DNA of 64,000 nucleotides from an uncultured Planktotalea sp. (lineage in GTDB: Bacteria; Pseudomonadota; Alphaproteobacteria; Rhodobacterales; Rhodobacteraceae): contig CBDUJY010000006.1 of the NCBI GenBank assembly GCA_965367685.1, positions 92,773 through 156,772 of the forward strand, given 5' to 3'. Shown here piece after piece: positions 1-64,000 of this stretch (within the stretch, counting starts at the first letter, position 1; each line of letters starts with the position of its first letter). The notes beneath the pieces were generated by a model. It was not told the origin of the DNA, did no database searches, and was given only the letters and a program-made list of their open reading frames with translations. Made by a program: the position numbers and the translations under genes.

Positions 1-1150
1 ATTTATGCACATGCGGCAGGATCACGTTTTGCTCGTGGCTGATGCGCAGATCGCTGTAACCAACCGTCTCAGCCAGATCCGCCATCACCCGCATTTGCTC
101 AGATGTGGCGTCACCCGGCGTCTCGCCATGGGCCTTGATTGAGATCGTCACAATCGCGTGCTGATCGTCGCGGTGTGTGTCCAAATTGGTGTCGGCAAAG
201 CTGCGAAAGCCCGGATCGGTGGCATAAGCGGCGTCATACGCGCCAGTGTCAGCGGATTTGAACGCTGGCTGCGGGAAACTTGCCTGAATGCGCGCGAAAT
301 GGTCCTGATCCACACCGGAAAACAGCGGGCGGGTCTGGGCGAATTTCGCATCCACCAGCGCGCGGATTTTCTCAATCCCGTTTTCCATCGTGGTGATCTT
401 AATGCGCGCTTTGTATTTGTTGTCGCGGCGCCCCAGCACGTTGTAAACGGCCACAATCGCTTCGAGATAGGGCAGCAAATCCGCCCGTGGCAAAAAGTCA
501 TTCAGCACCTGACCCACAACAGGGGTGCGCCCCAGACCACCACCCACGATGATCTGATAGCCCACTTCGCCGCCCCGCGTCACAATGCGGATGCCCACAT
601 CATGCGCTTTGGTCACGGCGCGATCTTCTGGCGATCCGGTCACGGCCAGCTTGAACTTGCGTGGCAGGAACTGAAATTCCGGATGGTCGGTGGACCACTG
701 GCGGATCAGTTCAGCCGTGGGGCGCGGGTCTTCAATCTCATCCGCGGCGGCCCCGGCGAAATGATCCGCCGTCACGTTGCGAATGGTGTTGCCCGAGGTT
801 TGGATCGCGTGCATTTGCACATCCGCCAACGCATCCAACATATCCGGAATATCCGACAGGGCCGGCCAGTTGTATTGGATGTTCTGACGGGTGGTGAAAT
901 GGCCATACCCCTTGTCGAACTTATCCGCCAGATACGCCAACTGGCGCATCTGATCCGGGTTCACCGACCCATAAGGGATCGCCACGCGCAGCATATAAGC
1001 ATGCAATTGCAGATACACGCCGTTCATAAGGCGCAGCGGTTTGAACTCATCTTCCGTCAGCGCACCAGAAACGCGGCGCTCTACTTGCTTGCGGAACTGC
1101 GCGGTGCGGGTGCGCACAAAATGGTCGTCGAAATCGGCATAATCATACAT
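1..1150 (-). CDS. cysI: Sulfite reductase hemoprotein (nitrite/sulfite reductase family), N-terminal part only; the C-terminus runs off the left window edge
   Basis: My own minus-strand translation from the ATG at complement 1148-1150: MYDYADFDDHFVRTRTAQFRKQVERR..LRLMNGVYLQLHAYMLRVAIPYG..FTTRQNIQYNW..IQTSGNTIRNVT..KFKLAVTG. The frame stays open to base 1, so it is missing from the ORF track. The + ORF 158..1264 is its antisense shadow. Confidence 0.85.
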   Translation of the reverse strand, partial: MYDYADFDDHFVRTRTAQFRKQVERRVSGALTEDEFKPLRLMNGVYLQLHAYMLRVAIPYGSVNPDQMRQLAYLADKFDKGYGHFTTRQNIQYNWPALSDIPDMLDALADVQMHAIQTSGNTIRNVTADHFAGAAADEIEDPRPTAELIRQWSTDHPEFQFLPRKFKLAVTGSPEDRAVTKAHDVGIRIVTRGGEVGYQIIVGGGLGRTPVVGQVLNDFLPRADLLPYLEAIVAVYNVLGRRDNKYKARIKITTMENGIEKIRALVDAKFAQTRPLFSGVDQDHFARIQASFPQPAFKSADTGAYDAAYATDPGFRSFADTNLDTHRDDQHAIVTISIKAHGETPGDATSEQMRVMADLAETVGYSDLRISHEQNVILPHVHK

Positions 1151-1463
1151 GAGCTGGCACCTTTTGCTGGCGTTCTTGCTTTCCATGCGGGCGGTTCGAC
1201 GGGCCCTTCGCCCGGAACGCTTCGCGGAAATGGGTGGGAACCGGGCCGCGATCGCCCGCCTTAACATCCGCCAAATAGGCGCCAACCGCGATATGCGGCT
1301 GGGTTTCGGCCTCAAAAAGGCGCGCATCTGCGTCGTCCGGGGTGCTCAGCACCAATGCCATACACAACTCGCGCACCCAGCTGCCATCAACAGCGAGGTA
1401 AATTACATCGCCAGAGATCAGGTCATTTGCGGTTACGACTTTGGGTGTAAAGGGGCGCGCCAT
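1143..1463 (-). CDS. DUF2849 domain protein (small protein usually encoded just upstream of alphaproteobacterial sulfite reductase)
   Basis: Track ORF 1143..1538, trimmed to the internal start MARPFTPKVVTANDLISGDVIYL. Its stop overlaps the cysI start by 8 nt. The pairing with cysI is typical as far as I recall. Confidence 0.7.
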   Translation of the reverse strand: MARPFTPKVVTANDLISGDVIYLAVDGSWVRELCMALVLSTPDDADARLFEAETQPHIAVGAYLADVKAGDRGPVPTHFREAFRAKGPSNRPHGKQERQQKVPAHV

Positions 1464-1604
1464 GGGCCGGTCCTTTCTAGTTGCGTTCCGTGTGTATATA
1501 GGACATTTTCCTAGTAAATTGCGATTGGCTGCGGTCAATAAGGACGTTTGTTCTAATTATTTGCCCAAAGCGAACGCCCGGTTCGAAATGTAAGGAAAAT
1601 CGAA

Positions 1605-2066
1605 ATGTCTGTTCGGCTCGATGAGATCGACAAGAAAATTCTGCGCGAGCTTCAGGTGGACGCAGGCCAGTCTTTGGACGTGATTGCCCGCAAAGTCGGC
1701 TCGTCCAAGACGCCCGTGTGGAATCGTATTCGCAAAATGCGCGAAGCGGGTGTGGTCGGGCAAAACACCATGATTTTGGATGCCGAAAGCCTTGGATTTG
1801 AAGCCTGTTTCTTTGTGCTCATTCGCACATCCGAGCATGAGGCCGATTGGCAAGGCAAGTTCCTAAAGGCCCTGCAAGAACGTCCCGAAGTGATGGAGGC
1901 CCACAGGCTTGCCGGTGAAATCGACTATATCCTGAAGGTCCGCGTTGAGAACGCCCGCGCCTATGATGTGTTTTATCAGGCGCTGATTTCAGAGGTGAAG
2001 ATCTTCAACGTCACCGCGCTTTTGTCGATGGAAGAGCTGAAGTTTTCCACCGAATTGCCGATCTGA
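1605..2066 (+). CDS. Lrp/AsnC family transcriptional regulator
   Basis: 153 aa. N-terminal HTH (LDEIDKKILRELQVDAGQSLDVIARKVGSSKTPVWNRIRKM) followed by a RAM-like C-terminal domain. AAGGA RBS at 1592-1596. Divergent from the DUF2849-cysI unit. Confidence 0.9.
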   Translation: MSVRLDEIDKKILRELQVDAGQSLDVIARKVGSSKTPVWNRIRKMREAGVVGQNTMILDAESLGFEACFFVLIRTSEHEADWQGKFLKALQERPEVMEAHRLAGEIDYILKVRVENARAYDVFYQALISEVKIFNVTALLSMEELKFSTELPI

Positions 2067-2089
2067 ATTGCCGATTTGAAACGGGGCCA

Positions 2090-2197
2090 GGGGCGCTGCC
2101 CCTCGCGAGGCAAGCTCGCTCACCCCGGGATATTTAGAGAAAGAGGAAAAGAGGATGGCGCGGGCGGGCGCTCTTTTTCTTGCCATAAATATCCTCG
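2090..2197. repeat. Dispersed intergenic repeat, copy A (full length, inverted orientation)
   Basis: GC hairpin GGGGCGCTGCCCC, then arm CCCCGGGATATTTAGAGAAAGAGGAAAAGAGG, a 16-nt loop, and the inverted arm CTCTTTTTCTTGCCATAAATATCCTCG. Lies between the convergent lrp and P450 3' ends. Confidence 0.8.
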
Positions 2198-2211
2198 CCG
2201 AAGGCAAAAAG

Positions 2212-3399
2212 TCAGCGCGTCACCATCACTTTGGTCAGCCCGTGGAAATGATAGACATTGCCATATTCCGGCGGCTGGCTCAGGCGCAAGTTGGGGCAGC
2301 GGTCAAACAGGATCGGCAGCGCATTTGCCAGCTCTAACCGGGCCAGTGGGGCACCAACGCAGAAATGCACTCCAGACCCGAAGGCACTGTTTTGTTTGAT
2401 CTTTCGGGTGGGGGCAAAGCGGTTGGGATCGTCCCAATTGGCGGGGTCCCGATTGGCGGCGCCCAGCAACAGCCCGACCTCATCGCCGCGCTTGAAGGAA
2501 TGCCCAAACAGCTCCAGATCTTCGTAGGCATGGCGGGTAAACATATGCAGGGGCGGGTCAAACCGCAGGGTTTCCTCAACGGTTTGATCAATGGCATCCG
2601 GGGCCAGCGCCGCCTTGGGTGTGTCTTGTTCCAGCAGAGTTTTCACCGCGATCGCCATCGCATGCACGGTGGCCTCGTGCCCCGCGTTTAAAAGCAGAAT
2701 GCAGGTGGTGATCAGCTCATCCGTTGACAGTTTTTCCCCGCCTTCTTCGGCTTGGATCAACTGGGTGATCAGATCATCGCGCGGATCCGCCCGGCGGTCT
2801 TCGACATAGCCGCGCATGAAGGCGACAAAGGCTTCGGTGGCGGCCACGGCCTCGTCTTCGATCTCACGGGTGCGGCGGGCCTGATACATTGACACCATCG
2901 CGTTGGACCATGCCAAAAGATCATCCGCCATCGCCTCTGGCACGCCCAGAAGGCGGCAGATGATAATGACCGGAATGCGGGTGGCGAAGGCGGGCAAAAG
3001 GTCAAACTCAACCCCGGAACCCGCTGCTGGAAACCCATCAATCAATTCATGCGCGAGGACCTCGACCTCGGGGGCCAGGCCAGCAATCCGACGGGATGTG
3101 AAGGCGCGCAAGACAAGCGAGCGCAGGCGGGTATGGCGCGGGGCTTCAAGCTCTAGCATCGAATGTGCTTCTACCGCATAAAACGGTGCCAAATGCGCGG
3201 GAAACTTGCGCGGCTCGACAGGTTCGCGGCCAAAGCGGCGATCGCGCAACAGCGTGCTGACGGCGCCGTGGCTGACCGCCATCGGCATCTTGTAATCTTC
3301 CCAGAAAAACAAATCCCCACCCGCCCGCGCACGGTCATAAAAGGCATAAGGGTCTTGCACAAAATCGGGGGCGGTGGGGGATTGGATCAGAGTTTTCAT
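2212..3399 (-). CDS. Cytochrome P450
   Basis: 395 aa. Heme-binding loop FGSGVHFCVGAPLA (FxxGxHxCxG), ExxR-type region ETLRFDPP, I-helix LLNAGHEAT. Confidence 0.92.
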   Translation of the reverse strand: MKTLIQSPTAPDFVQDPYAFYDRARAGGDLFFWEDYKMPMAVSHGAVSTLLRDRRFGREPVEPRKFPAHLAPFYAVEAHSMLELEAPRHTRLRSLVLRAFTSRRIAGLAPEVEVLAHELIDGFPAAGSGVEFDLLPAFATRIPVIIICRLLGVPEAMADDLLAWSNAMVSMYQARRTREIEDEAVAATEAFVAFMRGYVEDRRADPRDDLITQLIQAEEGGEKLSTDELITTCILLLNAGHEATVHAMAIAVKTLLEQDTPKAALAPDAIDQTVEETLRFDPPLHMFTRHAYEDLELFGHSFKRGDEVGLLLGAANRDPANWDDPNRFAPTRKIKQNSAFGSGVHFCVGAPLARLELANALPILFDRCPNLRLSQPPEYGNVYHFHGLTKVMVTR

Positions 3400-3458
3400 G
3401 CCCGCACAGTCGCCAAACCCGCTGGTCTTTGCAAGGGCGGCGTCTTAAGGTCTTGCCC

Positions 3459-5195
3459 ATGTTGCGACTTTTTCGGTTTCGTTGGTTTTTGCTTTACCTG
3501 TTGATCGCGGTGCCGATCAGCGGCGGGGTGGGCATGCTTGCGTGGCGTGATGCGCTGGATCCCTTGGCAGAACGCGCCGAAACCGATCTGGCGCTGGCCT
3601 CTGATCGGTTGCAACGGCATCTCTTTCGGTACCGCGAACTGGTGGTGGTGGCGGCCCAACACCCCGTGTTGCGCGCGGCGCTTTATACCGTGAATGACCG
3701 GCTTGGCGAACGCAGTGACGCGGTGAGTTTCCTGTCCCGGCTGACCGATATGACTGGTGCGCGGCAATTTGCATTGGTGGATACCGAAGGCCAGGTTCTG
3801 GCGCGATCAGAACAAAACGTCATCTTTGAAGCCCCGTGGACCACGGGCACATTACCGTTGGCGCGCGCGCTGAACGGCGCCTTGGGACAGGTCGGCAGCC
3901 TTGGCAAAAACGCCCGCGGGGAAACCGTGCGCCTGTTCAGTTTTGCCGCCCCCCTGCGCGCGCCTGATGGCCGGGTGATTGGCGCGGTGGTGGCCGAAAT
4001 TGACATTCGCAAATTCGAAGACGATTGGCCCAGCTCGGACGCCACGGTGTTCTTTTCCGACAAGGCCGGACAGATCCTTGTGTCGAACCGGTCCGAGCTG
4101 GTGTTGGCGGATCGCAATGCCGATGATTTCATGGGCATCCAGCAACGCACATGGCGCGGGCATCAGCTGTGGGCGGTGGATGGCGGCCCCTATGTGCCGA
4201 CGCAGGCGCTACATTTAGAACGGGATTTGCTGACGGTTGGCCTGAAGGGAGAGCTGCTTTTGGACAGTTCCCCCGCGCTCAGATCAGGGGTGCAAATCGC
4301 CATCGCCACCGCGGCGATTTTCACGCTTTTGGGGGGGGCCATCTTTGTGGTCGGCCAACGCCGCCGGGTTCTGGCCGATCTGTTGGAAATTGAGGCCGCC
4401 GCCAACGCCAAGCTCGAAGCACGGGTGGTCAAACGCACCGAGGCGCTGTCGCTGGCCAATGCGGATTTGCAAAAGGCGCAGGCGGATTTGGTGCAGGCGG
4501 GCAAGCTGTCGGCGCTGGGGCAAATGTCGGCAGGCATCAGTCACGAGTTGAACCAACCCCTGATGGCGATCCGCAGCTTTGCCGACAATGGAACCGAGTT
4601 TCTCAGCCGCGGTGCGCCCGATAAAGCCGGGGCCAATCTGAGGCGGATTTCCGAACTCGCCGGTCGGATGGACCGGATCATCAAAAACCTGCGCGCCTTT
4701 GCCCGCAACGAAAGCGAACCCCACGGAAAAGTCGATCTGGTGCAGGTGATTGATGCCGCGGTTGAGCTGACCGGCGCGCGTCTGCGGGCAGATGGCGTGA
4801 TGCTAGAATGGCAGCCCCCAAGTGGTGCGATTTACGCCATTGGCGGCGAAGTGCGCTTGGGTCAGGTCTTTGTCAATCTGATCAACAATGCGGCGGACGC
4901 CATGGCCGGACAGGATGAGAAACGCATTGATATCAATCTGATACAAGCTGAAAAGCTCACCGTGACCCTGCGCGACACTGGCCCCGGTATCGCCAACACC
5001 GATAAGATTTTCGACCCTTTCTATACCACCAAACAGGTGGGCGATGAGGGGATGGGCCTTGGCCTGTCGATCTCATACGGTTTGGTGCAAAGCTTTGGCG
5101 GCAACATCCGGGGGGTGAATGCGCCCCCTGATGCGCCAAGTGGTGCGATGTTCACGGTTGAGCTGGAATATTGGAAAAAGGATGGTGCCCAATGA
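3459..5195 (+). CDS. dctB: C4-dicarboxylate sensor histidine kinase, DctB type
   Basis: Track ORF 3429..5195 begins with TTG; I prefer the ATG at 3459 (MLRLFRFRWFLLYLL, TM helix). Periplasmic domain, second TM, H-box SHELNQPL, N/G boxes NLINNAADAM and DTGPGI..GMGLGLS. Lies upstream of dctD and dctPQM. Confidence 0.85.
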   Translation: MLRLFRFRWFLLYLLIAVPISGGVGMLAWRDALDPLAERAETDLALASDRLQRHLFRYRELVVVAAQHPVLRAALYTVNDRLGERSDAVSFLSRLTDMTGARQFALVDTEGQVLARSEQNVIFEAPWTTGTLPLARALNGALGQVGSLGKNARGETVRLFSFAAPLRAPDGRVIGAVVAEIDIRKFEDDWPSSDATVFFSDKAGQILVSNRSELVLADRNADDFMGIQQRTWRGHQLWAVDGGPYVPTQALHLERDLLTVGLKGELLLDSSPALRSGVQIAIATAAIFTLLGGAIFVVGQRRRVLADLLEIEAAANAKLEARVVKRTEALSLANADLQKAQADLVQAGKLSALGQMSAGISHELNQPLMAIRSFADNGTEFLSRGAPDKAGANLRRISELAGRMDRIIKNLRAFARNESEPHGKVDLVQVIDAAVELTGARLRADGVMLEWQPPSGAIYAIGGEVRLGQVFVNLINNAADAMAGQDEKRIDINLIQAEKLTVTLRDTGPGIANTDKIFDPFYTTKQVGDEGMGLGLSISYGLVQSFGGNIRGVNAPPDAPSGAMFTVELEYWKKDGAQ

Positions 5196-6457
5196 GTGAC
5201 GGCAAACCCACACAGGTGCTGTTGGTGGATGACGACGCGATGGTGCGCGAGGCGTTGGGCCAGACGCTGGATCTTGCGGGTTATCACCCCACGTTGGCGG
5301 GCAGTTATATCGAGGCCAAAGACCACCTGTCTGAGGCGTTCGCGGGCGTCGTGGTCAGCGACATTCGCATGCCCGGAAAAGATGGGTTTCAACTGTTGGA
5401 ACACGCGCAAAAACTGGACGCTGAGCTTCCGGTGATCTTGCTGACAGGCGAGGGTGACATCCCCATGGCCGTGCGCGGCATGAATGCGGGGGCCTTTGAT
5501 TTTCTGGAAAAACCCTGTGACACCACGGCGTTTTTGGCGGTGATTGACCGCGCGATGGAAACGCGGCGGTTGGTGTTGGAAAATCGTGCGCTCAAACGCG
5601 ATGCGCAAAAGGGCGATGCGGCCTCTCGGTTGCTGTTTGGTGAAAGCACACAGGCCGAGGATCTGCGCGCGCGGGTGCGCTCTGTGGCTGCGACCCAAGC
5701 CGAAGTTCTGATCTGTGGCGAGCCGGGGTCCGGCACCGCAAAAGTGGCCGAAGTGGTGCATCTTTTGTCGGGTGTGGCGATGCGCCCGTTTGTGAAACTG
5801 CCTGCTGCTGGTCTAACGTCCGAGGCGCTGAGTGCCGCGTTTGACCGTGCCGAAGGCGGCACATTGTTCTTGGATGAAATCGCCGCCCTTGACGCCTCAA
5901 CCCAGTATACCTTGTTGGATTTGCTAGAGAAATACGGAAGCGCGCGGGTGGTTGTCGGCACCTACCGCGACCTTGCGGGCGAAGTGGAGGTGGGGCGGTT
6001 TAACCCCGACCTCTTTTACAAACTCGACGTTCTGCGCGTGCGCATCCCGGCCATTCGCGAGCGCAAAGATGACATCCCGGTGCTGTTTCGCCATTACGTG
6101 TCGATCGCCAGCGAACAGGCGGCCCTGACCCCGCCCGAGATCAGCCAAGAGGTGATCGGACAGCTGATGGCGCAAGACTGGCCCGGCAATGCGCGCGCGC
6201 TGATGAACACCGCGATGCGCTTTGCGATGGGGCTGGATATTGGGGGGCTGGGGCTTGGCGATATTGAAGAAGGGGACGAGGCGCGCCCGGGCCTTGCCCA
6301 ACAGCTTGCCCAGGTTGAACGCTCGCTTTTGATCGAAGCGCTGCGCCGCCATGCGGGTGGGGCGACGGCCACAGCCAAAGAGCTAAAACTCCCACGCAAG
6401 ACGTTTTACGACAAACTCGCGCGGCATGGGATTAAGGCGGAGGATTATCGGGGGTGA
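5192..6457 (+). CDS. dctD: DctD-like response regulator (receiver + degenerate AAA+ + Fis-type HTH)
   Basis: Start MSDGKPTQVLLVDDD overlaps the dctB stop (ATGA). Receiver motifs are present (DIRMPGKDG). The central domain has GEPGSGTAK and GGTLFLDEI but no ESELFGHxxGAFTGA segment. C-terminal HTH TAKELKLPRKTFYDKLARHGI. Confidence 0.85.
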   Translation: MSDGKPTQVLLVDDDAMVREALGQTLDLAGYHPTLAGSYIEAKDHLSEAFAGVVVSDIRMPGKDGFQLLEHAQKLDAELPVILLTGEGDIPMAVRGMNAGAFDFLEKPCDTTAFLAVIDRAMETRRLVLENRALKRDAQKGDAASRLLFGESTQAEDLRARVRSVAATQAEVLICGEPGSGTAKVAEVVHLLSGVAMRPFVKLPAAGLTSEALSAAFDRAEGGTLFLDEIAALDASTQYTLLDLLEKYGSARVVVGTYRDLAGEVEVGRFNPDLFYKLDVLRVRIPAIRERKDDIPVLFRHYVSIASEQAALTPPEISQEVIGQLMAQDWPGNARALMNTAMRFAMGLDIGGLGLGDIEEGDEARPGLAQQLAQVERSLLIEALRRHAGGATATAKELKLPRKTFYDKLARHGIKAEDYRG

Positions 6458-6576
6458 GTGGGGCCACCGATATTTCCCTCGCAATGCAGGTGCGTTTTCT
6501 GTCGGGTTCTTCCGGTGATTTTCCCTGAAGTGCCGAATCATCCTAACTGATTCGTCTTATCACCAAATCCCTCACC

Positions 6577-6594
6577 TGTGCGGAAATCCGCACA
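6577..6594. promoter_or_regulatory. Perfect 18-bp palindrome TGTGCGGAAATCCGCACA, candidate DctD upstream activating site 1
   Basis: Read directly from the sequence. Lies in the dctD-dctP intergenic region, about 215 nt upstream of the dctP ATG. Confidence 0.6.
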
Positions 6595-6608
6595 ACTCGT
6601 CTATTCCC

Positions 6609-6626
6609 TGTGCGGAAATCCACTCA
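6609..6626. promoter_or_regulatory. Second, half-degenerate copy TGTGCGGAAATCCACTCA, candidate DctD site 2
   Basis: The left half is identical to site 1. Start-to-start spacing is 32 bp, about three helical turns. Confidence 0.5.
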
Positions 6627-6809
6627 CCTGCTGTTTTTTGATCACCGGTGCCGCAAAAATGGGCAGGTCAAGTCTTTGAAAGAAAATCTTAAATCTCCCA
6701 GATATCGCTAACAAAAACTTGCCCCTTGGTCAGCCCGCCGCCCCATGGCCCAATAGCACCAACATCCGTTTCGGGATGTGGGAAGATATTCTGTCTGGGA
6801 GGACACCAC

Positions 6810-7811
6810 ATGAAATTCCTTACGATGGCCGCATCTGCGCTGGCCCTGACCGTTTCCATGAACGCCGCAACCGCCGCCTGTGATGACGGCGAGATTGTGA
6901 TCAAGTTCAGCCACGTGACCAACGCCGACAAGCACCCCAAAGGGATTGCCGCCAGCCTGCTGTCCGAGCGTGTGAACGCCGAGATGAACGGCAAGGCGTG
7001 TATGGAAGTGTACCCAAACTCGACGCTTTATAATGACAACCAAGTGCTCGAGGCGATGCTGCAGGGCGACGTTCAGATGGCCGCGCCAAGCCTGTCGAAA
7101 TTCGAAGCCTTCACCAAGAAATTCCGCATTTTTGATCTGCCGTTCATGTTCAAAAACATGGATGCTGTGGATGCGTTCCAACAGTCGGAAACTGGTCAGG
7201 CGATGAAAGAAAGCATGACCCGTCGCGGTCTGTTGGGGCTGGCGTTCTGGCACAATGGTCTGAAACAGTTTTCCGCCAACAAACCGCTTGAGCTGCCCAC
7301 GGATGCGGCTGGCCTGAAATTCCGGGTGCAAACCTCGGACGTGCTGGTGGCACAGATGGAAGCAATTGGGGCAAGCCCACAGCCAATGGCGTTTTCCGAA
7401 GTCTACGGTGCGCTGCAAACCGGCGTTGTGGATGGTCAGGAAAACACCTGGTCAAACATCTATGGCAAGAAGTTCTTTGAGGTTCAGGACGGCGTGACCG
7501 AGACCAACCACGGGCTGCTGGATTATCTGGTTGTGACCAATGTGGACTGGTGGGAAGGCCTGCCCGCAGATGTGCGTGACCAGCTGGCCAGCATCATGAA
7601 TGAAGTCACATCGTTCCGCAACGGCGAAGCCTTCGCTGTGAACGAGGCCTCTAAGCAATCGGTCATGGATGCAGGCAGCACCGTGCGCCAGCTGACCGCC
7701 GAACAGCGCGCCGCATGGGTGGCCGCGATGAAACCGGTTTGGTCAAAATTTGAAGGCGACGTGGGTGCTGAAAACATCGAAACGGCGCAAAAAATCAACG
7801 AGATGCACTAA
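6810..7811 (+). CDS. dctP: TRAP transporter substrate-binding protein, DctP family
   Basis: Track ORF 6726..7811 trimmed to MKFLTMAASALALTVSMNAATAA (signal peptide) with a GGGAGG RBS at 6797-6802. Followed by dctQ and dctM. Confidence 0.92.
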   Translation: MKFLTMAASALALTVSMNAATAACDDGEIVIKFSHVTNADKHPKGIAASLLSERVNAEMNGKACMEVYPNSTLYNDNQVLEAMLQGDVQMAAPSLSKFEAFTKKFRIFDLPFMFKNMDAVDAFQQSETGQAMKESMTRRGLLGLAFWHNGLKQFSANKPLELPTDAAGLKFRVQTSDVLVAQMEAIGASPQPMAFSEVYGALQTGVVDGQENTWSNIYGKKFFEVQDGVTETNHGLLDYLVVTNVDWWEGLPADVRDQLASIMNEVTSFRNGEAFAVNEASKQSVMDAGSTVRQLTAEQRAAWVAAMKPVWSKFEGDVGAENIETAQKINEMH

Positions 7812-7925
7812 GCATCCCGTCTGGGGCCTGCCACATGCGGGCCCCGGACACACCTGAATTTCCGACAAAATTCCTGCAATGAAATTGCACCCCGCCGCAT
7901 CAGGCGCCGTAAGGGGAGGGGACAG

Positions 7926-8606
7926 ATGAACCAATCATCCACACAAAAACACGGGTTCGAAGAGACGGCGATTGCGCTGTTATTGGGCCTGATGACCATG
8001 ATCACCTTTGCAAATGTTGTGCTGCGGTATGTGTTCAACAGCTCGATCATCTGGGGGCTAGAGGTCACGTTGATCCTGTTTGCCTGGCTGGTCCTGCTGG
8101 GCGTGAGCTACGGCGTGAAAATCACCGCCCATCTTGGGGTGGACGCGCTGACCAACATCATGTCACCGGGCCTGCGCAGGGGGGTGGCCCTGACGGCGGG
8201 TGCGGTTTGCATCATCTATTCCTTCCTGCTTTTGAAAGGTGCGTGGGATTACTGGGCGCCTTATGCAGAACTGAGCCGCACCTCTGGTCGCTGGTTCCCC
8301 ACCGGGTTTGAACAGACCCGCGGGCAAAGCTTTTACATCACCGATCAGGTGCCGATGCCGGGGGTCCTGCGCTTTTTGGAAGACTGGATCAACTACGGTG
8401 AGACCTATGACAAGCTGCCGCGTGTGGTGCCTTATACCATCCTGCCCGTGGGCATCGCGCTTTTGCTGTTCCGCTTTGTGCAGGCCACGATCCGCATCTG
8501 GACCGGCGCGCAAGACAGCCTGATCGTCAGCCACGAAGTGGAAGATGAGATCGAACAGCTGCAAGCCGACCACACCGACACCGAACATACAAAATCAGGG
8601 ACCTGA
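7926..8606 (+). CDS. dctQ: TRAP transporter small permease, DctQ family
   Basis: 226 aa with four hydrophobic helices, positioned between dctP and dctM. RBS AAGGGGAGGGG. Confidence 0.88.
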   Translation: MNQSSTQKHGFEETAIALLLGLMTMITFANVVLRYVFNSSIIWGLEVTLILFAWLVLLGVSYGVKITAHLGVDALTNIMSPGLRRGVALTAGAVCIIYSFLLLKGAWDYWAPYAELSRTSGRWFPTGFEQTRGQSFYITDQVPMPGVLRFLEDWINYGETYDKLPRVVPYTILPVGIALLLFRFVQATIRIWTGAQDSLIVSHEVEDEIEQLQADHTDTEHTKSGT

Positions 8607-8609
8607 CCC

Positions 8610-10001
8610 ATGGATGTACTCTTTCTTTTCCTGATGGTGATTGGGTTTTTGATGCTCGGCGTGCCGATTGCGGTGTCGCTGGGGATGAGCTCGATCCTTT
8701 TTCTTTTGCTCTTTTCTGAAACCTCGCTGGCCTCGGTTGCGCAAAGTTTCTATCAGGCTCAGGCGGGTCACTATACCCTGCTGGCGATCCCGTTTTTCAT
8801 CCTTGCCTCAAGCTTTATGTCAACCGGCGGCGTGGCCCAGCGGATCATCCGCTTTTCCATCGCTTGCGTTGGGCATATGCGCGGCGGTCTGGCGATTGCG
8901 GGCGTCTTTGCCTGTATGCTGTTTGCCGCGCTGTCCGGATCAAGCCCGGCGACCGTTGTGGCGATCGGGACCATTGTGATCGCCGCCATGCAACAGGTTG
9001 GATACACGAAAGATTTCGCCGCGGGCGTGATCTGTAACGCAGGCACTTTGGGCATCCTTATCCCGCCGTCCATCGTGATGGTGGTTTACGCCTCGGCGGT
9101 CGAAGTGTCCGTGGGCCGGATGTTCCTTGCGGGCGTTATTCCGGGGCTTTTGGCCGGCATCATGCTGATGATCGCCATCTATGTGATCGCCACCATCCGC
9201 AACATGCCAAAAGGCGAGTTCGGCGGCTGGAAAGAGGTTCTTGCCAGTTTCTCAGATGCGGTCTGGGGGCTTTTGCTGATCGTGATCATCATGGTTGGCA
9301 TCTACGGCATCCCCGGCATCACCGGCGCGCTGTTCACCCCAACCGAGGCCGCCGCTGTGGCGTCTGTTTACGCCTTCCTTGTCGCCACCTTTATCTACCG
9401 CGATATGGGACCCTTGGCGGACAAAGGCGACGGTAAAAAGACGCTGTTGCAAAAGCCACAGGCGCTGATCACCGCATTTTTCCACGAAGACACCCGTAAG
9501 ACGCTGTTTGATGCGGGGAAACTGACCATCACGCTGATGTTCATCATCGCCAACGCACTGATCCTAAAGCATGTTTTGACGGATGAGCAGATCCCGCAAC
9601 AAATCGCAGGCGCGATGCTGTCGGCGGGCTTTGGCAAGATCATGTTCCTGATCATCGTGAACATCATCCTTCTGATTGGCGGTCAGTTCATGGAGCCTTC
9701 GGGCCTGATCGTGATCGTTGCCCCGCTGGTGTTCCCCATCGCGATTGAGCTGGGCGTGGATCCGATCCACCTTGGCATCATCATGGTGGTGAATATGGAG
9801 ATTGGCATGATCACCCCCCCCGTTGGCCTCAACCTCTTTGTGACCTCAGGGGTGGCCGGGATGCCGATGATGAAAGTGGTGAAAGCGGCGCTGCCGTTCC
9901 TCGCCGTGCTCTTCGTTTTCTTGATCATGGTGACCTATATTCCGTTCCTCTCAACTTGGTTGCCAACCACCTTGATGGGACCAGAGATCATCACGAAGTA
10001 G
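8610..10001 (+). CDS. dctM: TRAP transporter large permease, DctM family
   Basis: 463 aa polytopic membrane protein starting 4 nt after the dctQ stop. Confidence 0.92.
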   Translation: MDVLFLFLMVIGFLMLGVPIAVSLGMSSILFLLLFSETSLASVAQSFYQAQAGHYTLLAIPFFILASSFMSTGGVAQRIIRFSIACVGHMRGGLAIAGVFACMLFAALSGSSPATVVAIGTIVIAAMQQVGYTKDFAAGVICNAGTLGILIPPSIVMVVYASAVEVSVGRMFLAGVIPGLLAGIMLMIAIYVIATIRNMPKGEFGGWKEVLASFSDAVWGLLLIVIIMVGIYGIPGITGALFTPTEAAAVASVYAFLVATFIYRDMGPLADKGDGKKTLLQKPQALITAFFHEDTRKTLFDAGKLTITLMFIIANALILKHVLTDEQIPQQIAGAMLSAGFGKIMFLIIVNIILLIGGQFMEPSGLIVIVAPLVFPIAIELGVDPIHLGIIMVVNMEIGMITPPVGLNLFVTSGVAGMPMMKVVKAALPFLAVLFVFLIMVTYIPFLSTWLPTTLMGPEIITK

Positions 10002-10005
10002 AAAA

Positions 10006-10026
10006 GGCGGGGATCCTCTCCCCGCC
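10006..10026 (+). terminator. Weak stem-loop after dctM (GGCGGGGA-tcctc-TCCCCGCC)
   Basis: Perfect 8-bp GC stem 5 nt after the dctM stop. No clear T-tract follows. Confidence 0.4.
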
Positions 10027-10147
10027 GCACTCTCTACTTCAAAAGACGCAAACCTTAATGGGGGTCAGGGCTGGGATGTCCCGGCCCCCAATCACTTGTT
10101 ACAACCTAAATCCGTTCTACCGGGCAAAGGTTGAGAAATCGAAAATG

Positions 10148-10342
10148 TCACTGTTTCAATTTGCAGGTCTTGATGCCCAAAAGCGAATAGGCCGGGCAGC
10201 TGCCCATCAGACCCGTGGCCAAAGGCAAAATACCAATCAGCGCCCAAATCGGCCCGCCTGCAAAGGCGTACCAACCGATTAGGGCCAAACCTGCAACAAT
10301 GCGAAGGATACGGTCGATGGAACCAGCGTTTTTCTTAAACAT
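10148..10342 (-). CDS. DUF2892 (YgaP-like) small membrane protein
   Basis: Track ORF 10148..10399 trimmed to MFKKNAGSIDRILRIVAGLALIGW...GSCPAYSLLGIKTC, the typical DUF2892 ending. Confidence 0.75.
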   Translation of the reverse strand: MFKKNAGSIDRILRIVAGLALIGWYAFAGGPIWALIGILPLATGLMGSCPAYSLLGIKTCKLKQ

Positions 10343-10428
10343 GAGATTGTCCTTTCTGTCTGTTGCCCCCTTTGTAAAGGGGCGCGCGCAGAAAGGCATG
10401 TGACCCTGTCACACAGGATCGGAATTCT

Positions 10429-11094
10429 TTATGTCTTAAGCTCGGGACCGCGCCGCAAATCCTCAAGCTTTTTGGCATCTAGGATGATCACAACGCCGCG
10501 TTCATGCCCAACCAATCCCGCCTGCGCCATCTTTTCCAACCGCCGCGACACAACTTCGCGCGCGGTGCCAATGGCGGTGGCAATCTCGGCCTGGGTCATC
10601 TTCAGGCAATTGTCCGGCCCCGCGCGGTCCAGAATAAGGGCGGCCAATCGCGCCTCAACCGACATAAAGCTCACGTTCTCAATCAATTGCATCATCGCCT
10701 GCATTCGGTCGGCAAAAGCCCCAAACACCAAACGGCGAAACTTGGGCGAGCTGTCGATCAGCGCAAAAAACACGTCACGCGGGATCAACACCATCTTCGT
10801 GGGCGTCTCTGCCGTGGCTTCGCCAGTGTAATCCTCACCACCCAACAACCCCAATGTGGACTGAATACAGCTTTGTCCCGGCGCGACGCGGTAAAGCAGG
10901 ATGTCGCGCCCATTTGGCCCCACAAGGTTCACATCCACCTGTCCTGACAATACAAACACATAGCCCTTCACCGCGTCACCGGGGCAAAAAAGAACCGCCC
11001 CTTTGGGCACGGACATGGGCGACAACGTGTCAAGCAGCGCCCGCGCTGGCGCTTCCAGTTTGGCAATCTCGATTGTGTCTTGGGTCCAGCTCAT
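10429..11094 (-). CDS. Crp/Fnr family transcriptional regulator
   Basis: Trimmed to MSWTQDTIEI (GGAGG RBS upstream). cNMP-binding-like beta-roll (VLFCPGDAVKGYVFVLSGQV) and C-terminal HTH TQAEIATAIGTAREVVSRRLEKM. No FNR-type N-terminal Cys cluster. Confidence 0.88.
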   Translation of the reverse strand: MSWTQDTIEIAKLEAPARALLDTLSPMSVPKGAVLFCPGDAVKGYVFVLSGQVDVNLVGPNGRDILLYRVAPGQSCIQSTLGLLGGEDYTGEATAETPTKMVLIPRDVFFALIDSSPKFRRLVFGAFADRMQAMMQLIENVSFMSVEARLAALILDRAGPDNCLKMTQAEIATAIGTAREVVSRRLEKMAQAGLVGHERGVVIILDAKKLEDLRRGPELKT

Positions 11095-11107
11095 CAGGGG
11101 ATGCCTC

Positions 11108-11202
11108 CGGCGGGGATATTTAGGGCAAGAAAAAAGCAGGCACGCAGCGTTTCCTTTTTTCTTGCTGAAAATATCTCGGGGGTACAAGGGGGCAGCGCCC
11201 CC
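11108..11202. repeat. Dispersed intergenic repeat, copy B (full length)
   Basis: Arm GGGGATATTTAGGGCAAGAAAAAAG, loop, inverted arm CCTTTTTTCTTGCTGAAAATATCTCGGGGG, then hairpin GGGGGCAGCGCCCCC. Lies between the mmsB stop and the crp start. Confidence 0.8.
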
Positions 11203-11222
11203 TTGCTTGTGCTTGGCGCGGT

Positions 11223-12095
11223 TTAGCCGCGGCTGCGTTTTTCAAACCGGGGCAACATGGCTGAGAAATCCATGCCCAACCCGTCTTCATCCTCAACAAA
11301 ATCGGTGTACAGCTCGGTGGCGCGTTGCCCCATCGGCGTGTCCGCGTCCGCAGCCTCTGCCGCTTGTTGGCTCAGGCGTAAATCCTTCAGCATCAACTCT
11401 GCCGCAAAACCGGGTTTGTAATCGTTGTCAGCCGGCGAGGCAGGGCCCACACCCGGCGCCGGACAATAAGCGTTCATGGTCCAGCTGTAGCCAGATGAGG
11501 TCGATACAACGTCAAACATTTTCTGCCGGTCCAGACCCAATTTATCCGCCAAAGCAAAGGCTTCGCAGGTGCCCGCCATGGTGATGCCAAGGATCATATT
11601 GTTGCAGATCTTTGCCGCTTGGCCCGCACCGCTGTCCCCGCAATGCACCGCCTTTTGACCCATGATGTCAAAAAGGGGATCGGCCTTGGCGAACGCCTCA
11701 ACTGAGCCGCCCGCCATAAAGGTCAGTGTGCCACCAGCGGCCCCGCCGACGCCGCCAGACACCGGCGCATCGACCGCCAAAAGCCCCGCTGCCACAGCCT
11801 GATCCGCCACCACACGCGCGCTTTCCACATCGACGGTGGAGCAATCCACAAAAGCAGCACCCTTGTCCATCACCGGCACAATCTCATTTGCCACTGCGCG
11901 CAGGATATTGCCGTTGGGCAACATGGTCACAACCACATCCGCCCCCTTGGCGGCCGCGGCCCCTGTGTCGGCCATGCTCACGCCGTCAATGGCCACATCT
12001 GCCATGTCGAACCCCGTGACCTCATGCCCCGCTTTGGCAAGGTTTGCGGCCATCGGGCCACCCATATTCCCAAGTCCAATAAATCCGATTTTCAT
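11223..12095 (-). CDS. mmsB: 3-hydroxyisobutyrate dehydrogenase
   Basis: 290 aa. N-terminal MKIGFIGLGNMGGPMAANL Rossmann motif. Directly downstream of the hydrolase and acyl-CoA dehydrogenase genes of valine catabolism. Confidence 0.9.
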   Translation of the reverse strand: MKIGFIGLGNMGGPMAANLAKAGHEVTGFDMADVAIDGVSMADTGAAAAKGADVVVTMLPNGNILRAVANEIVPVMDKGAAFVDCSTVDVESARVVADQAVAAGLLAVDAPVSGGVGGAAGGTLTFMAGGSVEAFAKADPLFDIMGQKAVHCGDSGAGQAAKICNNMILGITMAGTCEAFALADKLGLDRQKMFDVVSTSSGYSWTMNAYCPAPGVGPASPADNDYKPGFAAELMLKDLRLSQQAAEAADADTPMGQRATELYTDFVEDEDGLGMDFSAMLPRFEKRSRG

Positions 12096-12107
12096 GGGGT
12101 TCTCTCC

Positions 12108-13136
12108 TTAAAAGCTCAGTTCGTTGTCGCCCAAGGGGGCAAGCATGTTGTCCACCGCATCAGGCGGCAAATTGTCCAGCGTGTGTTTCCAGTTTGGGCT
12201 GCGGTCTTTGTCGATCACCGCCGCCCGAATGCCTTCGATCAGGTCCGATTGCGCCAGCGCGCGATAGACAAACCGGTATTCCAGCGCCAATGCGGGGCGG
12301 ACGTGATTGTCGTCTTGCAAGCGGTGGATAATATCGACGGTGCAGGCCATCGACAGCGGCGAGTTCCGCGCCAGCAGCTCCAGCGTGTTGGTCGCAAACT
12401 GGCTGTCTTCTGCGCGCAATGAGGCGATGATGGCGGGCAGGCTCCTGCCACCAAAATGCGCATCAATCATCGGCTGCATGGCCGAGAGATTGCCGGGAAT
12501 GGGCGGGATTTCCGCCTCATGTATATGGCTCGGATCCCCGGTACGCTCCAGATCGGCAATCAACGCGGGCCACTGGGCTTGCGGGATCACATGGTCGGCA
12601 AAGCCCGCGTGAATGGCATCGCCCGGCGCCAGTCGCGCCCCGGTGATGCCGATGTATTCGCCCAGATGCCCGGGTGCTTGGGCCAGGATCAGCGACCCGC
12701 CCACATCCGGCACCAAGCCAATACCACATTCCGGCATCGCCATGCGGGACGAGCGCGCCATGACGCGGTGCGATCCGTGACAGCCAACGCCCACACCGCC
12801 GCCCATGGTGAAGCCCTGCATAAAGCTGACAATCGGCTTGGGGAATTCATAAAGCCGCGCGTTCATGCGGTATTCATCGCGCCAAAACGCTTGCGCGCGG
12901 CTGTGATCGCCGGATTTTCCGATGTCGTAAATCTCGCGAATATCACCGCCCGCACAAAACGCCCGATCCCCTTCGGCATCAATGATGATCAGGTGAACGT
13001 CGGGGTCATCGACCCATGCGATCAGGGCCGCATCAATTGCCAAACACATCTCATAGCTCAGCGCATTTAACGCCTCAGGGCGGGTCAGAGTGATCCGCCC
13101 CGCCTTGCCGGTTTTTCGAATAGAAATGTCCGCCAT
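12108..13136 (-). CDS. 3-hydroxyisobutyryl-CoA hydrolase (enoyl-CoA hydratase/isomerase superfamily)
   Basis: 342 aa. Crotonase fold motif RAFCAGGDI. Length and context (between the acyl-CoA dehydrogenase gene and mmsB) fit the hydrolase subfamily. Confidence 0.8.
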   Translation of the reverse strand: MADISIRKTGKAGRITLTRPEALNALSYEMCLAIDAALIAWVDDPDVHLIIIDAEGDRAFCAGGDIREIYDIGKSGDHSRAQAFWRDEYRMNARLYEFPKPIVSFMQGFTMGGGVGVGCHGSHRVMARSSRMAMPECGIGLVPDVGGSLILAQAPGHLGEYIGITGARLAPGDAIHAGFADHVIPQAQWPALIADLERTGDPSHIHEAEIPPIPGNLSAMQPMIDAHFGGRSLPAIIASLRAEDSQFATNTLELLARNSPLSMACTVDIIHRLQDDNHVRPALALEYRFVYRALAQSDLIEGIRAAVIDKDRSPNWKHTLDNLPPDAVDNMLAPLGDNELSF

Positions 13137-14287
13137 TAGCCGCGATCGCGTTCAGTCAACAGTTGGCGGGCAACGATCAAGCGCATGATTTCATTGGTGC
13201 CTTCCAGAATTTGGTGCACCCGCAAATCGCGTACAATCTTCTCGATGCCGTAATCTGACAGATAGCCGTATCCGCCGTGCAATTGCAGACATCCATTGGC
13301 TACATCAAAGGCCGCATCGGTGACCATCAGCTTGGACATGGCGCAAAACTTTGACGCGTCATGGGTTTTATTGTCAAGCTTCCACGCGGCTTGACGCAGG
13401 AAGGTCCGTGCCGCTTGCAGGCGGGTTTCATATTCCGCCAGACGGAATTGCAGCGCTTGGAATTGGTCGATGGTTTTGCCAAAGGCTTTGCGTTCGCCCA
13501 TGTATTGCAGGGTCAGGTCCAGCGCCTTTTGTGCGCCCCCTAATGCCCCTGCGGAAATGTTCAAACGTCCGCCATCAAGACCGGCCATTGCGTAAGAAAA
13601 GCCTTTGCCTTCCTCGCCCAAAAGGTTCTCGGCGGGCACCGCGCAATCGTCGAATTGAACCTGTGATGTGGGTTGGGCTTTCCAGCCCATCTTGCGTTCA
13701 TTGGCGCCAAAGCTCAGACCGGGCGTGCCATCTTCCACAACCAAGGTCGAAATCCCCTTGGGGCCGTCGTCGCCGGTGCGGCACATGGTGACGTACACAT
13801 CGGAATATCCGCCGCCCGAAATGAACGCTTTGTTGCCGTTCATCACATAGCCACCTTCGGTCTTTTCCGCGCGGGTCTTAAGGGCGGCAGCGTCCGATCC
13901 TGATCCGGGTTCAGTCAGGCAATAGGAGAAGATTTTCTCCATCGAGCACAGATCCGGCAGCCATTTCTGTTTGTCTTCTTCTTTGCCGAATTTATCAATC
14001 ATCCCGCCGCACATATTGTGGATCGACAGAAACGATCCAACGGCGGGGCAGGACATCGCCAGCGCTTCAAACACCAGTGTCGCATCCAGACGCGTCAGCC
14101 CAGATCCGCCATATTCTTCAGACACATACAGCCCGCCAAAGCCCAGTTCGGCCAGACCTTTCCACAGCTCTTTCGGGATTGTGCCTTCGGCCTCCCATTT
14201 CTCAGCGTAAGGGGCGATATTCTCTTCGCCAAAGCCTTTGGCCATATCAAAAATGAGGGTTTGTTCCTCGGAAAGCGCGAAATCCAT
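13136..14287 (-). CDS. Acyl-CoA dehydrogenase (probably isobutyryl-CoA dehydrogenase)
   Basis: Trimmed to MDFALSEEQTLIFDMAKGF with a GGGAGAAG RBS. C-terminal YEGTNEI-like motif (ILEGTNEIMRLI). TAATG overlap with the next gene. Confidence 0.88.
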   Translation of the reverse strand: MDFALSEEQTLIFDMAKGFGEENIAPYAEKWEAEGTIPKELWKGLAELGFGGLYVSEEYGGSGLTRLDATLVFEALAMSCPAVGSFLSIHNMCGGMIDKFGKEEDKQKWLPDLCSMEKIFSYCLTEPGSGSDAAALKTRAEKTEGGYVMNGNKAFISGGGYSDVYVTMCRTGDDGPKGISTLVVEDGTPGLSFGANERKMGWKAQPTSQVQFDDCAVPAENLLGEEGKGFSYAMAGLDGGRLNISAGALGGAQKALDLTLQYMGERKAFGKTIDQFQALQFRLAEYETRLQAARTFLRQAAWKLDNKTHDASKFCAMSKLMVTDAAFDVANGCLQLHGGYGYLSDYGIEKIVRDLRVHQILEGTNEIMRLIVARQLLTERDRG

Positions 14288-14442
14288 GCTGTCTTCTCCC
14301 ATACATTTTTGGTCTGTCGCAAAATAGGTCTGTGACCTTGATACGGCGCAATTCTTACAGGAGTTTTTCAAGGGGGACAAAGGCGCGGGGCGAGGATGCG
14401 CATTTCCCCTACGTCACTTATCTAAGTCACGGGGGGAATGGC

Positions 14443-15576
14443 TTATAAATCCGCGTGATATTCCGCAATCAGGTGGCGCACCACGTCTTTTAACGCCTCA
14501 TTCACCGGCTTTTCGGCCGCAAGACTGTCCACATAGACCGCACGCTGCCGCTCAGATGAGGTGCCTTGGGTTAATATGTCCCGCGCGGTCGCAATCTCAG
14601 CGGTGGATCCCAAGGCGTCAGCGTCTTCTGCGATCAGGGCAAACATCTCGTCCAAGAGCTGATCAAAGGGGATGATTTCCCCCAATCCAAAGTCAATCAA
14701 CCCCGCCGTGGTGCCATAGCGTTGCGCGCGCCAGCGGTTTTCAGAAATCAGGAAATTGTCATAGGTGCGCCAGCGTTGGTTTTGCGCCTTTAACCGCCAC
14801 AACATCCGGGTCAGCGCCTGAATGAGCGCAGCCAGCGACAGGGTGTGTTCCAGCCGCGGCTGCACATCACAAATCCGCGCCTCAAGCGTGGGAAACCGGG
14901 CCGAGGGGCGCAAATCCCACCAGATCTTGGAACTGTCCTCAATCACGCCAATGTCCACCAGCGCCTGAACCGAGCGTTCATATTCCGACCACCCGCTTAG
15001 ATGCGGCGGCAAGCCGGTGCGGGGCAGATTGTCAAACACGGTCAGACGGTAACTGGCAAGCCCGGTGTCTTCGCCCTGCCAAAACGGCGAGCTGCTGGAA
15101 AGCGCCAGCAAATGCGGCAGAAAATAACGCAGTTGGTTCATCACATCAATGCGCGAGTCCGGGTTGGGCAGGCCCACATGCACATGCATTCCGCAAATCA
15201 ACATCCGCCGCACAACCCCCGCCAAATCCCGGCGCAGATCATTGTAACGGTCTTTGTCCACGTGGTGCTGATCTTTCCAATCCGCAAACGGATGACACGA
15301 GGCGGCGATGGGCGCGAGGTTATATTTCGCCGCATGTTTCGACACGCCCGCGCGCAGGCGCCTCAGGTCTTCGCGCGCCTCACCAACGCCTTTACAGACC
15401 TTGGTGCCGATCTCAATTTGGCACTGCAAAAACTCTGGGCTGACTTGATCCCCAAGTTCGGCCAAACAGTCTTGCATCATCTGATCCGGTGCGCGGGCCA
15501 GCTCAAGGCTGTCGCGATCCACCAATAGATACTCTTCTTCCACACCAATGGTGAACGGTGGTTCCTGTTGTGCCAT
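14443..15576 (-). CDS. ybdK: Carboxylate-amine ligase, YbdK / glutamate-cysteine ligase family 2
   Basis: Trimmed to [20 protein letters not shown], the typical family N-terminus. About 377 aa. Confidence 0.8.
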
Positions 15577-15796
15577 GTCTGCCCCCTTTTTTGCTGCGTT
15601 ACCCCGGAACACGCGCCACGAACCTTAACGGTTTCAGCTTTGCAGGAATTCGTAAAAGGGGCAAGCGATGGCGTGCGATGGGGGCGGGGCGGTGGATTTG
15701 TGGGGTTTCACCTATACGACCGCCGCGGAATGCCTTATCACAGGATTTTGTTGACCCAACGTCACTCTTTTTTGCCATCCCTAGTCGGAGCCGCCA

Positions 15797-16234
15797 ATGC
15801 CGCAGCGCGTGACCTATTATCCGGACCAACAGTTTATTTACGTTCAGATATGGGGCACAATTTCAGTGACGTTTTTGGCGGCGCGTATGGCGGAATGGAT
15901 GTATGAATTTTCGGTTCCAACCGGGTACAGCTGTTTGACCGACACCCGTGGGCTTGAGGCGGTGGATCGCCCGGCGGACGGCGTCAAAGAGCTGGTGAAT
16001 ATGCAGGCGCGGGTCTATCAAGACCTCCCACCACCCCAGCGCAGTGCCATTTTTGCGGCCAGCCCGGTGGGCTTTGTCCTTGGGCGCCTTTTTGAACAAA
16101 ACGCCCAGGATGTGCTTGCGCAAAAGGTTCAGGTGTTTCGGTCTGAACGCGAAGCTCTTGGCTTTATTGGTGTTACGGCAAACAGCGTCGACGACTATTT
16201 AGCATCTCTTCCAGTGGGGCGGACAGCGACCTGA
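15797..16234 (+). CDS. Hypothetical protein, paralog A (possible STAS/SpoIIAA-like fold)
   Basis: 145 aa with a GGAG RBS. By eye it aligns with the neighbouring minus-strand ORF: MPQRVTYYPDQQFIYV vs MPHGVFYPASKLIYL; GRLFEQNAQD vs CRMFEQIAQD; REALGFIG vs AEAMSFLG. Confidence 0.6.
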   Translation: MPQRVTYYPDQQFIYVQIWGTISVTFLAARMAEWMYEFSVPTGYSCLTDTRGLEAVDRPADGVKELVNMQARVYQDLPPPQRSAIFAASPVGFVLGRLFEQNAQDVLAQKVQVFRSEREALGFIGVTANSVDDYLASLPVGRTAT

Positions 16235-16727
16235 ACGGGGCACGTGTCGACCCGGCGGACTGCGGCGCCGCCGCGCCCCTTTGGGCGTCATCACGTTCTG
16301 TGTTCAGCGCGGTGATCAACATCGGAACCGTGGTTTCACGGCGGCCCAGAAACGACATCGCCTCGGCGGCGTCCCGGCTGACCAAAAACTCAGACGGCAG
16401 GCGATCTTGCGCAATTTGTTCAAACATCCGGCAGGTGCCAAACGCCAAGTCGCCGGGGGCCCAGAACGCATATTTACGTGGCATGGGGCGGGGCACAGGT
16501 TGCGCGCGATACAGCGCTTCTTTTGTGCTGACCAATGCCGAGATAGAGGCATAAGAGCTGTCGATGTCCGTGATCTCAGACAGGTCGATAAACGTGTCAA
16601 ATTCGCCACTGATCTGCAGCGTGTCGCGCAGCGTTGGCAGGATCTTTTTCAAACGCATGACATTCTGCGCCCCGTCAAGGCGCAGATAGATCAATTTACT
16701 TGCAGGATAGAATACACCGTGAGGCAT
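16173..16727 (-). CDS. Hypothetical protein, paralog B
   Basis: Track ORF 16173..16772. Start moved to MPHGVFYPASK by alignment with paralog A; no good SD for either start. The 3' end overlaps paralog A by 62 nt (convergent). Confidence 0.55.
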   Translation of the reverse strand: MPHGVFYPASKLIYLRLDGAQNVMRLKKILPTLRDTLQISGEFDTFIDLSEITDIDSSYASISALVSTKEALYRAQPVPRPMPRKYAFWAPGDLAFGTCRMFEQIAQDRLPSEFLVSRDAAEAMSFLGRRETTVPMLITALNTERDDAQRGAAAPQSAGSTRAPFRSLSAPLEEMLNSRRRCLP

Positions 16728-17023
16728 GGGAGGGGTCTCGTTACAAAGTACTACTTTAGGTTGCTTTATCATCCTAAAGGTTAGTTTTAACGCATGTCGA
16801 CTATATTCTTGATTTATATAGAAAGTTTATCATTTTAAATTGTAAATTGCAATTGAAAAGCGGCTTTATGAAAGCAAACCAGTGTGTTTGGGTCAAAAAT
16901 GGAACACTTTTAGGTTGTTTTTGATCCGTGTTGCACCTGTGCCGTGATGTCAGCCACGGCCCCAAACGCAAAACGCCCCACAGTGACCTGCGGGGCGTTG
17001 AATTTTTGGTATGCGAAAAGGGG

Positions 17024-18523
17024 TTAGTCCATCGCTTTGAAGTTGAACTCGCCACCTTCTTTAATGCCCGACGGCCAGCGCGAGGTCACGGTTTTGGTGC
17101 GGGTATAGAATTTAAACGCATCCGGGCCGTGTTGGTTCAGATCGCCAAAGCCCGACTTTTTCCAGCCGCCAAAGGTGTGATACGCCAAAGGCACAGGGAT
17201 GGGCACGTTGATGCCGACCATGCCGATGTTGATCCGGTTGGCAAAGTCCCGCGCGGTGTCGCCGTCACGGGTATAGATCGCGGTGCCGTTGCCGTATTCG
17301 TGATCCATCGCCATGGTGATCGCTTCTTCGTATGTTTCCGCGCGCACCATCGACAGAACCGGTCCAAAGATCTCTTGCTTATAGATGTCCATGTCGGTGG
17401 TCACATTGTCGAAAAGATGTGGCCCCACAAAGAACCCGTCTTCATAGCCCTGCAGGTTAAAGTCGCGGTTGTCCACAACCAGTTCCGCCCCTTGGTCCAC
17501 ACCGGTCTGGATCAGACGCAGGATGTTTTCTTTGGCCGCTTTGGTCACAACGGGGCCGTAATCCACGTCGTCGCCAGCGGTATAAGGCGCCACTTTCAGC
17601 TTCTCGATACGTGGGATCAGGCGTTCGCGCAGCGCATTTGCCGCCTCTTCGCCCACAGGAACCGCAACCGAGATCGCCATGCAGCGTTCGCCAGCCGCGC
17701 CAAAACCGGCCCCAATCAGCGCATCGGCCGCTTGGTCCATGTCCGCGTCGGGCATGATGATCATGTGGTTTTTCGCGCCACCAAAACACTGTGCGCGTTT
17801 GCCGTTGGCTGTGGCGCGTGAATAGATGTAATGCGCAATTGGGGTTGAGCCGACAAAGGCCACCGCTTGCACAGTTTCATTGTCAAGGATCGCATCCACA
17901 GCGTCTTTGTCACCGTTCACAACCTGCAACACACCATCAGGCAGACCAGCTTCTTTACAGAGGGCGGCCAGCATCAAAGGCACCGAAGGGTCACGCTCGG
18001 ACGGTTTCAGGATCATCGCGTTGCCGGACGCCAGCGCAGGGCCCATGCCCCACAGTGGGATCATCGCAGGGAAGTTGAACGGCGTGATCGAGGCCACAAC
18101 ACCCAACGGCTGTTTCATGGAATACATGTCGATGCCGGGGCCCGCGGAATCCGTGAACTCGCCCTTCAGCATTTGGGCGGCACCGATGCAATATTCTATG
18201 ACCTCAAGGCCACGCTGAACGTCACCTTTGGCGTCAGGAAAGGTTTTGCCGTGCTCGCGCGACAGCGCTTCGGCCAGCTTGTCCATGTCGCGGTTGATCA
18301 GGCCAACCAGGGCCATCATCACACGACCGCGTTTTTGCGGGTTGGTGGCACCCCAGGCTTTTTGCGCTTTGGCGGCGTCCACGACAGCGGCGTCCAATTC
18401 GGCTTTGGTGGCCAGGGCAACCTGTGCCTGCACTTCGCCGGTGGCGGGGTTGTAAACGTCAGCGGTGCGGTCTGATGAGCCGTCAACCAATTGACCATTG
18501 ATCCAGTGACCAAGTTTTTCCAT
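17024..18523 (-). CDS. mmsA: Methylmalonate-semialdehyde dehydrogenase (CoA-acylating)
   Basis: Trimmed to MEKLGHWINGQLVDG with a GGGAGAA RBS. About 499 aa of the aldehyde dehydrogenase family. Divergent LysR regulator adjacent. Confidence 0.9.
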   Translation of the reverse strand: MEKLGHWINGQLVDGSSDRTADVYNPATGEVQAQVALATKAELDAAVVDAAKAQKAWGATNPQKRGRVMMALVGLINRDMDKLAEALSREHGKTFPDAKGDVQRGLEVIEYCIGAAQMLKGEFTDSAGPGIDMYSMKQPLGVVASITPFNFPAMIPLWGMGPALASGNAMILKPSERDPSVPLMLAALCKEAGLPDGVLQVVNGDKDAVDAILDNETVQAVAFVGSTPIAHYIYSRATANGKRAQCFGGAKNHMIIMPDADMDQAADALIGAGFGAAGERCMAISVAVPVGEEAANALRERLIPRIEKLKVAPYTAGDDVDYGPVVTKAAKENILRLIQTGVDQGAELVVDNRDFNLQGYEDGFFVGPHLFDNVTTDMDIYKQEIFGPVLSMVRAETYEEAITMAMDHEYGNGTAIYTRDGDTARDFANRINIGMVGINVPIPVPLAYHTFGGWKKSGFGDLNQHGPDAFKFYTRTKTVTSRWPSGIKEGGEFNFKAMD

Positions 18524-18599
18524 GAGTGTTCTCCCAATAAATCTGGGGGCAAAATAGCCTTGCATTCGTGCAGTGAAAAGGGGCAGTTTCCCAAAAGGG

Positions 18600-18617
18600 T
18601 TTTGCAAATTTGCAAAA
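18600..18617. promoter_or_regulatory. Perfect 18-bp palindrome TTTTGCAAATTTGCAAAA in the mmsA / LysR divergent region
   Basis: Read directly from the sequence. About 77 nt upstream of the mmsA ATG and 104 nt upstream of the LysR ATG. Candidate LTTR operator. Confidence 0.5.
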
Positions 18618-18640
18618 TGAGGGGTGGGTGGAAAAAGGGA

Positions 18641-18704
18641 GGGGCGTTGCCCCTCGGCTTACAGCCTCACCCCAGGATATTTGAAGAAAGAGGAAAAGGG
18701 CAGG
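18641..18704. repeat. Dispersed intergenic repeat, copy C (hairpin + one arm)
   Basis: GGGGCGTTGCCCC..CACCCCAGGATATTTGAAGAAAGAGGAAAAGGG, nearly collinear with the left part of copy A. Lies in the mmsA/LysR divergent region. Confidence 0.75.
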
Positions 18705-18720
18705 AGGGGGCGCGCGCGAT

Positions 18721-19632
18721 ATGGACTGGGATGATCTAAAGGTGTTTTTGGCGGTGGCGCGCGGCGAAAGCCTGTCGCGGGCGGGCAAAACGCTGCGGCG
18801 GGATGCGGCCACGGTGGGGCGGCGGGTGTCAAAGCTTGAGGCGGATTTGAACGCGCGGCTGTTTATGAAATCGCCCCAAGGGTATGCGTTGACCGAAGCG
18901 GGATCGCGGTTGTTGGCCCATGCGGAACGGGCCGAGCAGGCGGTTTTATCTGGCGCGGATGAGCTTAAGGGGCAATCGGGGCAGCTGTCTGGGCAGGTGC
19001 GTATTGGGGCCACGGATGGCTGTGCCAGTTATATCCTGCCGCAGGTTTGCGCGCGCATTCAGCGCGATCATCCAGAGCTGGAGTTGCAAATTGTCGCGCT
19101 GCCGCGGGTGATCAACCTGTCAAAGCGTGAGGCGGATATGGCGATCACCGTCAGCCCGCCGCAAGCTGGGCGACTGACGGTGCAGCGGGTGACGGATTAC
19201 CATCTGCATCTGGCGGCCAGTGCGGATTATTTGCGTGATGCGCCGCCGCTGGAGCGGTTAGAGGATCTGCGCGACCACCCGATTGTGGGCTATATCCAAG
19301 ACATGATTTTCTATCCTGAACTGGATTTCCTGACCAAACTGGGCATTGACCGGGTGCAGCTTGCTTCAAACCTTGTGGCGGTCCAACTGGGCATGGTGCG
19401 GGAAGGGGGCGGGGTGGGGATCACCCATGATTTCATCCTGCCGTTCGCACCAGAGCTGAGGCGCGTTCTGACAGATGCGCTGTCGATTACCCGGTCCTTT
19501 TACCTTGTGCGCCACGAAGGGGATGCGCGGGTGGAACGCTTTCACCGTGTCGCGGAAGAGCTGGCACAGGGCATCCGCGACGAAGTGGCCCGATTAGAGG
19601 GATTGGTGCCCGCTAAAGTGTCCCGCCTTTAA
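18721..19632 (+). CDS. LysR family transcriptional regulator (divergent from mmsA)
   Basis: 303 aa. N-terminal MDWDDLKVFLAVARGESLSRAGKTLRRDAATVGRRVSKLE, an LTTR HTH. Confidence 0.9.
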   Translation: MDWDDLKVFLAVARGESLSRAGKTLRRDAATVGRRVSKLEADLNARLFMKSPQGYALTEAGSRLLAHAERAEQAVLSGADELKGQSGQLSGQVRIGATDGCASYILPQVCARIQRDHPELELQIVALPRVINLSKREADMAITVSPPQAGRLTVQRVTDYHLHLAASADYLRDAPPLERLEDLRDHPIVGYIQDMIFYPELDFLTKLGIDRVQLASNLVAVQLGMVREGGGVGITHDFILPFAPELRRVLTDALSITRSFYLVRHEGDARVERFHRVAEELAQGIRDEVARLEGLVPAKVSRL

Positions 19633-19770
19633 CCTGAGGCCGGGAAAAGGCGCGGCGGAACCTCTCATGTTTGTGGCGGAATGCGTTAACTGACGGATGC
19701 CGCTTGACATATTGTTGCTTTAGGGGTGACGCTGGGGACATAAAATAAATTCACATCCAGGAGGGCCACC

Positions 19771-20205
19771 ATGCTCGTCAGCCAAATTCTTCAAGACAAA
19801 TCCATCGAAGGAGTGGCCTTTGTTCAGCCCGGATCCACCGTGGGCGATGCGGTCAAGATGTTGTCGGACAAGAAAATCGGCGCGGTGATTGTGTCGAAAG
19901 ACGGTGTGCATCCGGCCGGCATCCTGTCGGAACGTGACGTGGTGGGCGCGTTGGGGGCCCAAGGCACCGGCTGTCTGAATGATCCCGTCGACAGCATTAT
20001 GACCGCAAAGCTGATCAGCTGTAAGCCGGGCGACCGTGCCATTCAGGTGCTGCAAACCATGACCGAAAAGCGCTTTCGCCACATGCCGGTGATGGAGGGC
20101 GACGAAATGGTTGGGTTGGTGTCCATTGGCGACGTGGTCAAGGCGCGCCTGGATGAGCTGAGCCAACAGGCGGATGCGCTGAAAAACATGATCATGGGCT
20201 ACTGA
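19771..20205 (+). CDS. CBS domain pair protein
   Basis: 144 aa with two CBS repeats (IGAVIVSKDG..GILSERDV; RHMPVMEGDEMVGLVSIGDVV). GGAGGG RBS. Confidence 0.85.
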   Translation: MLVSQILQDKSIEGVAFVQPGSTVGDAVKMLSDKKIGAVIVSKDGVHPAGILSERDVVGALGAQGTGCLNDPVDSIMTAKLISCKPGDRAIQVLQTMTEKRFRHMPVMEGDEMVGLVSIGDVVKARLDELSQQADALKNMIMGY

Positions 20206-20330
20206 TCCCCCGCGAAGACCGCGTTCAAACGCATTTGGTGCCGCTACGTAGAAACACGTATCGGCGCCAAAACACTTGTAAAACCACGCGCAATATTGTT
20301 GCGTGCGCCGGGTAAACAGGAGACACAGAT

Positions 20331-20822
20331 ATGCGCGTTGGTCTTTACCCCGGAACATTTGATCCGATCACCCTTGGGCACACCGACATCATCCGCCGTG
20401 GCTGTGCGCTGGTGGATCGTTTGGTGATTGGCGTGGCGATCAACACCGGCAAGGGGCCGATGTTTTCGCTTGAGGAACGGGTTGCGATGGTCGAGGCGGA
20501 ATGCGCCAAACTGTCAGCTGAAACCGGAACCGAGATCATCGCCCATCCGTTTGAAAACCTCTTGATCCATTGCGCCAAAGACGTGGGCGCCCAGATCATC
20601 ATCCGTGGCCTGCGGGCTGTGACGGATTTTGAGTATGAATATCAGATGGTTGGCATGAACCGCGCAATGGACAGCTCGGTTGAAACCGTGTTCCTGATGG
20701 CCGAGGCGAAATATCAGGCGATTGCGTCCAAACTGGTGAAAGAGATTGCCAAGCTTGATGGGGACGTGTCGAAATTTGTCACCCCAGAGGTCAAAGATCG
20801 GTTGCTCGCCAAGATTGGGTGA
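20331..20822 (+). CDS. coaD: Pantetheine-phosphate adenylyltransferase
   Basis: 163 aa. YPGTFDPITLGHTDII motif. Confidence 0.93.
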   Translation: MRVGLYPGTFDPITLGHTDIIRRGCALVDRLVIGVAINTGKGPMFSLEERVAMVEAECAKLSAETGTEIIAHPFENLLIHCAKDVGAQIIIRGLRAVTDFEYEYQMVGMNRAMDSSVETVFLMAEAKYQAIASKLVKEIAKLDGDVSKFVTPEVKDRLLAKIG

Positions 20823-20915
20823 GCGGAGCCAGCGCGGGGACCTGAGCGTGTCAGGCGTGTTCAGAGTGTTTGATTGCGCGCCATTTCCCCCCAAATGACC
20901 AGCAACGGACAGACA

Positions 20916-21464
20916 TCATGGGTGTGCCTGGGGCGGGTTCCAAACATAAAACACTTCCCCCTCTTCACGCCTAACCTCATGAAACCCCAGACGTTTCAAC
21001 AGGCCTTGCGACGCAAGATTTCCCACCTCTGTGTCCGCGACAAAGCGGGTGACGTTGTGCGCTTGACCCAACACGTGCATCGTCTTTTCCACCGCAATCT
21101 GCGCCACGCCTTTCCCCCAAACCTCGGGTGAAAGCACATATGCGATGCTTGCGGTGGTGATGCCTGATGCGGCATCCATTGTCACCGTTGCTTGCGTATA
21201 GCCAACGATGTTTCCACTCGCCGACCCACCCAGAAACACAGACCAGTTCAACCAGATTTCCCGCCCGTCAGCGGGGCCAGCAGACACGCGGCGGATGTGA
21301 TCCTCAACCGCTTTGACAGATATTGGTGGCGCCTCATCCAGATGCGTGTAAATGCGCGGATCGGACAAGGCGGCAAACAGCCCCGGCGCGTGATCGGGCA
21401 CCTGCAAGACCAGCGAAATCTCGGCAGGATGTGTGCAAATGCGGGACAAGGGGGCATGTGTCAT
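20916..21464 (-). CDS. GNAT family N-acetyltransferase
   Basis: Track ORF 20916..21518 trimmed to MTHAPL because the gap terminator hairpin (21502-31) lies inside the longer version. GNAT-like core VWGKGVAQIAVEKTMHVL..LKRLGF. Confidence 0.7.
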   Translation of the reverse strand: MTHAPLSRICTHPAEISLVLQVPDHAPGLFAALSDPRIYTHLDEAPPISVKAVEDHIRRVSAGPADGREIWLNWSVFLGGSASGNIVGYTQATVTMDAASGITTASIAYVLSPEVWGKGVAQIAVEKTMHVLGQAHNVTRFVADTEVGNLASQGLLKRLGFHEVRREEGEVFYVWNPPQAHP

Positions 21465-21501
21465 TCCCCCATCATAGGGCCAATCGGGGCCTGAGACCCA
21501 C

Positions 21502-21531
21502 AAAAAAAGGCCCCGCAATCAGGGCCTTTTC
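21502..21531 (-). terminator. Rho-independent terminator of gap copy 1
   Basis: Minus strand reads AAAGGCCC-tgattgcg-GGGCCTTTTTTTG, about 25 nt after the gap stop. Confidence 0.8.
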
Positions 21532-21556
21532 TTTAGCTTTAATAAGGCCTTAGGTA

Positions 21557-22555
21557 TTACAGGAACTTCCCCATCAAGGCGGCCGTGTCCAGCATCCGAC
21601 AGCTAAAGCCCCATTCATTGTCATACCACGTCAGGATCCGCACCATATTGCCATCCAGAACCTTGGTCTGATCAATGGCAAAGTTCGATGAATGCGGATC
21701 GTGGTTGAAATCGGTGGACACCAGCGGGCGGTCAACAATATCCAGCACACCTTTCAGCGGGCCATTGGCGGCGGCGATGGCGGCGGCGTTGATCTCTTCC
21801 GCCGTGGTGTCACGCGCCGCTTCAAAGGTCAGGTCAACACAAGACACATTCGGTGTGGGCACGCGGATCGCAACACCGTCCAGCTTGCCTGCCAGTTCTG
21901 GCAATACCAAACCCACAGCGCGCGCCGCCCCCGTGGTGGTGGGGATCATCGACATGGCGGCCGCCCGTGCGCGGTAAAAGTCGCTGTGCAGCGTGTCCAG
22001 CGTCGGCTGATCTCCGGTGTAAGAATGGATGGTGGTCATAAAGCCCTTGTTGATGCCAACCGCATCATTCAACACCTTCACAACCGGGGCCAGACAATTG
22101 GTGGTGCAGGACGCGTTGGACACATGGATGTCCTTTGCCGTCAGCGTGTCGTGGTTCACCCCGTACACGATGGTTTTATCCGCACCAGCGGATGGCGCCG
22201 AAACCAACACGCGTTTTGAGCCATTGCCCAAATGGACCTTGGCCTTGTCGCCTTTGAAAATACCGGTGCATTCCAGCACGATATCCACATTGCCCCAGGG
22301 CAAATCATCGGGATTGCGAATGGCGGTCACTTTGATTTTGCCAGCGCCTGCGTCAATCCAATCCTCGCCATGGGTGACGTGGTTTGGGAAACGGCCATGC
22401 ACGCTGTCAAATTGCAGCAGATGCGCGTTCATCTCGACCGGTCCCAGATCGTTGATCGCGACCACTTCGATGTCATCGCGGCCCTGTTCAAACACGGCGC
22501 GCAACACCAGACGGCCGATCCGGCCAAACCCATTGATTGCCACTTTAACCGTCAT
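21557..22555 (-). CDS. gap: Type I glyceraldehyde-3-phosphate dehydrogenase, copy 1
   Basis: 332 aa. MTVKVAINGFGRIGR, active site SNASCTTNCLAP, WYDNEWGF. Confidence 0.95.
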   Translation of the reverse strand: MTVKVAINGFGRIGRLVLRAVFEQGRDDIEVVAINDLGPVEMNAHLLQFDSVHGRFPNHVTHGEDWIDAGAGKIKVTAIRNPDDLPWGNVDIVLECTGIFKGDKAKVHLGNGSKRVLVSAPSAGADKTIVYGVNHDTLTAKDIHVSNASCTTNCLAPVVKVLNDAVGINKGFMTTIHSYTGDQPTLDTLHSDFYRARAAAMSMIPTTTGAARAVGLVLPELAGKLDGVAIRVPTPNVSCVDLTFEAARDTTAEEINAAAIAAANGPLKGVLDIVDRPLVSTDFNHDPHSSNFAIDQTKVLDGNMVRILTWYDNEWGFSCRMLDTAALMGKFL

Positions 22556-22591
22556 ATGTCTGATCCTTTGTCATCTGGGAAGTGCTATAAA

Positions 22592-22605
22592 TGCTAGCGC
22601 TAACA
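22592..22605. promoter_or_regulatory. LacI-family-operator-like near-palindrome TGCTAGCGCTAACA upstream of gap copy 1
   Basis: Read directly from the sequence, 37 nt upstream of the ATG. Only one base pair breaks the 14-bp (16-bp with flanks) dyad. Related sites occur upstream of gap copy 2. Confidence 0.45.
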
Positions 22606-22729
22606 TGTGCATTTTGGGAAAAAGGTCAAGCGAAACCGACAAGAGGGTGGGAAATAGCGGGGCAATTGCGCGACCTGTGACCCGTTCGGGACACACTCCT
22701 CGCCACGCCCCCTTTTTGACGCGGTGGAT

Positions 22730-22873
22730 CTAGCGCCAAAAGGCCAGCCATTCGGTGAACGCCATGAATTTCTTGGCCAAAAACAGCGACCCAACACCTG
22801 CATTCAACATAAAATCCAGCCCAAACATGCCGAGGATAATTAGGGCAAGGACGATGGCGATGGGGTTGGTCAC
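22730..22873 (-). CDS. Possible 47-aa hydrophobic small protein between the two gap genes
   Basis: My own translation, GTG start: VTNPIAIVLALIILGMFGLDFMLNAGVGSLFLAKKFMAFTEWLAFWR*. GGAGAA RBS about 7 nt upstream. Below the track's apparent length cutoff (shortest listed ORF is 60 aa). Confidence 0.35.
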   Translation of the reverse strand: MTNPIAIVLALIILGMFGLDFMLNAGVGSLFLAKKFMAFTEWLAFWR

Positions 22874-22993
22874 AAATATTCTCCGGTCACGGGCCTCTTA
22901 GATGCGCATAGTTTCGCAGTGTTGCCCTGCGGGGGCAAGGGGGGCGTTGATGTTGGCGCACCGGGGCCTTTCTGGGGCACAAACTGGGCGCAT

Positions 22994-23031
22994 AAAAAAG
23001 CCCCGGTGCATCGCTGCGCCGGGGCTTTTTG
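22994..23031 (-). terminator. Rho-independent (bidirectional-looking) terminator of gap copy 2
   Basis: AAAAAGCCCCGG-12 nt-CCGGGGCTTTTT, 16 nt after the stop of gap copy 2. Confidence 0.85.
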
Positions 23032-23046
23032 CAATATGTGAGGGGC

Positions 23047-24045
23047 TTAAAGGCTGCCCATTTTCACGGCCAGATCGGCCATGCGGGTCGAGAAGCCCCA
23101 TTCGTTGTCGTACCAACCAAGCACCCGCACCAGACGTTTGCCGGTGACTTTGGTCTGATCCGCGGCAAAGATGGCGCTTTCTTCTGAATGGTTGAAGTCA
23201 ACCGACACCAGCTCTTCGTCGTTATAGCCAAGCACGCCTTTCATGGCGCCTTCGCTAGCCTCTTTCATGACCGCGTTCACCTCGTCCAGCGTCACATCGC
23301 GTTCCGCCACAAAGGTCAGATCCACGGCGGAAACATTTGGTGTGGGAACACGCACGGCGGATCCATCCAGCTTGCCCTTAAGGGCCGGAAGCACCTCGCC
23401 CAAAGCGGCGGCCGCCCCGGTTGAGGTCGGGATCATCGACATCGCGGCCGCCCGCGCGCGGTAAAGGTCTTTGTGACGACGGTCCAAAGTTGGCTGATCA
23501 CCGGTGTAGGCGTGGATTGTGGTCATAATGCCGCTGTCGATGCCAAAGGCATTGTGCAGAACCTTGGCCATCGGCGCCAAACAGTTGGTGGTGCAAGACC
23601 CGTTGGAAATCATCACGTCATCGGCGGTCAGGCCGTCATCATTCACACCGTAAACGATGGTTTTCTGCACGTTTTTGGCGGGCGCAGAAATCAGCACCTT
23701 TTTGGCACCCTGCACAATGTGCTGCTGCGCCTTGTCGCCGTCGTTGAAATTGCCGGTGCATTCCAGAACCACATCAACGCCAGACCAATCCAGCTCTTCC
23801 ATATTATAGGTCGACATCATCTGCATCGGGCCTTGGCCCACATCCATCGTGCCGTCACCCAGGGTGATTTCGTTCGGAAAACGCCCATGCACCGAGTCAT
23901 ATTTCAGCAGGTGTTTTGCTGTGTCCAGCGGCCCGGTGGCGTTCACTTTGACAACTTGAATGTCTGTGCGTCCAGACGCTGCGATTTGTGACAATGTGCA
24001 GCGGCCGATGCGACCAAAACCATTGATACCGACTTTAACGGTCAT
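23047..24045 (-). CDS. gap: Type I glyceraldehyde-3-phosphate dehydrogenase, copy 2 (paralog)
   Basis: 332 aa. MTVKVGINGFGRIGR, SNGSCTTNCLAP, WYDNEWGF. Clearly diverged from copy 1 in the N-terminal third. Confidence 0.93.
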   Translation of the reverse strand: MTVKVGINGFGRIGRCTLSQIAASGRTDIQVVKVNATGPLDTAKHLLKYDSVHGRFPNEITLGDGTMDVGQGPMQMMSTYNMEELDWSGVDVVLECTGNFNDGDKAQQHIVQGAKKVLISAPAKNVQKTIVYGVNDDGLTADDVMISNGSCTTNCLAPMAKVLHNAFGIDSGIMTTIHAYTGDQPTLDRRHKDLYRARAAAMSMIPTSTGAAAALGEVLPALKGKLDGSAVRVPTPNVSAVDLTFVAERDVTLDEVNAVMKEASEGAMKGVLGYNDEELVSVDFNHSEESAIFAADQTKVTGKRLVRVLGWYDNEWGFSTRMADLAVKMGSL

Positions 24046-24157
24046 CGAATTACCCCTTGAGTTCCGGACCGCTCCCCGCGGCCCTATAGAGACGTTGCGC
24101 CGGGTATAGACGGGCAGGCGGGGCGGTCCAACTCGGAAAACGCGATTGCTGCCAGCT

Positions 24158-24190
24158 TGTTAGCGAAAACATGATGTGTTAGCGCAAACC
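24158..24190. promoter_or_regulatory. Two operator-like sites, TGTTAGCGAAAACA (24158-71) and TGTTAGCGCAAACC (24177-90), upstream of gap copy 2
   Basis: Both share the TGTTAGCG half with the reverse-complement reading (TGTTAGCGCTAGCA) of the 22592-22605 site. They lie 113-145 nt upstream of the gap copy 2 ATG. Confidence 0.4.
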
Positions 24191-24365
24191 CGCAGACACC
24201 CCCAGAACGCGAAAGTGCATTCGTTAAATATATTGGGGCGCAAACATTCACGAAGTTGCGCCCGCAACCGGGTGATTTGGGATCAAATGCTTGCGGGTGC
24301 GCACACAATCGTTAGGATTCGCGCCATCACAGTTGCGGATCAGCACAAGAGCAGGAAGAAATGAC

Positions 24366-25328
24366 ATGAGCGGTTTAATTGCCCTACTGGATGACGTGGC
24401 CGGAATCGCCAAAGTCGCCGCCGCCTCGGTGGATGATGTGGCCACCCAAGCCGTAAAAGCAGGCGCCAAAGCGGCGGGCGCGGTGATTGATGACGCCGCC
24501 GTGACCCCGAAATACGTGCAAGGCTTTGCCCCCGCGCGCGAGCTGCCCATTATTGGCCGTATCGCCTGGGGCTCGATCAAAAATAAAATGCTGATCCTCT
24601 TGCCCACCGCGCTTTTGCTCTCAACCTTCGCGCCGTGGCTGATCGCGCCGCTGTTGATGCTGGGCGGGGCGTATCTGTGCTTTGAGGGCGCAGAAAAGGT
24701 TTGGCATGTGCTCTTTCCGTCCGATCACACATGGGACCACGCCGAGCATACAGAAGGCGACCCCGCACATCTTGAAGAAAGCAAAATCGCCGGTGCCATC
24801 AAAACCGACTTTATCCTGTCGGCAGAAATCATGACCATCATCCTCTCCGCCCTGCCGGACGGATCAATTTACGCCAAAGCGGGCGGGCTGGCCATCGCAG
24901 GCATCGGCATCACCGTGCTGGTGTACGGCGCGGTCGCGCTGATCGTGAAAATGGATGACTTTGGCCTGCTGCTCGCGCGCAAAGGCCGCATGACACTCAC
25001 CCGGCGCTTTGGCACGGGCCTCGTGCGGTTTATGCCCACACTGATGAAGCTGTTGATGATCATCGGCACCGCCGCCATGATCTGGGTCGGCGGATCCATC
25101 ATCATCCACGGGCTGCACGAACTGGGACTGCACTGGCCGTATGAACCGATCCACCACATCGCCGAAAACGCGGCCCATCTGGTTCCACGCTTTGCAGGCT
25201 TCGTCACATGGGCCGTGACCGCCGCCCTTGATGGCGTGTTTGGCTTGATCCTCGGGGTGATGATCATCCCCCTCGCCACCCGCGTCATCGCCCCCATTTG
25301 GGCCGCCGTGTTCAAAGGCAAAGCCTGA
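24366..25328 (+). CDS. DUF808 (YedI-like) inner-membrane protein
   Basis: Trimmed to MSGLIALLDDVAGIAKVAAASVDDV, the characteristic DUF808 N-terminus. AGGAAG RBS. Multiple TM helices. Confidence 0.8.
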   Translation: MSGLIALLDDVAGIAKVAAASVDDVATQAVKAGAKAAGAVIDDAAVTPKYVQGFAPARELPIIGRIAWGSIKNKMLILLPTALLLSTFAPWLIAPLLMLGGAYLCFEGAEKVWHVLFPSDHTWDHAEHTEGDPAHLEESKIAGAIKTDFILSAEIMTIILSALPDGSIYAKAGGLAIAGIGITVLVYGAVALIVKMDDFGLLLARKGRMTLTRRFGTGLVRFMPTLMKLLMIIGTAAMIWVGGSIIIHGLHELGLHWPYEPIHHIAENAAHLVPRFAGFVTWAVTAALDGVFGLILGVMIIPLATRVIAPIWAAVFKGKA

Positions 25329-25387
25329 CCCCTTTTTCTTGCTGAAAAGACCTCGGGGTGAGCGCACAGCGCGAGGGGCAGCGCCCC
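25329..25387. repeat. Dispersed intergenic repeat, copy D (one arm + hairpin)
   Basis: CCCCTTTTTCTTGCTGAAAAGACCTCGGGG..GGGGCAGCGCCCC fills the whole gap between the DUF808 and EamA stops. Confidence 0.75.
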
Positions 25388-26239
25388 TTACTTTTTCGAT
25401 CTTTGCAACAAAAACAACCCGCTGCCCACAATCACCGCGCTGCCCAATAACGTCATCATATCCGGGCGCTCGCCAAAAAATGTGACCCCAATGACCAGCG
25501 CAAAGAGCAACCGGGAATAGCGAAACGGCGTGACCACCGACACGTCCCCCACCCGCATCGCGCGGGTCAGCGCGGTATAGGCGACAACCCCCACAACGGT
25601 CGCCAACCCAACATAACCCCAGCTTGCCAAAGTCATCGGTTTAACCCCGCCAAAGCCGATCAGCACCAATCCAGCGGCGGTCAAAACCGCAAACCCCGCC
25701 ACCCCCAATTGCGCCGCTGACATCGACACCGGGCTTGCGCGGGTGGCCAAATCGCGCCCGGCAAAGCCCAACAGACCCAAGACCGCAAAAATCGACAAAG
25801 GATCAAACGCATCCAATCCGGGGCGCAGGATCATCAACACGCCGATAAACCCGGCAGAGATTGCCATCCACCGCCGCCAACCGACCCGTTCGCCAAACAC
25901 AAAAACCGCGCCCAAAGCCACCACCAAAGGCGTGGCTTGCAAGATCGCCGAGGCGCTTGAAATCGGCGTCAGCGCAATCGCCAATGCAAAGAACAACCGC
26001 CCGCCAATTTCAAAAGTTGAACGAATAATCAACACTTTCGACAGCAGATCCGGATGTAAAATCCGTTCCCCCTGCGCGCGCGCCGTTAAGGCAAAAACCA
26101 CCAATCCCAGGGCGCCAAACAGCGCCACCGCCTGACCAATCGGAATGTCACGGGCGGCGGCCTTTAGGGCCATATCCTCCAGCGCAAATAATCCCATTGC
26201 GAACATCATGAAAAGCGCGCCGCGCATATTGTCGGACAT
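25388..26239 (-). CDS. DMT superfamily (EamA-like) transporter
   Basis: Trimmed to MSDNMRGALFMMFAMGLFALEDM. About 10 TM helices with a two-EamA-repeat architecture. Confidence 0.85.
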   Translation of the reverse strand: MSDNMRGALFMMFAMGLFALEDMALKAAARDIPIGQAVALFGALGLVVFALTARAQGERILHPDLLSKVLIIRSTFEIGGRLFFALAIALTPISSASAILQATPLVVALGAVFVFGERVGWRRWMAISAGFIGVLMILRPGLDAFDPLSIFAVLGLLGFAGRDLATRASPVSMSAAQLGVAGFAVLTAAGLVLIGFGGVKPMTLASWGYVGLATVVGVVAYTALTRAMRVGDVSVVTPFRYSRLLFALVIGVTFFGERPDMMTLLGSAVIVGSGLFLLQRSKK

Positions 26240-26312
26240 TGGGGTTCTGATCCTTCGGTTCTGACCGAACGACCGGCCCAAAGGGGACAAAACGCCAAAA
26301 CATCAAAACTGT

Positions 26313-26414
26313 AAACAGTTTAAAGTTTCGCGGAATGTTCCCTTTAAAGAGTTTAAAGTTTCGGGTCTGAAAACGTTAAACAGTTTAAAGTTTTGCGAAA
26401 TCGACCTTTAAAGA
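26313..26414. repeat. Phased AT-rich repeats: GTTTAAAGTTT x3 (26318, 26351, 26383) and CCTTTAAAGA x2 (26341, 26405)
   Basis: Read directly from the sequence. Two roughly 37-bp direct repeats (AACAGTTTAAAGTTTyGCGrAAT..CCTTTAAAGA) flank a half unit; spacing is 32-33 bp. Lies upstream of the EamA gene and downstream of the tkt terminator. Confidence 0.7.
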
Positions 26415-26443
26415 AAACGCCCCGCCAAAAAGACGGGGCGTTT
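26415..26443 (-). terminator. Rho-independent terminator of tkt
   Basis: AAACGCCCCG-9 nt-CGGGGCGTTT. On the minus strand it is followed by a T-rich stretch (TTCTTT). Confidence 0.75.
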
Positions 26444-26496
26444 CGATGGGTTTCCAATTTCGGACGGGTCAGAACTCCCCCGAAATCTGATTGCGC

Positions 26497-28554
26497 TTAG
26501 GCAAGCAACGCTTTGGCCTTTGCCGCCACATTGTCAGACGTGATGCCGAATTTCTCGTACAAAACGTCGGCCGGTGCAGAGGCGCCAAACCCGGTCATGC
26601 CGACGAAATCTGCTTTGTTTTCGCGGCCACGTTCGCCCAAAAGCCAACGATCCCAGCCGCCATCGCGCACAGCCGCTTCCACGCCCACACGGACGGGGCC
26701 AGCGGGCAGAACTTTACGGCGATACGCCTCATCTTGCTGGGCGAAAAGCTCCATGCAGGGCATGGAGACTACGCGGGTTCCGATGCCTTCAGCCTCCAGT
26801 TTCGCACGGGCGTCCATCGCCATGGATACTTCGGATCCGGTGGCGATCAAGATCACCTGACGCTTGCCGCATTCTGCATCCGCCAGCACGTAAGCCCCTT
26901 GTGCAACAAGGTTTTTCTGCTTGTACTCGGTGCGCAGGGTCGGCAGGTTTTGACGGGTCAGAACCATGGTTGAGGGCACGGTTTTCTCGGTCAACGCAAT
27001 TTCCCAAGCCTCTGCCGTCTCGGCCGTATCGGCGGGACGGAAGGTAAAGCTGTTGGGGGTCGCGCGACAGATTGACAGGTGTTCAACCGGTTGGTGGGTT
27101 GGGCCATCTTCGCCCACGCCGATGCTGTCATGGGTCATGACAAACACGGTTGGGATGCCCATCAGGGCCGCCAGACGCATCGCAGGTCGCGCGTAATCGG
27201 TGAAGCAGAAGAAGGTGCCGCCATAAGGGCGCATTCCGCCGTGCAGCGCCATGCCGTTCATCGCCGCCGCCATACCGTGTTCGCGGATGCCCCAATAGAC
27301 GTAACGCCCTTTGCGGTTGTCGGTGTCAAACACGCCAAGGTCGCCGGTTTTGGTGTTGTTTGAACCGGTCAAATCAGCGGACCCGCCAACGGTTTCCCCC
27401 ATCACCGGGTTGATCACTTCCAGCGCCATTTCGGAGGATTTCCGGGTGGCAACTTTGGGCTGTTCTTCGGCCACTTGCTTTTTCAGTTGGCGCACAACGC
27501 CGGATAATTTCTTAGGCGCATCAAGGGCATAGGCGCGATTGAACTCGGCCTGTTTGCGTTCTGAAATGCTGGCAAAACGGGTTTCCCAAGCGGCGCGCTC
27601 GTTGGTGCCGCGTGTGCCGATGGCTTCCCAAGCGGCTTTCACATCGGCCGGAATGGTGAAGGGTTCAAGCGGGCAACCGTAGGCTTCTTTTGCGGCTTTC
27701 ATCTGCTCAGGATCAGTCAGCGCGCCGTGGCCTTTTGAGGTGTCCTGTGCGGCGTGACCCAGCGCGATATGCGTTTTACACGCGATCATCGACGGCTTTT
27801 TGGTGGTCTTGGCTTTGGTGATGGCGGCGTCGATTTCTTCGGGGTTGTGCCCGTCGATTTCAATCACATGCCAGCCAGAGGCCTTAAAGCGCTGGACTTG
27901 GTTGGTGCGGTCGGACAGCGACACTTTGCCATCAATGGTGATGTCGTTGTTGTCCCAGAACACAATCAGTTTGCCCAGCTCATGACGGCCCGCAAGGCCG
28001 ATCGCTTCTTGGCTGATGCCTTCCATCAGGCAACCGTCGCCCGCAATCACGTAAGTATAGTGATCGACGATCTTTTTGCCGTAACGGGCGCGCTGAATTT
28101 CCTCAGCCATGGCGAAACCCACAGCGTTTGAAATGCCCTGACCCAGCGGGCCGGTGGTGGTTTCAACGCCGGATACATGGCCAAATTCTGGGTGGCCTGC
28201 TGTGATCGCGCCCCACTGGCGGAAGTTTTTAAGCTGCTCAAGCGTCACGTCTTCATAGCCGGTCAGGTGCAGCAGTGAATAGATCAGCATCGAGCCGTGG
28301 CCCGCCGACAGGATGAACCGATCACGGTCCGCCCAACGCGGCGCTGATGCGTCAAACTTCAGGTGGTTCTCAAAAAGTACCGTGGCAACATCCGCCATGC
28401 CCATCGGCATGCCAGAGTGACCGGAATTGGCCGCAGCAACCGCATCCAGCGTCAAGGCGCGGATAGCAGCAGCTTTGTTCCAGTGGTCAGGGTGGTTCGA
28501 GCGAAGTGTAGCGATATCCAAGGCCCAGATCCTTTGGCTAGGGAAGGTTTCCAT
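26497..28554 (-). CDS. tkt: Transketolase
   Basis: Track ORF is 715 aa. I trimmed to METFPSQ (ATG, complement 28552-54). A TTG at complement 28519-21 giving (M)[13 protein letters not shown] with an AAGGA RBS is equally plausible. Motifs: [21 protein letters not shown]. Confidence 0.92.
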
Positions 28555-28759
28555 GGGGTTTAACAGTGATTTTGCGTGGGTCAAGCCAAGGTAAGCCACT
28601 TGGGCCAAGTCTTTGGAAAAGAGGGCACAAACCAAGGGGCGCATTTCCCAAACGCTTTGGCTAATATGGGCTCAATTCCCCGCAAATGGCGATTCGCCTT
28701 GCCTTTGCGCCGATGACAGCCAAAGGTCGGGGGCAACGTGATAGTAAACAGGGCAGAGA

Positions 28760-29254
28760 ATGAGCGATATTTCCGAACTGGAGACACGCATCACCACCGC
28801 GCTGGAACGCATCAGCGCCGGATTGGGCGCGCTTGCACCAGCAGGGGCCAGTGAGCCGGGCGAAGTGGCGGCATTGACCGCGGCGCTAGAGGAAGAGCGC
28901 ACCGTGAATGCGCAACTCGAAGAGCGCGTGAGGGCGATTAAAGAAAAGCAAGACAGCACCGTTCAAACCTTGGCCGCTGAGGCTGAGCGTCTGCGGGTGC
29001 TGTTGGACACTGAGGAAAAAACCTTGGCCAAGCTGCGGCAGGTCAATCAGGATCTTCGGTCCAACAACGACGCGCTGCGCCAAGCGGTAAGTCAAGGCGT
29101 GGCGGAACCCCATCTGATCAACAAATCCATGATGGCCGAGCTGGAAGGCCTGCGCGCGGCACAAAACGCCGACCGCGTGGAACTGGATGCGGTGCTGGGC
29201 GAATTGACCGGATTGATTGCAGACACCAACGCCAAGGAGAGTGCTGATGCCTGA
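28760..29254 (+). CDS. DUF4164 coiled-coil protein (ZauP-like partner of ZapA)
   Basis: 164 aa with heptad-rich sequence (LEERVRAIKEKQDS..LRVLLDTEEKTLAKLRQVNQDLR). The stop overlaps the zapA start. Confidence 0.7.
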   Translation: MSDISELETRITTALERISAGLGALAPAGASEPGEVAALTAALEEERTVNAQLEERVRAIKEKQDSTVQTLAAEAERLRVLLDTEEKTLAKLRQVNQDLRSNNDALRQAVSQGVAEPHLINKSMMAELEGLRAAQNADRVELDAVLGELTGLIADTNAKESADA

Positions 29255-29633
29255 CGTGATTATCAAAATCGGCGGACGCGAATTTGATGTGGCTTGCCAA
29301 GAAGGCGAAGAGCATTTCCTGAAATCTGCGGCGGCGATGCTCGACATCGAAGCGTCAGTTCTGGTGGGGCAGATTGCGCATCTGACCGAAAGCCGTCTGT
29401 TGTTGATGTCCGGCCTGATGCTGGCCGATAAAACCGCCGGGTTGGACGACAAATTGAAGATCGCTGAAAAGCAAATTGCGGATTTGCAGGCTGAAATGTC
29501 GGCGTTGAAATCGGCTGAACCTGTGAAGGTTGAAGTGCCGGTGATCCCCGCGTCTGTGACCGACAGTCTGGCAGAAATTGCTGCGCGCGCCGAGGCGATG
29601 GCCGCATCGGTTGAGGAAAAAGCTGCGGGTTAA
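29247..29633 (+). CDS. zapA: Cell division protein ZapA
   Basis: Trimmed to MPDVIIKIGGREFDVACQEGEEHFLKSAA, a ZapA N-terminal domain, with a coiled-coil tail. Confidence 0.8.
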   Translation: MPDVIIKIGGREFDVACQEGEEHFLKSAAAMLDIEASVLVGQIAHLTESRLLLMSGLMLADKTAGLDDKLKIAEKQIADLQAEMSALKSAEPVKVEVPVIPASVTDSLAEIAARAEAMAASVEEKAAG

Positions 29634-29667
29634 CTGTCTGAGACTCGCTGAAATAAAGTGGAAATGA

Positions 29668-29700
29668 AAAAGGGCGACCCATTTGGATCGCCCTTTTTTG
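29668..29700. terminator. Bidirectional rho-independent terminator between zapA and grxD
   Basis: AAAAAGGGCGA-cccatttgga-TCGCCCTTTTTT. Confidence 0.85.
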
Positions 29701-29716
29701 ATGGCTTCTGAACAGC

Positions 29717-30079
29717 TTACGCGTTGGCTTCGCGAATTTTGTCTGCGGCGTCTTTTGAAAACGTCACGCCATTGTCGTCAAACAACGTGTCCAACTCGCC
29801 CGACAGCATCATTTCAGTGATGATGTCACAGCCGCCGACAAATTCGCCTTTGACGTAAAGCTGTGGGATGGTTGGCCAGTCAGAATACTCTTTGATGCCC
29901 GAACGGATGTCTTCGTCTGCCAGCACATTCACATCAGCGTAATCCACGCTCATGAAGTTCAAAACACCCGCCACGCGCGAGGAGAACCCGCACTGCGGCG
30001 CATCTTTTGTGCCTTTCATGTAAAGCACAACGTCGTTGCCTTTTACGGTTTCTTCGATACGGGTTTTTGCGTCAGTCAT
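29717..30079 (-). CDS. grxD: Monothiol (Grx4-type) glutaredoxin
   Basis: 120 aa with the CGFS active site ([10 protein letters not shown]). Confidence 0.93.
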
Positions 30080-30214
30080 TTTTCGTCCAGTTTTTTTGCA
30101 CTTGCCTGCGTGCGCGGGCTTTGTTGAGGTGGTGGATCACAAGGCCAGAGAGGCCAATGATCAATAAGATTGCGAAGCCCGCACCGATGAATGCGAATGC
30201 TCCTAAGCGGCCTA

Positions 30215-30451
30215 TTACTCCGGCGCCTTTGTCGTCAGGGCCAGCGCGTGCAGCTCTCCGCTGTTGATCTGTGCCTTCACCGTGGCATTGACCGCGCGTT
30301 GTTGTTGCACGCGGTTCATGCCGCGAAAGCTTTCGTCGATGACTTCTGCGGCCCAGTGGTTTCCGTCACCCGCAAGGTCGGTGATGGTGATCTGGGCGTC
30401 GGGAAATCCCGCGCGGATCAGGTCTTCGATCTGTTGCGCTTCCATGGCCAT
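30215..30451 (-). CDS. bolA: BolA family protein
   Basis: 78 aa. DGNHWAAEVIDESFRGMNRVQQQRAV..ELHALAL is BolA-like. The classic bolA-grxD pairing. Confidence 0.85.
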   Translation of the reverse strand: MAMEAQQIEDLIRAGFPDAQITITDLAGDGNHWAAEVIDESFRGMNRVQQQRAVNATVKAQINSGELHALALTTKAPE

Positions 30452-30565
30452 GTGGCGTGATCCTTTATCAAGTCGCGTTTGGGGTAAATCTAGGTCGGCG
30501 GGGCGGTGGCTTCAAGGTAAGAAGCGATGTTTTACGATTGACCGGGGGTGGTCTGTTGGAATTTC

Positions 30566-30621
30566 AAAACTAGAAAACTAGAAAACTAGAAAACTAGAAA
30601 ACTAGAAAACTAGAAAACTAG
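30566..30621. repeat. Perfect 8-bp tandem repeat (AAAACTAG) x7, ending in the palindrome GAAAACTAGTTTTC
   Basis: Read directly from the sequence. 115-170 nt upstream of the bolA ATG and 25 nt downstream of the Cys-rich gene's stop. Confidence 0.95.
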
Positions 30622-30645
30622 TTTTCCGGTATTTGTCGCCTTTCC

Positions 30646-31179
30646 TTACTTGCGCGCATAGGCACTTTGGAACGAGCGCAGGGTCTTTTGCATGTTCCCA
30701 AACATCCCGGCGGCTTCTGCCTCAATCAACCCCTCAGCCGTCCATCCATTCTTAGGTGCCAGCGTTGCTAGCGCGGTCTGGCGTGCGGTTTCTTGACCTT
30801 CGTCAAGCGGCAAGGAATTGGCAAGGGTGAACACTTCGATCAGGTCATGCACACGGCGCAGGCGTCGATAGGTTTCCGCCATCTCGGCCTTTAACGCCGG
30901 GCTGTCGCGCCAGTGTTTTCCGGGGTAAACCACTTGTGTCAGATACTGCCCCGCGCCCTTGCAATCAAAGGCCCCACAGGCGGCAAACCCGTGCCAGTCA
31001 AGATTGCGGTAAATCTTACAGCGGTCTTTGTCATTCAGATGCGGGCAGGGGGTCAGGGCGGGTTTGCTCAGCGCAAATTCCGCCCCTTTTTCAAAGCTGG
31101 GGGCCACACAACAGATGCCCATGCAGGCCGAGCAATCGGCGGTCAGCGCGGGAATTTGCGTGGGGCCCCCCTCAGCCAT
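30646..31179 (-). CDS. Cysteine-cluster protein (possibly YkgJ / CxxCxxCC zinc-or-iron-chelating family)
   Basis: 177 aa. N-terminal CSACMGICC, then further Cys residues (CPHLNDKDRCKIY, CGAFDC). The start shares one base with the purL stop (TAATG). Confidence 0.45.
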   Translation of the reverse strand: MAEGGPTQIPALTADCSACMGICCVAPSFEKGAEFALSKPALTPCPHLNDKDRCKIYRNLDWHGFAACGAFDCKGAGQYLTQVVYPGKHWRDSPALKAEMAETYRRLRRVHDLIEVFTLANSLPLDEGQETARQTALATLAPKNGWTAEGLIEAEAAGMFGNMQKTLRSFQSAYARK

Positions 31180-33338
31180 TAACGGTGCGCCTTGTCAAAA
31201 CCGGTGCGGTAAATCTCGGCCAGTTCTTCCAATGTTGCTTCTGAGCTGCCCAGTTTCACAGTGTTGCCAGTAAAGCGCCCGACAGAGGTCAGTGTCACGC
31301 CCGCTTGACCCGCAGCCAGCATCAAGCCTTCGGCCTGATCAAAGTTCAGCGCCACAAGATAACGGCCTTGATCTTCGCCAAAGAGCGTTGGGGTGTCAGA
31401 GGCGTCCAATTGTACGCCAACGCCCCCCGCCTCAGCCATTTCAAACGCCGCCATCGCCAGACCACCGTCTGAGATGTCGGTGCAGGCTTTGATCAGGTCA
31501 CGGTTGCCCCGGATGAACTCGCCGTTCTTTTTCTCAAGGTCCAGATCCACATGCGGCGCGTCGCCGTCTTCGCGGTTAAAGACTTCGGCCAGCAGGGCAG
31601 ATTGGCCCAAATGCCCTTCCATATCGCCGATCATCATCGCAACATGGCCGTCACGTGCATCGCCACCGATAAGGTCTTCAAGACTATCAAGCAGGCCAAC
31701 GGCACCGATGGTTGGGGTTGGCAGAATGCCTTGCCCGTCGGTTTCATTGTAAAGCGAAACGTTGCCCGACACGATCGGCACATCAAGGGCCGCCACCGCT
31801 TCGCCAATGCCTTTGATCGCGCCCACAAACTGGCCCATAATCTCGGGCTTTTCGGGGTTGCCGAAGTTCAGGTTGTCGGTTGTTGCCAAGGGCTTGGCGC
31901 CCACGGCGGTCAGGTTACGGTACGCTTCTGCCACCGCCTGTTTGCCGCCTTCAAACGGGTTGGCTTTCACATAGCGCGGGGTCACGTCCGAGGTGAATGC
32001 CAGCGCCTTGTTGGTGCCATGCACGCGCACAATGCCTGCGCCCAGACCCGGTGCGCGCACGGTGTCGCCCATGACCATATGGTCGTATTGCTCATACACC
32101 CAGTTTTTGGCGGCATAGTTGGGCGACCCCAACAGCGCCTTCAGCCCGTCGATGCCGTCAATTTCTGGCACATCCGCAAGCGGGTCCACGGCAGGGGTTT
32201 CCACCCATGGGCGGTCGTATTCCGGCGCGCGGCCAGACAGGGGTGATAGGGGCAGGTCGGCCTTCACTTCGCCGTTGTGCAGGATCAAAAAGCGATCATC
32301 TGGCAGGGTCTCGCCAACGATGGCAAAGTCCAGATCCCATTTTTCAAACACCGCGCGGGCGGCGTCTTCCAGATTGGGGTTCAGCACCATCAACATGCGT
32401 TCCTGAGATTCTGACAACATCATCTCATAGGCGGTCATATTTTCTTCGCGTTGGGGCACATCTTCGAGTTTCAGCTTGACGCCAAGCCCGCCTTTGTCGC
32501 CCATTTCAACGGCAGAACAGGTCAGGCCCGCGGCCCCCATATCCTGAATTGAAATCACCGCGCCGGTTTGCATCAGCTCTAGCGTGGCTTCCATCAGGCG
32601 CTTTTCGGTGAAGGGATCCCCGACCTGAACGGTGGGACGTTTGTCTTCAATTGTGTCGTCAAATTCAGCCGACGCCATGGTGGCGCCACCCACACCGTCG
32701 CGGCCGGTTTTGGCACCCAGATACACAACCGGCATGCCCACACCGCTGGCGGCCGAGTAGAAAATCTTGTCGGTGTCTGCAAGACCCGCCGCAAAGGCGT
32801 TCACAAGGCAGTTGCCGTTATAGGCTGGGTGAAAGCGCACTTCGCCGCCCACATTGGGGACGCCGAAACAGTTGCCGTATCCACCAACACCTTCAACCAC
32901 ACCATTCACCAGTGTTTTGGTTTTGGGGTGGTCAATTTCGCCAAACGACAGCGAGTTCATCGCCGCAATGGGGCGCGCGCCCATGGTAAAGACATCGCGC
33001 AGAATGCCGCCCACACCGGTGGCCGCACCTTGATAGGGTTCGATATACGACGGGTGGTTGTGGCTTTCCATTTTGAACACCACGGCCTGACCGTCGCCAA
33101 TATCAACGATGCCCGCGTTTTCGCCCGGGCCACAGATCACTTGGGGGCCTTCGGTAGGCAGGGTGCGCAGCCATTTCTTTGACGATTTATACGAGCAATG
33201 TTCGTTCCACATCGCCGAGAAGATGCCCAGTTCGGTAAAGCTTGGCTCACGTCCGATGATTTCAAGAAGCAGGTCATATTCGTCGGGCTTCAGCCCATGG
33301 GCTTCGATCAGGTCGGTGGTGATGGCTGGTTCTTGCAT
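31179..33338 (-). CDS. purL: Phosphoribosylformylglycinamidine synthase subunit PurL
   Basis: Trimmed to [21 protein letters not shown]. About 719 aa. SHNHPS motif ([21 protein letters not shown]). Confidence 0.93.
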
Positions 33339-33507
33339 CTGGTGCGGATCCCCTTTTGGTGCGCCGCGCATGCCCCCCTAACGTGGTCCGGCCCGCGTGC
33401 GCATTGGCAGTTGCGGCCTCTCTTATGGGAAAAGGGGCGGCTAGGGAAGCCTGCCCATGCAATCCGCATAGATTCAATGCGCGAATGTCATGCGAAGGGC
33501 GGCGTTT

Positions 33508-33557
33508 ATGGGGGGATATTGTTGTTGGAAAAAAAAGAGGCCGGGCAGCGCCCGGCC
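33508..33557. repeat. Dispersed intergenic repeat, copy E (variant: arm fused directly to the hairpin)
   Basis: GGGGGGATATTGTTGTTGGAAAAAAAAGAGG + GGCCGGGCAGCGCCCGGCC. On the minus strand this reads as an intrinsic terminator. Confidence 0.6.
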
Positions 33558-33610
33558 AAAGTCCAACAGGGAGGTAAAAACCGAGAGGCCTAAGCCCCGT
33601 GTTCGGCTTT
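33529..33610 (-). ncRNA. Candidate small RNA (about 80 nt): 5' hairpin, single-stranded UACCUCCCUGUUGG, then intrinsic terminator
   Basis: The minus strand has a sigma70-like promoter: TTGAAC (33645-40), 17-nt spacer, TAAATC (33622-17). The terminator is GGCCGGGC-gct-GCCCGGCC followed by TCTTTTTTTT (33557-33529). No conservation or expression data are available. Confidence 0.3.
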
Positions 33611-33735
33611 GGATTAGATTTAGGCGGCGTTGCGCACCCGTTCAAGGGTAAATGCTGCATTGCGGCTATGCGCCGCGCGCATGGCTTGTGCGGGATGTGC
33701 CGGTCGTCAGGGGGATTTCTGTTCAACCCGTTTTT

Positions 33736-34632
33736 CTATCTTGTTTTTTGCCGTTTTCGCTGTGCAATGATCTCTTCCGTGACAAAATCGCGGAAGGCGG
33801 CAATGCGCTTGGCGGATCGCAATTCCTCAGGATAGGCGAGATACACGGGGATGTCTTTGCTTTCGGCTTCGGGCAGCACACGTTTCAGGTCTGGAAAATC
33901 TTGGATGATGTAGTCGGGCAGAACGCCGATGCCCAGACCGTTTAATGTCGCCTGAAGCACCCCGAAATAATTGTTCACCGTCAGGCTGGATTTCACGCCG
34001 TATGCCAACAGTTCCTGGACCAAAGCGGCCCCCGCGCTGACTTGTGCGGCAGATGCGCTTTGGCAAATGATTTTATGTTTGGTCAGATCCTCAAGCGTTT
34101 CCGGTTCTCCGTGGCTTTCCAGATAGCTTGGGGCGGCGTAAAGGCGCATATGCACATCCATCAGCCGCTTGCGGATCAGGTCCGCTTGGCTGGGTTCTTT
34201 CATGCGGATCGCCACGTCGGCTTCGCGCATCGGCAGGTCCAGAACCCGTTCTTCCAACATCAGATCAATCGACAGATCGGGGTATTGTTCATAAAGCTTG
34301 GGCAGGCGCGGGGCGAGCCAGAGCGAGCCAAAGGCGGTGGTTGTGGTTACGCGCAACTCGCCAAACACCTCTTCTTTGCTGTCACGAATGCGCGCCACGG
34401 CGGCCTCAAGCCGGTGGGTCATGGCGTTGGTGGCATCAAACAGCAATTCGCCCTGTTCGGTAAGAATCAGCCCGCGCGCATGGCGGTGAAACAGGGTGGC
34501 ATTCAGGCTTTCTTCAAGCGCCCGGATCTGGCGTGACACCGCAGATTGCGACAAATGCAACGCGTCACCCGCGTGGGTCAGGGACCCCGCATCCGCAACC
34601 GCGTGAAATATTCTGAGTTTATCCCAATCCAT
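33736..34632 (-). CDS. LysR family transcriptional regulator (divergent from the oxidoreductase gene)
   Basis: 298 aa. MDWDKLRIFHAVADAGSLTHAGDALHLSQSAVSRQIRALE. Confidence 0.9.
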   Translation of the reverse strand: MDWDKLRIFHAVADAGSLTHAGDALHLSQSAVSRQIRALEESLNATLFHRHARGLILTEQGELLFDATNAMTHRLEAAVARIRDSKEEVFGELRVTTTTAFGSLWLAPRLPKLYEQYPDLSIDLMLEERVLDLPMREADVAIRMKEPSQADLIRKRLMDVHMRLYAAPSYLESHGEPETLEDLTKHKIICQSASAAQVSAGAALVQELLAYGVKSSLTVNNYFGVLQATLNGLGIGVLPDYIIQDFPDLKRVLPEAESKDIPVYLAYPEELRSAKRIAAFRDFVTEEIIAQRKRQKTR

Positions 34633-34797
34633 GAAGCAAGAACCAATAAGCTGTTAGCGCGAAATCATTTCCGTTCTGTTATCCTCAAATTCATCACATT
34701 TGCCAATGGGGAATACACGTAGAAATGATTTGTTAGGTCAGAGTTTTTGACCTATTATACCCCCAAGCCAGATATCCATTTCGTCAGGGAGGGCGCC

Positions 34798-37700
34798 ATG
34801 GGCAAGCCAGAAATCACACTGAATGATCGTTTTGATCTTACCAAAACTCAGGTTTTGTTGAACGGAACCCAGGCCTTGGTGCGCCTGATGCTGATGCAAA
34901 AGGCCCGAGATGAGGCCGCAGGGCTGAACACCGCGGGCTATGTCACCGGATATCGCGGATCCCCGCTTGGGGCGGTGGATTTGTGGATGGGGCGATCCAA
35001 TAAGGTGCTGAAAGAAAACGATGTTCTTTTTCATCCGGGTCTGAACGAAGACTTGGCAGCCACAGCCCTTTGGGGCAGCCAACAGGCAGAATTGCGCGGC
35101 GAAGGCGCCCATGATGGGGTCTTTGGTCTGTGGTATGGCAAGGGTCCCGGCGTGGATCGCACCGGCGACGTGATGCGGCACGCCAATATGGCCGGATCTT
35201 CCCCGCATGGCGGCGTGCTGATGGCGATGGGCGATGACCATACTGGCGAAAGCTCCACCGTGTTGCACCAATCTGACTGGGCGATGGTTGATGCCTATAT
35301 TCCGGTATTGTCCCCAGCAGGTGTGCAGGAAATCCTTGATTTTGGCGTTTATGGCTATGGGCTTAGCCGTTTTGCCGGCGTCTGGGCCGGTCTGAAAGTG
35401 ATGAAAGACACGGTTGAGGCAACATCCGTGGTGGATGGTCGCCCGGACCGAATGCAGCTTGTCACCCCAGATTTTGACATGCCCGAGGGCGGCTTGAACA
35501 TTCGCCTGATGGATGACCGTATCCCGCAAGAAGCGCGCATGATTGATTACAAGCGCTTCGCAGCCGAGGCGTATGCCCGCGCCAACCGCATTGACCGGCG
35601 CGTTTGGGGCAAGCCCGGTGCCAAAATCGGTTTTGTCGCGGCGGGTAAAAACTGGCTTGATCTGGTGCATGCGCTGAACCTGTTGGGCATTGATGACAAT
35701 GAGGCTGAACGCCTTGGCATCACCACTTATAAGGTCGGCCAAACCTTCCCGTTGGATATGCAAAGCTTTGAGGAATGGGCCGAGGGTCTTGATCTGGTTG
35801 TGGTGGTTGAAGAAAAGCGCAAGCTGATCGAAGTGCAGATCAAAGAAGCGCTGTTTGACAATCGTCAGGGCCGCCGCGTTTTCGGCTGGCACAAGGGCGA
35901 TCTGTGGGAAGACGGCAAACGGGTAGAGCTGTTCCCGACCCGCTACGCGCTTGATCCGATGATGATTGCCGAAAAACTGGGTGATATCTTGATCGAAGAG
36001 GGGCGCGGCACCGATGCGGTCAAAGCCGGTATTGATCAAATTATGCAAGCGAAACAGGCGGATAACGCGCCGGATATTGCCGCGCGCCTGCCGTTTTTCT
36101 GCTCAGGCTGCCCGCATAACACCTCGACGAAAGTGCCTGAGGGCACGCGTGCTTACGCCGGTATTGGCTGTCATTACATGGTGCAATGGATGGACCGTTC
36201 GACCACTGGGTTCACCCAGATGGGTGGTGAAGGGGCCAATTGGATCGGCGAGGCACCGTTTTCCACCACCGAGCATGTGTTCCAGAACCTAGGCGACGGG
36301 ACCTATAACCACTCGGGTATTCTGGCGCTTCGGGCCGCTTTGGCCTCAGACGCCAATATCACCTATAAAATCCTTTATAATGATGCGGTTGCCATGACCG
36401 GCGGTCAGGAAAACGAAGGTGGTTTGGACGCCGTGCGCATTGCGCGCGAAGTGCAGGCGGCGGGCGTGGATCACATCGCGCTGGTTTATGACGACAAGGA
36501 AGATGTGGATCTTTCGGCCTTCCCCAAGGGCCTGACCCATCACACCCGCGATGAGCTGTTGGCGGTTGAGCAAAAGTTTAGCAAAATCAAAGGCGTGTCT
36601 GTGATCCTTTATATCCAGACCTGTGCGGCGGAAAAACGGCGCCGGCGCAAGCGGGGGCTTTTCCCTGATCCGGACAAACGTATTTTCATCAACCCAGACA
36701 TTTGCGAAGGTTGCGGCGATTGCGGCGTGCAATCCAATTGTGTGTCGATTGTGCCGTTGGAAACCGAACTGGGCCGCAAACGTGCGATTGACCAATCAAG
36801 CTGTAACAAAGACTTCAGCTGCGTAAACGGCTTTTGCCCCAGCTTTGTGTCTGTCTCGGGGGCCAAGGTGAAAAAGGCGGCGACGGCTGAACTTGATTTG
36901 CCCGACATGCCCATGCCCGCGCTGCCCGCCATCAACGGCACCTTCAACACGGTGATCACCGGGGTTGGCGGCACCGGTGTTGTGACGATTGGTGCTATTT
37001 TGGCGCAAGCGGCGCATATTGATGGCAAGGGCGCTGGCATGATGGAAATGGCGGGGCTGGCGCAAAAAGGCGGGGCCGTCACCGTGCATTTACGCCTTGC
37101 GGAAAAACCTGACGACATTTCGGCCATCCGCGTGGCGACAGGTGAATGTGACGCGCTGATTGGGTGTGATTTGGTGGTCTCGGCGGCCTCGACCACGCTT
37201 GGCCTGACCAAGACAGATCGTACAGGTGCGATTGTCGACAGCCATGAAACTGTGACCGGGGAATTCACCCGCGACAAAGATTTCACCATCCCCGGCGATC
37301 GTTTGCAATTGTCGCTTGAGGCGCGCTTGCGCGACCGGGTCAGCCTGTTTGACGCAACCGAACTTGCCCGCATTTTGATGGGCGACAGCATCTTTTCCAA
37401 CATGATGGTGCTGGGGGCCAGCTGGCAGGCGGGCCTTGTGCCGCTGACGTTTGAGGCGTTGATGCACGCGATTGATCTGAATGGCCAAGCGCCCGACCGC
37501 AACAAGCGCGCCTTTGACATTGGGCGCTGGGCCTATTTGCATCCTGCTGAGGCCGATGGCTATGTGGATGCAGACGTTGTTGAACTGCCTAAAACGCTTG
37601 AGGAAAAGATCGCGTTCCGGGTGGATCATCTGACCAAATATCAAGATGCGGCCTATGCCGATCGCTACACATCTTTGGTGGCGAAGATGCCCGAAGAGCT

Positions 37701-38214
37701 GCGCGAGGCGGTGGCGATGGGGTATCATAAGCTATTGGCCTATAAAGATGAATACGAGGTGGCGCGCCTGATCTGTGACACCCGCGCCAAGGCTGAGGCG
37801 GAGTTTGATGGCGATCTAACCCTGAGCTATCACATGGCGCCTCCGATCCTTGGTGGGTTGGATGCCAATGGTCGTCCGAAGAAACGCGAATTTGGCGCGT
37901 GGTTTGCCAAGCTGGCGCCGATGCTGGCGCGGATGAAATCGCTGCGCGGCACGTCGTTTGATCTGTTTGGTCGCACCGAAGAACGCAAGATGGAACGGGC
38001 TTTGATTGCGCAATATGAGGCGGATATCGCAGAGGTGATGACGCTGTTGACGGCGGACAACCGGTCCACTGCGCAGGCTTTGGCGGAATTGCCGCTTGAG
38101 ATCCGTGGCTTTGGCCCGGTAAAGGCCGAAAACGCGGCAAAAGCGGCAAAAACCCGTGAGGCTCTGTTAGCAAGTTTGCGCGAAGGATCTGGTGCAAAAT
38201 ACGCCGCTGAATAG
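34798..38214 (+). CDS. Indolepyruvate:ferredoxin oxidoreductase family protein (fused alpha/beta)
   Basis: Trimmed to MGKPEITLNDRFDL with a GGGAGGG RBS. About 1138 aa. TPP-binding region plus ferredoxin-like Cys clusters (CEGCGDCGVQSNC, CNKDFSCVNGFCPSF). Confidence 0.88.
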   Translation: MGKPEITLNDRFDLTKTQVLLNGTQALVRLMLMQKARDEAAGLNTAGYVTGYRGSPLGAVDLWMGRSNKVLKENDVLFHPGLNEDLAATALWGSQQAELRGEGAHDGVFGLWYGKGPGVDRTGDVMRHANMAGSSPHGGVLMAMGDDHTGESSTVLHQSDWAMVDAYIPVLSPAGVQEILDFGVYGYGLSRFAGVWAGLKVMKDTVEATSVVDGRPDRMQLVTPDFDMPEGGLNIRLMDDRIPQEARMIDYKRFAAEAYARANRIDRRVWGKPGAKIGFVAAGKNWLDLVHALNLLGIDDNEAERLGITTYKVGQTFPLDMQSFEEWAEGLDLVVVVEEKRKLIEVQIKEALFDNRQGRRVFGWHKGDLWEDGKRVELFPTRYALDPMMIAEKLGDILIEEGRGTDAVKAGIDQIMQAKQADNAPDIAARLPFFCSGCPHNTSTKVPEGTRAYAGIGCHYMVQWMDRSTTGFTQMGGEGANWIGEAPFSTTEHVFQNLGDGTYNHSGILALRAALASDANITYKILYNDAVAMTGGQENEGGLDAVRIAREVQAAGVDHIALVYDDKEDVDLSAFPKGLTHHTRDELLAVEQKFSKIKGVSVILYIQTCAAEKRRRRKRGLFPDPDKRIFINPDICEGCGDCGVQSNCVSIVPLETELGRKRAIDQSSCNKDFSCVNGFCPSFVSVSGAKVKKAATAELDLPDMPMPALPAINGTFNTVITGVGGTGVVTIGAILAQAAHIDGKGAGMMEMAGLAQKGGAVTVHLRLAEKPDDISAIRVATGECDALIGCDLVVSAASTTLGLTKTDRTGAIVDSHETVTGEFTRDKDFTIPGDRLQLSLEARLRDRVSLFDATELARILMGDSIFSNMMVLGASWQAGLVPLTFEALMHAIDLNGQAPDRNKRAFDIGRWAYLHPAEADGYVDADVVELPKTLEEKIAFRVDHLTKYQDAAYADRYTSLVAKMPEELREAVAMGYHKLLAYKDEYEVARLICDTRAKAEAEFDGDLTLSYHMAPPILGGLDANGRPKKREFGAWFAKLAPMLARMKSLRGTSFDLFGRTEERKMERALIAQYEADIAEVMTLLTADNRSTAQALAELPLEIRGFGPVKAENAAKAAKTREALLASLREGSGAKYAAE

Positions 38215-38426
38215 TGCGCCCGACAAGACGCTTATCGAATGTGGCCGTGCCTATTGGGGCGCGGCCATTTTTGTATTGAAACCACAATGCTGGCTGGCTG
38301 ATGCAATCTGCCGCCTATCTTAAATCCACCATAGATTTCCGCCGAAATTCGACCTATGCCTTATGGGACAGCCCAAACCCAGTTTCGGGGGCGGAATGCG
38401 CAGGCAAAAGCAGAAGGATAAGGCTC

Positions 38427-39239
38427 ATGGCGGTAGGGATTTTCGATTCAGGATTGGGCGGATTGACGGTTCTGGATGCGGTGGCCAAGCGTCTGCCGGA
38501 TGTGGATTTCGTCTATTATGCCGACAGTGCCCACGCGCCTTACGGGGTGCGGGATGCGGATAATATCTATGATCTGACCACTCAGGCGGTGTCGGCGCTT
38601 TGGGATCAGGGCTGTGATCTGGTGATTCTGGCCTGTAACACGGCCTCTGCGGCCGCGCTTCGCCGGATGCAGGAAAGCTGGATCCCGTCAGACAAGCGTG
38701 TGCTTGGCGTGTTTGTCCCCCTCATTGAAGCGATGACCGAACGCGATTGGGGCGACAATTCCCCGCCGCGCGAGGTTGAGGTGAAGCATGTGGCCCTGTT
38801 TGCCACCCCCGCCACCGTGTCCAGCCGGGCTTTTCAGCGTGAACTCGCTTTCCGCGCCATTGGTGTGGATGTCGAAGCGCAGGCCTGCGGCGGTGTTGTT
38901 GACGCCATTGAAGACGGTGACATGATCTTGGCGGAAGCCTTGGTGAACAGCCATGTGGATGCTTTGAAACGGAAAATGCCAAACCCGCAGGCGGCCATTT
39001 TGGGTTGCACCCACTACCCGCTGATGGAAAAGGAATTCCAAGCTGCACTGGGGGACGATGTGAAAGTCTTTAGCCAGGCCAATCTTGTTGCTGACAGTTT
39101 GGCCGACTATCTGGATCGCCATCCACAAATGCGCGGCACAGGCGAGGGCAGCAAGTTCCTGACCACCGGAAACCCGGAAAAAGTGTCCAACCGCGCCACC
39201 CAGTTCTTGCGACGAAAGATCACGTTTGAAGCGGCCTGA
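38427..39239 (+). CDS. murI: Glutamate racemase
   Basis: Trimmed to [15 protein letters not shown]. Catalytic Cys motifs LACNTAS and GCTHYP. Confidence 0.92.
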
Positions 39240-39293
39240 TTGAAGACCGCGCGTAAAACCCTTAGATCTTTTAAAACTCGTGAGGAGGTCATG

Positions 39294-40322
39294 ATGACCC
39301 ACAAAATCGCTATTCTTGGCGCGTCTGGTTACACTGGCGCGGAACTTGTTCGGCTGATCGCCACCCATCCGTCGATGGAAATTGTTGCAATGTCCGCTGA
39401 CCGTAAGGCCGGGATGGAGATGGCCGAGGTGTATCCGCATTTGCGTCATCTGGAGCTGCCGACTTTGGTCAAAATGGAGCAGATTGATTTCTCGAACGTG
39501 GATCTGGCCTTTGCGGCCTTGCCCCATGGGTTGTCGCAGGCCTTGGTGCGTGATCTGCCGGAGCATGTGAAAGTGGTCGACCTTGGCGCCGATTTCCGGC
39601 TGCGCGATCCTGCGGAATATGAGAAATGGTACGGCGCGCCCCATGTGGCCACGGAACTGCAAAAAACCGCTGTTTACGGCCTGACCGAGTTTTACCGTGA
39701 AGACATCAGAAACGCACGTTTGGTGGCGGGCACAGGGTGCAACGCGGCCACGGTGCAGTTTGCGCTGAACCCCTTGATTGCCAAGGGCTTGATTGATCTT
39801 GATACGATCATTTGCGACCTGAAAAACGGGCTGTCCGGGGCCGGGCGGTCATTGAAGGAGAACATGCTGTTTGCCGAACGCTCGACCGATGTGATGGGCT
39901 ATGCGCAGGGCGGTAAACACCGGCATTTGGGCGAATTTGATCAAGAGTTCTCAAAGCTTGCGGGCCGTGATGTGCGCATCATCTTCACCCCGCATCTGGT
40001 GCCGGTCAATCGCGGCATTTTGGCGGATTGCTATGTGCGCGGCGATGCGGCTGAAATACACGCGGGACTTGTTGACGCGTATCAAGACGAGCCATTTGTG
40101 ACCGTGCTACCCATGGGGCAAATGCCCGGCATGGGGCAGGTGGCGGGATCGAATCAATGCCATATTGGCGTGGTTGCGGATCGGATTTCGGGGCGCGCGA
40201 TGGTGGTCTCGGCGCTGGATAACTTGTGCAAAGGCTCCTCTGGGCAAGCGATGCAAAACGCGAACCTGATGCTGGGCGAAGATGAAACCACGGGGCTGAT
40301 GTTGGCGCCGATTTTCCCTTAA
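39294..40322 (+). CDS. argC: N-acetyl-gamma-glutamyl-phosphate reductase
   Basis: [21 protein letters not shown]. The GAGGAGG RBS favours the second ATG. GCNATAV active-site region. Confidence 0.92.
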
Positions 40323-40388
40323 GCCCCTTTGGGGGTTGGGATAACTGAAAAGACCCTTTTGACAAGGGATGTGAAAGGAGTGTCCCGG

Positions 40389-40841
40389 ATGGCTGGGATG
40401 AAAAACCTTAAGAAAACGCGCCGCATTCAGGTGATTGTCTTGGCTTTTGTGGCTTTGGCGATCTCAACTGGTTTGATTGGATATGCGCTTCAGGATGGAA
40501 TCAACTATTACCGTTCCCCGACCGAAGTGATTGCGGAACCGCCCGAAGAAAACGAAGTGTTTCGTATGGGGGGGCTGGTGTCCGATGGGTCCATTGTGCG
40601 CGGCCAAAGCGAAACGGTGACCTTTTCGGTGACCGATGGCGGCGAGGTGATTCCGGTCAGCTATAAGGGTGTGTTGCCTGATCTTTTTGGCGAAAACCAA
40701 GGGATGATTGGTACCGGATCATATGTGGACGGCGTGTTTGTGGCCTCGGAAATTCTGGCCAAACATGACGAAAATTACATGCCAAAAGAGGTGCTTGATA
40801 GCCTGAAAGAAACTGGCGTGTATGTGGAACCGACCTCCTGA
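40389..40841 (+). CDS. ccmE: Cytochrome c maturation heme chaperone CcmE
   Basis: AAGGAG RBS 8 nt upstream. N-terminal TM anchor and the heme-binding motif LAKHDENYMPKEV. Confidence 0.92.
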   Translation: MAGMKNLKKTRRIQVIVLAFVALAISTGLIGYALQDGINYYRSPTEVIAEPPEENEVFRMGGLVSDGSIVRGQSETVTFSVTDGGEVIPVSYKGVLPDLFGENQGMIGTGSYVDGVFVASEILAKHDENYMPKEVLDSLKETGVYVEPTS

Positions 40842-40852
40842 TTTCCACAATC

Positions 40853-40867
40853 TTAACGTAATTTAAC
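40853..40867 (+). promoter_or_regulatory. CtrA-like direct repeat TTAAC-N5-TTAAC (TTAA-N6-TTAAC) upstream of the endolysin gene
   Basis: Read directly from the sequence, 40-54 nt upstream of the ATG at 40907. The spacing is one bp shorter than canonical TTAA-N7-TTAA. Confidence 0.3.
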
Positions 40868-40906
40868 CAGCCTTATCCCCGTGTTGAACCGCGGGGAGAG
40901 GCCCGG

Positions 40907-41518
40907 ATGAAAAGCGTTGAAGAGATCGCAGATGAGATCATTGCCCGCGAAGGCGGCTATGTGAACGACCCCAGTGACCCGGGGGGGGCGACCAAATACG
41001 GTGTCACAATCCACACAATGCGCGGGCTTGGGCTTGATCTGACCGGGGACGGAAAGGTCACGACGCAGGACGTCAAGGCGCTAAGCCGCGATCAGGCGCG
41101 CGATATTTTTGTGCGTCACTATTTCAAACGTCCGCGTATCGCCGAACTGCCCCTGCCGCTTCAGGCGACGGTGTTTGATATGTATGTCAATTCTGGCGGC
41201 AATGCGGTGCGAATTTTGCAACGGCTTTTGGGCAAGATGGGCTTTCGCGCGACTGTGGATGGTGCTTTGGGGCCGCAAAGCCTGGCGGCTGCAAGATTGG
41301 CCCATGCGGCGGCACCGGACCATCTGGCGGATGCTTACGGGATCGAGCGGCGCAATTACTATTACCGGTTGGCCGATCAACGCACCGCCTCGCGCAAATA
41401 TGCGCGGCGCAAGGATGGCGGCAAGGGGGGATGGATCCGCCGGGCCGAGGAATTCATTGCGCCCAAATATCATTTTTCCAACAAAGAACACCGTGAGAGG
41501 GTCGCGAAATGGGGATAA
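40907..41518 (+). CDS. GH108-family muramidase with C-terminal peptidoglycan-binding domain (phage/GTA-type endolysin)
   Basis: 203 aa. N-terminal AREGGYVNDPSDPGGATKYGVT (GH108 signature with the catalytic Glu in EGGY) followed by a PG_binding_3-like region (LQRLLGKMGFRATVDGALGPQSL). GGAGAG RBS. Confidence 0.8.
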   Translation: MKSVEEIADEIIAREGGYVNDPSDPGGATKYGVTIHTMRGLGLDLTGDGKVTTQDVKALSRDQARDIFVRHYFKRPRIAELPLPLQATVFDMYVNSGGNAVRILQRLLGKMGFRATVDGALGPQSLAAARLAHAAAPDHLADAYGIERRNYYYRLADQRTASRKYARRKDGGKGGWIRRAEEFIAPKYHFSNKEHRERVAKWG

Positions 41519-42114
41519 TAGGATCACTTTTCAACATTCTCTTTGGGGGCGGGCGCAATGTGATCCGTGACACCGCAGAGGTGTTTGTGGAAAACCGCGA
41601 GGCGGGCGCCCTGCGCGATGTGGATCTGCACCGCGCCACGTTAGAGGCTTACGCCGCTGAATTTATGCACCCCCAGAAAGGGATGTTTGATCGGTTTATG
41701 GATGGCCTTAATCGGCTGCCGCGTCCGGCGTTGGCCTTGGGCACATTGGGGTTGTTCACGGCGGCGATGGTGGACCCCATTTGGTTCTCGGCCCGGATGC
41801 AGGGGATATCGCTTGTACCGGACCCCTTGTGGTGGCTGCTTGGCGCCATTGTCAGTTTTTATTTTGGCGCGCGACATCAGGCCAAAGGGCAGGATTTTCA
41901 ACGCTCTATCGCCACAACCTTGTCGCGCACGGATGAGGTGCGGCGCAATATCGAGGGGCTGACCGGGCAGGAGACCACAGATCAAAGCCAACCGGTTTAT
42001 GCGCCGCTTTCTTTACGTGCAGCCCCCGCCCCTCAGGCCCAACCCGTCGATACCACAGGCAATGCAGCACTTGTGGCGTGGGTTAAGTCGCGGGGGCGCA
42101 CAGGTGGGCAGTGA
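41509..42114 (+). CDS. Holin, '3TM holin for gene-transfer release' type
   Basis: 201 aa. The start overlaps the endolysin stop by 10 nt. N-terminal IIGSLFNILFGGG, RLPRPALALGTLGLFTAAMV and DPLWWLLGAIVSFYFG helices, then a long hydrophilic tail. Confidence 0.65.
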   Translation: MGIIGSLFNILFGGGRNVIRDTAEVFVENREAGALRDVDLHRATLEAYAAEFMHPQKGMFDRFMDGLNRLPRPALALGTLGLFTAAMVDPIWFSARMQGISLVPDPLWWLLGAIVSFYFGARHQAKGQDFQRSIATTLSRTDEVRRNIEGLTGQETTDQSQPVYAPLSLRAAPAPQAQPVDTTGNAALVAWVKSRGRTGGQ

Positions 42115-42298
42115 TTTGATTTTGAAACTGGTGTCCGAACACGGGCCTTGGGTTTTGTTGGTGTTTTACCTTCTGTACCGCGATTTTCAGAAAGATCAGG
42201 CAACGCGGGCAGTGCTGGATAAAAACTCATCCATCCTGATTGAGATCACCACAATCATTCGCGAACGCTTGCCAGCCGGCGGAGGGCGGGGCCGATGA
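42104..42298 (+). CDS. Hypothetical small single-pass membrane protein (about 60-64 aa)
   Basis: GTG at 42104 (or TTG at 42116) overlaps the holin stop. One TM (GPWVLLVFYLLY) and a helical tail. The stop overlaps the next ATG (ATGA). Confidence 0.5.
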   Translation: MGSDLILKLVSEHGPWVLLVFYLLYRDFQKDQATRAVLDKNSSILIEITTIIRERLPAGGGRGR

Positions 42299-42420
42299 TT
42301 TGGTTTTTTGAAATGGTGAAAGAGCTGATTTCGAACGCACAGCTGCGCCGATCAGTGGAACGAAACCAAAAGGCCGCGGCAGAGTTGGATGCGGTCGTGC
42401 GAGAGGTCTTGCAGGAATGA
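42295..42420 (+). CDS. Hypothetical 41-aa protein (MIWFFEMVKELISNAQLRRSVERNQKAAAELDAVVREVLQE)
   Basis: My own translation. ATGA overlaps at both ends tie it to the neighbouring ORFs. Too short for the ORF track. Confidence 0.4.
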   Translation: MIWFFEMVKELISNAQLRRSVERNQKAAAELDAVVREVLQE

Positions 42421-42839
42421 AACAGGCATTTGTGTTGATGATGTTGATCGCGCTGCTGTTGCAGGCGGGGTATCAATGGGCTGGCTATGATGTGGTCTAT
42501 CAAATTGGCTATGGGGCGATCACGCTGATGGGGCTGATGATCTCGCTGACATTCCTGTGGCTTTACGTGGTGCGCGCAACGCCCCTGGCACTTGGAATGG
42601 CCTACAGCTGGTCGGGGGCCAGCCTTGTTGTGGGGTGGTGGTGGATCTATTCGCTGTTGGGGGAACCCGCTTGGGCGGCGGAAAGCCCGGCGCATTTTGT
42701 GTTTGTGGCGCTTTATTTGGTTGGTGCTTTGCTACACTTTTCTGTGATCAATCGGTCGTTCGGCTGGCATGGGGCCATGTTTTTATGGCCCGTGCTAGGG
42801 GCGCTTGTTCTTTCTAGCTTGATTTACATCATGACTTGA
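42417..42839 (+). CDS. Hypothetical polytopic membrane protein (140 aa, about 4-5 TM)
   Basis: Track ORF. Trp/Tyr-rich TM helices (SLVVGWWWIYSLLG). I recognise no family. Last gene of the overlapping cassette. Confidence 0.6.
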   Translation: MKQAFVLMMLIALLLQAGYQWAGYDVVYQIGYGAITLMGLMISLTFLWLYVVRATPLALGMAYSWSGASLVVGWWWIYSLLGEPAWAAESPAHFVFVALYLVGALLHFSVINRSFGWHGAMFLWPVLGALVLSSLIYIMT

Positions 42840-42952
42840 CGGTGTGACTTGGTAAATAAGGGCGCAAACGGAATGAAAAGGCCGTGACTGGTTGCCGCAT
42901 CAATGACGCGGGGGGCTGGTCGGCCCCGGCGATAAGGACTAGACTTCGCGTC

Positions 42953-44923
42953 ATGATTACCGAGCTTGGACATTTTGCGCTGATCTTAGCGCTGGGCGTG
43001 GCACTGATCCAGATGATCGTGCCACTGATTGGGGCGCATAAAGGCTGGCGTGGCTGGATGGAGATGGCGGTTCCTGCCGCCTCTCTTCAATTTGCGCTGA
43101 TTGCCGCGGCATTCGCGGCGCTGACTTATGCGTTTGTAACTTCTGACTTCTCGTTGAAATTGGTGTATTTCAACTCTCACAGCGACAAGCCGATGCTTTA
43201 CAAAGTGTCGGGCGTTTGGGGCAACCACGAAGGCTCTATGCTGTTGTGGGTGCTGATTGTGGCGCTGTTTGGCGCGATGGCCGCGTGGTTTGGTGGCAAT
43301 CTGCCGCTGCGCCTTAAGGCCCGCGTGCTGGCGGTGCAAAGCGCCATTGGGGCGGCGTTCTTGGCCTTTGTGATCTTTACATCAAACCCGTTTTTGCGCC
43401 TTGCGCAGCCACCGTTTGATGGCCGGGATTTGAACCCGCTGTTGCAAGACGTGGGCCTCGCCTTCCACCCCCCCTTTCTTTACCTCGGCTATGTTGGCCT
43501 TTCGATGACCTTCAGTTTTGCCGTTGCGGCGCTGATCGAAGGGCGCATTGATGCCGCTTGGGGCCGTTGGGTGCGCCCCTGGACCTTGGCCGCCTGGGTC
43601 TTTTTGACCATCGGCATCGGCCTTGGATCTTGGTGGGCGTATTACGAGCTGGGCTGGGGCGGGTTCTGGTTCTGGGACCCGGTTGAAAACGCGTCCTTTA
43701 TGCCTTGGCTTTTTGCCGCCGCTTTGTTGCATTCGGCCATTGTGGTTGAGAAACGGGAATCGCTGAAAAGCTGGACAATCCTGCTTGCGATCCTTGCGTT
43801 TGGCTTCTCGCTCATCGGGACCTTCTTGGTGCGTTCAGGCGTGATCACCTCGGTGCATGCGTTTGCCTCTGATCCCGAACGCGGCGTGTTTATCTTGGCC
43901 ATTCTTGCGGTCTTCACCGGCGGGGCGCTGACGCTTTTTGCCGCGCGCGCAAGCGCGATGGAGGCACGTGGTGTCTTTGGCCTTGTCAGTCGCGAAAGTG
44001 CGCTGGTGGTCAACAATATCCTTTTGGCGGTTGGGTCCATTGTGGTCTTTATCGGCACCATCTGGCCGCTGATTGGCGAGATTTTTGAACGCAAAGTCTC
44101 GGTTGGTGCGCCGTTTTTTAACGCGGCGTTTATCCCCTTTATGGTGGTTTTGGCGCTGGTGTTGCCCGTCGGGGCAATGTTGCCGTGGAAACGGGCGAAA
44201 GTGAAACGGGCCGCCAAGCAATTGATCCCGGCGTTTGCCTTGGCGATTGCGGTGTTGGCTTTGGTTTGGGCGATGCAAACCGGGCGCTCTGCTTTGGGGC
44301 CGATTGGGATGTTCCTTGGCACATGGCTGGTGGCAGGTTCACTGACCGATCTTGCGGGCCGGACCGGGCGGGGCGCGATTTCGAACCGTTTGTCACGGCT
44401 GACCCGCCTGCCTCGTGCAGATTGGGGTAAGTTCACCGCGCATGTGGGGCTTGGGATCACCATTATGGGCATCGCCGGGCTTGAGGCTTGGCAGCACGAA
44501 GATATTCGTGTGACCCAGCTGAACGACCCGTTTGAAGTGGCCGGATATACGGTGACCTTGGAAAATGTGTACCGCGAACAGGGCCCCAACTATACCACCA
44601 CAATGGCGGATATGCGGGTGGAACGGGGCGGCGAAACGGTTGCGCTTCTGCATCCCGAAAAACGCGTCTATCCCGTGCAAGCCATGCCCACAACCGAGGC
44701 CGCGATTGCCAATGGGTTCTGGCGCGATATCTATGTTGTGATCGGCGATCCACAGGACAATGGCGGTTGGGCGGTTCGCACCTTTATCAAACCGTTTGCC
44801 AACTGGATCTGGGCTGGGTGCATTATCATGTCACTGGGTGGGTTGATCAGCTTGTCTGACCGGCGCTTCCGGGTGGCTGCTGGTGCGGCCAAAGCCCCAA
44901 AACAAGGGGTGCCTGCGGAATGA
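42953..44923 (+). CDS. ccmF: Cytochrome c heme lyase subunit CcmF
   Basis: Trimmed to MITELGHFALILALGVAL. WWD motif WGGFWFWDPVENASFMPW. About 656 aa. Confidence 0.93.
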   Translation: MITELGHFALILALGVALIQMIVPLIGAHKGWRGWMEMAVPAASLQFALIAAAFAALTYAFVTSDFSLKLVYFNSHSDKPMLYKVSGVWGNHEGSMLLWVLIVALFGAMAAWFGGNLPLRLKARVLAVQSAIGAAFLAFVIFTSNPFLRLAQPPFDGRDLNPLLQDVGLAFHPPFLYLGYVGLSMTFSFAVAALIEGRIDAAWGRWVRPWTLAAWVFLTIGIGLGSWWAYYELGWGGFWFWDPVENASFMPWLFAAALLHSAIVVEKRESLKSWTILLAILAFGFSLIGTFLVRSGVITSVHAFASDPERGVFILAILAVFTGGALTLFAARASAMEARGVFGLVSRESALVVNNILLAVGSIVVFIGTIWPLIGEIFERKVSVGAPFFNAAFIPFMVVLALVLPVGAMLPWKRAKVKRAAKQLIPAFALAIAVLALVWAMQTGRSALGPIGMFLGTWLVAGSLTDLAGRTGRGAISNRLSRLTRLPRADWGKFTAHVGLGITIMGIAGLEAWQHEDIRVTQLNDPFEVAGYTVTLENVYREQGPNYTTTMADMRVERGGETVALLHPEKRVYPVQAMPTTEAAIANGFWRDIYVVIGDPQDNGGWAVRTFIKPFANWIWAGCIIMSLGGLISLSDRRFRVAAGAAKAPKQGVPAE

Positions 44924-45393
44924 TTTTGCGCATCAAACCCCTGTTCACATCCCTGGCGTTGGCGGTCACATTGGCCGCCAGCCCCGCTTTGGCCGTGAAC
45001 CCCGACGAGGTGCTGGACAACCCGGTTTTGGAAGAGCGCGCCCGCGAGATTTCTGCCGACCTGCGCTGTGTGGTGTGTCGCGGCGAAAACATCGACGAAA
45101 GCAACGCCGAGATTGCGCGTGATTTGCGCCTGTTGGTGCGCGAACGCCTGGTCAAAGGCGACAGCAACGAAGATGTTGTCGACTTTGTTGTAGAGCGTTA
45201 CGGCGAATATGTGTTGATGAAGCCGACCCTTTTAGGGGCGAATATCGTGCTGTGGTTGGCAGGCCCAATCTTGTTCTTACTGGCGGCGATCACGGGCGGG
45301 CTTTACCTGCGACGGCGGTCACAATCGTCTGAACAGGGGCAAGGGCTGTCTGACACGGAACAGGCCCGCTTGGACGAGCTGATGAAAGACTAA
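44920..45393 (+). CDS. ccmH: Cytochrome c biogenesis protein CcmH (CycL)
   Basis: ATGA overlap with ccmF. LRCVVCRGENIDESNAEIARDLR (CXXC motif). Confidence 0.9.
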   Translation: MILRIKPLFTSLALAVTLAASPALAVNPDEVLDNPVLEERAREISADLRCVVCRGENIDESNAEIARDLRLLVRERLVKGDSNEDVVDFVVERYGEYVLMKPTLLGANIVLWLAGPILFLLAAITGGLYLRRRSQSSEQGQGLSDTEQARLDELMKD

Positions 45394-45396
45394 GTG

Positions 45397-45427
45397 AAAG
45401 GGCGGGTGTTCAGGCATCCGCCCTTTT
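45397..45427 (+). terminator. Rho-independent terminator after ccmH
   Basis: AAAGGGCGG-12 nt-CCGCCCTTTT, 4 nt after the stop. Confidence 0.8.
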
Positions 45428-45589
45428 GCCTGCGCAGAAAGGCCCTGCCGTGGCGAAACACTTGCGCGTCCGGCGTCCTCATGTCACCCGTTCTACAACG
45501 AAATGACACGCGCCGTTTTTTCACGGCACGCTCCCCTTTTTCCCGTCCAAGCGGTCGGTTATAAGGGCGGGAACTGTAGGGAGGCCCCC

Positions 45590-46366
45590 ATGAATTACGA
45601 CACAATCACATATGATCTTACCGATGGCTTGGCTGTTTTGACCTTAAACCGGCCAGACAAGATGAATGCGCTGAACACGCAGATGCGGGCAGAAATTGCC
45701 CACGCTGTGCGGGACGCTGGCACCACGGCGCGGGCTTTGGTTCTTGTCGGGTCTGGGCGGGCGTTTTGCTCGGGTCAGGATCTGGGGGACCGTGCCAACG
45801 CGAATGAAGTGGATCTGGAGCGCACGCTGAAGGACGAATATGAACCGCTGCTGCGTGCGATCTATGATGCGCCCATTCCGGTCATTGCCGCCGTAAACGG
45901 GGCCGCGGCCGGGGCTGGCGCCAATATCGCATTGGCCGCTGACGTGGTGATCGCCAAAGAAAGCGCGTATTTCATGCAGGCGTTTTCGCGCATTGGCCTG
46001 ATCCCTGACGCGGGCGGCACCTATTGGATGCCTCGCATGATGGGCTTTGCGAAAGCGATGGGCGCCGCCCTTTTTGCTGAAAAGCTACCGGCCAAAGAGG
46101 CTGCAAACCTTGGGTTGATTTGGGAGTGTGTCGCGGATGATGAATTTGATGCGGCCTGGAAAGCGCGTGCCGCGTATCTTGCCAAAGGCCCCACCAAAAG
46201 CTTTGCCAGCATCAAACAAGCGATGCGTGCATCCCTGACCAATGATTTGGATCAGCAGCTGGCGCTAGAGGCAAAATTGCAAGGTGAATGCGGTCAATCG
46301 CGTGATTTCAAAGAAGGTGTGATGTCGTTCCTTGAAAAGCGCGCGCCAGATTTTGAGGGGCGTTAA
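45590..46366 (+). CDS. Enoyl-CoA hydratase/isomerase family protein (PaaG-like)
   Basis: Trimmed to MNYDTITYDLTDGLAVLTLNRPDKMNAL with a GGGAGG RBS. RAFCSGQDL crotonase motif. Confidence 0.85.
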   Translation: MNYDTITYDLTDGLAVLTLNRPDKMNALNTQMRAEIAHAVRDAGTTARALVLVGSGRAFCSGQDLGDRANANEVDLERTLKDEYEPLLRAIYDAPIPVIAAVNGAAAGAGANIALAADVVIAKESAYFMQAFSRIGLIPDAGGTYWMPRMMGFAKAMGAALFAEKLPAKEAANLGLIWECVADDEFDAAWKARAAYLAKGPTKSFASIKQAMRASLTNDLDQQLALEAKLQGECGQSRDFKEGVMSFLEKRAPDFEGR

Positions 46367-46875
46367 GTACCTGGGCATTTAGGACGCGGCAGTGTCATAT
46401 AGATGCTGTCGCTCCAGACACCCTTGATGCAATGGGTGTTGGCTTCAAATCCGGTTTGTACAAATCCAAGGCGCGACAACAGCGCTTTGGAGCCGGCGTT
46501 CCTTGGATCTAACCCCGCTTGTAAATGGGGGTAATCCGTTGTGGCCCACACATGGTCAATCACCGCGCGGATTGCTTCGGTGGCAAGCCCCTGACGCCAG
46601 TGATCGGGGTGCAAAATATAGCCAAGGTCGCCTTCGCTGAACATGCCCCCCATGCCGATCGCCCGCCCTGCACGTTCAAAGATAAAATAGGTCGGGTTCG
46701 CTGCGAAATCCGCAACCATCTTATCCAACCTTTCTTGCGTCACGTCCCGGTGTTCATGCGGCGCCGTGGACCAATAGGCCATGGCGTCGGGATTGCTGAA
46801 GATCGCAAAAAGATCGTCAAGATCGGTGGGTGTGGGGCCGCGCAAGATCAAGCGTTTGGTGACAAGTGTGGTCAT
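46363..46875 (-). CDS. GNAT family N-acetyltransferase
   Basis: 170 aa, RimJ/RimL-like (LILRGPTPTDLDDLFAIFSNPDAM..WRQGLATEAIRAVIDHV). Its stop overlaps the convergent hydratase stop (shared TTAA). Confidence 0.8.
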   Translation of the reverse strand: MTTLVTKRLILRGPTPTDLDDLFAIFSNPDAMAYWSTAPHEHRDVTQERLDKMVADFAANPTYFIFERAGRAIGMGGMFSEGDLGYILHPDHWRQGLATEAIRAVIDHVWATTDYPHLQAGLDPRNAGSKALLSRLGFVQTGFEANTHCIKGVWSDSIYMTLPRPKCPGT

Positions 46876-46892
46876 GGCTTTAGGGGTAGCGC

Positions 46893-46927
46893 AAAAGAAA
46901 AGGGGCCGCCAGTGGCAGCCCCTTTTT
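46893..46927 (-). terminator. Rho-independent terminator of gltA (bidirectional-looking)
   Basis: AAAAGAAAA-GGGGCCGCC-agt-GGCAGCCCC-TTTTT. Confidence 0.8.
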
Positions 46928-46944
46928 GAATTTGTGCACCGAGT

Positions 46945-48240
46945 TTAGCGGTTTTCAACATCCGTGTAATCACGTGCTGTATCGCCAAGATACAGCTGAC
47001 GTGGACGGCCAATTTTCTGACCCGGATCGCCCAGCATTTCTTTCCACTGCGAAATCCAACCCACAGTGCGCGACAGCGCAAAGATCGGTGTGAACATCGA
47101 GGTTGGGAAGCCCATCGCTTCCAGAATGATGCCGGAATAGAAATCGACGTTTGGATACAGTTTTTTCTCAACGAAATAGGGATCTTCCAGCGCGATACGC
47201 TCAAGCTCCTTGGCCACTTTCAGGGTCTCATTGTCGTCAATCCCCAGAAGGCCAAGCACTTCATCAGCGCTTTCTTTCATCACTTTGGCGCGGGGGTCAA
47301 AGTTTTTGTAAACGCGGTGACCAAAGCCCATCAGACGGAAGGGGTCTTCTTTGTCTTTGGCGCGGGCCACATATTCCGGGATGTTGTCGACCGAACCGAT
47401 TTCGCGCAGCATTTCCAAGCACGCTTGGTTGGCGCCACCATGTGCGGGACCCCAAAGACAGGCGATGCCTGCGGCGATACAAGCAAACGGGTTGGCACCT
47501 GATGAGCCAGCCAAACGCACGGTTGAGGTTGAGGCGTTTTGTTCGTGATCGGCGTGCAATGTAAAAATCCGGTCCATCGCGCGGCTCAGAATCGGGTTCA
47601 CAACATATTCTTCGGCCGGCACCGCAAAACACATGCGCAGGAAGTTGGACGAGTAATCCAGATCGTTTTTTGGATACACAAACGGCTGGCCGATGGAATA
47701 CTTATACGCCATGGCTGAGATGGTCGGGATTTTGGCAATCATGCGGATCGCGGCCACTTCGCGCTGCCATTCATCATTCACGTCAGTACTGTCGTGATAG
47801 AACGCAGACATTGCGCCCATGACACCGGTGATGATCGCCATTGGGTGCGCGTCACGGCGGAAGCCCGAGAAGAACTTGGACATCTGTTCGTGGACCATCG
47901 TGTGGTTGGTCACGCGGTTTTCAAAATCTTCCAATTCTGTGGCCGACGGCAGCTCACCATACAGCAGCAAATAGCATACTTCGAGGTAATGCGATTTTTC
48001 CGCCAGCTGATCAATTGGATAGCCGCGATACAACAGCTCGCCTTTGTCGCCATCAATAAAGGTGATGGTCGAATCGCAGCTTGCCGTTGACGTGAACCCG
48101 GGGTCATAGGTGAACACATCTCCTTGGGCATAAAGCTTGCGGATGTCGATCACGTCCGGACCTGCCGTCGGGGAATACATCGGCAATTCCAGTTCCTTAT
48201 CCCCAAAGGTGAGTTTCGCGGTTCCGGTTTGTTCAGCCAT
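46945..48240 (-). CDS. gltA: Citrate synthase
   Basis: Trimmed to [27 protein letters not shown]. About 431 aa. [10 protein letters not shown] and GFGHRVYK motifs. Confidence 0.93.
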
Positions 48241-48286
48241 ATTTATTCCCTTCATGCATGGTCCGTCCCGGATGGGCGGACAGTGT

Positions 48287-49690
48287 TTACGTGCTTGCGT
48301 CCTTAAGGCGGGCGATGGTTTCGTCCGGGCCAAGAACCAGCATCATGTCAAAAACACTGGGGGTTACGGCGCGCCCAGCAAGGGCTGCGCGCAGCGGCGC
48401 GGCCAGCTTGCCGAATTTCAGCCCGTGGGCTTCGGCCAGGCCGTTTAAAATCGCCTCCAGCGTATTGCGATCCCAGCTAACATTTTGCAGCTGCGGCGTC
48501 AATTCTTTCAGTATACCACGGGATACCTCATCCAAGCTTTTTTGCGCTTTCTCGTCACATTTCAGCGGCCGGTCAGACAATATAAATCGTGCTTTTTCAG
48601 TGAGTTGCGGGAATGTTTTGGCGCTGGCCTTCAATACGTACATCGCATTGGATAAAAGGTCACGTTTCTGCGGGTGCAGCATATCTTCGCCCCTGACGTT
48701 ACGGAACGCCTCATATCCCGCCAAAACATCCGCATCTTCCATCGCGGCCATGTGCTGACCAGACAGATTATCAAGCTTTTTAAAGTCAAAACGCGCAGGG
48801 GATTTGCCGATTCCCTTCAAATCAAACCATTCAAGCGCTTGGGAGTCTGAGAAAAATTCATCATCGCCGTGGCTCCACCCCAAACGGGCCAAATAGTTGC
48901 GCATCGCCTGCGCGGGATATCCAAGCGCTTGGTATTCTTCGACCCCCAACGCACCGTGGCGTTTGGACAGTTTCTTGCCATCGGGGCCGTGGATCAGCGG
49001 AATATGCGCCCAGACCGGAACGTCCCAACCCATTGCCTGATAGACAAGCATTTGGCGTGCGGCATTGTTCAGGTGGTCATCCCCCCGGATCGCATGGGTC
49101 ACGCCCATATCATGATCATCCACAACAACAGCCAGCATATAGGTGGGCGTACCGTCAGAACGTAAACAAATCATGTCATCCAGTTGATCATTGCGAATGG
49201 TCACATCGCCTTGCACCGCATCTTTGATCACCGTGGCCCCTTCGCGCGGGGCCTTTAGGCGCACCACATAGGGGGCGTCTGGGTGGCTGCCCGCGTCCGC
49301 ATCACGCCAAGGCGAGTGATAGAGCGTTGATTTTCCTTCGGCTTTCGCCGTATCGCGGAAGGCTTGGATCTCATCTTGGGTGGCGAAACACTTATACGCG
49401 TGCCCCGTTGCCAGCATTTCATGGGCGACCTCTGCGTGGCGGTCTGCGCGATCAAACTGTGAGATTACCTCGCCATCATGATCCAGCCCCAGCCAATCCA
49501 TCCCCTTCAGGATGGCCGCGGTGGCCTCAGGCGTTGAACGTGCCCGGTCGGTGTCTTCGATACGCAGCAAAAATTTGCCACCGCGACCTCGCGCAAAAAG
49601 CCAGTTGAACAGCGCGGTGCGCGCCCCCCCGATGTGCAAATACCCGGTGGGCGAGGGGGCGAAGCGGGTGACAACCTGATCAGAGTTCAT
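48287..49690 (-). CDS. gltX: Glutamate--tRNA ligase
   Basis: 467 aa. [17 protein letters not shown] (HIGH) and KLSKR (KMSKS) motifs. Confidence 0.93.
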
Positions 49691-49738
49691 GAGATGTTAA
49701 CCTTTTGGAAACCATGTGAGACGTATGCCTGAAGGGCG

Positions 49739-49753
49739 TTAATGGCGTGTTAA
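49739..49753 (+). promoter_or_regulatory. Canonical CtrA box TTAA-N7-TTAA (TTAATGGCGTGTTAA) upstream of comEC
   Basis: Read directly from the sequence, in the 87-nt gltX/comEC divergent region, 25-39 nt upstream of the comEC GTG start. Confidence 0.5.
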
Positions 49754-49777
49754 AGCAAAACGGAGGCCAAGAACAAG

Positions 49778-51853
49778 GTGCTGGGCCAGATCCTTCTGAG
49801 GGTCGAAACCGAACGGGGTCGATTTTTGCATTGGGTTCCGATCTTTCTGGCAACAGGGATCGGGGGGTATTTCCTGTGGCCCAATGAACCGACCGAAACG
49901 CTTTACATAATGCTGGCCGGATTTATCCTGCTGATGCTGGTGGTCCGGTGGCGCCTGCCTTGGGGCTATGGCCCGGTGGCGGCGATGTTTGCCCTTGTGG
50001 CGCTTGGGGTCTGTCTGGCGGGCGCGCGGGCGCATTATGTGGCGGGGCCGGTGCTTGGATATCGGTATTACGGCGCTATTGAAGGGCGCATTGTCGCGAT
50101 GGACCGATCGCAATCAGATGCGGTGCGCCTGACATTGGATCAAGTGCGCCTGGCCGACATGGCCCCTGACCGTATTCCGCGCAAAGTCCGCGTGTCGCTA
50201 CATGGCGCATTCGGGGGGACGTTGGGCGATTCCACCCCGCAAGTGGGCGCACGGGTCGCCCTGACCGGGCATTTGTCTGGCCCCAATGGCCCGGTGGAAC
50301 CCGGCGGATTTGATTTTCAACGCATGGCCTGGTTTCGCGGCATCGGTGCGGTTGGCTATACGCGAACGCCGGTGATGCTTTTGGCACCGCCCAACCGGTC
50401 CGGCGCAAAGGTGCAAGTGACCCGCGCGCGCATGGCGATTGCTGATTGGGTGCGGGGGATTTTACCCGGCGAAGCAGGTGCTTTTGCCGCTGCGGTCACC
50501 ACCGGCGACAGATCCGCGATGGGGCAGGGCACATTGGCCGCGTTGCGCGGGGCCAACCTTGCGCATCTTCTGGCGATTTCCGGGTTGCACATGGGGCTTT
50601 TGACCGGGTTTGTTTATCAGGCGCTGCGGTATATTTTTGCGCTTTTCCCGTGGGTGGCGCTGCGGTATCCAACCAAGAAATTCGCGGCCGTGGCAGCCAT
50701 TGGTGCGGGTGCGATTTACCTTCTGCTGTCTGGCGGCAGCATCGCAACCGAGCGCGCCTTTATCATGGTGGCAACCATGCTTGTCGCGATCTTGTTTGAC
50801 CGTCATGCGCTGAGCTTAAGGGCAGTGGCGATGGCGGCGATCCTGGTGCTGATCTTACATCCAGAGGCGCTGACTGAACCGGGGTTTCAGATGTCCTTTG
50901 CCGCAACAACCGCGTTGGTCGCGGTGTTTGGCTGGCTCAGGCAACGCCAAGGCTGGCGCGCGCCAAAATGGGCGCAACCCATTCTGGCGGTTGTAATTTC
51001 CTCGGCGGTGGCGGCGGCGGCAACCGCGCCTTTTGGGGCCGCGCATTTTAATCAGGTCAGCCATTTTGGCTTGATCGCAAACCTTGTGTCCGTGCCGCTG
51101 ATGGGGGCGGTGGTAATGCCCGCCGCTGTTGTCGCCGCCATTTTGGCCCCTTTTGGCTTGGGATGGGTTGCGATCACGGTGATGGGGCCTCCGGTCGAAT
51201 GGATCATCTTTGTGGCCCATTGGGTGTCGTCATTGGACGGTGCCATTGGGCATGTTTCGCAACCGCCCGCGTTTGTCCTGCCGCTGGTTGCAATCGGCGG
51301 GCTGTTGGTCATTCTGCTCAGAAAATGGGAGCGGACATTGGGCTTGATCCCCCTGTGCGCCGCCACCTTGATGTGGACAGAGGCCGACCGCCCGCTTGTG
51401 TTGATCAGCCAAACCGGGGGGCTGGTGGGCGTGTTCACGCCAGACGGGCGCGCCTTGTCCAAACCCAAAGGCGATGGGTTCGCGGCAAAGGTCTGGTTGG
51501 AAAATGACGGCGCCCCGATGGAGCAGTTCGACGCCCATCAAATCGGGGTCTTTTCAGGCACAAAAGGCGTCTATCGCGCGGTGATTTCAACCCTTGAAGG
51601 GACCGACATCATAATTGCGCATCTGACCGGAAAAACCGGCGCGAAAGAGCTTGTGACCACCTGTGCCACGGCAGACTACGTGGTGCTCAACACATCCGTC
51701 ACTGAGGACGCACCAAAAGGGTGCCAAATCTTTGATCTGGGCCGTTTGCGCAGGACGGGGGCAGTGGCTTTTTGGCCGGGACCAGAGGGTGTGACCATAA
51801 ATACCGCGCGCCAAAACCAGGGGAATCGCCTTTGGACAGGGTGGTCATTCTGA
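49778..51853 (+). CDS. comEC: ComEC/Rec2 family DNA internalisation channel protein
   Basis: 691 aa, GTG start with a GGAGG RBS 11 nt upstream. Polytopic. Competence-domain motif NLAHLLAISGLHMGLL. Confidence 0.88.
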   Translation: MLGQILLRVETERGRFLHWVPIFLATGIGGYFLWPNEPTETLYIMLAGFILLMLVVRWRLPWGYGPVAAMFALVALGVCLAGARAHYVAGPVLGYRYYGAIEGRIVAMDRSQSDAVRLTLDQVRLADMAPDRIPRKVRVSLHGAFGGTLGDSTPQVGARVALTGHLSGPNGPVEPGGFDFQRMAWFRGIGAVGYTRTPVMLLAPPNRSGAKVQVTRARMAIADWVRGILPGEAGAFAAAVTTGDRSAMGQGTLAALRGANLAHLLAISGLHMGLLTGFVYQALRYIFALFPWVALRYPTKKFAAVAAIGAGAIYLLLSGGSIATERAFIMVATMLVAILFDRHALSLRAVAMAAILVLILHPEALTEPGFQMSFAATTALVAVFGWLRQRQGWRAPKWAQPILAVVISSAVAAAATAPFGAAHFNQVSHFGLIANLVSVPLMGAVVMPAAVVAAILAPFGLGWVAITVMGPPVEWIIFVAHWVSSLDGAIGHVSQPPAFVLPLVAIGGLLVILLRKWERTLGLIPLCAATLMWTEADRPLVLISQTGGLVGVFTPDGRALSKPKGDGFAAKVWLENDGAPMEQFDAHQIGVFSGTKGVYRAVISTLEGTDIIIAHLTGKTGAKELVTTCATADYVVLNTSVTEDAPKGCQIFDLGRLRRTGAVAFWPGPEGVTINTARQNQGNRLWTGWSF

Positions 51854-51923
51854 ACGCCCCGCAAGGCCCCCATTGATCGCCCCTTTCAAACACCCTAGCG
51901 TGTGTTGGAAATAGGAGCGTGCA

Positions 51924-52886
51924 ATGGTCGAAACCGCAGGTCGAATAACGCTTTGGGGCGTGGAAGTGTTTGTCGCCACGGCGGATGAGCGCTCCATTTC
52001 GGTGGCGGCCCGCCGGTTGGGGGCCAGCCCGTCGTCGGTCAGCCAACAGCTCAGCAATTTGGAAAGCTCGCTGGGGACCTCTTTGGTGGATCGCTCTGCC
52101 CGCCCGCTGTCGTTAACCCCCGCGGGCGAGCTGTTTTTAAAGCGGGCCCAAGCGATATTGAACGAGGCGGAACAGGCGCGTGCCGAACTTGCGCGCGGGG
52201 CGCTGGCGTCCCTTTCGCGGCTGCGATTGGGGGTGATTGAGGATTTCGATGCCGATGTCACTCCGCGCCTTTTGACCCAATTGGCGGATCAACTTGAAGG
52301 CACCTATTTTACCTTGGAAACCGGCGCGTCCCACCGGCTGTACGACCAATTAGATGCCCGCGCGCTGGACGTGATTGTCGCGGCGGACACCGGGGTCGGG
52401 GCCGATTGGATGGAGGTGTATCCGCTGTTGGAGGAACCCTTTGTGGCGGCGGTGCCAAAGGGCGTGGTGGATCCCGTCAACCCGATGGCAACGTTGGCCG
52501 AGCTGCCCTTGGTGCAATACACAGCGCGGCACCACATGGGCCGGGTGATTTCGGACCATCTGGCCCGACAGAACCTGCGACTGGACAAACGGTTTGAACT
52601 CGACAGCTATCACGCGATCATGTCGATGGTCGCAAAAGGTACCGGTTGGACGATCCTGACGCCGCTTGGTTATTTCCATGCACAGCGTTTTCGCGCGGAA
52701 ACCGAGCTTGTCCCCCTGCCGTTTGGCCCCCTGACGCGGCGCATTTCCTTGGCCACGCGCGGGGGTGTTTTTGGTGATCTTCCCAAAGACATCGCCCAGC
52801 AATTGCAGGGAATCTTGACCGATCTTGTAGTGGACCCGGCGGTCAATGCGACCCCTTGGCTGCAAAATCAATTGCGGATTTTGTAA
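51924..52886 (+). CDS. LysR family transcriptional regulator
   Basis: 320 aa. HTH region ERSISVAARRLGASPSSVSQQLSNLE. AGGAG RBS. Confidence 0.88.
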   Translation: MVETAGRITLWGVEVFVATADERSISVAARRLGASPSSVSQQLSNLESSLGTSLVDRSARPLSLTPAGELFLKRAQAILNEAEQARAELARGALASLSRLRLGVIEDFDADVTPRLLTQLADQLEGTYFTLETGASHRLYDQLDARALDVIVAADTGVGADWMEVYPLLEEPFVAAVPKGVVDPVNPMATLAELPLVQYTARHHMGRVISDHLARQNLRLDKRFELDSYHAIMSMVAKGTGWTILTPLGYFHAQRFRAETELVPLPFGPLTRRISLATRGGVFGDLPKDIAQQLQGILTDLVVDPAVNATPWLQNQLRIL

Positions 52887-52912
52887 CCGTACCCCTTGGT
52901 CTTTCCAAACGA

Positions 52913-54130
52913 TCAGGCGGCCGAGATTTTCGCCGCGTCTTTCACATCCAAGGCAGCCTCAACAAGCGCGCCCGAAATAAAATCAAGCTGTTCTTGCTTA
53001 AGCCGGACCGGAAGGCGTGTGTCACAAGCGCGCATCAACATGTCGCGCGTCATGGGAAGCGGGCCTTGGTCAGGGATGAACTGCCAATTCCAAAACGCGC
53101 GCGCATTGTCTTCACTTAGGCCAAACACCTGCACAGACACGCCCCGTTTCTTGGCCGCCACCTGAAACGCAAGGGTTTCATCGTCCGAAAACCCAACCAG
53201 ATTAAACTGGATCGAATCTGGTGCGCGGGTTTCTGGGGCAAGCGGCGGTGGAACATCAAGCCACGGGCTTTGGTTCAGCTTTGCAGCCACATAATCATGG
53301 TTGCGCAAACCATCTGTGACCCGCCGGGCCAGCTCGGGTATTTGCGGCCGGATCACGGCGGCGGACAGGTTGGACAGGCGGGTGTTATAAAGGGGCAGCT
53401 TGTTTTGCCAGCGGGCAAACGCATCAGCCAATTCGGACGAGTTTTCCCCGCGCGGCGTTTTATGTTTCTTCCAATTGTGCTCATACGCGCCGGACATGAT
53501 CACCGCGCGGGCCGCAATTTCAGGGTCATTGGTGATCATGATCCCGCCTTCGCCTGCGTTCAGCATTTTGTAGGATTGGAACGAGAAACAGCCAATTTTC
53601 CCAAGGGTTCCAATCTTTTCCCCGTGCCAGAGGGTGCCAAGCGAGTGGGCCGCGTCTTCGATCACAGGCACATTGCGCGCATCGCACAAGGCCATGATCG
53701 CATCCATGTCGGATGTATGCCCGCGCATGTGGCTGATGATGACCGCCCCCACGTCATCTGTCAGTTTGCGTTCAAAATCCGCCATATTGATGCGGTAATT
53801 CTCTGCGACATCAACCAAAACAGGCACGCATTCCGCATGCACAATTGATGACGGCACGGCGGCGAATGTGAAGGCCGGGATCAGAACTTTTGTGTCGCGT
53901 GGCAGGTCCAAAGCTTTGAGCGACAGGAACAACGCAGCAGAGCAACTGGCCACGGCCAAAGCATATTTTGCGCCCATTTCCGCGGCAAATTCAGCTTCAA
54001 GCAACGCAACTGGGGCATCTTCTGGCGCAGTGTACCGAAAAAGATCACCGGATTGCAGCAACCGGTCAATTTCGGCGCGTGCTGCCTCTGGAATGGGTTC
54101 GGCATCATAGACGTTTGGGGCAAGCGACAT
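52913..54130 (-). CDS. DegT/DnrJ/EryC1/StrS family PLP-dependent aminotransferase
   Basis: 405 aa. FSFQSYKMLNAGEGG (PLP-lysine region) and the overall family pattern. Confidence 0.8.
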   Translation of the reverse strand: MSLAPNVYDAEPIPEAARAEIDRLLQSGDLFRYTAPEDAPVALLEAEFAAEMGAKYALAVASCSAALFLSLKALDLPRDTKVLIPAFTFAAVPSSIVHAECVPVLVDVAENYRINMADFERKLTDDVGAVIISHMRGHTSDMDAIMALCDARNVPVIEDAAHSLGTLWHGEKIGTLGKIGCFSFQSYKMLNAGEGGIMITNDPEIAARAVIMSGAYEHNWKKHKTPRGENSSELADAFARWQNKLPLYNTRLSNLSAAVIRPQIPELARRVTDGLRNHDYVAAKLNQSPWLDVPPPLAPETRAPDSIQFNLVGFSDDETLAFQVAAKKRGVSVQVFGLSEDNARAFWNWQFIPDQGPLPMTRDMLMRACDTRLPVRLKQEQLDFISGALVEAALDVKDAAKISAA

Positions 54131-54239
54131 GGGCTGATCCTTTTAACATGGTCCGTAACGTGGTGACTGGCTTGGGTGATTTTAGGTTTTCCAAAGAGAC
54201 ACTTCGGAAATTCTAAATGAGTGCAGCGTATCATGCCAC

Positions 54240-54274
54240 AAAAAAAGCCCCACCAAACGGGCAGTTTGGCGGGG
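54240..54274 (-). terminator. Rho-independent terminator after the glutamine-synthetase-like gene
   Basis: Minus strand: CCCCGCCAAAC-tgccc-GTTTGGTGGGGCTTTTTTTG. Confidence 0.8.
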
Positions 54275-54317
54275 AAGTGCCCAAAAATATTGGGCGTTTG
54301 TCATATTGGTGCCCTTG

Positions 54318-55700
54318 TTAGACGTTCAACAGCAGATGTTCCCGTTCCCACGGGCTGATCACTTGCAGGAATTCTTCGTATTCCGTGCGTTTCACGATGG
54401 AATAGACGCGGGCAAACTCTGGCCCCAACACGTCGTGCATCTTTTCAGACGCGTCAAAAATATCGAGCGCGGTGTTCAGGTCGCGCGAAATATCCTCTTC
54501 GCCTTCATAGGCATCGCCTTTGTAAAGCGCGGTGGGTTGCTCTTTTTCCAACAGTCCCAGATAGCCAGCCGCCAAAGAGGCCGCGATGCCAAGGTAAGGG
54601 TTGCAATCCATGCCCGCGATCCGGTTTTCAACACGGCGCGCGTTGGGGGGCGACAGCGGTACGCGGATGCCAGTTGTGCGGTTGTCGCGGCCCCATTCCA
54701 GATTGATCGGGGCGGCGTTGTCTTTCACATAACGGCGATAGGAATTCACATAGGGGGCCAGCATGGCCACCGCTGCGGGCAAGTGGTTTTGCATGCCAGC
54801 AATAAAGTGGAAAAACGCATCGGTTTCGCCGCCATCCGCATCGGAAAAGATGTTTTTCCCGGTTTTGGCATCCAGTACCGAATGGTGGATGTGCATGGCC
54901 GAACCCGGCTCTTCCGCAATCGGTTTGGCCATGAAGGTGGCATAGCAATCGTGGCGCAAGGCGGCTTCGCGGATCAGACGTTTGAAGAAAAACACCTCAT
55001 CCGCCAGTTTAATTGGGTCACCGTGCACCAGATTGATCTCAAGCTGGCCCGCGCCACCTTCTTGCGTGATGCCGTCGATTTCAAAGCCCTGTGCTTCGGC
55101 AAAGTCGTAAATGTCGTCGATCACGGGGCCAAATTCGTCGACGGCCGTCATGGAATAGGCCTGACGGGCCGCAGCGGGTCGGCCAGACCGGCCCATCATG
55201 GGTTTGATCTTTTCAGCCGGGTCCAGATTGCGGGCCACCAGATAAAACTCCATTTCCGGTGCAACAACCGGCTCCCAGCCTTTGGCGCGGTACAAATCCA
55301 CAACGCGGCGCAACACATTTCGGGGCGAAAACGGGATCGGTTCATCGTTGCGATCATAGGCGTCATGGATCACCTGAAGCGTCCAATCCCCGGTCCAGGG
55401 GGCGGCTTTTGCGGTGCTCATGTCCGGGCGCAAAGTCATGTCGCGTTCAAGAAACCCTTCGTCGCCCGCGGCTTCGCCCCAGCCCCCGGTGATGGTTTGG
55501 TAAAAGATGCTGTCGGGCAGGTGAAAGAAATCCTGACGTCCAAATTTGGCCGCCGGCACCGCCTTGCCGCGGGCAATGCCGGGCAGATCTGAAATGATAC
55601 ATTCTACCTCATCAAGGCGATGCCCCTCGAGATACTCTTGTGCGGCTTCTGGCAGGTTTGCCATCCATGCGGAGTTTGTTTTGTCTTGGGCGCCCATCAC
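54318..55700 (-). CDS. Glutamine synthetase family protein (gamma-glutamyl-amine synthetase, PuuA-like)
   Basis: 460 aa. The track start is GTG at complement 55698-700; the ATG one codon later (ending at 55697) has an AAGGAG RBS. GS catalytic-domain motif PKPIAEEPGSAMHIHHS. Overlaps the amidotransferase stop. Confidence 0.85.
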   Translation of the reverse strand: MMGAQDKTNSAWMANLPEAAQEYLEGHRLDEVECIISDLPGIARGKAVPAAKFGRQDFFHLPDSIFYQTITGGWGEAAGDEGFLERDMTLRPDMSTAKAAPWTGDWTLQVIHDAYDRNDEPIPFSPRNVLRRVVDLYRAKGWEPVVAPEMEFYLVARNLDPAEKIKPMMGRSGRPAAARQAYSMTAVDEFGPVIDDIYDFAEAQGFEIDGITQEGGAGQLEINLVHGDPIKLADEVFFFKRLIREAALRHDCYATFMAKPIAEEPGSAMHIHHSVLDAKTGKNIFSDADGGETDAFFHFIAGMQNHLPAAVAMLAPYVNSYRRYVKDNAAPINLEWGRDNRTTGIRVPLSPPNARRVENRIAGMDCNPYLGIAASLAAGYLGLLEKEQPTALYKGDAYEGEEDISRDLNTALDIFDASEKMHDVLGPEFARVYSIVKRTEYEEFLQVISPWEREHLLLNV

Positions 55701-56377
55701 TTGGCTCCTTTTTTCAACGTCTCGGCCATGCGGTTTGCAAAACGAGCATTGTCCGTGGCGGTGTGTAAATTCTCGGAGGCGTCGGTCAGCAGGGCGTCGG
55801 GCACATTGCCGCGACCGCGATGCTCAATCAATCCGGCCACCAGTTCTGATGTAAATTCAGGATGCGGCTGAATGGTGAGGATCTGATCGCCATAGATCAG
55901 CGCCGCATTGGCGCAAAAATCGGTAGAGGCAATCACTTCGGCCCCTTCGGGAAGCACCGTGACCTGATCCTGATGCCAAGCGTTCAGGGCCATTTTTTCA
56001 TCGCCAAAGTCGTATTCCTGACGGCCAACAGACCAGCCGCCGTCGAATTTCTCAACTTTGCCACCAAGGGCTTGGGCGATGATCTGATGTCCAAAGCAAA
56101 CACCGACCAAAGGTTGCCCTTTGTCCCGGATGTCGCGCACCAATTGTTCCAGTGGGGGGATCCAGTCATGGTCCTCATAGGCGCCATGTTTTGACCCTGT
56201 GATCAGCCAACCATCTGCGGCGTCAAGGTCGGGGGGGAAGATGCCATCCACCACCGAGAAGATTTCAAAGTCAAAGCCATGTCCGCCCAAAAGACGCGTA
56301 AACATTTCGCCGTAGTCTCCAACCGTTTCGCGCAGTTCATCGGGCGAATGGCCAGCTTGTAGGATGCCAATCCTCAT
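55697..56377 (-). CDS. Class I glutamine amidotransferase-like protein (possible gamma-glutamyl-amide hydrolase)
   Basis: 226 aa. GVCFGHQ nucleophile elbow, HPE near the C-terminus of the domain. Confidence 0.8.
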   Translation of the reverse strand: MRIGILQAGHSPDELRETVGDYGEMFTRLLGGHGFDFEIFSVVDGIFPPDLDAADGWLITGSKHGAYEDHDWIPPLEQLVRDIRDKGQPLVGVCFGHQIIAQALGGKVEKFDGGWSVGRQEYDFGDEKMALNAWHQDQVTVLPEGAEVIASTDFCANAALIYGDQILTIQPHPEFTSELVAGLIEHRGRGNVPDALLTDASENLHTATDNARFANRMAETLKKGAK

Positions 56378-56385
56378 GAGTCACC

Positions 56386-56401
56386 AAATTTGATCAAATT
56401 T
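56386..56401. promoter_or_regulatory. Perfect 16-bp palindrome AAATTTGATCAAATTT immediately upstream of the amidotransferase start
   Basis: Read directly from the sequence, 9 nt upstream of the ATG (complement 56375-77). Confidence 0.45.
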
Positions 56402-56607
56402 TACATCGCCAGCCTAGAGGAGCCCCCGTGGTGGGGCAAGGGGCATTCCGCGAGAAATGCGAAATAGTGGTAAGTCGCTGTAATTTATGCTGAAAATATA
56501 ATTTTAAGGTGCGGCTTTCGCTGTGCATGGCTGAAACGACAAGAGGCAGGCGTGCTGGAAACAGCCTCCTCCTCCGTCTTGTTCTTGGCAAAACACCCTT
56601 CGGTAAA

Positions 56608-57393
56608 CTACCGAAATATGTTGAACTGCAACCGGACTTTTTTACGCCGCTCTTGGGGCAAATGGCGGTTCAAATGCTTGTTTGCCGCGCCAAAGATCGT
56701 GATCACCACCAAGGTCAGCAGGATGAAATAGCCCGCAAGAATGGGGTAGGGCACAAAGGGGTTAAACGTCTTATCCGCAAAGTAACTTGCGTAATACAGC
56801 GCATCGCCACGTTGCTGCCACACCGGAAAGCTTGAGAAGGATACAAGTGCCGTGGCGTGGAACAAAAAGATCGCTTCGTTGGTATATGACGGCCAGGCAA
56901 GACGCAGCATTGTCGGCCATGTGATCCGCTTAAATCGGGTCCAGCCCATGATGCCATACGCATCCGCCGCCTCAAGGTCGCCTTTGGGGATGGACCGCAA
57001 AGCGCCATAAAAGATTTCAGCCGAATAAGCAGACGTGTTGCAAAAGAGAACAAGCGTCGCCCCCAACCAAGATGCCGTCAGCGGTTGGAGCGCAGGCACG
57101 CTTTGTTTCAGCGATAAAAACACCGCGTAGGCAAAGAAGAACTGAATGAACAGGGGGGAGCCGCGAAACACATAGATGAAAAACTCTGCCGGTTTGCGCA
57201 GCCATTTATTATCGCTGTTTTTGGCCATCGCCAGACCTGTCGCTGCGAAAAAACCAAAGAGGATCGCAACCAGCCCGTAATAGATGTTCCAGATCATTCC
57301 CGACCCGATCAGGGTGAAATGTTCACACAGGGTGAAATCGGTCTTGGGCAACAGGCGTTCGCCGTAGCCAATGGACCGGAAGGCATAGCTCAT
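56608..57393 (-). CDS. Amino-acid ABC transporter permease (HisM-like)
   Basis: Trimmed to MSYAFRSIGYG; ATGA overlap with the upstream permease. EAA-loop region EAADAYGIMGWTRFKRITWP. Confidence 0.85.
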   Translation of the reverse strand: MSYAFRSIGYGERLLPKTDFTLCEHFTLIGSGMIWNIYYGLVAILFGFFAATGLAMAKNSDNKWLRKPAEFFIYVFRGSPLFIQFFFAYAVFLSLKQSVPALQPLTASWLGATLVLFCNTSAYSAEIFYGALRSIPKGDLEAADAYGIMGWTRFKRITWPTMLRLAWPSYTNEAIFLFHATALVSFSSFPVWQQRGDALYYASYFADKTFNPFVPYPILAGYFILLTLVVITIFGAANKHLNRHLPQERRKKVRLQFNIFR

Positions 57394-58274
57394 TGTGCAG
57401 CCTTCCGTTGGGCTTCGCCTGCGGCCGTGGCTTGGCCGTGGGACAGGCGGGCAGAGATGCGTTTGAACACGCGTTCTGACAGGCTGGTAAAGGCAAGGTA
57501 AAACACCAAAAGCCCAAAGAAATACTGCATATGCCAATTGCCGTGTGGATAGTCAGAGAATTTGGCGGTTTTGGTCGCCCCCAATTCACGCGCCCAATAG
57601 ACCACGTCTTCCACCCCCAGCAGGAACAACAGCGGCGTGGCCTTGATCAGGATCATCCACAGATTTGACAGGCCGGGCAGGGCATAGGTCCACATTTGCG
57701 GCACCAGAATGCGCCAGAATGTCTGGCGATGTGACATGCCGTAGGCTTCGGCTGTTTCAAGTTGCGCACGGGGCACCGCACGCATCGCGCCATACAGCAC
57801 GTTTGCGGCAAAGGCCCCAAACACGATCGCAAAGGTCAGCACGGCCAGCGAAAACCCGTAAGCTTCGTGGATCCATTGTGCCGAACTGGACAGCGGCAGT
57901 TTGGCCGCGTCACACACGATAAAATCGCTGCCTTGGCGGATCGGTTGATCCCAATCCGGGCATTTCACCTTGTGCCGCATCCATTCAAATGCTTGATCCA
58001 GTGCGATCACGAAGAACAGGAAAAAGGCAATGTCCGGCACGCCGCGCACAATTGCGGTATAGGTTTTGCCCAACCAGCGCAGGGGCGCAAATCGGGCGCG
58101 GGCGGCAGATGCCCCCGCAAACCCAAACAATAAGGCCACCGGAGCGGTGATTGCCAACAGCGCCAAGACTGTGCCGAAAGAGGCATAGAAAGACATATGC
58201 TTGCCTGTGGTCAGGTAGCACGACAGCCATTTCAGGCCATCTAATGTCGAGGGATCGGTGCAGTAGGAAAACAT
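57390..58274 (-). CDS. Amino-acid ABC transporter permease (HisQ-like)
   Basis: 294 aa. ETAEAYGMSHRQTFWRILVPQ EAA loop. Confidence 0.85.
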   Translation of the reverse strand: MFSYCTDPSTLDGLKWLSCYLTTGKHMSFYASFGTVLALLAITAPVALLFGFAGASAARARFAPLRWLGKTYTAIVRGVPDIAFFLFFVIALDQAFEWMRHKVKCPDWDQPIRQGSDFIVCDAAKLPLSSSAQWIHEAYGFSLAVLTFAIVFGAFAANVLYGAMRAVPRAQLETAEAYGMSHRQTFWRILVPQMWTYALPGLSNLWMILIKATPLLFLLGVEDVVYWARELGATKTAKFSDYPHGNWHMQYFFGLLVFYLAFTSLSERVFKRISARLSHGQATAAGEAQRKAAQ

Positions 58275-58395
58275 CGCAAGAACCGGACGGAAAGGGGCTT
58301 GGTCTTCTGTTTCGGTCGCGAAACGTCACACGTGGGCCGGGTGCAAAATAGGGCCCGCCCAAATGGGCAGGCCCTGGTGTTTACAAAGGGTCAGA

Positions 58396-59106
58396 TTACC
58401 ACTGGGTGGACACTTCCCATTTGGCGATCAAGGTGTTCAATGTGCCATCGTCTTTCATCGACTGGATGGCTGCGTCAAACTTGGCGCGCAGCTCAGGGTC
58501 GCTTTCGCGCAGGCCCATGCCAACGCCGCCGCCGATGGCTTCCATACGCTCAAGCATCACCAGACCGTCTTGGCCAACCATCGTGTCGAGAAAGCTTTTG
58601 TCGGCCAGAACCGCGTCAGCTTCGCCGTTTTTCACAGCGGCAACCGTTTCTTCCGGGGTTGCAAATTCAACCAGGGTCCAGCCTTGATCAGCCACAAAAG
58701 CCGCCTGAATGGTGGTGGCTTGGGCGGCAATCACACCGCTGGCCAGGTCCACGTCAGCCGACATGGCGAGGTATGATGACGGGTCAGCGGGGGTGTAAGC
58801 TTGTGTGAAATCAATGACTTCGTCACGCTCGGCTGTGATCGACATGCCCGCGATGATGGTGTCATAGTTGGACGACACGAGGTTCGGGATAATGCTGTCC
58901 CATTCGTTTTTCACCCATGTGCATTCCAGTTCGGCACGTTTGCACAGCTCATCGCCTAGCTCACGCTCAAAACCGTCGATCTCGCCGGCATCATTTACAA
59001 AGTTCCACGGTGCATAGGCGCCTTCGGTGCCCATACGTACGGTGTCTGCCATGGCAAAGCTGGCGGTCATGGCCAGTGCCGTTGTGGTCAGGATCAGTTT
59101 TTTCAT
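58396..59106 (-). CDS. Amino-acid ABC transporter substrate-binding protein (family 3, Lys/Arg/Orn/opine type)
   Basis: 236 aa. Signal peptide MKKLILTTTALAMTASFAMA, GTEGAYAPWNF start of the mature domain. Confidence 0.85.
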   Translation of the reverse strand: MKKLILTTTALAMTASFAMADTVRMGTEGAYAPWNFVNDAGEIDGFERELGDELCKRAELECTWVKNEWDSIIPNLVSSNYDTIIAGMSITAERDEVIDFTQAYTPADPSSYLAMSADVDLASGVIAAQATTIQAAFVADQGWTLVEFATPEETVAAVKNGEADAVLADKSFLDTMVGQDGLVMLERMEAIGGGVGMGLRESDPELRAKFDAAIQSMKDDGTLNTLIAKWEVSTQW

Positions 59107-59146
59107 TCTCGTTTCTCCCTTAAGAATGCTTTTTAATTCGTGTTGG

Positions 59147-59986
59147 TTAGTTTGGTTGCGAATGCGACAGGAATTGTTTCAGCCGCTCGCTTTTCGGATT
59201 GCCAAAAAGCTGATCCGGGGCACCTTCTTCTTCGATCAGGCCCTGATGCAGGAACACAACGTGGTCGGAAACATCCGCTGCCATGCGCATGTCATGGGTC
59301 ACAATCATCATGGTCCGCCCCTCAGAGGCGAGATCCTTGATGACTTTCACCACCTCTTGTTCCAGCTCTGGATCCAGCGCCGATGTGGGTTCATCAAACA
59401 AAAGCGCGCGCGGCTCCATGCACAACGCGCGCGCAATCGCGGCACGTTGCTGTTGACCACCAGACAGTTGCGATGGCCACATATCGCATTTGTCGCCGAT
59501 GCCCACTTTGTCCAGATACTGCCGCGCTTTTTCCTCGACCTCGGCTTTGTCACGGCCAAGCACCGTCACCGGCGCCTCCATCACATTTTGCAAAATCGTC
59601 ATATGGGACCACAGATTAAACTGCTGAAACACCATCGAAAGATTTGTGCGGATGCGGGTGACTTGGTGGCGGTCTGACGGGTGACGATCCAGCCCGTGTC
59701 CGCGCCAGGTGATTGGCTCGCCTTCAAAGAAAATGTCGCCTTGTTGGCTGTCTTCCAACAGGTTCGCGCATCGCAGCAATGTGGATTTTCCGGATCCCGA
59801 CGATCCGATCAGCGACACAACATGCCCGCGCGGGGCGGTCATATCGACCCCTTTCAGGACCTCAAGCGCACCATAGCTTTTATGCAGGTCGCGGATCTCG
59901 ATCACAGGAGTGTCGGCTTGGATGTCGGCAGCAAGTGTCGTGTCTGGGGTCACAGAATGGGTCCGGGATAGGTTCTCTTTGGCCAA
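59147..59986 (-). CDS. Amino-acid ABC transporter ATP-binding protein (HisP-like)
   Basis: Walker A GSSGSGKST, signature LSGGQQQR, Walker B LLFDEPTSALD. The track start is a TTG without a visible SD, so the true start is uncertain. Confidence 0.85.
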   Translation of the reverse strand: MAKENLSRTHSVTPDTTLAADIQADTPVIEIRDLHKSYGALEVLKGVDMTAPRGHVVSLIGSSGSGKSTLLRCANLLEDSQQGDIFFEGEPITWRGHGLDRHPSDRHQVTRIRTNLSMVFQQFNLWSHMTILQNVMEAPVTVLGRDKAEVEEKARQYLDKVGIGDKCDMWPSQLSGGQQQRAAIARALCMEPRALLFDEPTSALDPELEQEVVKVIKDLASEGRTMMIVTHDMRMAADVSDHVVFLHQGLIEEEGAPDQLFGNPKSERLKQFLSHSQPN

Positions 59987-60139
59987 GGAGTAGGGCGTAA
60001 TTTTTCCGTAAATGCAACGGCGAAAAGGCGGGGTCCTTGGGTAAGCTTCGGCAGACTGGCGAAAAAACCGACGATTTGTCAGGGGGATGCGCCATCACCC
60101 TGTCGCAGACGCGTCAAACGTGCCGTGGGGGATGGGGGA

Positions 60140-60577
60140 TCACCCCGATGTGCTGCGCAATCTGGCCATATTCGAATCGCGGTCATTGACCCCCAAAAGA
60201 TTCGCAACCAAGCGCATCAGGGCATCTTCCTCTTCGGCGCGTGACCCGTCCGCAAGGACAACGGACCACGCGGCCTCAATGACTGTAATGCGGTCTTCAT
60301 GCGGGACGGCGTCCTTGATTGCGCGCGTAAAGCGGACCGTGTCGGGGGCTTGGGTTTCAAACTGTTCCGCCTTTTGGCGAAGCGCTTTGGAGGTGGCGTC
60401 ATCCAGCCCATAGCGAGCCGCAAGGGCCGTATCAATGGCGGCGATTTCCACGGCGGCGTAATCCCCATCTGAACGGGCGAGCCGCACCAAAAGGGCCGAA
60501 AGCGCAAGGCGCGCGTCATCTGCATTGAGCGGGGCGGGGGTCGGGGCGAAAAGGCGGTCAAAAAGTGTGTTGAGCAT
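60140..60577 (-). CDS. TerB-like (tellurite-resistance TerB family) protein, copy 1
   Basis: Trimmed to MLNTLFDRLF. Pattern LLVRLARSDGDYAAVE...WSVVLADGSRAEEEDALMRLVANLLGV. Confidence 0.65.
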   Translation of the reverse strand: MLNTLFDRLFAPTPAPLNADDARLALSALLVRLARSDGDYAAVEIAAIDTALAARYGLDDATSKALRQKAEQFETQAPDTVRFTRAIKDAVPHEDRITVIEAAWSVVLADGSRAEEEDALMRLVANLLGVNDRDSNMARLRSTSG

Positions 60578-60707
60578 GGCGACGATATAAGGCCTTGAGG
60601 GGGGGAAGGGAAAGGGCGGCATGGGATTTGCGTGGCTATCTCACGTCATTTTGTTGTGAGGGTCAGGCTGGTTTTTGGGGGAAAGTCATGCAGATCTAGG
60701 GGGGCGT

Positions 60708-61013
60708 TCAGCCCAGATATCCTTCGATAATGATCAATTCTCCGGTGCTGACCGGATCCCGAAACGCTTTGGCGTGTTGGTATTCCGCGCTGTGATAACA
60801 GGCTTGGGCATCTGCAAAACTGGGAAATTCAATCACAACATTGCGCGAACGGGCCTTGCCCTCAACCGCGTCAAACGCCCCGCCACGGACCAGAAACCTG
60901 GCGTTATAGGCCGCAAAGGCTGGGCCGTTGGCCGCGATATATTTCTGATAGTCTTCAAGATCGCTCACGTCGATCCGGCCAATCCAATAGCCTTTTGCGC
61001 TCTCATTTGACAT
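60708..61013 (-). CDS. DUF1330 domain protein
   Basis: Trimmed to MSNESAKGYWIGRIDVSDLEDYQKYI...VIEFPSFADAQACYHSAEYQ. GGAGAG RBS. Confidence 0.75.
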   Translation of the reverse strand: MSNESAKGYWIGRIDVSDLEDYQKYIAANGPAFAAYNARFLVRGGAFDAVEGKARSRNVVIEFPSFADAQACYHSAEYQHAKAFRDPVSTGELIIIEGYLG

Positions 61014-61175
61014 TTGCACTCTCCGTGACGGTGTGATGTTCAACTGCCTTAGTTTTCAAGTGGATAGAGGGTGTCGTCAATTGCAATTCCGCCGGGGTTT
61101 CCAGGCGTCCCGCTGGCCAAGAATAGCATCCCCGCCTGTGCCAATAAGACCGTCACAGTCAGGCGCATGTTGATC

Positions 61176-61616
61176 TCAGCTGGTGGCGTTTACGATGCGC
61201 GCGCTTTTCACGTCATCTGCGGACAGTCCGATGGCCTTGGCGACATGGGTGACAAAACAGGCCTCTTCCTCGCGCACAACACCATCAGCCACCGACACTT
61301 CCCAAAGGGCGGATAGCATCGCCATCCGGTCGGCTTGGGGCAGGTGATGGGTGACCAACTCCGTGAGCGTTTCTGTGTCGGGGGCTTCTGCCTCAAGCTT
61401 TTCACACATGGCGCGCGTTTTTGCGGCCTCAACCACATTCATCGCGCGGTATTTCACAAACAACCGGTCAATGCGCGCAATTTCCTCAAAGGCGTAATGC
61501 TGATCTGCTTTGGCAAGGCGCACCAAAAGCACACCCATCGCATATTCCGCATCCAGCTCTGGCAGCTGCGCTTCTTTTGGCAGTTTCTTGAATTTCTGAA
61601 AAAACTCTGACAGCAT
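61176..61616 (-). CDS. TerB-like protein, copy 2 (paralog of 60140..60577)
   Basis: Trimmed to MLSEFFQKF. LLVRLAKADQHYAFEE...WEVSVADGVVREEEACFVTHVAKAIGL parallels copy 1. Confidence 0.65.
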   Translation of the reverse strand: MLSEFFQKFKKLPKEAQLPELDAEYAMGVLLVRLAKADQHYAFEEIARIDRLFVKYRAMNVVEAAKTRAMCEKLEAEAPDTETLTELVTHHLPQADRMAMLSALWEVSVADGVVREEEACFVTHVAKAIGLSADDVKSARIVNATS

Positions 61617-61685
61617 GGTTCCCCCCAATCCTGTTTCGTGACGTTACCCAGCGGGCAGCGGTCGGGCAAGGGGGCCTTTTGGATA

Positions 61686-62000
61686 TCAGATGGGTTTGAT
61701 CGTGACGATCGAGGCATCGCCGCGGCCTTGGTCGCGGGTATACCGCATCTGATCGCCGCATTGCTCAATGATTTCGCAATCCAGCCCAAGATCTTCGTCA
61801 TTTAAGGTGGCGGTTCGGCAAAACATCCCATCTTGCCAATACCAGTTGCCCAAAAGCCGGTCTGGCCCGGCCATGCCCGATATTTGCCCATCTGAATGGA
61901 TCGTGAACAACAGCCCATCCCCCACCAGCGGGCGGTCGGCAAATGCCGCAATAAACGCCTCTTTGCTGTCGAGCCTGCGCCAGACCAATGTTTCTGTCAT
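61686..62000 (-). CDS. Hypothetical protein (about 104 aa)
   Basis: Trimmed to MTETLVWRRLDSKEAF with GGGGGA upstream. I recognise no family. Confidence 0.5.
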   Translation of the reverse strand: MTETLVWRRLDSKEAFIAAFADRPLVGDGLLFTIHSDGQISGMAGPDRLLGNWYWQDGMFCRTATLNDEDLGLDCEIIEQCGDQMRYTRDQGRGDASIVTIKPI

Positions 62001-62142
62001 ATGTTTCGTCCCCCAGTTTCCCATCTTATCGGATGGCGAAGTCTGGCAACCATACATGGTTTGGCTTTGGTTCCCAAATTGTGGCCTATAACAGCGCGGA
62101 TATGTGCCAAGAAGAACGCCGCGCAGGGGCGTTGTGTGCCCA

Positions 62143-62172
62143 ATAAAAAAGGCGGGTTGCCCCCGCCCTTTT
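62143..62172 (-). terminator. Rho-independent terminator of pyrG
   Basis: Minus strand: GGGCGGGGGCAACCCGCCTTTTTTATT. Confidence 0.8.
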
Positions 62173-62197
62173 GGTATTCATCATGTGAGGCGCAAGG

Positions 62198-63841
62198 TTA
62201 CACCAGGCGCTCAATCTCTTTTGCGGCGCGAATGAAATCGGCAAACAGCGGCGCCGGTTCAAACGGTTTGGATTTCAGCTCGGGGTGGAACTGAACGCCG
62301 ATAAACCACGGGTGATCTTCCCATTCCACGATTTCAGGAAGACGCCCATCGGGGGACATGCCTGAGAATTTCAAGCCAACCGCTTCCAGCTGATCGCGGT
62401 ATTTGATGTCGACCTCATACCGGTGACGGTGGCGTTCTTCCAGCGTGCTGCCGCCGTAAATGCGCGCAACATTCGACCCGTCGCTCAGCGCCGCATCATA
62501 AGCCCCCAAACGCATGGTGCCGCCCTTGTCGTCACCTAATTTGCGCTTGACCGTATAGTTGCCCTGCACCCATTCCTTGAGGTGGTAAATTACTGGGGTA
62601 AAACGGTTTTCCCCACTTTCATGGTCAAACTCTTCGGACCCGGCATCCTTGATTCCGGCCACATTACGGGCCGCTTCTACCACAGCCATTTGCATGCCCA
62701 GGCAGATGCCAAAATAGGGGATCTTGTGTTCGCGGGCATATTGCGCCGCCTTGATCTTGCCTTCGGTGCCGCGTTCGCCAAAGCCGCCGGGAACCAAGAT
62801 CGCGTGGAACCCTTCAAGATAGGGGGCGGGGTCGTCTTTATCGAACAATTCGGCGTCGACCCACTGCAATTTCACCTTGGTGCGATTGGCCATGCCACCG
62901 TGGGTGAGCGCCTCTTTGATCGACTTATAAGCGTCTTCCAGCTGGGTGTATTTGCCCACAACAGCCACCTTCACTTCGCCCTCGGCGTTGTGAATGCGGT
63001 CCTCAACATCCTGCCAACGGCGCAGATCGGGTTTCGGGGCGGGTGCGATGCGGAACGCATCCAGAACCGCCTGATCCAAACCCACCTTGTGATAGGCCAT
63101 CGGGGCCTCATAGATCGACTTAAGGTCATAGGCGGGGATGACCGAATCCTGTCGCACGTTACAGAAAAGCCCAATTTTGGCGCGCTCTTTATCGGGGATT
63201 GGATGTTCGGACCGGCACACCAACACGTCTGGGGCGATGCCGATGGAGCGCAGTTCTTTGACCGAGTGTTGGGTCGGTTTGGTTTTCAACTCACCCGACG
63301 CGGCCAGATAAGGCAGCAAGGTCAAATGCACAAAAATGCACTCGCCACGGGGACGATCCTGGCTGAACTGACGAATGGCTTCAAAGAAGGGCAGCGCCTC
63401 GATGTCGCCAACGGTGCCGCCGATTTCGCACAGTTGGAAATCCACCTCATCATCGCCAATGGCAATGAAGTCTTTGATTTCATTGGTCACATGCGGGATC
63501 ACCTGAATGGTTTTGCCCAGATAATCACCACGCCGCTCTTTCTCAAGCACGTTGGTGTACACGCGGCCTGATGAAATGGAATCGGTGTTGCGCGCGGCCA
63601 CACCGGTAAAGCGTTCGTAATGCCCCAGATCCAAATCGGTCTCAGCACCGTCATCGGTGACAAACACTTCGCCGTGCTCAAACGGGCTCATCGTGCCCGG
63701 ATCGACGTTCAGATAGGGATCAAGTTTGCGCAAGCGCACCGTGTAGCCGCGTGCCTGCAAAAGCGCGCCCAATGCGGCTGAGGTCAACCCTTTGCCAAGC
63801 GAAGACACAACGCCGCCAGTGATGAAAATATAACGTGCCAT
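62198..63841 (-). CDS. pyrG: CTP synthase
   Basis: 547 aa. [18 protein letters not shown]; GATase part GICLGMQ. Confidence 0.95.
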
Positions 63842-64000
63842 ATGGTTGGCTGCCCCCGTGAGATGAGATCAAAAGATCTGATTCTTGCTTGCTGTGATTT
63901 CGGCAATAGCCCGTCCCCAACGGGCCCGCACATAACCACATTCCACGGGATTTAAGGCTTACATGATTCCAGCTGCCCGCGCAACCAAACCGCAAGAGGA

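Follow-up and report, generated by a model that had tools for sequence, protein, structure and literature searches.

Between the cytochrome c maturation genes ccmE and ccmF, the stretch of DNA analyzed here (64 kb, called the window below) carries five small open reading frames, of which the first two look like a phage-type endolysin and holin. This arrangement raises the question of what a potentially lethal cassette is doing among housekeeping genes, and of whether its expression is tied to that of its neighbors. The initial annotation proposed that the cassette is a domesticated lysis module of a gene transfer agent (GTA), fixed in the ccm locus, and that it could be coupled to ccm transcription. 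We found that the gene families, the position and the absence of a prophage context all agree with the first part of this proposal, and that the second, coupling to ccm transcription, lacks support.

Results

Five overlapping genes lie between ccmE and ccmF

The interval from ccmE to ccmF contains five overlapping ORFs on one strand (+), in the layout first described. Upstream, and outside the cassette, is ccmE (cycJ; 40398-40841, + strand; PF03100, E = 6.2e-31), and a 147-aa gene is called at the matching position in Aliiroseovarius lamellibrachiae. After a spacer of 65 nt come ORF1 (40907-41518; 203 aa), ORF2 (41509-42114; 201 aa), ORF3 (42104-42298; GTG start; 64 aa), ORF4 (42295-42420; 41 aa) and ORF5 (42417-42839; 140 aa), all on the + strand, with overlaps of 10, 11, 4 (ATGA) and 4 (ATGA) nt at the successive junctions. 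A second spacer, of 113 nt, separates ORF5 from ccmF (42953-44923, + strand; heme lyase subunit; PF01578 and PF16327), which is followed by ccmH (44920-45393, + strand; PF03918). The interval originally given for the cassette, 40853-42839, has the correct end; its start is noncoding, and positions 40853-40906 are a 5' regulatory spacer.

The same five genes are called in the closest public genome, that of A. lamellibrachiae (203, 205, 64, 41 and 140 aa). Between the two genomes, dN/dS was 0.04, 0.16, 0.055, 0.35 and 0.03 for ORF1 through ORF5, and 0.057 for ccmF. All five cassette ORFs are under purifying selection.

ORF1 and ORF2 are an endolysin and a holin of the GTA type

Family-model searches bore out the functions that had been read from the sequence for the first two genes. 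ORF1, described as a GH108 muramidase with a peptidoglycan-binding C-terminal region, matched PF05838 (GH108; 1.8e-26) and PF09374 (PG_binding_3; 1.2e-22), the equivalog model NF040573 of NCBIfam, 'holin-associated N-acetylmuramidase' (354 bits; cutoff 240), and the endolysin family PHROG 315 (3.7e-35). It is 67-97% identical across the Rhodobacterales, and no hydrophobic segment was found in it, including at the N terminus, where a signal peptide would lie. ORF2, described as a member of the three-transmembrane GTA holin family, matched PF11351 (GTA_holin_3TM) over residues 14-123 (1.9e-26; 93 bits, threshold 24.8). The holin follows the endolysin in all 80 of the fetched loci that we compared. 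A tblastn search with ORF2 against 50,697 phage genomes gave no match.

The cassette is in the published position of the RcGTA lysis genes and not in a prophage

In R. capsulatus, the pair rcc00555/rcc00556 is required for lysis and for the release of RcGTA particles (Hynes et al. 2016, PMC5026251). The present cassette has the features of an RcGTA-type lysis cassette: an endolysin with GH108 and PG_binding_3 domains, an adjoining PF11351 holin, and synteny with ccm genes. The R. capsulatus genes and their orthologues Dshi_1756/1757 in D. shibae likewise combine GH108 plus PG_binding_3 with PF11351 in overlapping genes on one strand. Like the present cassette, the R. capsulatus pair is separate from the head-tail cluster and lies between cycJ (ccmE) and a gene for a heme lyase. 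The D. shibae orthologues are listed among the genes that quorum sensing controls in that organism, and the network concerned is tied in with the CtrA phosphorelay.

We compared the position of the cassette in 80 fetched Rhodobacterales loci, R. capsulatus itself not being among them. ccmE was upstream in 67 of the 80, ccmF was downstream in 67, and both flanks were present in 57, so the slot recurs, and the same neighbors have been published for rcc00555/rcc00556. In an earlier survey of 21 Rhodobacterales genomes, cycJ flanked the rcc00555-rcc00556 locus in 19 and the heme lyase gene flanked it in 12 (Hynes et al. 2016, PMC5026251). The placement between ccmE and ccmF is therefore not new, and the window, assigned to an Aliiroseovarius species, adds one more member. 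From the placement, that survey argued that the locus has been inherited vertically ever since the ancestor of the Rhodobacterales (Hynes et al. 2016, PMC5026251). The initial annotation also suggested that the placement would protect the cassette from loss, which is speculative; in two genomes of Ketogulonicigenium the pair had been cleanly lost, with the flanking genes now adjacent (Hynes et al. 2016, PMC5026251). No RcGTA-like head-tail cluster and no gafA gene is present in the window. Because the RcGTA head-tail cluster was found in all 21 genomes of the survey (Hynes et al. 2016, PMC5026251), the prior for such a cluster in this genome is high.

Scans of the window agreed with the initial annotation that there are no phage structural genes, integrase or att-like repeats in the 64 kb. 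None of the approximately 55 other ORFs encodes a capsid, tail, terminase or integrase protein; these ORFs are housekeeping genes by Pfam or have no family. No att-like repeats and no tRNA genes were found in the window. The GC content of the cassette (0.55-0.59) is similar to that of its flanks, also as first noted. With no integrase, att repeats, tRNA target, structural genes or deviating composition, we rejected the idea that the cassette belongs to a genomic island or an integrated prophage.

A lysis cassette left behind by a prophage, unconnected with GTAs and kept by chance or for autolysis or bacteriocin-like killing, might look similar: phages often carry GH108 endolysins (PHROG 315), and the endolysin of a Sulfitobacter phage is 32% identical to ORF1. 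However, 57-67 of 80 genomes, belonging to many genera, have the cassette at this site, its dN/dS is as low as that of ccmF, its holin has no phage match, and it has none of the accompanying prophage features. In addition, the rcc00555 homologues of the Rhodobacterales group apart from those of phages (Hynes et al. 2016, PMC5026251). We regard a prophage remnant as very improbable. It is highly likely that the cassette is the orthologue of the RcGTA lysis pair in the ancestral Rhodobacterales slot between ccmE and ccmF, acting by the mechanism proposed below; we base the equation with rcc00555/rcc00556 on family models, on synteny and on published work rather than on a direct alignment.

A conserved TTAAC box precedes the cassette

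The spacer between ccmE and ORF1 contains two TTAAC pentamers (TTAACGTAATTTAAC; 40853-40867, + strand) that resemble CtrA half-sites. The TTAA motifs are spaced as TTAA-N6-TTAA, one base less than in the canonical CtrA site, TTAA-N7-TTAA. Of 74 loci, 55 had TTAAC between -67 and -44 relative to the ATG start codon of the endolysin gene, compared to about 1.2% of random 50-nt windows from the same loci, and the box was also found where the upstream neighbor is not ccmE. We presume that the box is part of the cassette's own promoter. A CtrA half-site-like motif in the promoter region is also a point of likeness to RcGTA. CtrA half-sites have been reported in the R. capsulatus lysis promoter (Sherlock & Fogg 2022), which is bound by GafA and requires CtrA (Fogg 2019; Sherlock & Fogg 2022). 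Without ctrA or gafA, the endolysin transcript of R. capsulatus falls to a basal level (Fogg 2019).

These observations bear on the suggestion that the cassette is coupled to ccm transcription. If it were read through from ccmE into ccmF, the potential for lysis would track cytochrome c maturation. All of the genes are co-directional with short spacers (65 and 113 nt). A promoter scan found no sigma-70-like match in the ccmE-ORF1 spacer, and a scan for intrinsic terminators found no terminator-like site between the cassette and either ccmE or ccmF; both scans were uninformative. With no such site on either side of the cassette, there may be some co-transcription with the ccm genes. In contrast, the conserved TTAAC box is retained in the absence of ccmE, the R. 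capsulatus endolysin transcript depends on ctrA and gafA with GafA binding the lysis promoter, and a hairpin that pairs the ribosome-binding site (described below) argues for insulation, not coupling. Taken together, these points count against coupling, and we consider it quite unlikely that expression of the cassette is governed by read-through from ccmE.

A predicted hairpin in the leader pairs the ribosome-binding site of the endolysin gene

Downstream of the TTAAC box, the leader can form a hairpin of 13 bp (40870-40902, + strand) whose 3' arm holds the Shine-Dalgarno sequence of ORF1 (GGGGAGAGG; 40893-40901). Its free energy is -24.5 kcal/mol (z = -3.1), and none of 200 shuffled sequences folded as well. 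No Rfam family matched the leader. RNAalifold predicted no pairs on (non-structural) MAFFT alignments of the leaders, and registers set by hand differed between loci. Because this covariation approach failed, we used z-scores for individual loci and compared them to those of four control genes. Analogous leader hairpins at other loci had mean z-scores of -2.3 to -2.5, with different sequences and a conserved structure, whereas the regions upstream of ccmE, ccmF, argC and ccmH had mean z-scores of -0.5 to 0.0. Among the genes compared, the leader hairpin is specific to the endolysin gene. The Shine-Dalgarno positions were paired in 75-86% of the loci.

The hairpin is downstream of ccmE, and instead of gating translation it could be the transcription terminator of ccmE or a palindrome bound by a protein. 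Where ccmE is not upstream (13 loci), the hairpin is weaker (z = -1.33 vs -2.34, p = 0.04), a difference that fits either reading. A terminator is at odds with the absence of a T-run after the hairpin (mean of 1.6 T in 8 nt) and with the position of the hairpin, which is fixed relative to the start codon of the endolysin gene (median span -36 to -3) and not relative to the ccmE stop. The arm sequences vary between genera, which argues against a protein-binding palindrome, and the location downstream of the TTAAC box, with a G-rich Shine-Dalgarno sequence as the 3' arm, speaks against both. We judge a terminator or palindrome to be unlikely.

ORF3-5 are a conserved triad found only after the holin

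The three remaining ORFs form a conserved triad under purifying selection. The triad was present in 17 loci, in about one-fifth of the genera, and only in the slot after the holin. The dN/dS was 0.02-0.055 for ORF3 and 0.03-0.16 for ORF5.

ORF3 belongs to a family of 310 proteins and has a short N-terminal hydrophobic helix (EHGPWVLLVFYLLY) followed by a charged C-terminal helix. It matched PF10960 (Holin_BhlA) with 14 bits, below the gathering score of 22.6. PF10960 was the top match for 11 of 15 members of the ORF3 family (best E = 0.0012, also below the gathering score), and BhlA was the only recurrent Pfam match of the family. Alignment of ORF3 to real BhlA proteins with hhalign gave a probability of 46% (P = 2e-4) over 27 columns in the N-terminal helix. 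By these sub-threshold measures, ORF3 weakly resembles the BhlA holin-like proteins.

ORF4 is a hydrophilic helical peptide with the motif RxVERNxxAAxELDxVVREVL. Gene calls for it exist in three public genomes, and it had no match in family-model searches of Pfam and NCBIfam. ORF5 is a predicted integral membrane protein with five predicted helices and, in the alignment, invariant TPLALGM, GWWW and GAxLHF motifs. An AlphaFold2 model of ORF5 (pLDDT 95) had no significant Foldseek match in the PDB (best E = 0.66); against BFVD the matches were weak, namely membrane proteins without a name and, with E of about 1, a small number of holins from actinophages. An exhaustive profile search of 1.84 billion representatives recovered 69 relatives of the same size and no link to a larger family. 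The two most divergent ORF5 homologues with context examined (L084 and L085) are both in the same five-gene cassette. Searches by tblastn with ORF3 and ORF5 against the 50,697 phage genomes gave no match.

From inspection of the sequences by eye, we considered and rejected spanins as the identity of ORF3-5. None of the three contains a cysteine, so there is no lipobox and no o-spanin, and ORF3, with about 35 residues after its helix, is in our judgment probably not long enough to be an i-spanin.

The slot after the holin has another occupant in other genera: an XhlA-like gene follows the GTA holin in approximately 10 of the 80 loci. All 10 of the 10 members searched matched PF10779 (best E = 5.8e-10), and homologues that are 52% identical are found in the Sulfitobacter phages pCB2047-A/C, two genes after a GH108 endolysin. 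XhlA-like occupants with homologues in roseophages indicate that this slot collects holin partners of the phage type.

The triad could instead be small membrane proteins that serve ccmF/ccmH or some other envelope function and have nothing to do with lysis beyond being next to the holin. Searches against families, folds and phages gave no significant match, the genes are directly upstream of ccmF, and most genera lyse without them. However, the holin gene and ORF3 share 11 nt at the holin stop, and ORF3-5 are chained by ATGA junctions, while ccmF is 113 nt away. Furthermore, the sole recurrent Pfam match of ORF3 is a holin, BhlA, and the slot elsewhere holds an XhlA-like protein of phage lysis cassettes. 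A function outside lysis is a possibility that we find doubtful.

Discussion

By analogy with R. capsulatus and by homology of the gene products, we propose the following mechanism. In a small subpopulation of cells making GTA particles, transcription would start from a CtrA~P- and GafA-dependent promoter within the 65-nt spacer, as suggested by the TTAAC box and the R. capsulatus experiments. The GH108 muramidase, having no signal sequence, would build up in the cytoplasm until the PF11351 holin permeabilizes the inner membrane; the muramidase would then degrade the peptidoglycan, and the cell would burst and release the particles. On mRNA read through from ccmE, the hairpin that pairs the ribosome-binding site, together with the overlapping junctions, would keep translation of the cassette low. 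ORF3-5 would be co-translated accessories, two of them membrane-associated and ORF4 hydrophilic. We speculate that they probably modulate the holin, as co-holins or antiholins that affect timing, because of where they lie, because they always occur together, and because ORF3 has features like those of BhlA.

This cassette differs from that of RcGTA, which the papers cited here treat as a two-gene locus, in having three further ORFs (64, 41 and 140 aa) chained to the holin. There are partial parallels in phages. In B. subtilis SPbeta (blyA, bhlA, bhlB) and other phages of Gram-positive bacteria, BhlA (70 aa; ORF3 is 64 aa) also has a charged helix after an N-terminal helix that bears a G-P-aromatic motif, and is encoded beside a holin and an endolysin. 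In contrast to SPbeta, the host here is Gram-negative, the endolysin and holin are of other families, and the likeness of ORF3 to BhlA is below threshold. Unlike PBSX (xhlA-xhlB-xlyA) and the Sulfitobacter phages, this cassette has the BhlA-like triad and no XhlA-like gene. As in the lysis cassette of phage lambda, a holin and a cytoplasmic endolysin are encoded together with small membrane proteins downstream, but ORF3-5, lacking cysteine, include no counterpart of the o-spanin of Rz/Rz1.

Finding a lysis module inside the ccm cluster adds only one more genus to the published survey (Hynes et al. 2016, PMC5026251). Those who work on GTAs may be more interested in a putative safety catch, acting at translation, on an operon that is domesticated yet lethal; in a promoter box that stays with its cassette; and in two alternative, uncharacterized accessory sets that resemble holin partners of Gram-positive phages. 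We tentatively suggest, as an idea that could well be wrong, that the cassette for GTA lysis works as a gated device made of modules, in which the hairpin over the ribosome-binding site and the gene overlaps block translation of read-through mRNA, and the timing partners encoded behind the holin are interchangeable and differ between lineages. As part of this reading, transcription driven by CtrA/GafA may begin within the hairpin, so that the resulting mRNA escapes it. If this is true, then a lethal operon can sit co-directionally in the ccm cluster while its proteins are not made from read-through mRNA, and either the triad of BhlA-like, 41-aa and 140-aa proteins or an XhlA-like protein tunes the timing of lysis. 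RcGTA models at present have lysis as a two-gene step. The gated device would bear on how a suicide cassette is silenced in 99% of the population and on how the timing of lysis is set.

A lysis cassette lies between ccmE and ccmF

Five same-strand open reading frames (ORF1 to ORF5) lie between ccmE (40398-40841, +; CcmE family match) and ccmF (42953-44923, +; CcmF family match, followed by CcmH), as the initial annotation described, and their coordinates bear out the successive overlaps of 10, 11, 4 and 4 nt. ORF1 (40907-41518, +) matched GH108 (PF05838, 1.8e-26) and PG_binding_3 (PF09374, 1.2e-22), scored 354 bits against a cutoff of 240 for the NCBIfam equivalog 'holin-associated N-acetylmuramidase', and also matched endolysin PHROG 315. 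ORF2 (41509-42114, +) matched PF11351, 'Holin of 3TMs, for gene-transfer release' (1.9e-26). These searches confirmed the muramidase and holin identities first proposed. Downstream are ORF3 (42104-42298, +; GTG start, 64 aa), ORF4 (42295-42420, +; 41 aa) and ORF5 (42417-42839, +; 140 aa). The extent originally assigned to the cassette, 40853-42839, holds for the ORFs but not for the start, as 40853-40906 is untranslated spacer outside ORF1. Two long minus-strand ORFs, at 42255-42695 (146 aa) and 41081-41527 (148 aa), overlap ORF3-5 and ORF1, respectively, and were taken as spurious because conservation and low dN/dS are seen in the plus-strand frames.

The base composition of the cassette was no different from that of its flanks, no tRNA or flanking repeats were found in the 64-kb window, and the other ORFs encode ordinary metabolism, transport and regulation, in agreement with the initial view that phage context is lacking. 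The window also contains two adjacent GAPDH paralogues (21557-22555 and 23047-24045), a neighbouring pair of TerB-domain proteins (60140-60622 and 61176-61628) and, 7 kb downstream from the cassette, comEC (PF03772 and DUF4131; 49778-51853). R. capsulatus requires ComEC to take up DNA delivered by GTA; the closeness of comEC to the cassette is probably coincidental.

The position of the cassette is conserved in Rhodobacterales

ORF1 shares 97% identity with an Aliiroseovarius lamellibrachiae protein, and in the genome of that species the same five genes are called (203, 205, 64, 41 and 140 aa) between murI-argC-ccmE and ccmF-ccmH. We mapped the window proteins onto 80 Rhodobacterales loci encoding the muramidase. 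The holin followed the muramidase in all 80. ccmE was immediately upstream in 67, and 67 had ccmF downstream; both flanks were found together in 57, several of the exceptions being contig ends. A metagenomic relative (L085:2985-3431) has an additional 148-aa ORF without a family between ccmE and the endolysin gene. In three loci from Maritimibacter and Sinisalibacter (L006, L010:7964-8527 (-) and L049), an outer-membrane beta-barrel gene (PF13505, 3.4e-7) on the minus strand separates ORF5 from ccmF.

The placement inside the ccm genes is correct but already published (Hynes 2016, PMC5026251); the window adds another genus. Hynes et al. found rcc00555-rcc00556, the RcGTA lysis locus, next to cycJ (ccmE) in 19 and next to a heme lyase gene in 12 of 21 Rhodobacterales genomes. 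According to that paper, the lysis locus has been resident in Rhodobacterales since the common ancestor of the order, and the flanking genes are adjacent in two Ketogulonicigenium genomes without the lysis pair. The pair is needed for lysis and RcGTA release (cited in Hynes 2016, PMC5026251, and Fogg et al. 2012). The D. shibae orthologues, Dshi_1756/1757, are listed among the genes that quorum sensing controls in that species, through a network into which the CtrA phosphorelay is integrated. The cassette in the window very probably serves its organism as the GTA lysis module.

ORF3-5 occupy a variable slot after the holin

All three accessory genes are under purifying selection (dN/dS of 0.02-0.055 for ORF3, 0.35 for ORF4 and 0.03-0.16 for ORF5). 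They form a fixed triad in 16 of the 80 loci (Aliiroseovarius, Maritimibacter, Celeribacter, Halocynthiibacter, Vannielia, Sinisalibacter and Aliiruegeria), invariably chained to the holin; one further locus (L012) carries ORF3 and ORF4 without ORF5. L084 and L085, the two most divergent ORF5 homologues among those examined for context, both lie within the same five-gene cassette. In Aliiruegeria haliotis, an ORF4-like peptide (L076:7808-7978) follows ORF5 instead of lying between ORF3 and ORF5.

ORF3, from a family of 310 members, has a hydrophobic N-terminal helix and a charged helix. Its sole recurrent Pfam match was the BhlA holin family (11 of 15 members; best E 0.0012, below threshold), and matching its profile to that of eight genuine phage BhlA proteins, whose genes adjoin holins and endolysins, gave a probability of 46% (P 2e-4) along the N-terminal helix. 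ORF4 is a hydrophilic helix for which profile searches found no family. ORF5 is predicted to be a five-helix membrane protein (model pLDDT 95) with no significant structural relative in PDB or BFVD, and has only 69 relatives among 1.84 billion representatives. Neither ORF3 nor ORF5 had phage matches by tblastn against 50,697 phage genomes. We rejected ORF3-5 as spanins: none contains cysteine, so no lipobox is possible, and the look of spanins is missing.

In approximately 40 loci, ccmF directly follows the holin. In approximately 10 others (L004, L017, L018, L020, L021, L028, L031, L059, L060 and L062), the holin is directly followed by a gene for a tail-anchored protein of 67-76 aa that combines a coiled coil with a C-terminal TM. 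Each of the 10 proteins matched XhlA (PF10779; best E 5.8e-10). The slot protein shares 52% identity with a protein that Sulfitobacter phages pCB2047-A/C encode two genes after a GH108 endolysin; the phage NYA-2014a lysis region also has a homologue at 52% identity. Four XhlA-like loci (L018, L031, L059:7382-7804 and L060:7236-7709) add a 140-157-aa protein that matched no Pfam family; it has a TM at the N-terminus, and its C-terminus is conserved (..HRCHxxWLTxxRFYG). The presence of two different phage-type holin partners in one slot favors counting ORF3-5 as part of the lysis module, in a putative role, over assigning them to ccm.

A putative promoter box and a predicted leader hairpin precede the endolysin gene

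The initial annotation suggested coupling to ccm transcription, for which the analysis gave no support. A terminator scan found no terminator-like sites on either side of the cassette, so read-through between the ccm genes and the cassette may occur. If anything, the sequence favors insulation and a promoter of the cassette's own; the upstream box, the published regulation and the hairpin all speak against coupling.

The 65-nt spacer between ccmE and ORF1 carries TTAACGTAATTTAAC at 40853-40867. Of 74 loci, 55 have a TTAAC pentamer 44-67 nt upstream of the muramidase start, compared to approximately 1.2% of random 50-nt windows from the same loci, a contrast somewhat overstated because this background is mostly coding sequence. 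Double sites, mostly TTAA-N6-TTAA or TTAA-N7-TTAA, occurred in 18 loci. Loci without ccmE upstream also have a TTAA-containing motif at this position, which in L025, L040 and L072 is an exact TTAAC; therefore, this CtrA half-site-like box belongs to the cassette and travels with it. Its conservation fits reports that GafA binds the lysis-cassette promoter and that endolysin induction requires CtrA (Fogg 2019), and that this promoter has putative CtrA half-sites (Sherlock & Fogg 2022).

The box is commonly followed, 8-10 nt on, by conserved GCAGCCTT, the outer 5' arm of a hairpin predicted in the 45-48 nt upstream of the muramidase start. In the window the hairpin is at 40870-40902 (+; 13 bp, -24.5 kcal/mol, z -3.1), and 0 of 200 dinucleotide shuffles folded as well. 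Per-locus folding over 74-80 loci gave a mean z of -2.3 to -2.5, a median stem of 12 bp and a span of -36 to -3 relative to the start; control z for same-length stretches upstream of ccmE, ccmF, argC and ccmH was -0.24, -0.50, 0.03 and -0.42, respectively. The G-rich Shine-Dalgarno positions (-13 to -6) were paired in 75-86% of loci, and the arms varied by genus (for example, TCTTGTC/GACAAGA, TTCCGC/GCGGAGG and CCCCGTG/CGCGGGG). The hairpin is conserved in structure, not sequence, and pairs the Shine-Dalgarno of the endolysin gene. No T-run followed it across the loci, and no Rfam family matched it. Where ccmE was not the immediate upstream gene (13 loci), the hairpin was weaker (z -1.33 versus -2.34; Mann-Whitney p 0.04, from a small sample of loci that are not phylogenetically independent).

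We read the hairpin as a candidate translational gate at the first cistron. Together with the chained overlaps, such a gate would hold down expression of the entire lethal cassette from read-through transcripts, and a CtrA/GafA-driven transcript, hypothesized to start inside the hairpin, would escape it. We found no description of the leader hairpin, the ORF3-5 triad or its XhlA-like alternative in the literature searched; all three are of modest specialist interest.

Follow-up and report, generated by a model that had tools for sequence, protein, structure and literature searches.

A conserved trio of small genes joined to the holin gene in gene transfer agent lysis loci of Rhodobacterales: candidates for lysis control

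In a gene transfer agent (GTA) lysis locus from an uncultured Planktotalea sp., the holin gene is followed directly by three small genes, ORF1, ORF2 and ORF3, which have been passed on together with the holin through deep divergence of the Rhodobacterales and are all under purifying selection. From their context and the architecture of their products, that is, through guilt by association, we put at about even the chance that the trio is an accessory inner-membrane lysis-control module of the GTA holin, of the co-holin or antiholin type. A role in the lysis cassette is the most economical reading because the linkage to the holin is both tight and exclusive.

Organization of the lysis locus

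The window, the whole 64,000-nucleotide stretch of DNA analysed here, carries the locus on its forward strand. The conserved upstream flank is ccmE (cycJ) at 40329–40841 (Pfam PF03100, 6.2e-31), and this side of the locus is the flank described for rcc00555–556 (PMC5026251). The first gene of the lysis operon, at 40907–41518, encodes the GTA endolysin, a GH108 plus PG_binding_3 protein (‘holin-associated N-acetylmuramidase’) that matched PF05838 (1.8e-26) and PF09374 (1.2e-22) in Pfam, NF040573 (1.7e-106) in NCBIfam and the endolysin family PHROG 315. Its stop is overlapped by the start of the GTA holin gene (GTA_holin_3TM; 41509–42114), which ends in a TGA at 42112–42114 and whose product scored 93.4 bits against Pfam PF11351 (cut-off 24.8). 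The PF11351 assignment is backed by this score, which exceeds the gathering cut-off, by the adjoining GH108 endolysin and by ccmE and ccmF flanks as in PMC5026251; by family and by position between ccmE and ccmF, the protein is a homolog of Rhodobacter capsulatus rcc00556 (PMC5026251).

ORF1 (64 aa; 42104–42298) starts with a GTG at 42104 and overlaps the holin gene by 11 nt. It is joined to ORF2 (41 aa; 42295–42420) by an ATGA overlap, and ORF2 is joined in the same way to ORF3 (140 aa; 42417–42839), whose Shine–Dalgarno (SD) sequence lies in the last codons of ORF2. Downstream is ccmF, the heme lyase gene (42954–44923; PF01578 and PF16327). Its true start is likely the ATG at 42954 and not the GTG at 42884 that opens the longest ORF, judging from the sequence and from the point at which relatives start to align in tblastn. 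The lysis locus thus sits among housekeeping ccm genes. Promoter and terminator consensus scans around ORF3 gave counts no higher than the shuffled expectation, so that none could be defined, including no terminator between ORF3 and ccmF, and RNAalifold on a MAFFT alignment of the endolysin 5′ leader returned no consensus.

The rcc00555–rcc00556 locus of the R. capsulatus GTA (RcGTA) has the same endolysin and holin families at the same site between cycJ/ccmE and ccmF (PMC5026251). It was published as two genes; the trio is additional to these and is not covered by that report, which found the heme lyase gene as the immediate downstream neighbour in only 12 of 19 genomes and did not discuss the intervening content (PMC5026251).

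Conservation, linkage and selection

Matches to the endolysin query gave 80 Rhodobacterales endolysin–holin loci for comparison. ORF1, ORF2 and ORF3 were all present and in the same order in 41 of them, with overlaps of −11 or −4 nt between holin and ORF1, then −4 and again −4 nt. An initial annotation of the window had described three ORFs chained to the holin and to each other by overlapping stop and start codons, and had proposed examining both their co-occurrence with the endolysin–holin pair and their constraint at codon level. The coordinates and the 41 loci agree with the chaining and establish the co-occurrence; the codon-level comparisons, given below, point the same way.

Carriers of the trio include Aliiroseovarius, Maritimibacter, Celeribacter, Sinisalibacter, Silicimonas and many MAGs; culturable carriers are, for instance, Maritimibacter alkaliphilus HTCC2654, Aliiroseovarius crassostreae and Celeribacter. 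The trio is missing from 36 informative loci, in which the holin gene abuts ccmF; Sulfitobacter, Paracoccus, Amylibacter and others keep ccmE and ccmF and are without it. In one locus (L057), ORF1 and ORF2 are present without ORF3, and the next ORF, of 56 aa and with two hydrophobic segments, is unrelated. The slot after the holin is variable in other loci as well: L045 has an XhlA-family protein there (PF10779, 34.8 bits against a cut-off of 34.7) and L048 an unrelated multi-TM ORF.

Every homolog context examined had the trio immediately behind the GTA holin. Outer-membrane beta-barrel genes on the minus strand separate ORF3 from ccmF in Maritimibacter, Sinisalibacter and others, and the trio is still joined to the holin. 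The most divergent ORF3 homologs (P0103, P0105 and P0106) are all in loci composed of the endolysin, the PF11351 holin and the trio, as are two additional ORF1 homologs (P0281 and P0283).

Pairwise Nei–Gojobori dN/dS was 0.14 for ORF1, 0.43 for ORF2 and 0.30 for ORF3, as compared with 0.24 for the holin; ORF1 is therefore under tighter constraint than the holin; no other protein of the cassette is as conserved. Variability was greatest at third codon positions. With the window counted, SD-like motifs preceded the start of ORF1 in 30 of 43 loci, of ORF2 in 40 of 43 and of ORF3 in 38 of 42. An ATG stands at the position aligned with the GTG start of the window's ORF1 in the closest relative (L001, endolysin identity 98%) and in most other loci. 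Public gene callers do call ORF2 in six loci (L081–L084, L101 and L102).

Predicted features of the three proteins

Across 24 sequences, ORF1 has 18 invariant residues. Its AF2 model (pLDDT 74) has helices at residues 2–13 and 16–55, and the protein opens with a short amphipathic helix, bends at the Gly-Pro kink G14–P15 and continues as a single long helix that begins with about 10 hydrophobic residues. The hydrophobic core, downstream of the kink, is only ∼10–11 residues long, and the tail that follows measures ∼38 aa. Lys plus Arg averages 0.7 in the N-terminal flank and 4.2 in the 15 aa C-terminal of the anchor. This charge pattern predicts an N-out/C-in orientation, and ORF1 is accordingly predicted to be a membrane anchor whose helical tail lies in the cytoplasm. 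In a profile search, 837 proteins of the database matched at E ≤ 0.1. Those listed, 120 in number, were 59–78 aa long and bore no functional name except three UniRef ‘YvrJ family’ labels. The label ‘YvrJ family protein’ on some ORF1 homologs was not reproduced by Pfam or NCBIfam scans.

The ORF2 slot was filled in 42 loci by products of 39–59 aa. In these relatives the N-terminal half is variable and basic-amphipathic, the N-terminal 16 aa having a mean net charge of +3, while the conserved C-terminal motif is …RN..AA.ELD..VREVL.K; the longest hydrophobic run is usually 4–5 residues. ORF2 is thus predicted to be a small helical protein without a transmembrane domain (TMD), soluble or peripheral and cytoplasmic. 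The hydrophobic head MIWFFEMV to which the initial annotation drew attention is present in the window but restricted to its lineage, and the window copy, with a net charge of −1 counted from the sequence, is not cationic.

ORF3 is predicted to be a Trp-rich, five-helix inner-membrane protein, N-in/C-out, in which charge patterns would place the conserved loops on the cytoplasmic side and no periplasmic loop exceeds ∼14 aa. Its 19 invariant columns include the motifs TFLWL…R.TPLALGM..SW…GWWW and GA.LHF. The AF2 model is of high confidence (pLDDT 96.1, pTM 0.82) and has five helices, which puts at five the four to five TM segments originally proposed. Of the original description of three membrane ORFs, ORF1 and ORF3 fit as predicted membrane proteins, but the ORF2 family does not. 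A word-based search found 109 ORF3 homologs, nearly all of 140 aa, and a profile search of 1.84e9 representatives gave 69 hits only, with no Ccm protein among them. Foldseek gave a best E of 0.74 against PDB and of 0.1 against BFVD.

None of the trio matched a recognised family in Pfam, PHROG or NCBIfam, in keeping with the initial annotation, which had recognised none of them, and PDB sequence profiles gave nothing meaningful. With PADLOC defence models, neither the holin nor ORF1–3 gave a hit at E ≤ 1, and a known defence system was ruled out on this ground. Searches of 50,697 GenBank phages by tblastn with ORF1, ORF3 and the holin, and of IMG/VR with the ORF3 and ORF1 profiles, were also without a match; a phage origin of the trio was dropped as a result.

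Comparison with known lysis proteins

ORF1 is BhlA-like in architecture, with homology unproven. Like BhlA (YomB of SPbeta), it is a protein of 60–70 aa with an acidic N-terminus, a kinked anchor of the form GP(F/W)xxL(F/V)xxLL and a charged helical tail. It shares with BhlA the ∼70 aa size class, the single N-terminal anchor and a gene neighbouring a holin and a lysin; in annotated phage BhlA loci, a holin- and/or lysin-annotated gene directly adjoined the BhlA gene in five of nine. The window protein scored 14 bits (E 0.05) against Holin_BhlA (PF10960), below the gathering score of 22.6, and such sub-threshold matches occurred in 13 of 24 ORF1 members (best E 0.014). Alignment by hhalign of the ORF1 profile with an 11-sequence BhlA alignment gave a probability of 41% (P 2.7e-4) over 25 columns, confined to the TMD. 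The tail of ORF1, however, is unrelated to that of BhlA, and its hosts are Gram-negative Alphaproteobacteria; BhlA is a Bacillus prophage protein, whereas an ORF1 homolog was found in no phage searched. A true member of another family, XhlA, occupies the same post-holin slot in L045, as described above.

In ICP1, the holin TeaA is assigned to PF11351 by remote homology, and the TMD-containing antiholin ArrA, encoded alongside, delays lysis (PMC7182436). The likeness to the GTA cassette lies in a holin placed in the same Pfam family with neighbouring genes for small TMD proteins. ICP1 ORF138 (151 aa, several hydrophobic segments), presumed from the numbering in PMC7182436 to be ArrA, parallels ORF3 in architecture, and ICP1 ORF139 (114 aa, an N-terminal hydrophobic segment and a charged helical tail) parallels ORF1. 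Gene order differs, however, and lysis inhibition in ICP1 answers superinfection, which has no obvious GTA counterpart. P2 LysA is a further match to ORF3 in size and position: it has 141 aa, is polytopic by sequence inspection, and is encoded in a lysis cassette after holin and endolysin. Its gene is annotated ‘nonessential; affects timing of lysis’. P2 also has the LysB/LysC spanins, whereas the window cassette is without them.

These parallels do not extend to sequence. Probabilities from hhalign were 0.4% for ORF3 with ICP1 ORF138, 0.1% for ORF1 with ICP1 ORF139 and 0.25% for ORF3 with P2 LysA, and homology of the trio to the ICP1 ArrA-locus proteins or P2 LysA was rejected on these values (0.1–0.4%). 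With the ICP1 ArrA locus and P2 LysA compared, neither sequence nor fold linked the trio to a proven antiholin or holin regulator, a functional class to which T4 RI/RIII and lambda S107 also belong.

Discussion

If the trio controls lysis, endolysin, holin, ORF1, ORF2 and ORF3 would form one operon unit, and translational coupling would supply all three products along with the holin, probably at a fixed ratio. ORF1, with its BhlA-like single anchor and cytoplasmic tail, and ORF3, with its five TM segments and cytoplasmic conserved loops, would stand beside the holin in the inner membrane, while ORF2, small, helical and basic, would bind on the cytoplasmic side. As a set they may determine the timing or the robustness of holin triggering, such that the rare GTA-producing cell lyses only once particles have been assembled; they would not themselves breach the outer membrane. 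Because many relatives are without the trio, it would modulate lysis and not be essential for hole formation. Lineages that lack it presumably lyse normally, and its contribution could be subtle. A part in lysis is favoured by the exclusive linkage to the holin, but the 36 informative loci without the trio make that part an accessory and not a required one.

The initial annotation had suggested that the trio might complete the lysis pathway in a non-canonical way and had seen an i-spanin-like topology in ORF1; on this reading the trio would supply the missing outer-membrane step of GTA lysis in place of spanins or disruptin. As that annotation stated, GTA lysis of the RcGTA type has indeed been described with an endolysin and a holin only, and no spanin is described for it (PMC5026251, PMC13236601). 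The trio also holds the position usual for spanins in phage cassettes, e.g. P2 lysB/lysC; ORF1 combines a single anchor with a helical tail, and members of the ORF2 family are small amphipathic proteins of basic character. We nevertheless consider this suggestion very unlikely, since lipobox, topology and length all stand against it. In 42 loci, the stretch running from the start of the holin gene to a point 150 nt beyond ORF3 was scanned in all three forward frames; no ORF with a lipobox was conserved, and lipobox-like matches were sporadic and non-homologous (4 of 42 loci). The absence of an o-spanin lipobox noted earlier holds across these loci for any conserved ORF, and there is no equivalent here of the o-spanin of a two-component, lambda Rz/Rz1-type pair. 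An i-spanin has an N-in/C-out TMD followed by a long periplasmic coiled coil; ORF1 has the opposite predicted topology, with its tail in the cytoplasm. The periplasmic domain of a spanin is, moreover, far longer than ∼38 aa, a length too short to span the periplasm. A unimolecular spanin of the T1 gp11 type is no better match, as ORF1–3 are without a lipobox and the anchor of ORF1 is N-terminal. The trio was therefore rejected as spanins. As for a substitute of another kind, the periplasmic loops of ORF3 are predicted to be too short to offer more than ∼14 aa, ORF2 has neither signal peptide nor TMD and is not cationic in the window, and the many loci without the trio count against an outer-membrane function.

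Two further readings were weighed. The trio might be unrelated to lysis, a cytochrome c maturation or other envelope module that merely shares the insertion site between ccmE and ccmF. ORF3 is Trp-rich, has an invariant membrane-embedded His that is superficially heme-handling-like and gave weak tblastn matches (E ∼0.1–0.3) to the WWD/TM-His region of CcmF, and no terminator was detectable between ORF3 and ccmF. But the ORF3 profile aligned with a CcmF alignment at 0.3% hhalign probability, and Pfam gave nothing and the large profile search no Ccm protein, on which grounds ORF3 was rejected as a CcmF/CcmC fragment (PF01578). The trio overlaps the holin stop, stays with the holin when ccmF is separated from it, and is absent from Sulfitobacter and the other genera that keep both ccm genes. 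We judge this reading quite unlikely. Alternatively, ORF1 might be a second pore-forming holin, BhlA- or pinholin-like; the cassette in these taxa would then have two holins, and ORF2 and ORF3 would act as regulators of ORF1 and not of the PF11351 protein. BhlA-type proteins are membrane-toxic when expressed; the sub-threshold Holin_BhlA matches, the common GP-kinked anchor and charged tail, and the tighter constraint on ORF1 than on the PF11351 holin would suit such a role. It remains unlikely, given a hydrophobic core of only some 10 residues, a relationship to BhlA that is unproven and the finding in R. capsulatus that the PF11351 protein is the one required for release (PMC5026251).

A bolder form of the lysis-control reading, to which we give only a small chance, is a GTA-specific ‘safety catch’ that evolved in the host: the trio would be a three-protein inner-membrane complex with a previously unseen 5-TM fold and no phage counterpart, which would couple holin triggering to a cellular signal. 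The invariant membrane His, Trp cluster and cytoplasmic loops of ORF3 might then sense membrane energisation, redox state or particle completion. Were this true, it would define a new class of lysis regulator that arose from GTA domestication and not from the ancestral phage.

GTA release has been described as a two-gene, holin–endolysin process; about half of the sampled marine Rhodobacterales loci carry, besides these two, three conserved genes joined to the holin. They constitute three new protein families, one of them with a confidently modelled 5-TM fold that has no structural neighbour. The slot after the GTA holin recruits differing small membrane proteins by lineage, an XhlA-family protein among them. 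Even if the trio should turn out to play no part in lysis, a locus that is widely conserved is now more correctly annotated. For researchers on GTAs and phage lysis, the trio provides concrete candidate genes that may bear on the timing of lysis, its restriction to producer cells and the breaching of the outer membrane in GTA release.

Results

The endolysin–holin locus of the window is the lysis locus of the RcGTA type (RcGTA being the gene transfer agent of Rhodobacter capsulatus), which in R. capsulatus comprises rcc00555–rcc00556, preceded by cycJ and followed by a heme-lyase gene (Hynes et al., PMC5026251). Here murI (38301–39239), argC (39240–40322) and ccmE (40329–40841) precede the endolysin gene (40907–41518; GH108 and PG_binding_3, NCBIfam 'holin-associated N-acetylmuramidase' at 1.7e-106) and the holin gene (41509–42114; Pfam GTA_holin_3TM, 93.4 bits), which are followed by three small ORFs, ccmF and ccmH. 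The nearest endolysins, with that of the window as query, were those of Aliiroseovarius lamellibrachiae and a related MAG (97–98% identical), which assigns the window to an Aliiroseovarius chromosome. The longest ccmF frame runs from GTG 42884 to 44923; its likely start is ATG 42954, where the conserved CcmF N-terminus MITELGHFAL… and the alignments of relatives begin. The 114-nt gap between ORF3 and this ATG probably holds a ccmF promoter. In genomes without the three ORFs the holin stop lies a few nt from the ccmF start, raising the question of how transcription of this housekeeping gene is kept separate from that of the lysis genes.

The initial annotation had described ORF1–ORF3 as small membrane ORFs chained to the holin and to each other by overlaps, an arrangement borne out by the window sequence. 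ORF1 (42104–42298, 64 aa) overlaps the holin gene by 11 nt (holin TGA at 42112–42114) and starts at GTG 42104, a start fixed by the ATG that most relatives have at this position; ORF2 (42295–42420, 41 aa) and ORF3 (42417–42839, 140 aa) each start inside an ATGA overlap. The selection analysis proposed in that annotation found all three constrained, with pairwise Nei–Gojobori dN/dS of 0.14 for ORF1, 0.43 for ORF2 and 0.30 for ORF3 (holin, 0.24) and codon position 3 the most variable in each; by this measure each of the three is confirmed as a coding gene. SD-like (ribosome-binding) motifs precede the starts of ORF1, ORF2 and ORF3 in 30/43, 40/43 and 38/42 loci, respectively, the window counted in; that of ORF2 is encoded by the Gly-rich C-terminus of ORF1, and that of ORF3 by the conserved '…REVL' end of ORF2.

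Conservation across Rhodobacterales, also proposed for checking, was assessed in 80 loci fetched with the endolysin, one genome per species, two of which stop at a contig edge. Homologs of all three ORFs were present in the same order immediately behind the holin in 41 of the 80; in nearly all of these the overlap is −11 or −4 nt between holin and ORF1 and −4 nt at each of the next two junctions. The holin abuts ccmF in 36 informative loci (−20 to +565 nt between them). Among the ORF3 homologs looked up, the most divergent (P0103, P0105 and P0106), together with further ORF1 homologs (P0281 and P0283), all lie in loci of the form endolysin, PF11351 holin, small ORF, small ORF, ORF3. The trio extends the GTA lysis operon, is conserved and translationally coupled, and was found only beside the GTA holin. 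On a CcmF-based tree it occurs throughout the Aliiroseovarius/Maritimibacter/Sinisalibacter/Celeribacter group and in a second clade (Silicimonas, Boseongicola and MAGs); Sulfitobacter, Marinosulfonomonas, Amylibacter, Paracoccus and Gemmobacter lack it. This distribution indicates that the trio has long been inherited vertically and was lost or gained at least once.

In Maritimibacter, Sinisalibacter and various MAGs, ORF3 and ccmF are 0.6–2.7 kb apart, separated by minus-strand genes for outer-membrane beta-barrel-like products, and the trio is still joined to the holin in all of them. One or two such genes were seen in eleven loci, from Maritimibacter, Sinisalibacter and some Aliiroseovarius; their products (∼150–220 aa) have a signal peptide and a C-terminal aromatic residue and so look like outer-membrane beta-barrel proteins. 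At one locus (L055, 6603–7190; Celeribacter sp. HF31) the holin frame ends at 6956 while holin similarity runs to ∼7190, 235 nt before ORF1, which may reflect a frameshift or an assembly error.

Upstream, a stable hairpin lies right before the endolysin start (window 40862–40906; CCCCGTG-ttgaac-CGCGGGG-agagg, MFE −22.6 kcal/mol over 45 nt), its 3′ arm extending into the SD motif. In the 45 nt that precede the endolysin ATG in the 80 related loci (positions about 5956–6000 in most) the arms vary by lineage yet stay self-complementary (e.g. CCTCGC…GCGAGG, CTTACCG…CGGTAAG); the median z-score against mononucleotide shuffles was −3.4, with 75% of the 81 sequences below −2. The hairpin may insulate the lethal lysis operon, which lies downstream of ccmE, or control its translation. 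At 40856–40872, ∼50 nt upstream of the endolysin ATG, stands cTTAACgtaatTTAACc (TTAA-N6-TTAA), a candidate site resembling a CtrA-type half-site; a TTAAC or GTTAAC half-site was seen by eye at a similar distance in most of 79 related loci, the full TTAA-N6/7-TTAA pattern in only 15 of them.

Of the lysis cassette's products ORF1 is the most conserved: 18 residues are invariant in all 24 sequences compared. A profile search returned 837 database proteins at E ≤ 0.1. Its model comprises a short amphipathic helix (2–13), an invariant Gly-Pro kink and a long helix (16–55) that is hydrophobic only over its first ∼10 residues. K+R counts that average 0.7 ahead of the anchor and 4.2 over the 15 residues that follow it predict an N-out/C-in orientation, so that the tail would be cytoplasmic. 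In relatives of ORF2 the N-terminal half is basic and amphipathic; a near-invariant Gly comes next, and then a conserved helix '…RN..AA.ELD..VREVL.K'. This family lacks a transmembrane segment; the hydrophobic 'MIWFFEMV' head of the window copy is lineage-specific.

Of the 109 ORF3 homologs returned by a word-based search, nearly all are exactly 140 aa long and none carries a functional annotation; 19 alignment columns are invariant and make up the motifs TFLWL…R.TPLALGM..SW…GWWW and GA.LHF. The ORF3 profile matched only 69 of 1.84 billion representative proteins, all of one small family. AlphaFold2 gave a very confident five-helix bundle (pLDDT 96, pTM 0.82), for which Foldseek found no significant neighbour in PDB (best E 0.74) or BFVD (best E 0.1). 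Loop charges indicate an N-in/C-out topology, predicted to place the most conserved loops, R53-T-P-L and R-S-F-G-x-H-G, in the cytoplasm and the acidic loop 3, at most ∼14 aa, in the periplasm. Weak tblastn matches to the Trp-rich/His region of CcmF led to a candidate kinship with ccm (cytochrome c maturation) proteins that was rejected: hhalign gave 0.3% probability, and the profile search returned no Ccm protein.

The ORFs had been called unrecognised, and so they proved: none matched at a meaningful threshold in Pfam, PHROGs, NCBIfam or PADLOC, and public annotations of their homologs read hypothetical protein. Neither ORF1, ORF3 nor the holin had a tblastn match among 50,697 GenBank phages, and the ORF1 and ORF3 profiles found nothing in IMG/VR. 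Holin_BhlA (PF10960) was the sole recurring family hint, for ORF1 (13/24 members, best E 0.014, under the gathering score). Compared profile to profile with SPbeta YomB (BhlA) and ten phage homologs, ORF1 gave 41% probability (P 2.7e-4) over 25 columns limited to the kinked anchor '…GP(F/W)xxL(F/V)xxLL…' common to both, which points to shared architecture and stops short of demonstrating homology. In 5/9 annotated phage loci a holin- and/or lysin-annotated gene directly adjoins the BhlA gene. The trio is real, and each of its ORFs represents a new family of small proteins.

At three loci without the complete trio, other small membrane proteins occupy the slot behind the GTA holin. In L057, ORF1 and ORF2 precede an unrelated ORF of 56 aa (7454–7624) that contains two hydrophobic segments. 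In L045 (7093–7296) the slot holds a 67-aa protein of the XhlA family of small holin-associated proteins (PF10779, 34.8 against a threshold of 34.7 bits) and in L048 (7144–7581) an unrelated multi-TM ORF of ∼135–145 aa. The slot thus behaves as the variable accessory position in phage lysis cassettes does.

Discussion

We put at about an even chance, on context and architecture, that the trio is an inner-membrane modulator of holin triggering of the co-holin or antiholin type. Its products would join the holin at the inner membrane and tune the timing or robustness of triggering. Many lineages do without the trio, so it probably modulates lysis and is no essential part of the pore. Analogies, and analogies only, are found in phages. 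ICP1 TeaA is assigned to PF11351 by remote homology, and the TMD-containing antiholin ArrA is encoded beside it (PMC7182436); the neighbouring ICP1 ORFs encode one protein of 151 aa that has several hydrophobic segments and another of 114 aa that combines an N-terminal hydrophobic segment with a charged helical tail. P2 LysA, a 141-aa lysis-cassette protein, polytopic by inspection, is annotated as nonessential and affecting lysis timing. Neither it nor the ICP1 neighbours are related in sequence to ORF1 or ORF3.

A second, BhlA-like holin is unlikely. Less probable again is a membrane function unrelated to lysis or linked to ccm: the neighbouring ccmF invites it, but the trio stays with the holin where other genes part it from ccmF, and the profile comparisons argue against ccm kinship. 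Canonical spanins, the lysis proteins of the outer-membrane step, need an outer-membrane lipoprotein. ORF1 had been considered i-spanin-like in topology, a reading the data do not support, since its tail is short (∼38 aa) and predicted to be cytoplasmic, ORF3 would expose almost nothing to the periplasm, ORF2 lacks an export signal and in the window is not cationic, and no lipobox ORF proved to be conserved when every forward frame was scanned in 42 loci, in agreement with the earlier observation that none is visible. We regard a non-canonical outer-membrane step as the most improbable of these explanations.

The initial annotation's view that only an endolysin and a holin are described for GTA lysis agrees with published accounts of RcGTA-type lysis (PMC5026251, PMC13236601), and the literature searched on GTA with spanins, on PF11351 and on GTA in trio-bearing genera yielded nothing on ORF1–ORF3. 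Beside the holin triggering that it may modulate, the trio defines within the GTA lysis cassette an accessory slot that varies among lineages, and the locus is best regarded as a lysis cassette of phage type that includes accessory membrane proteins.
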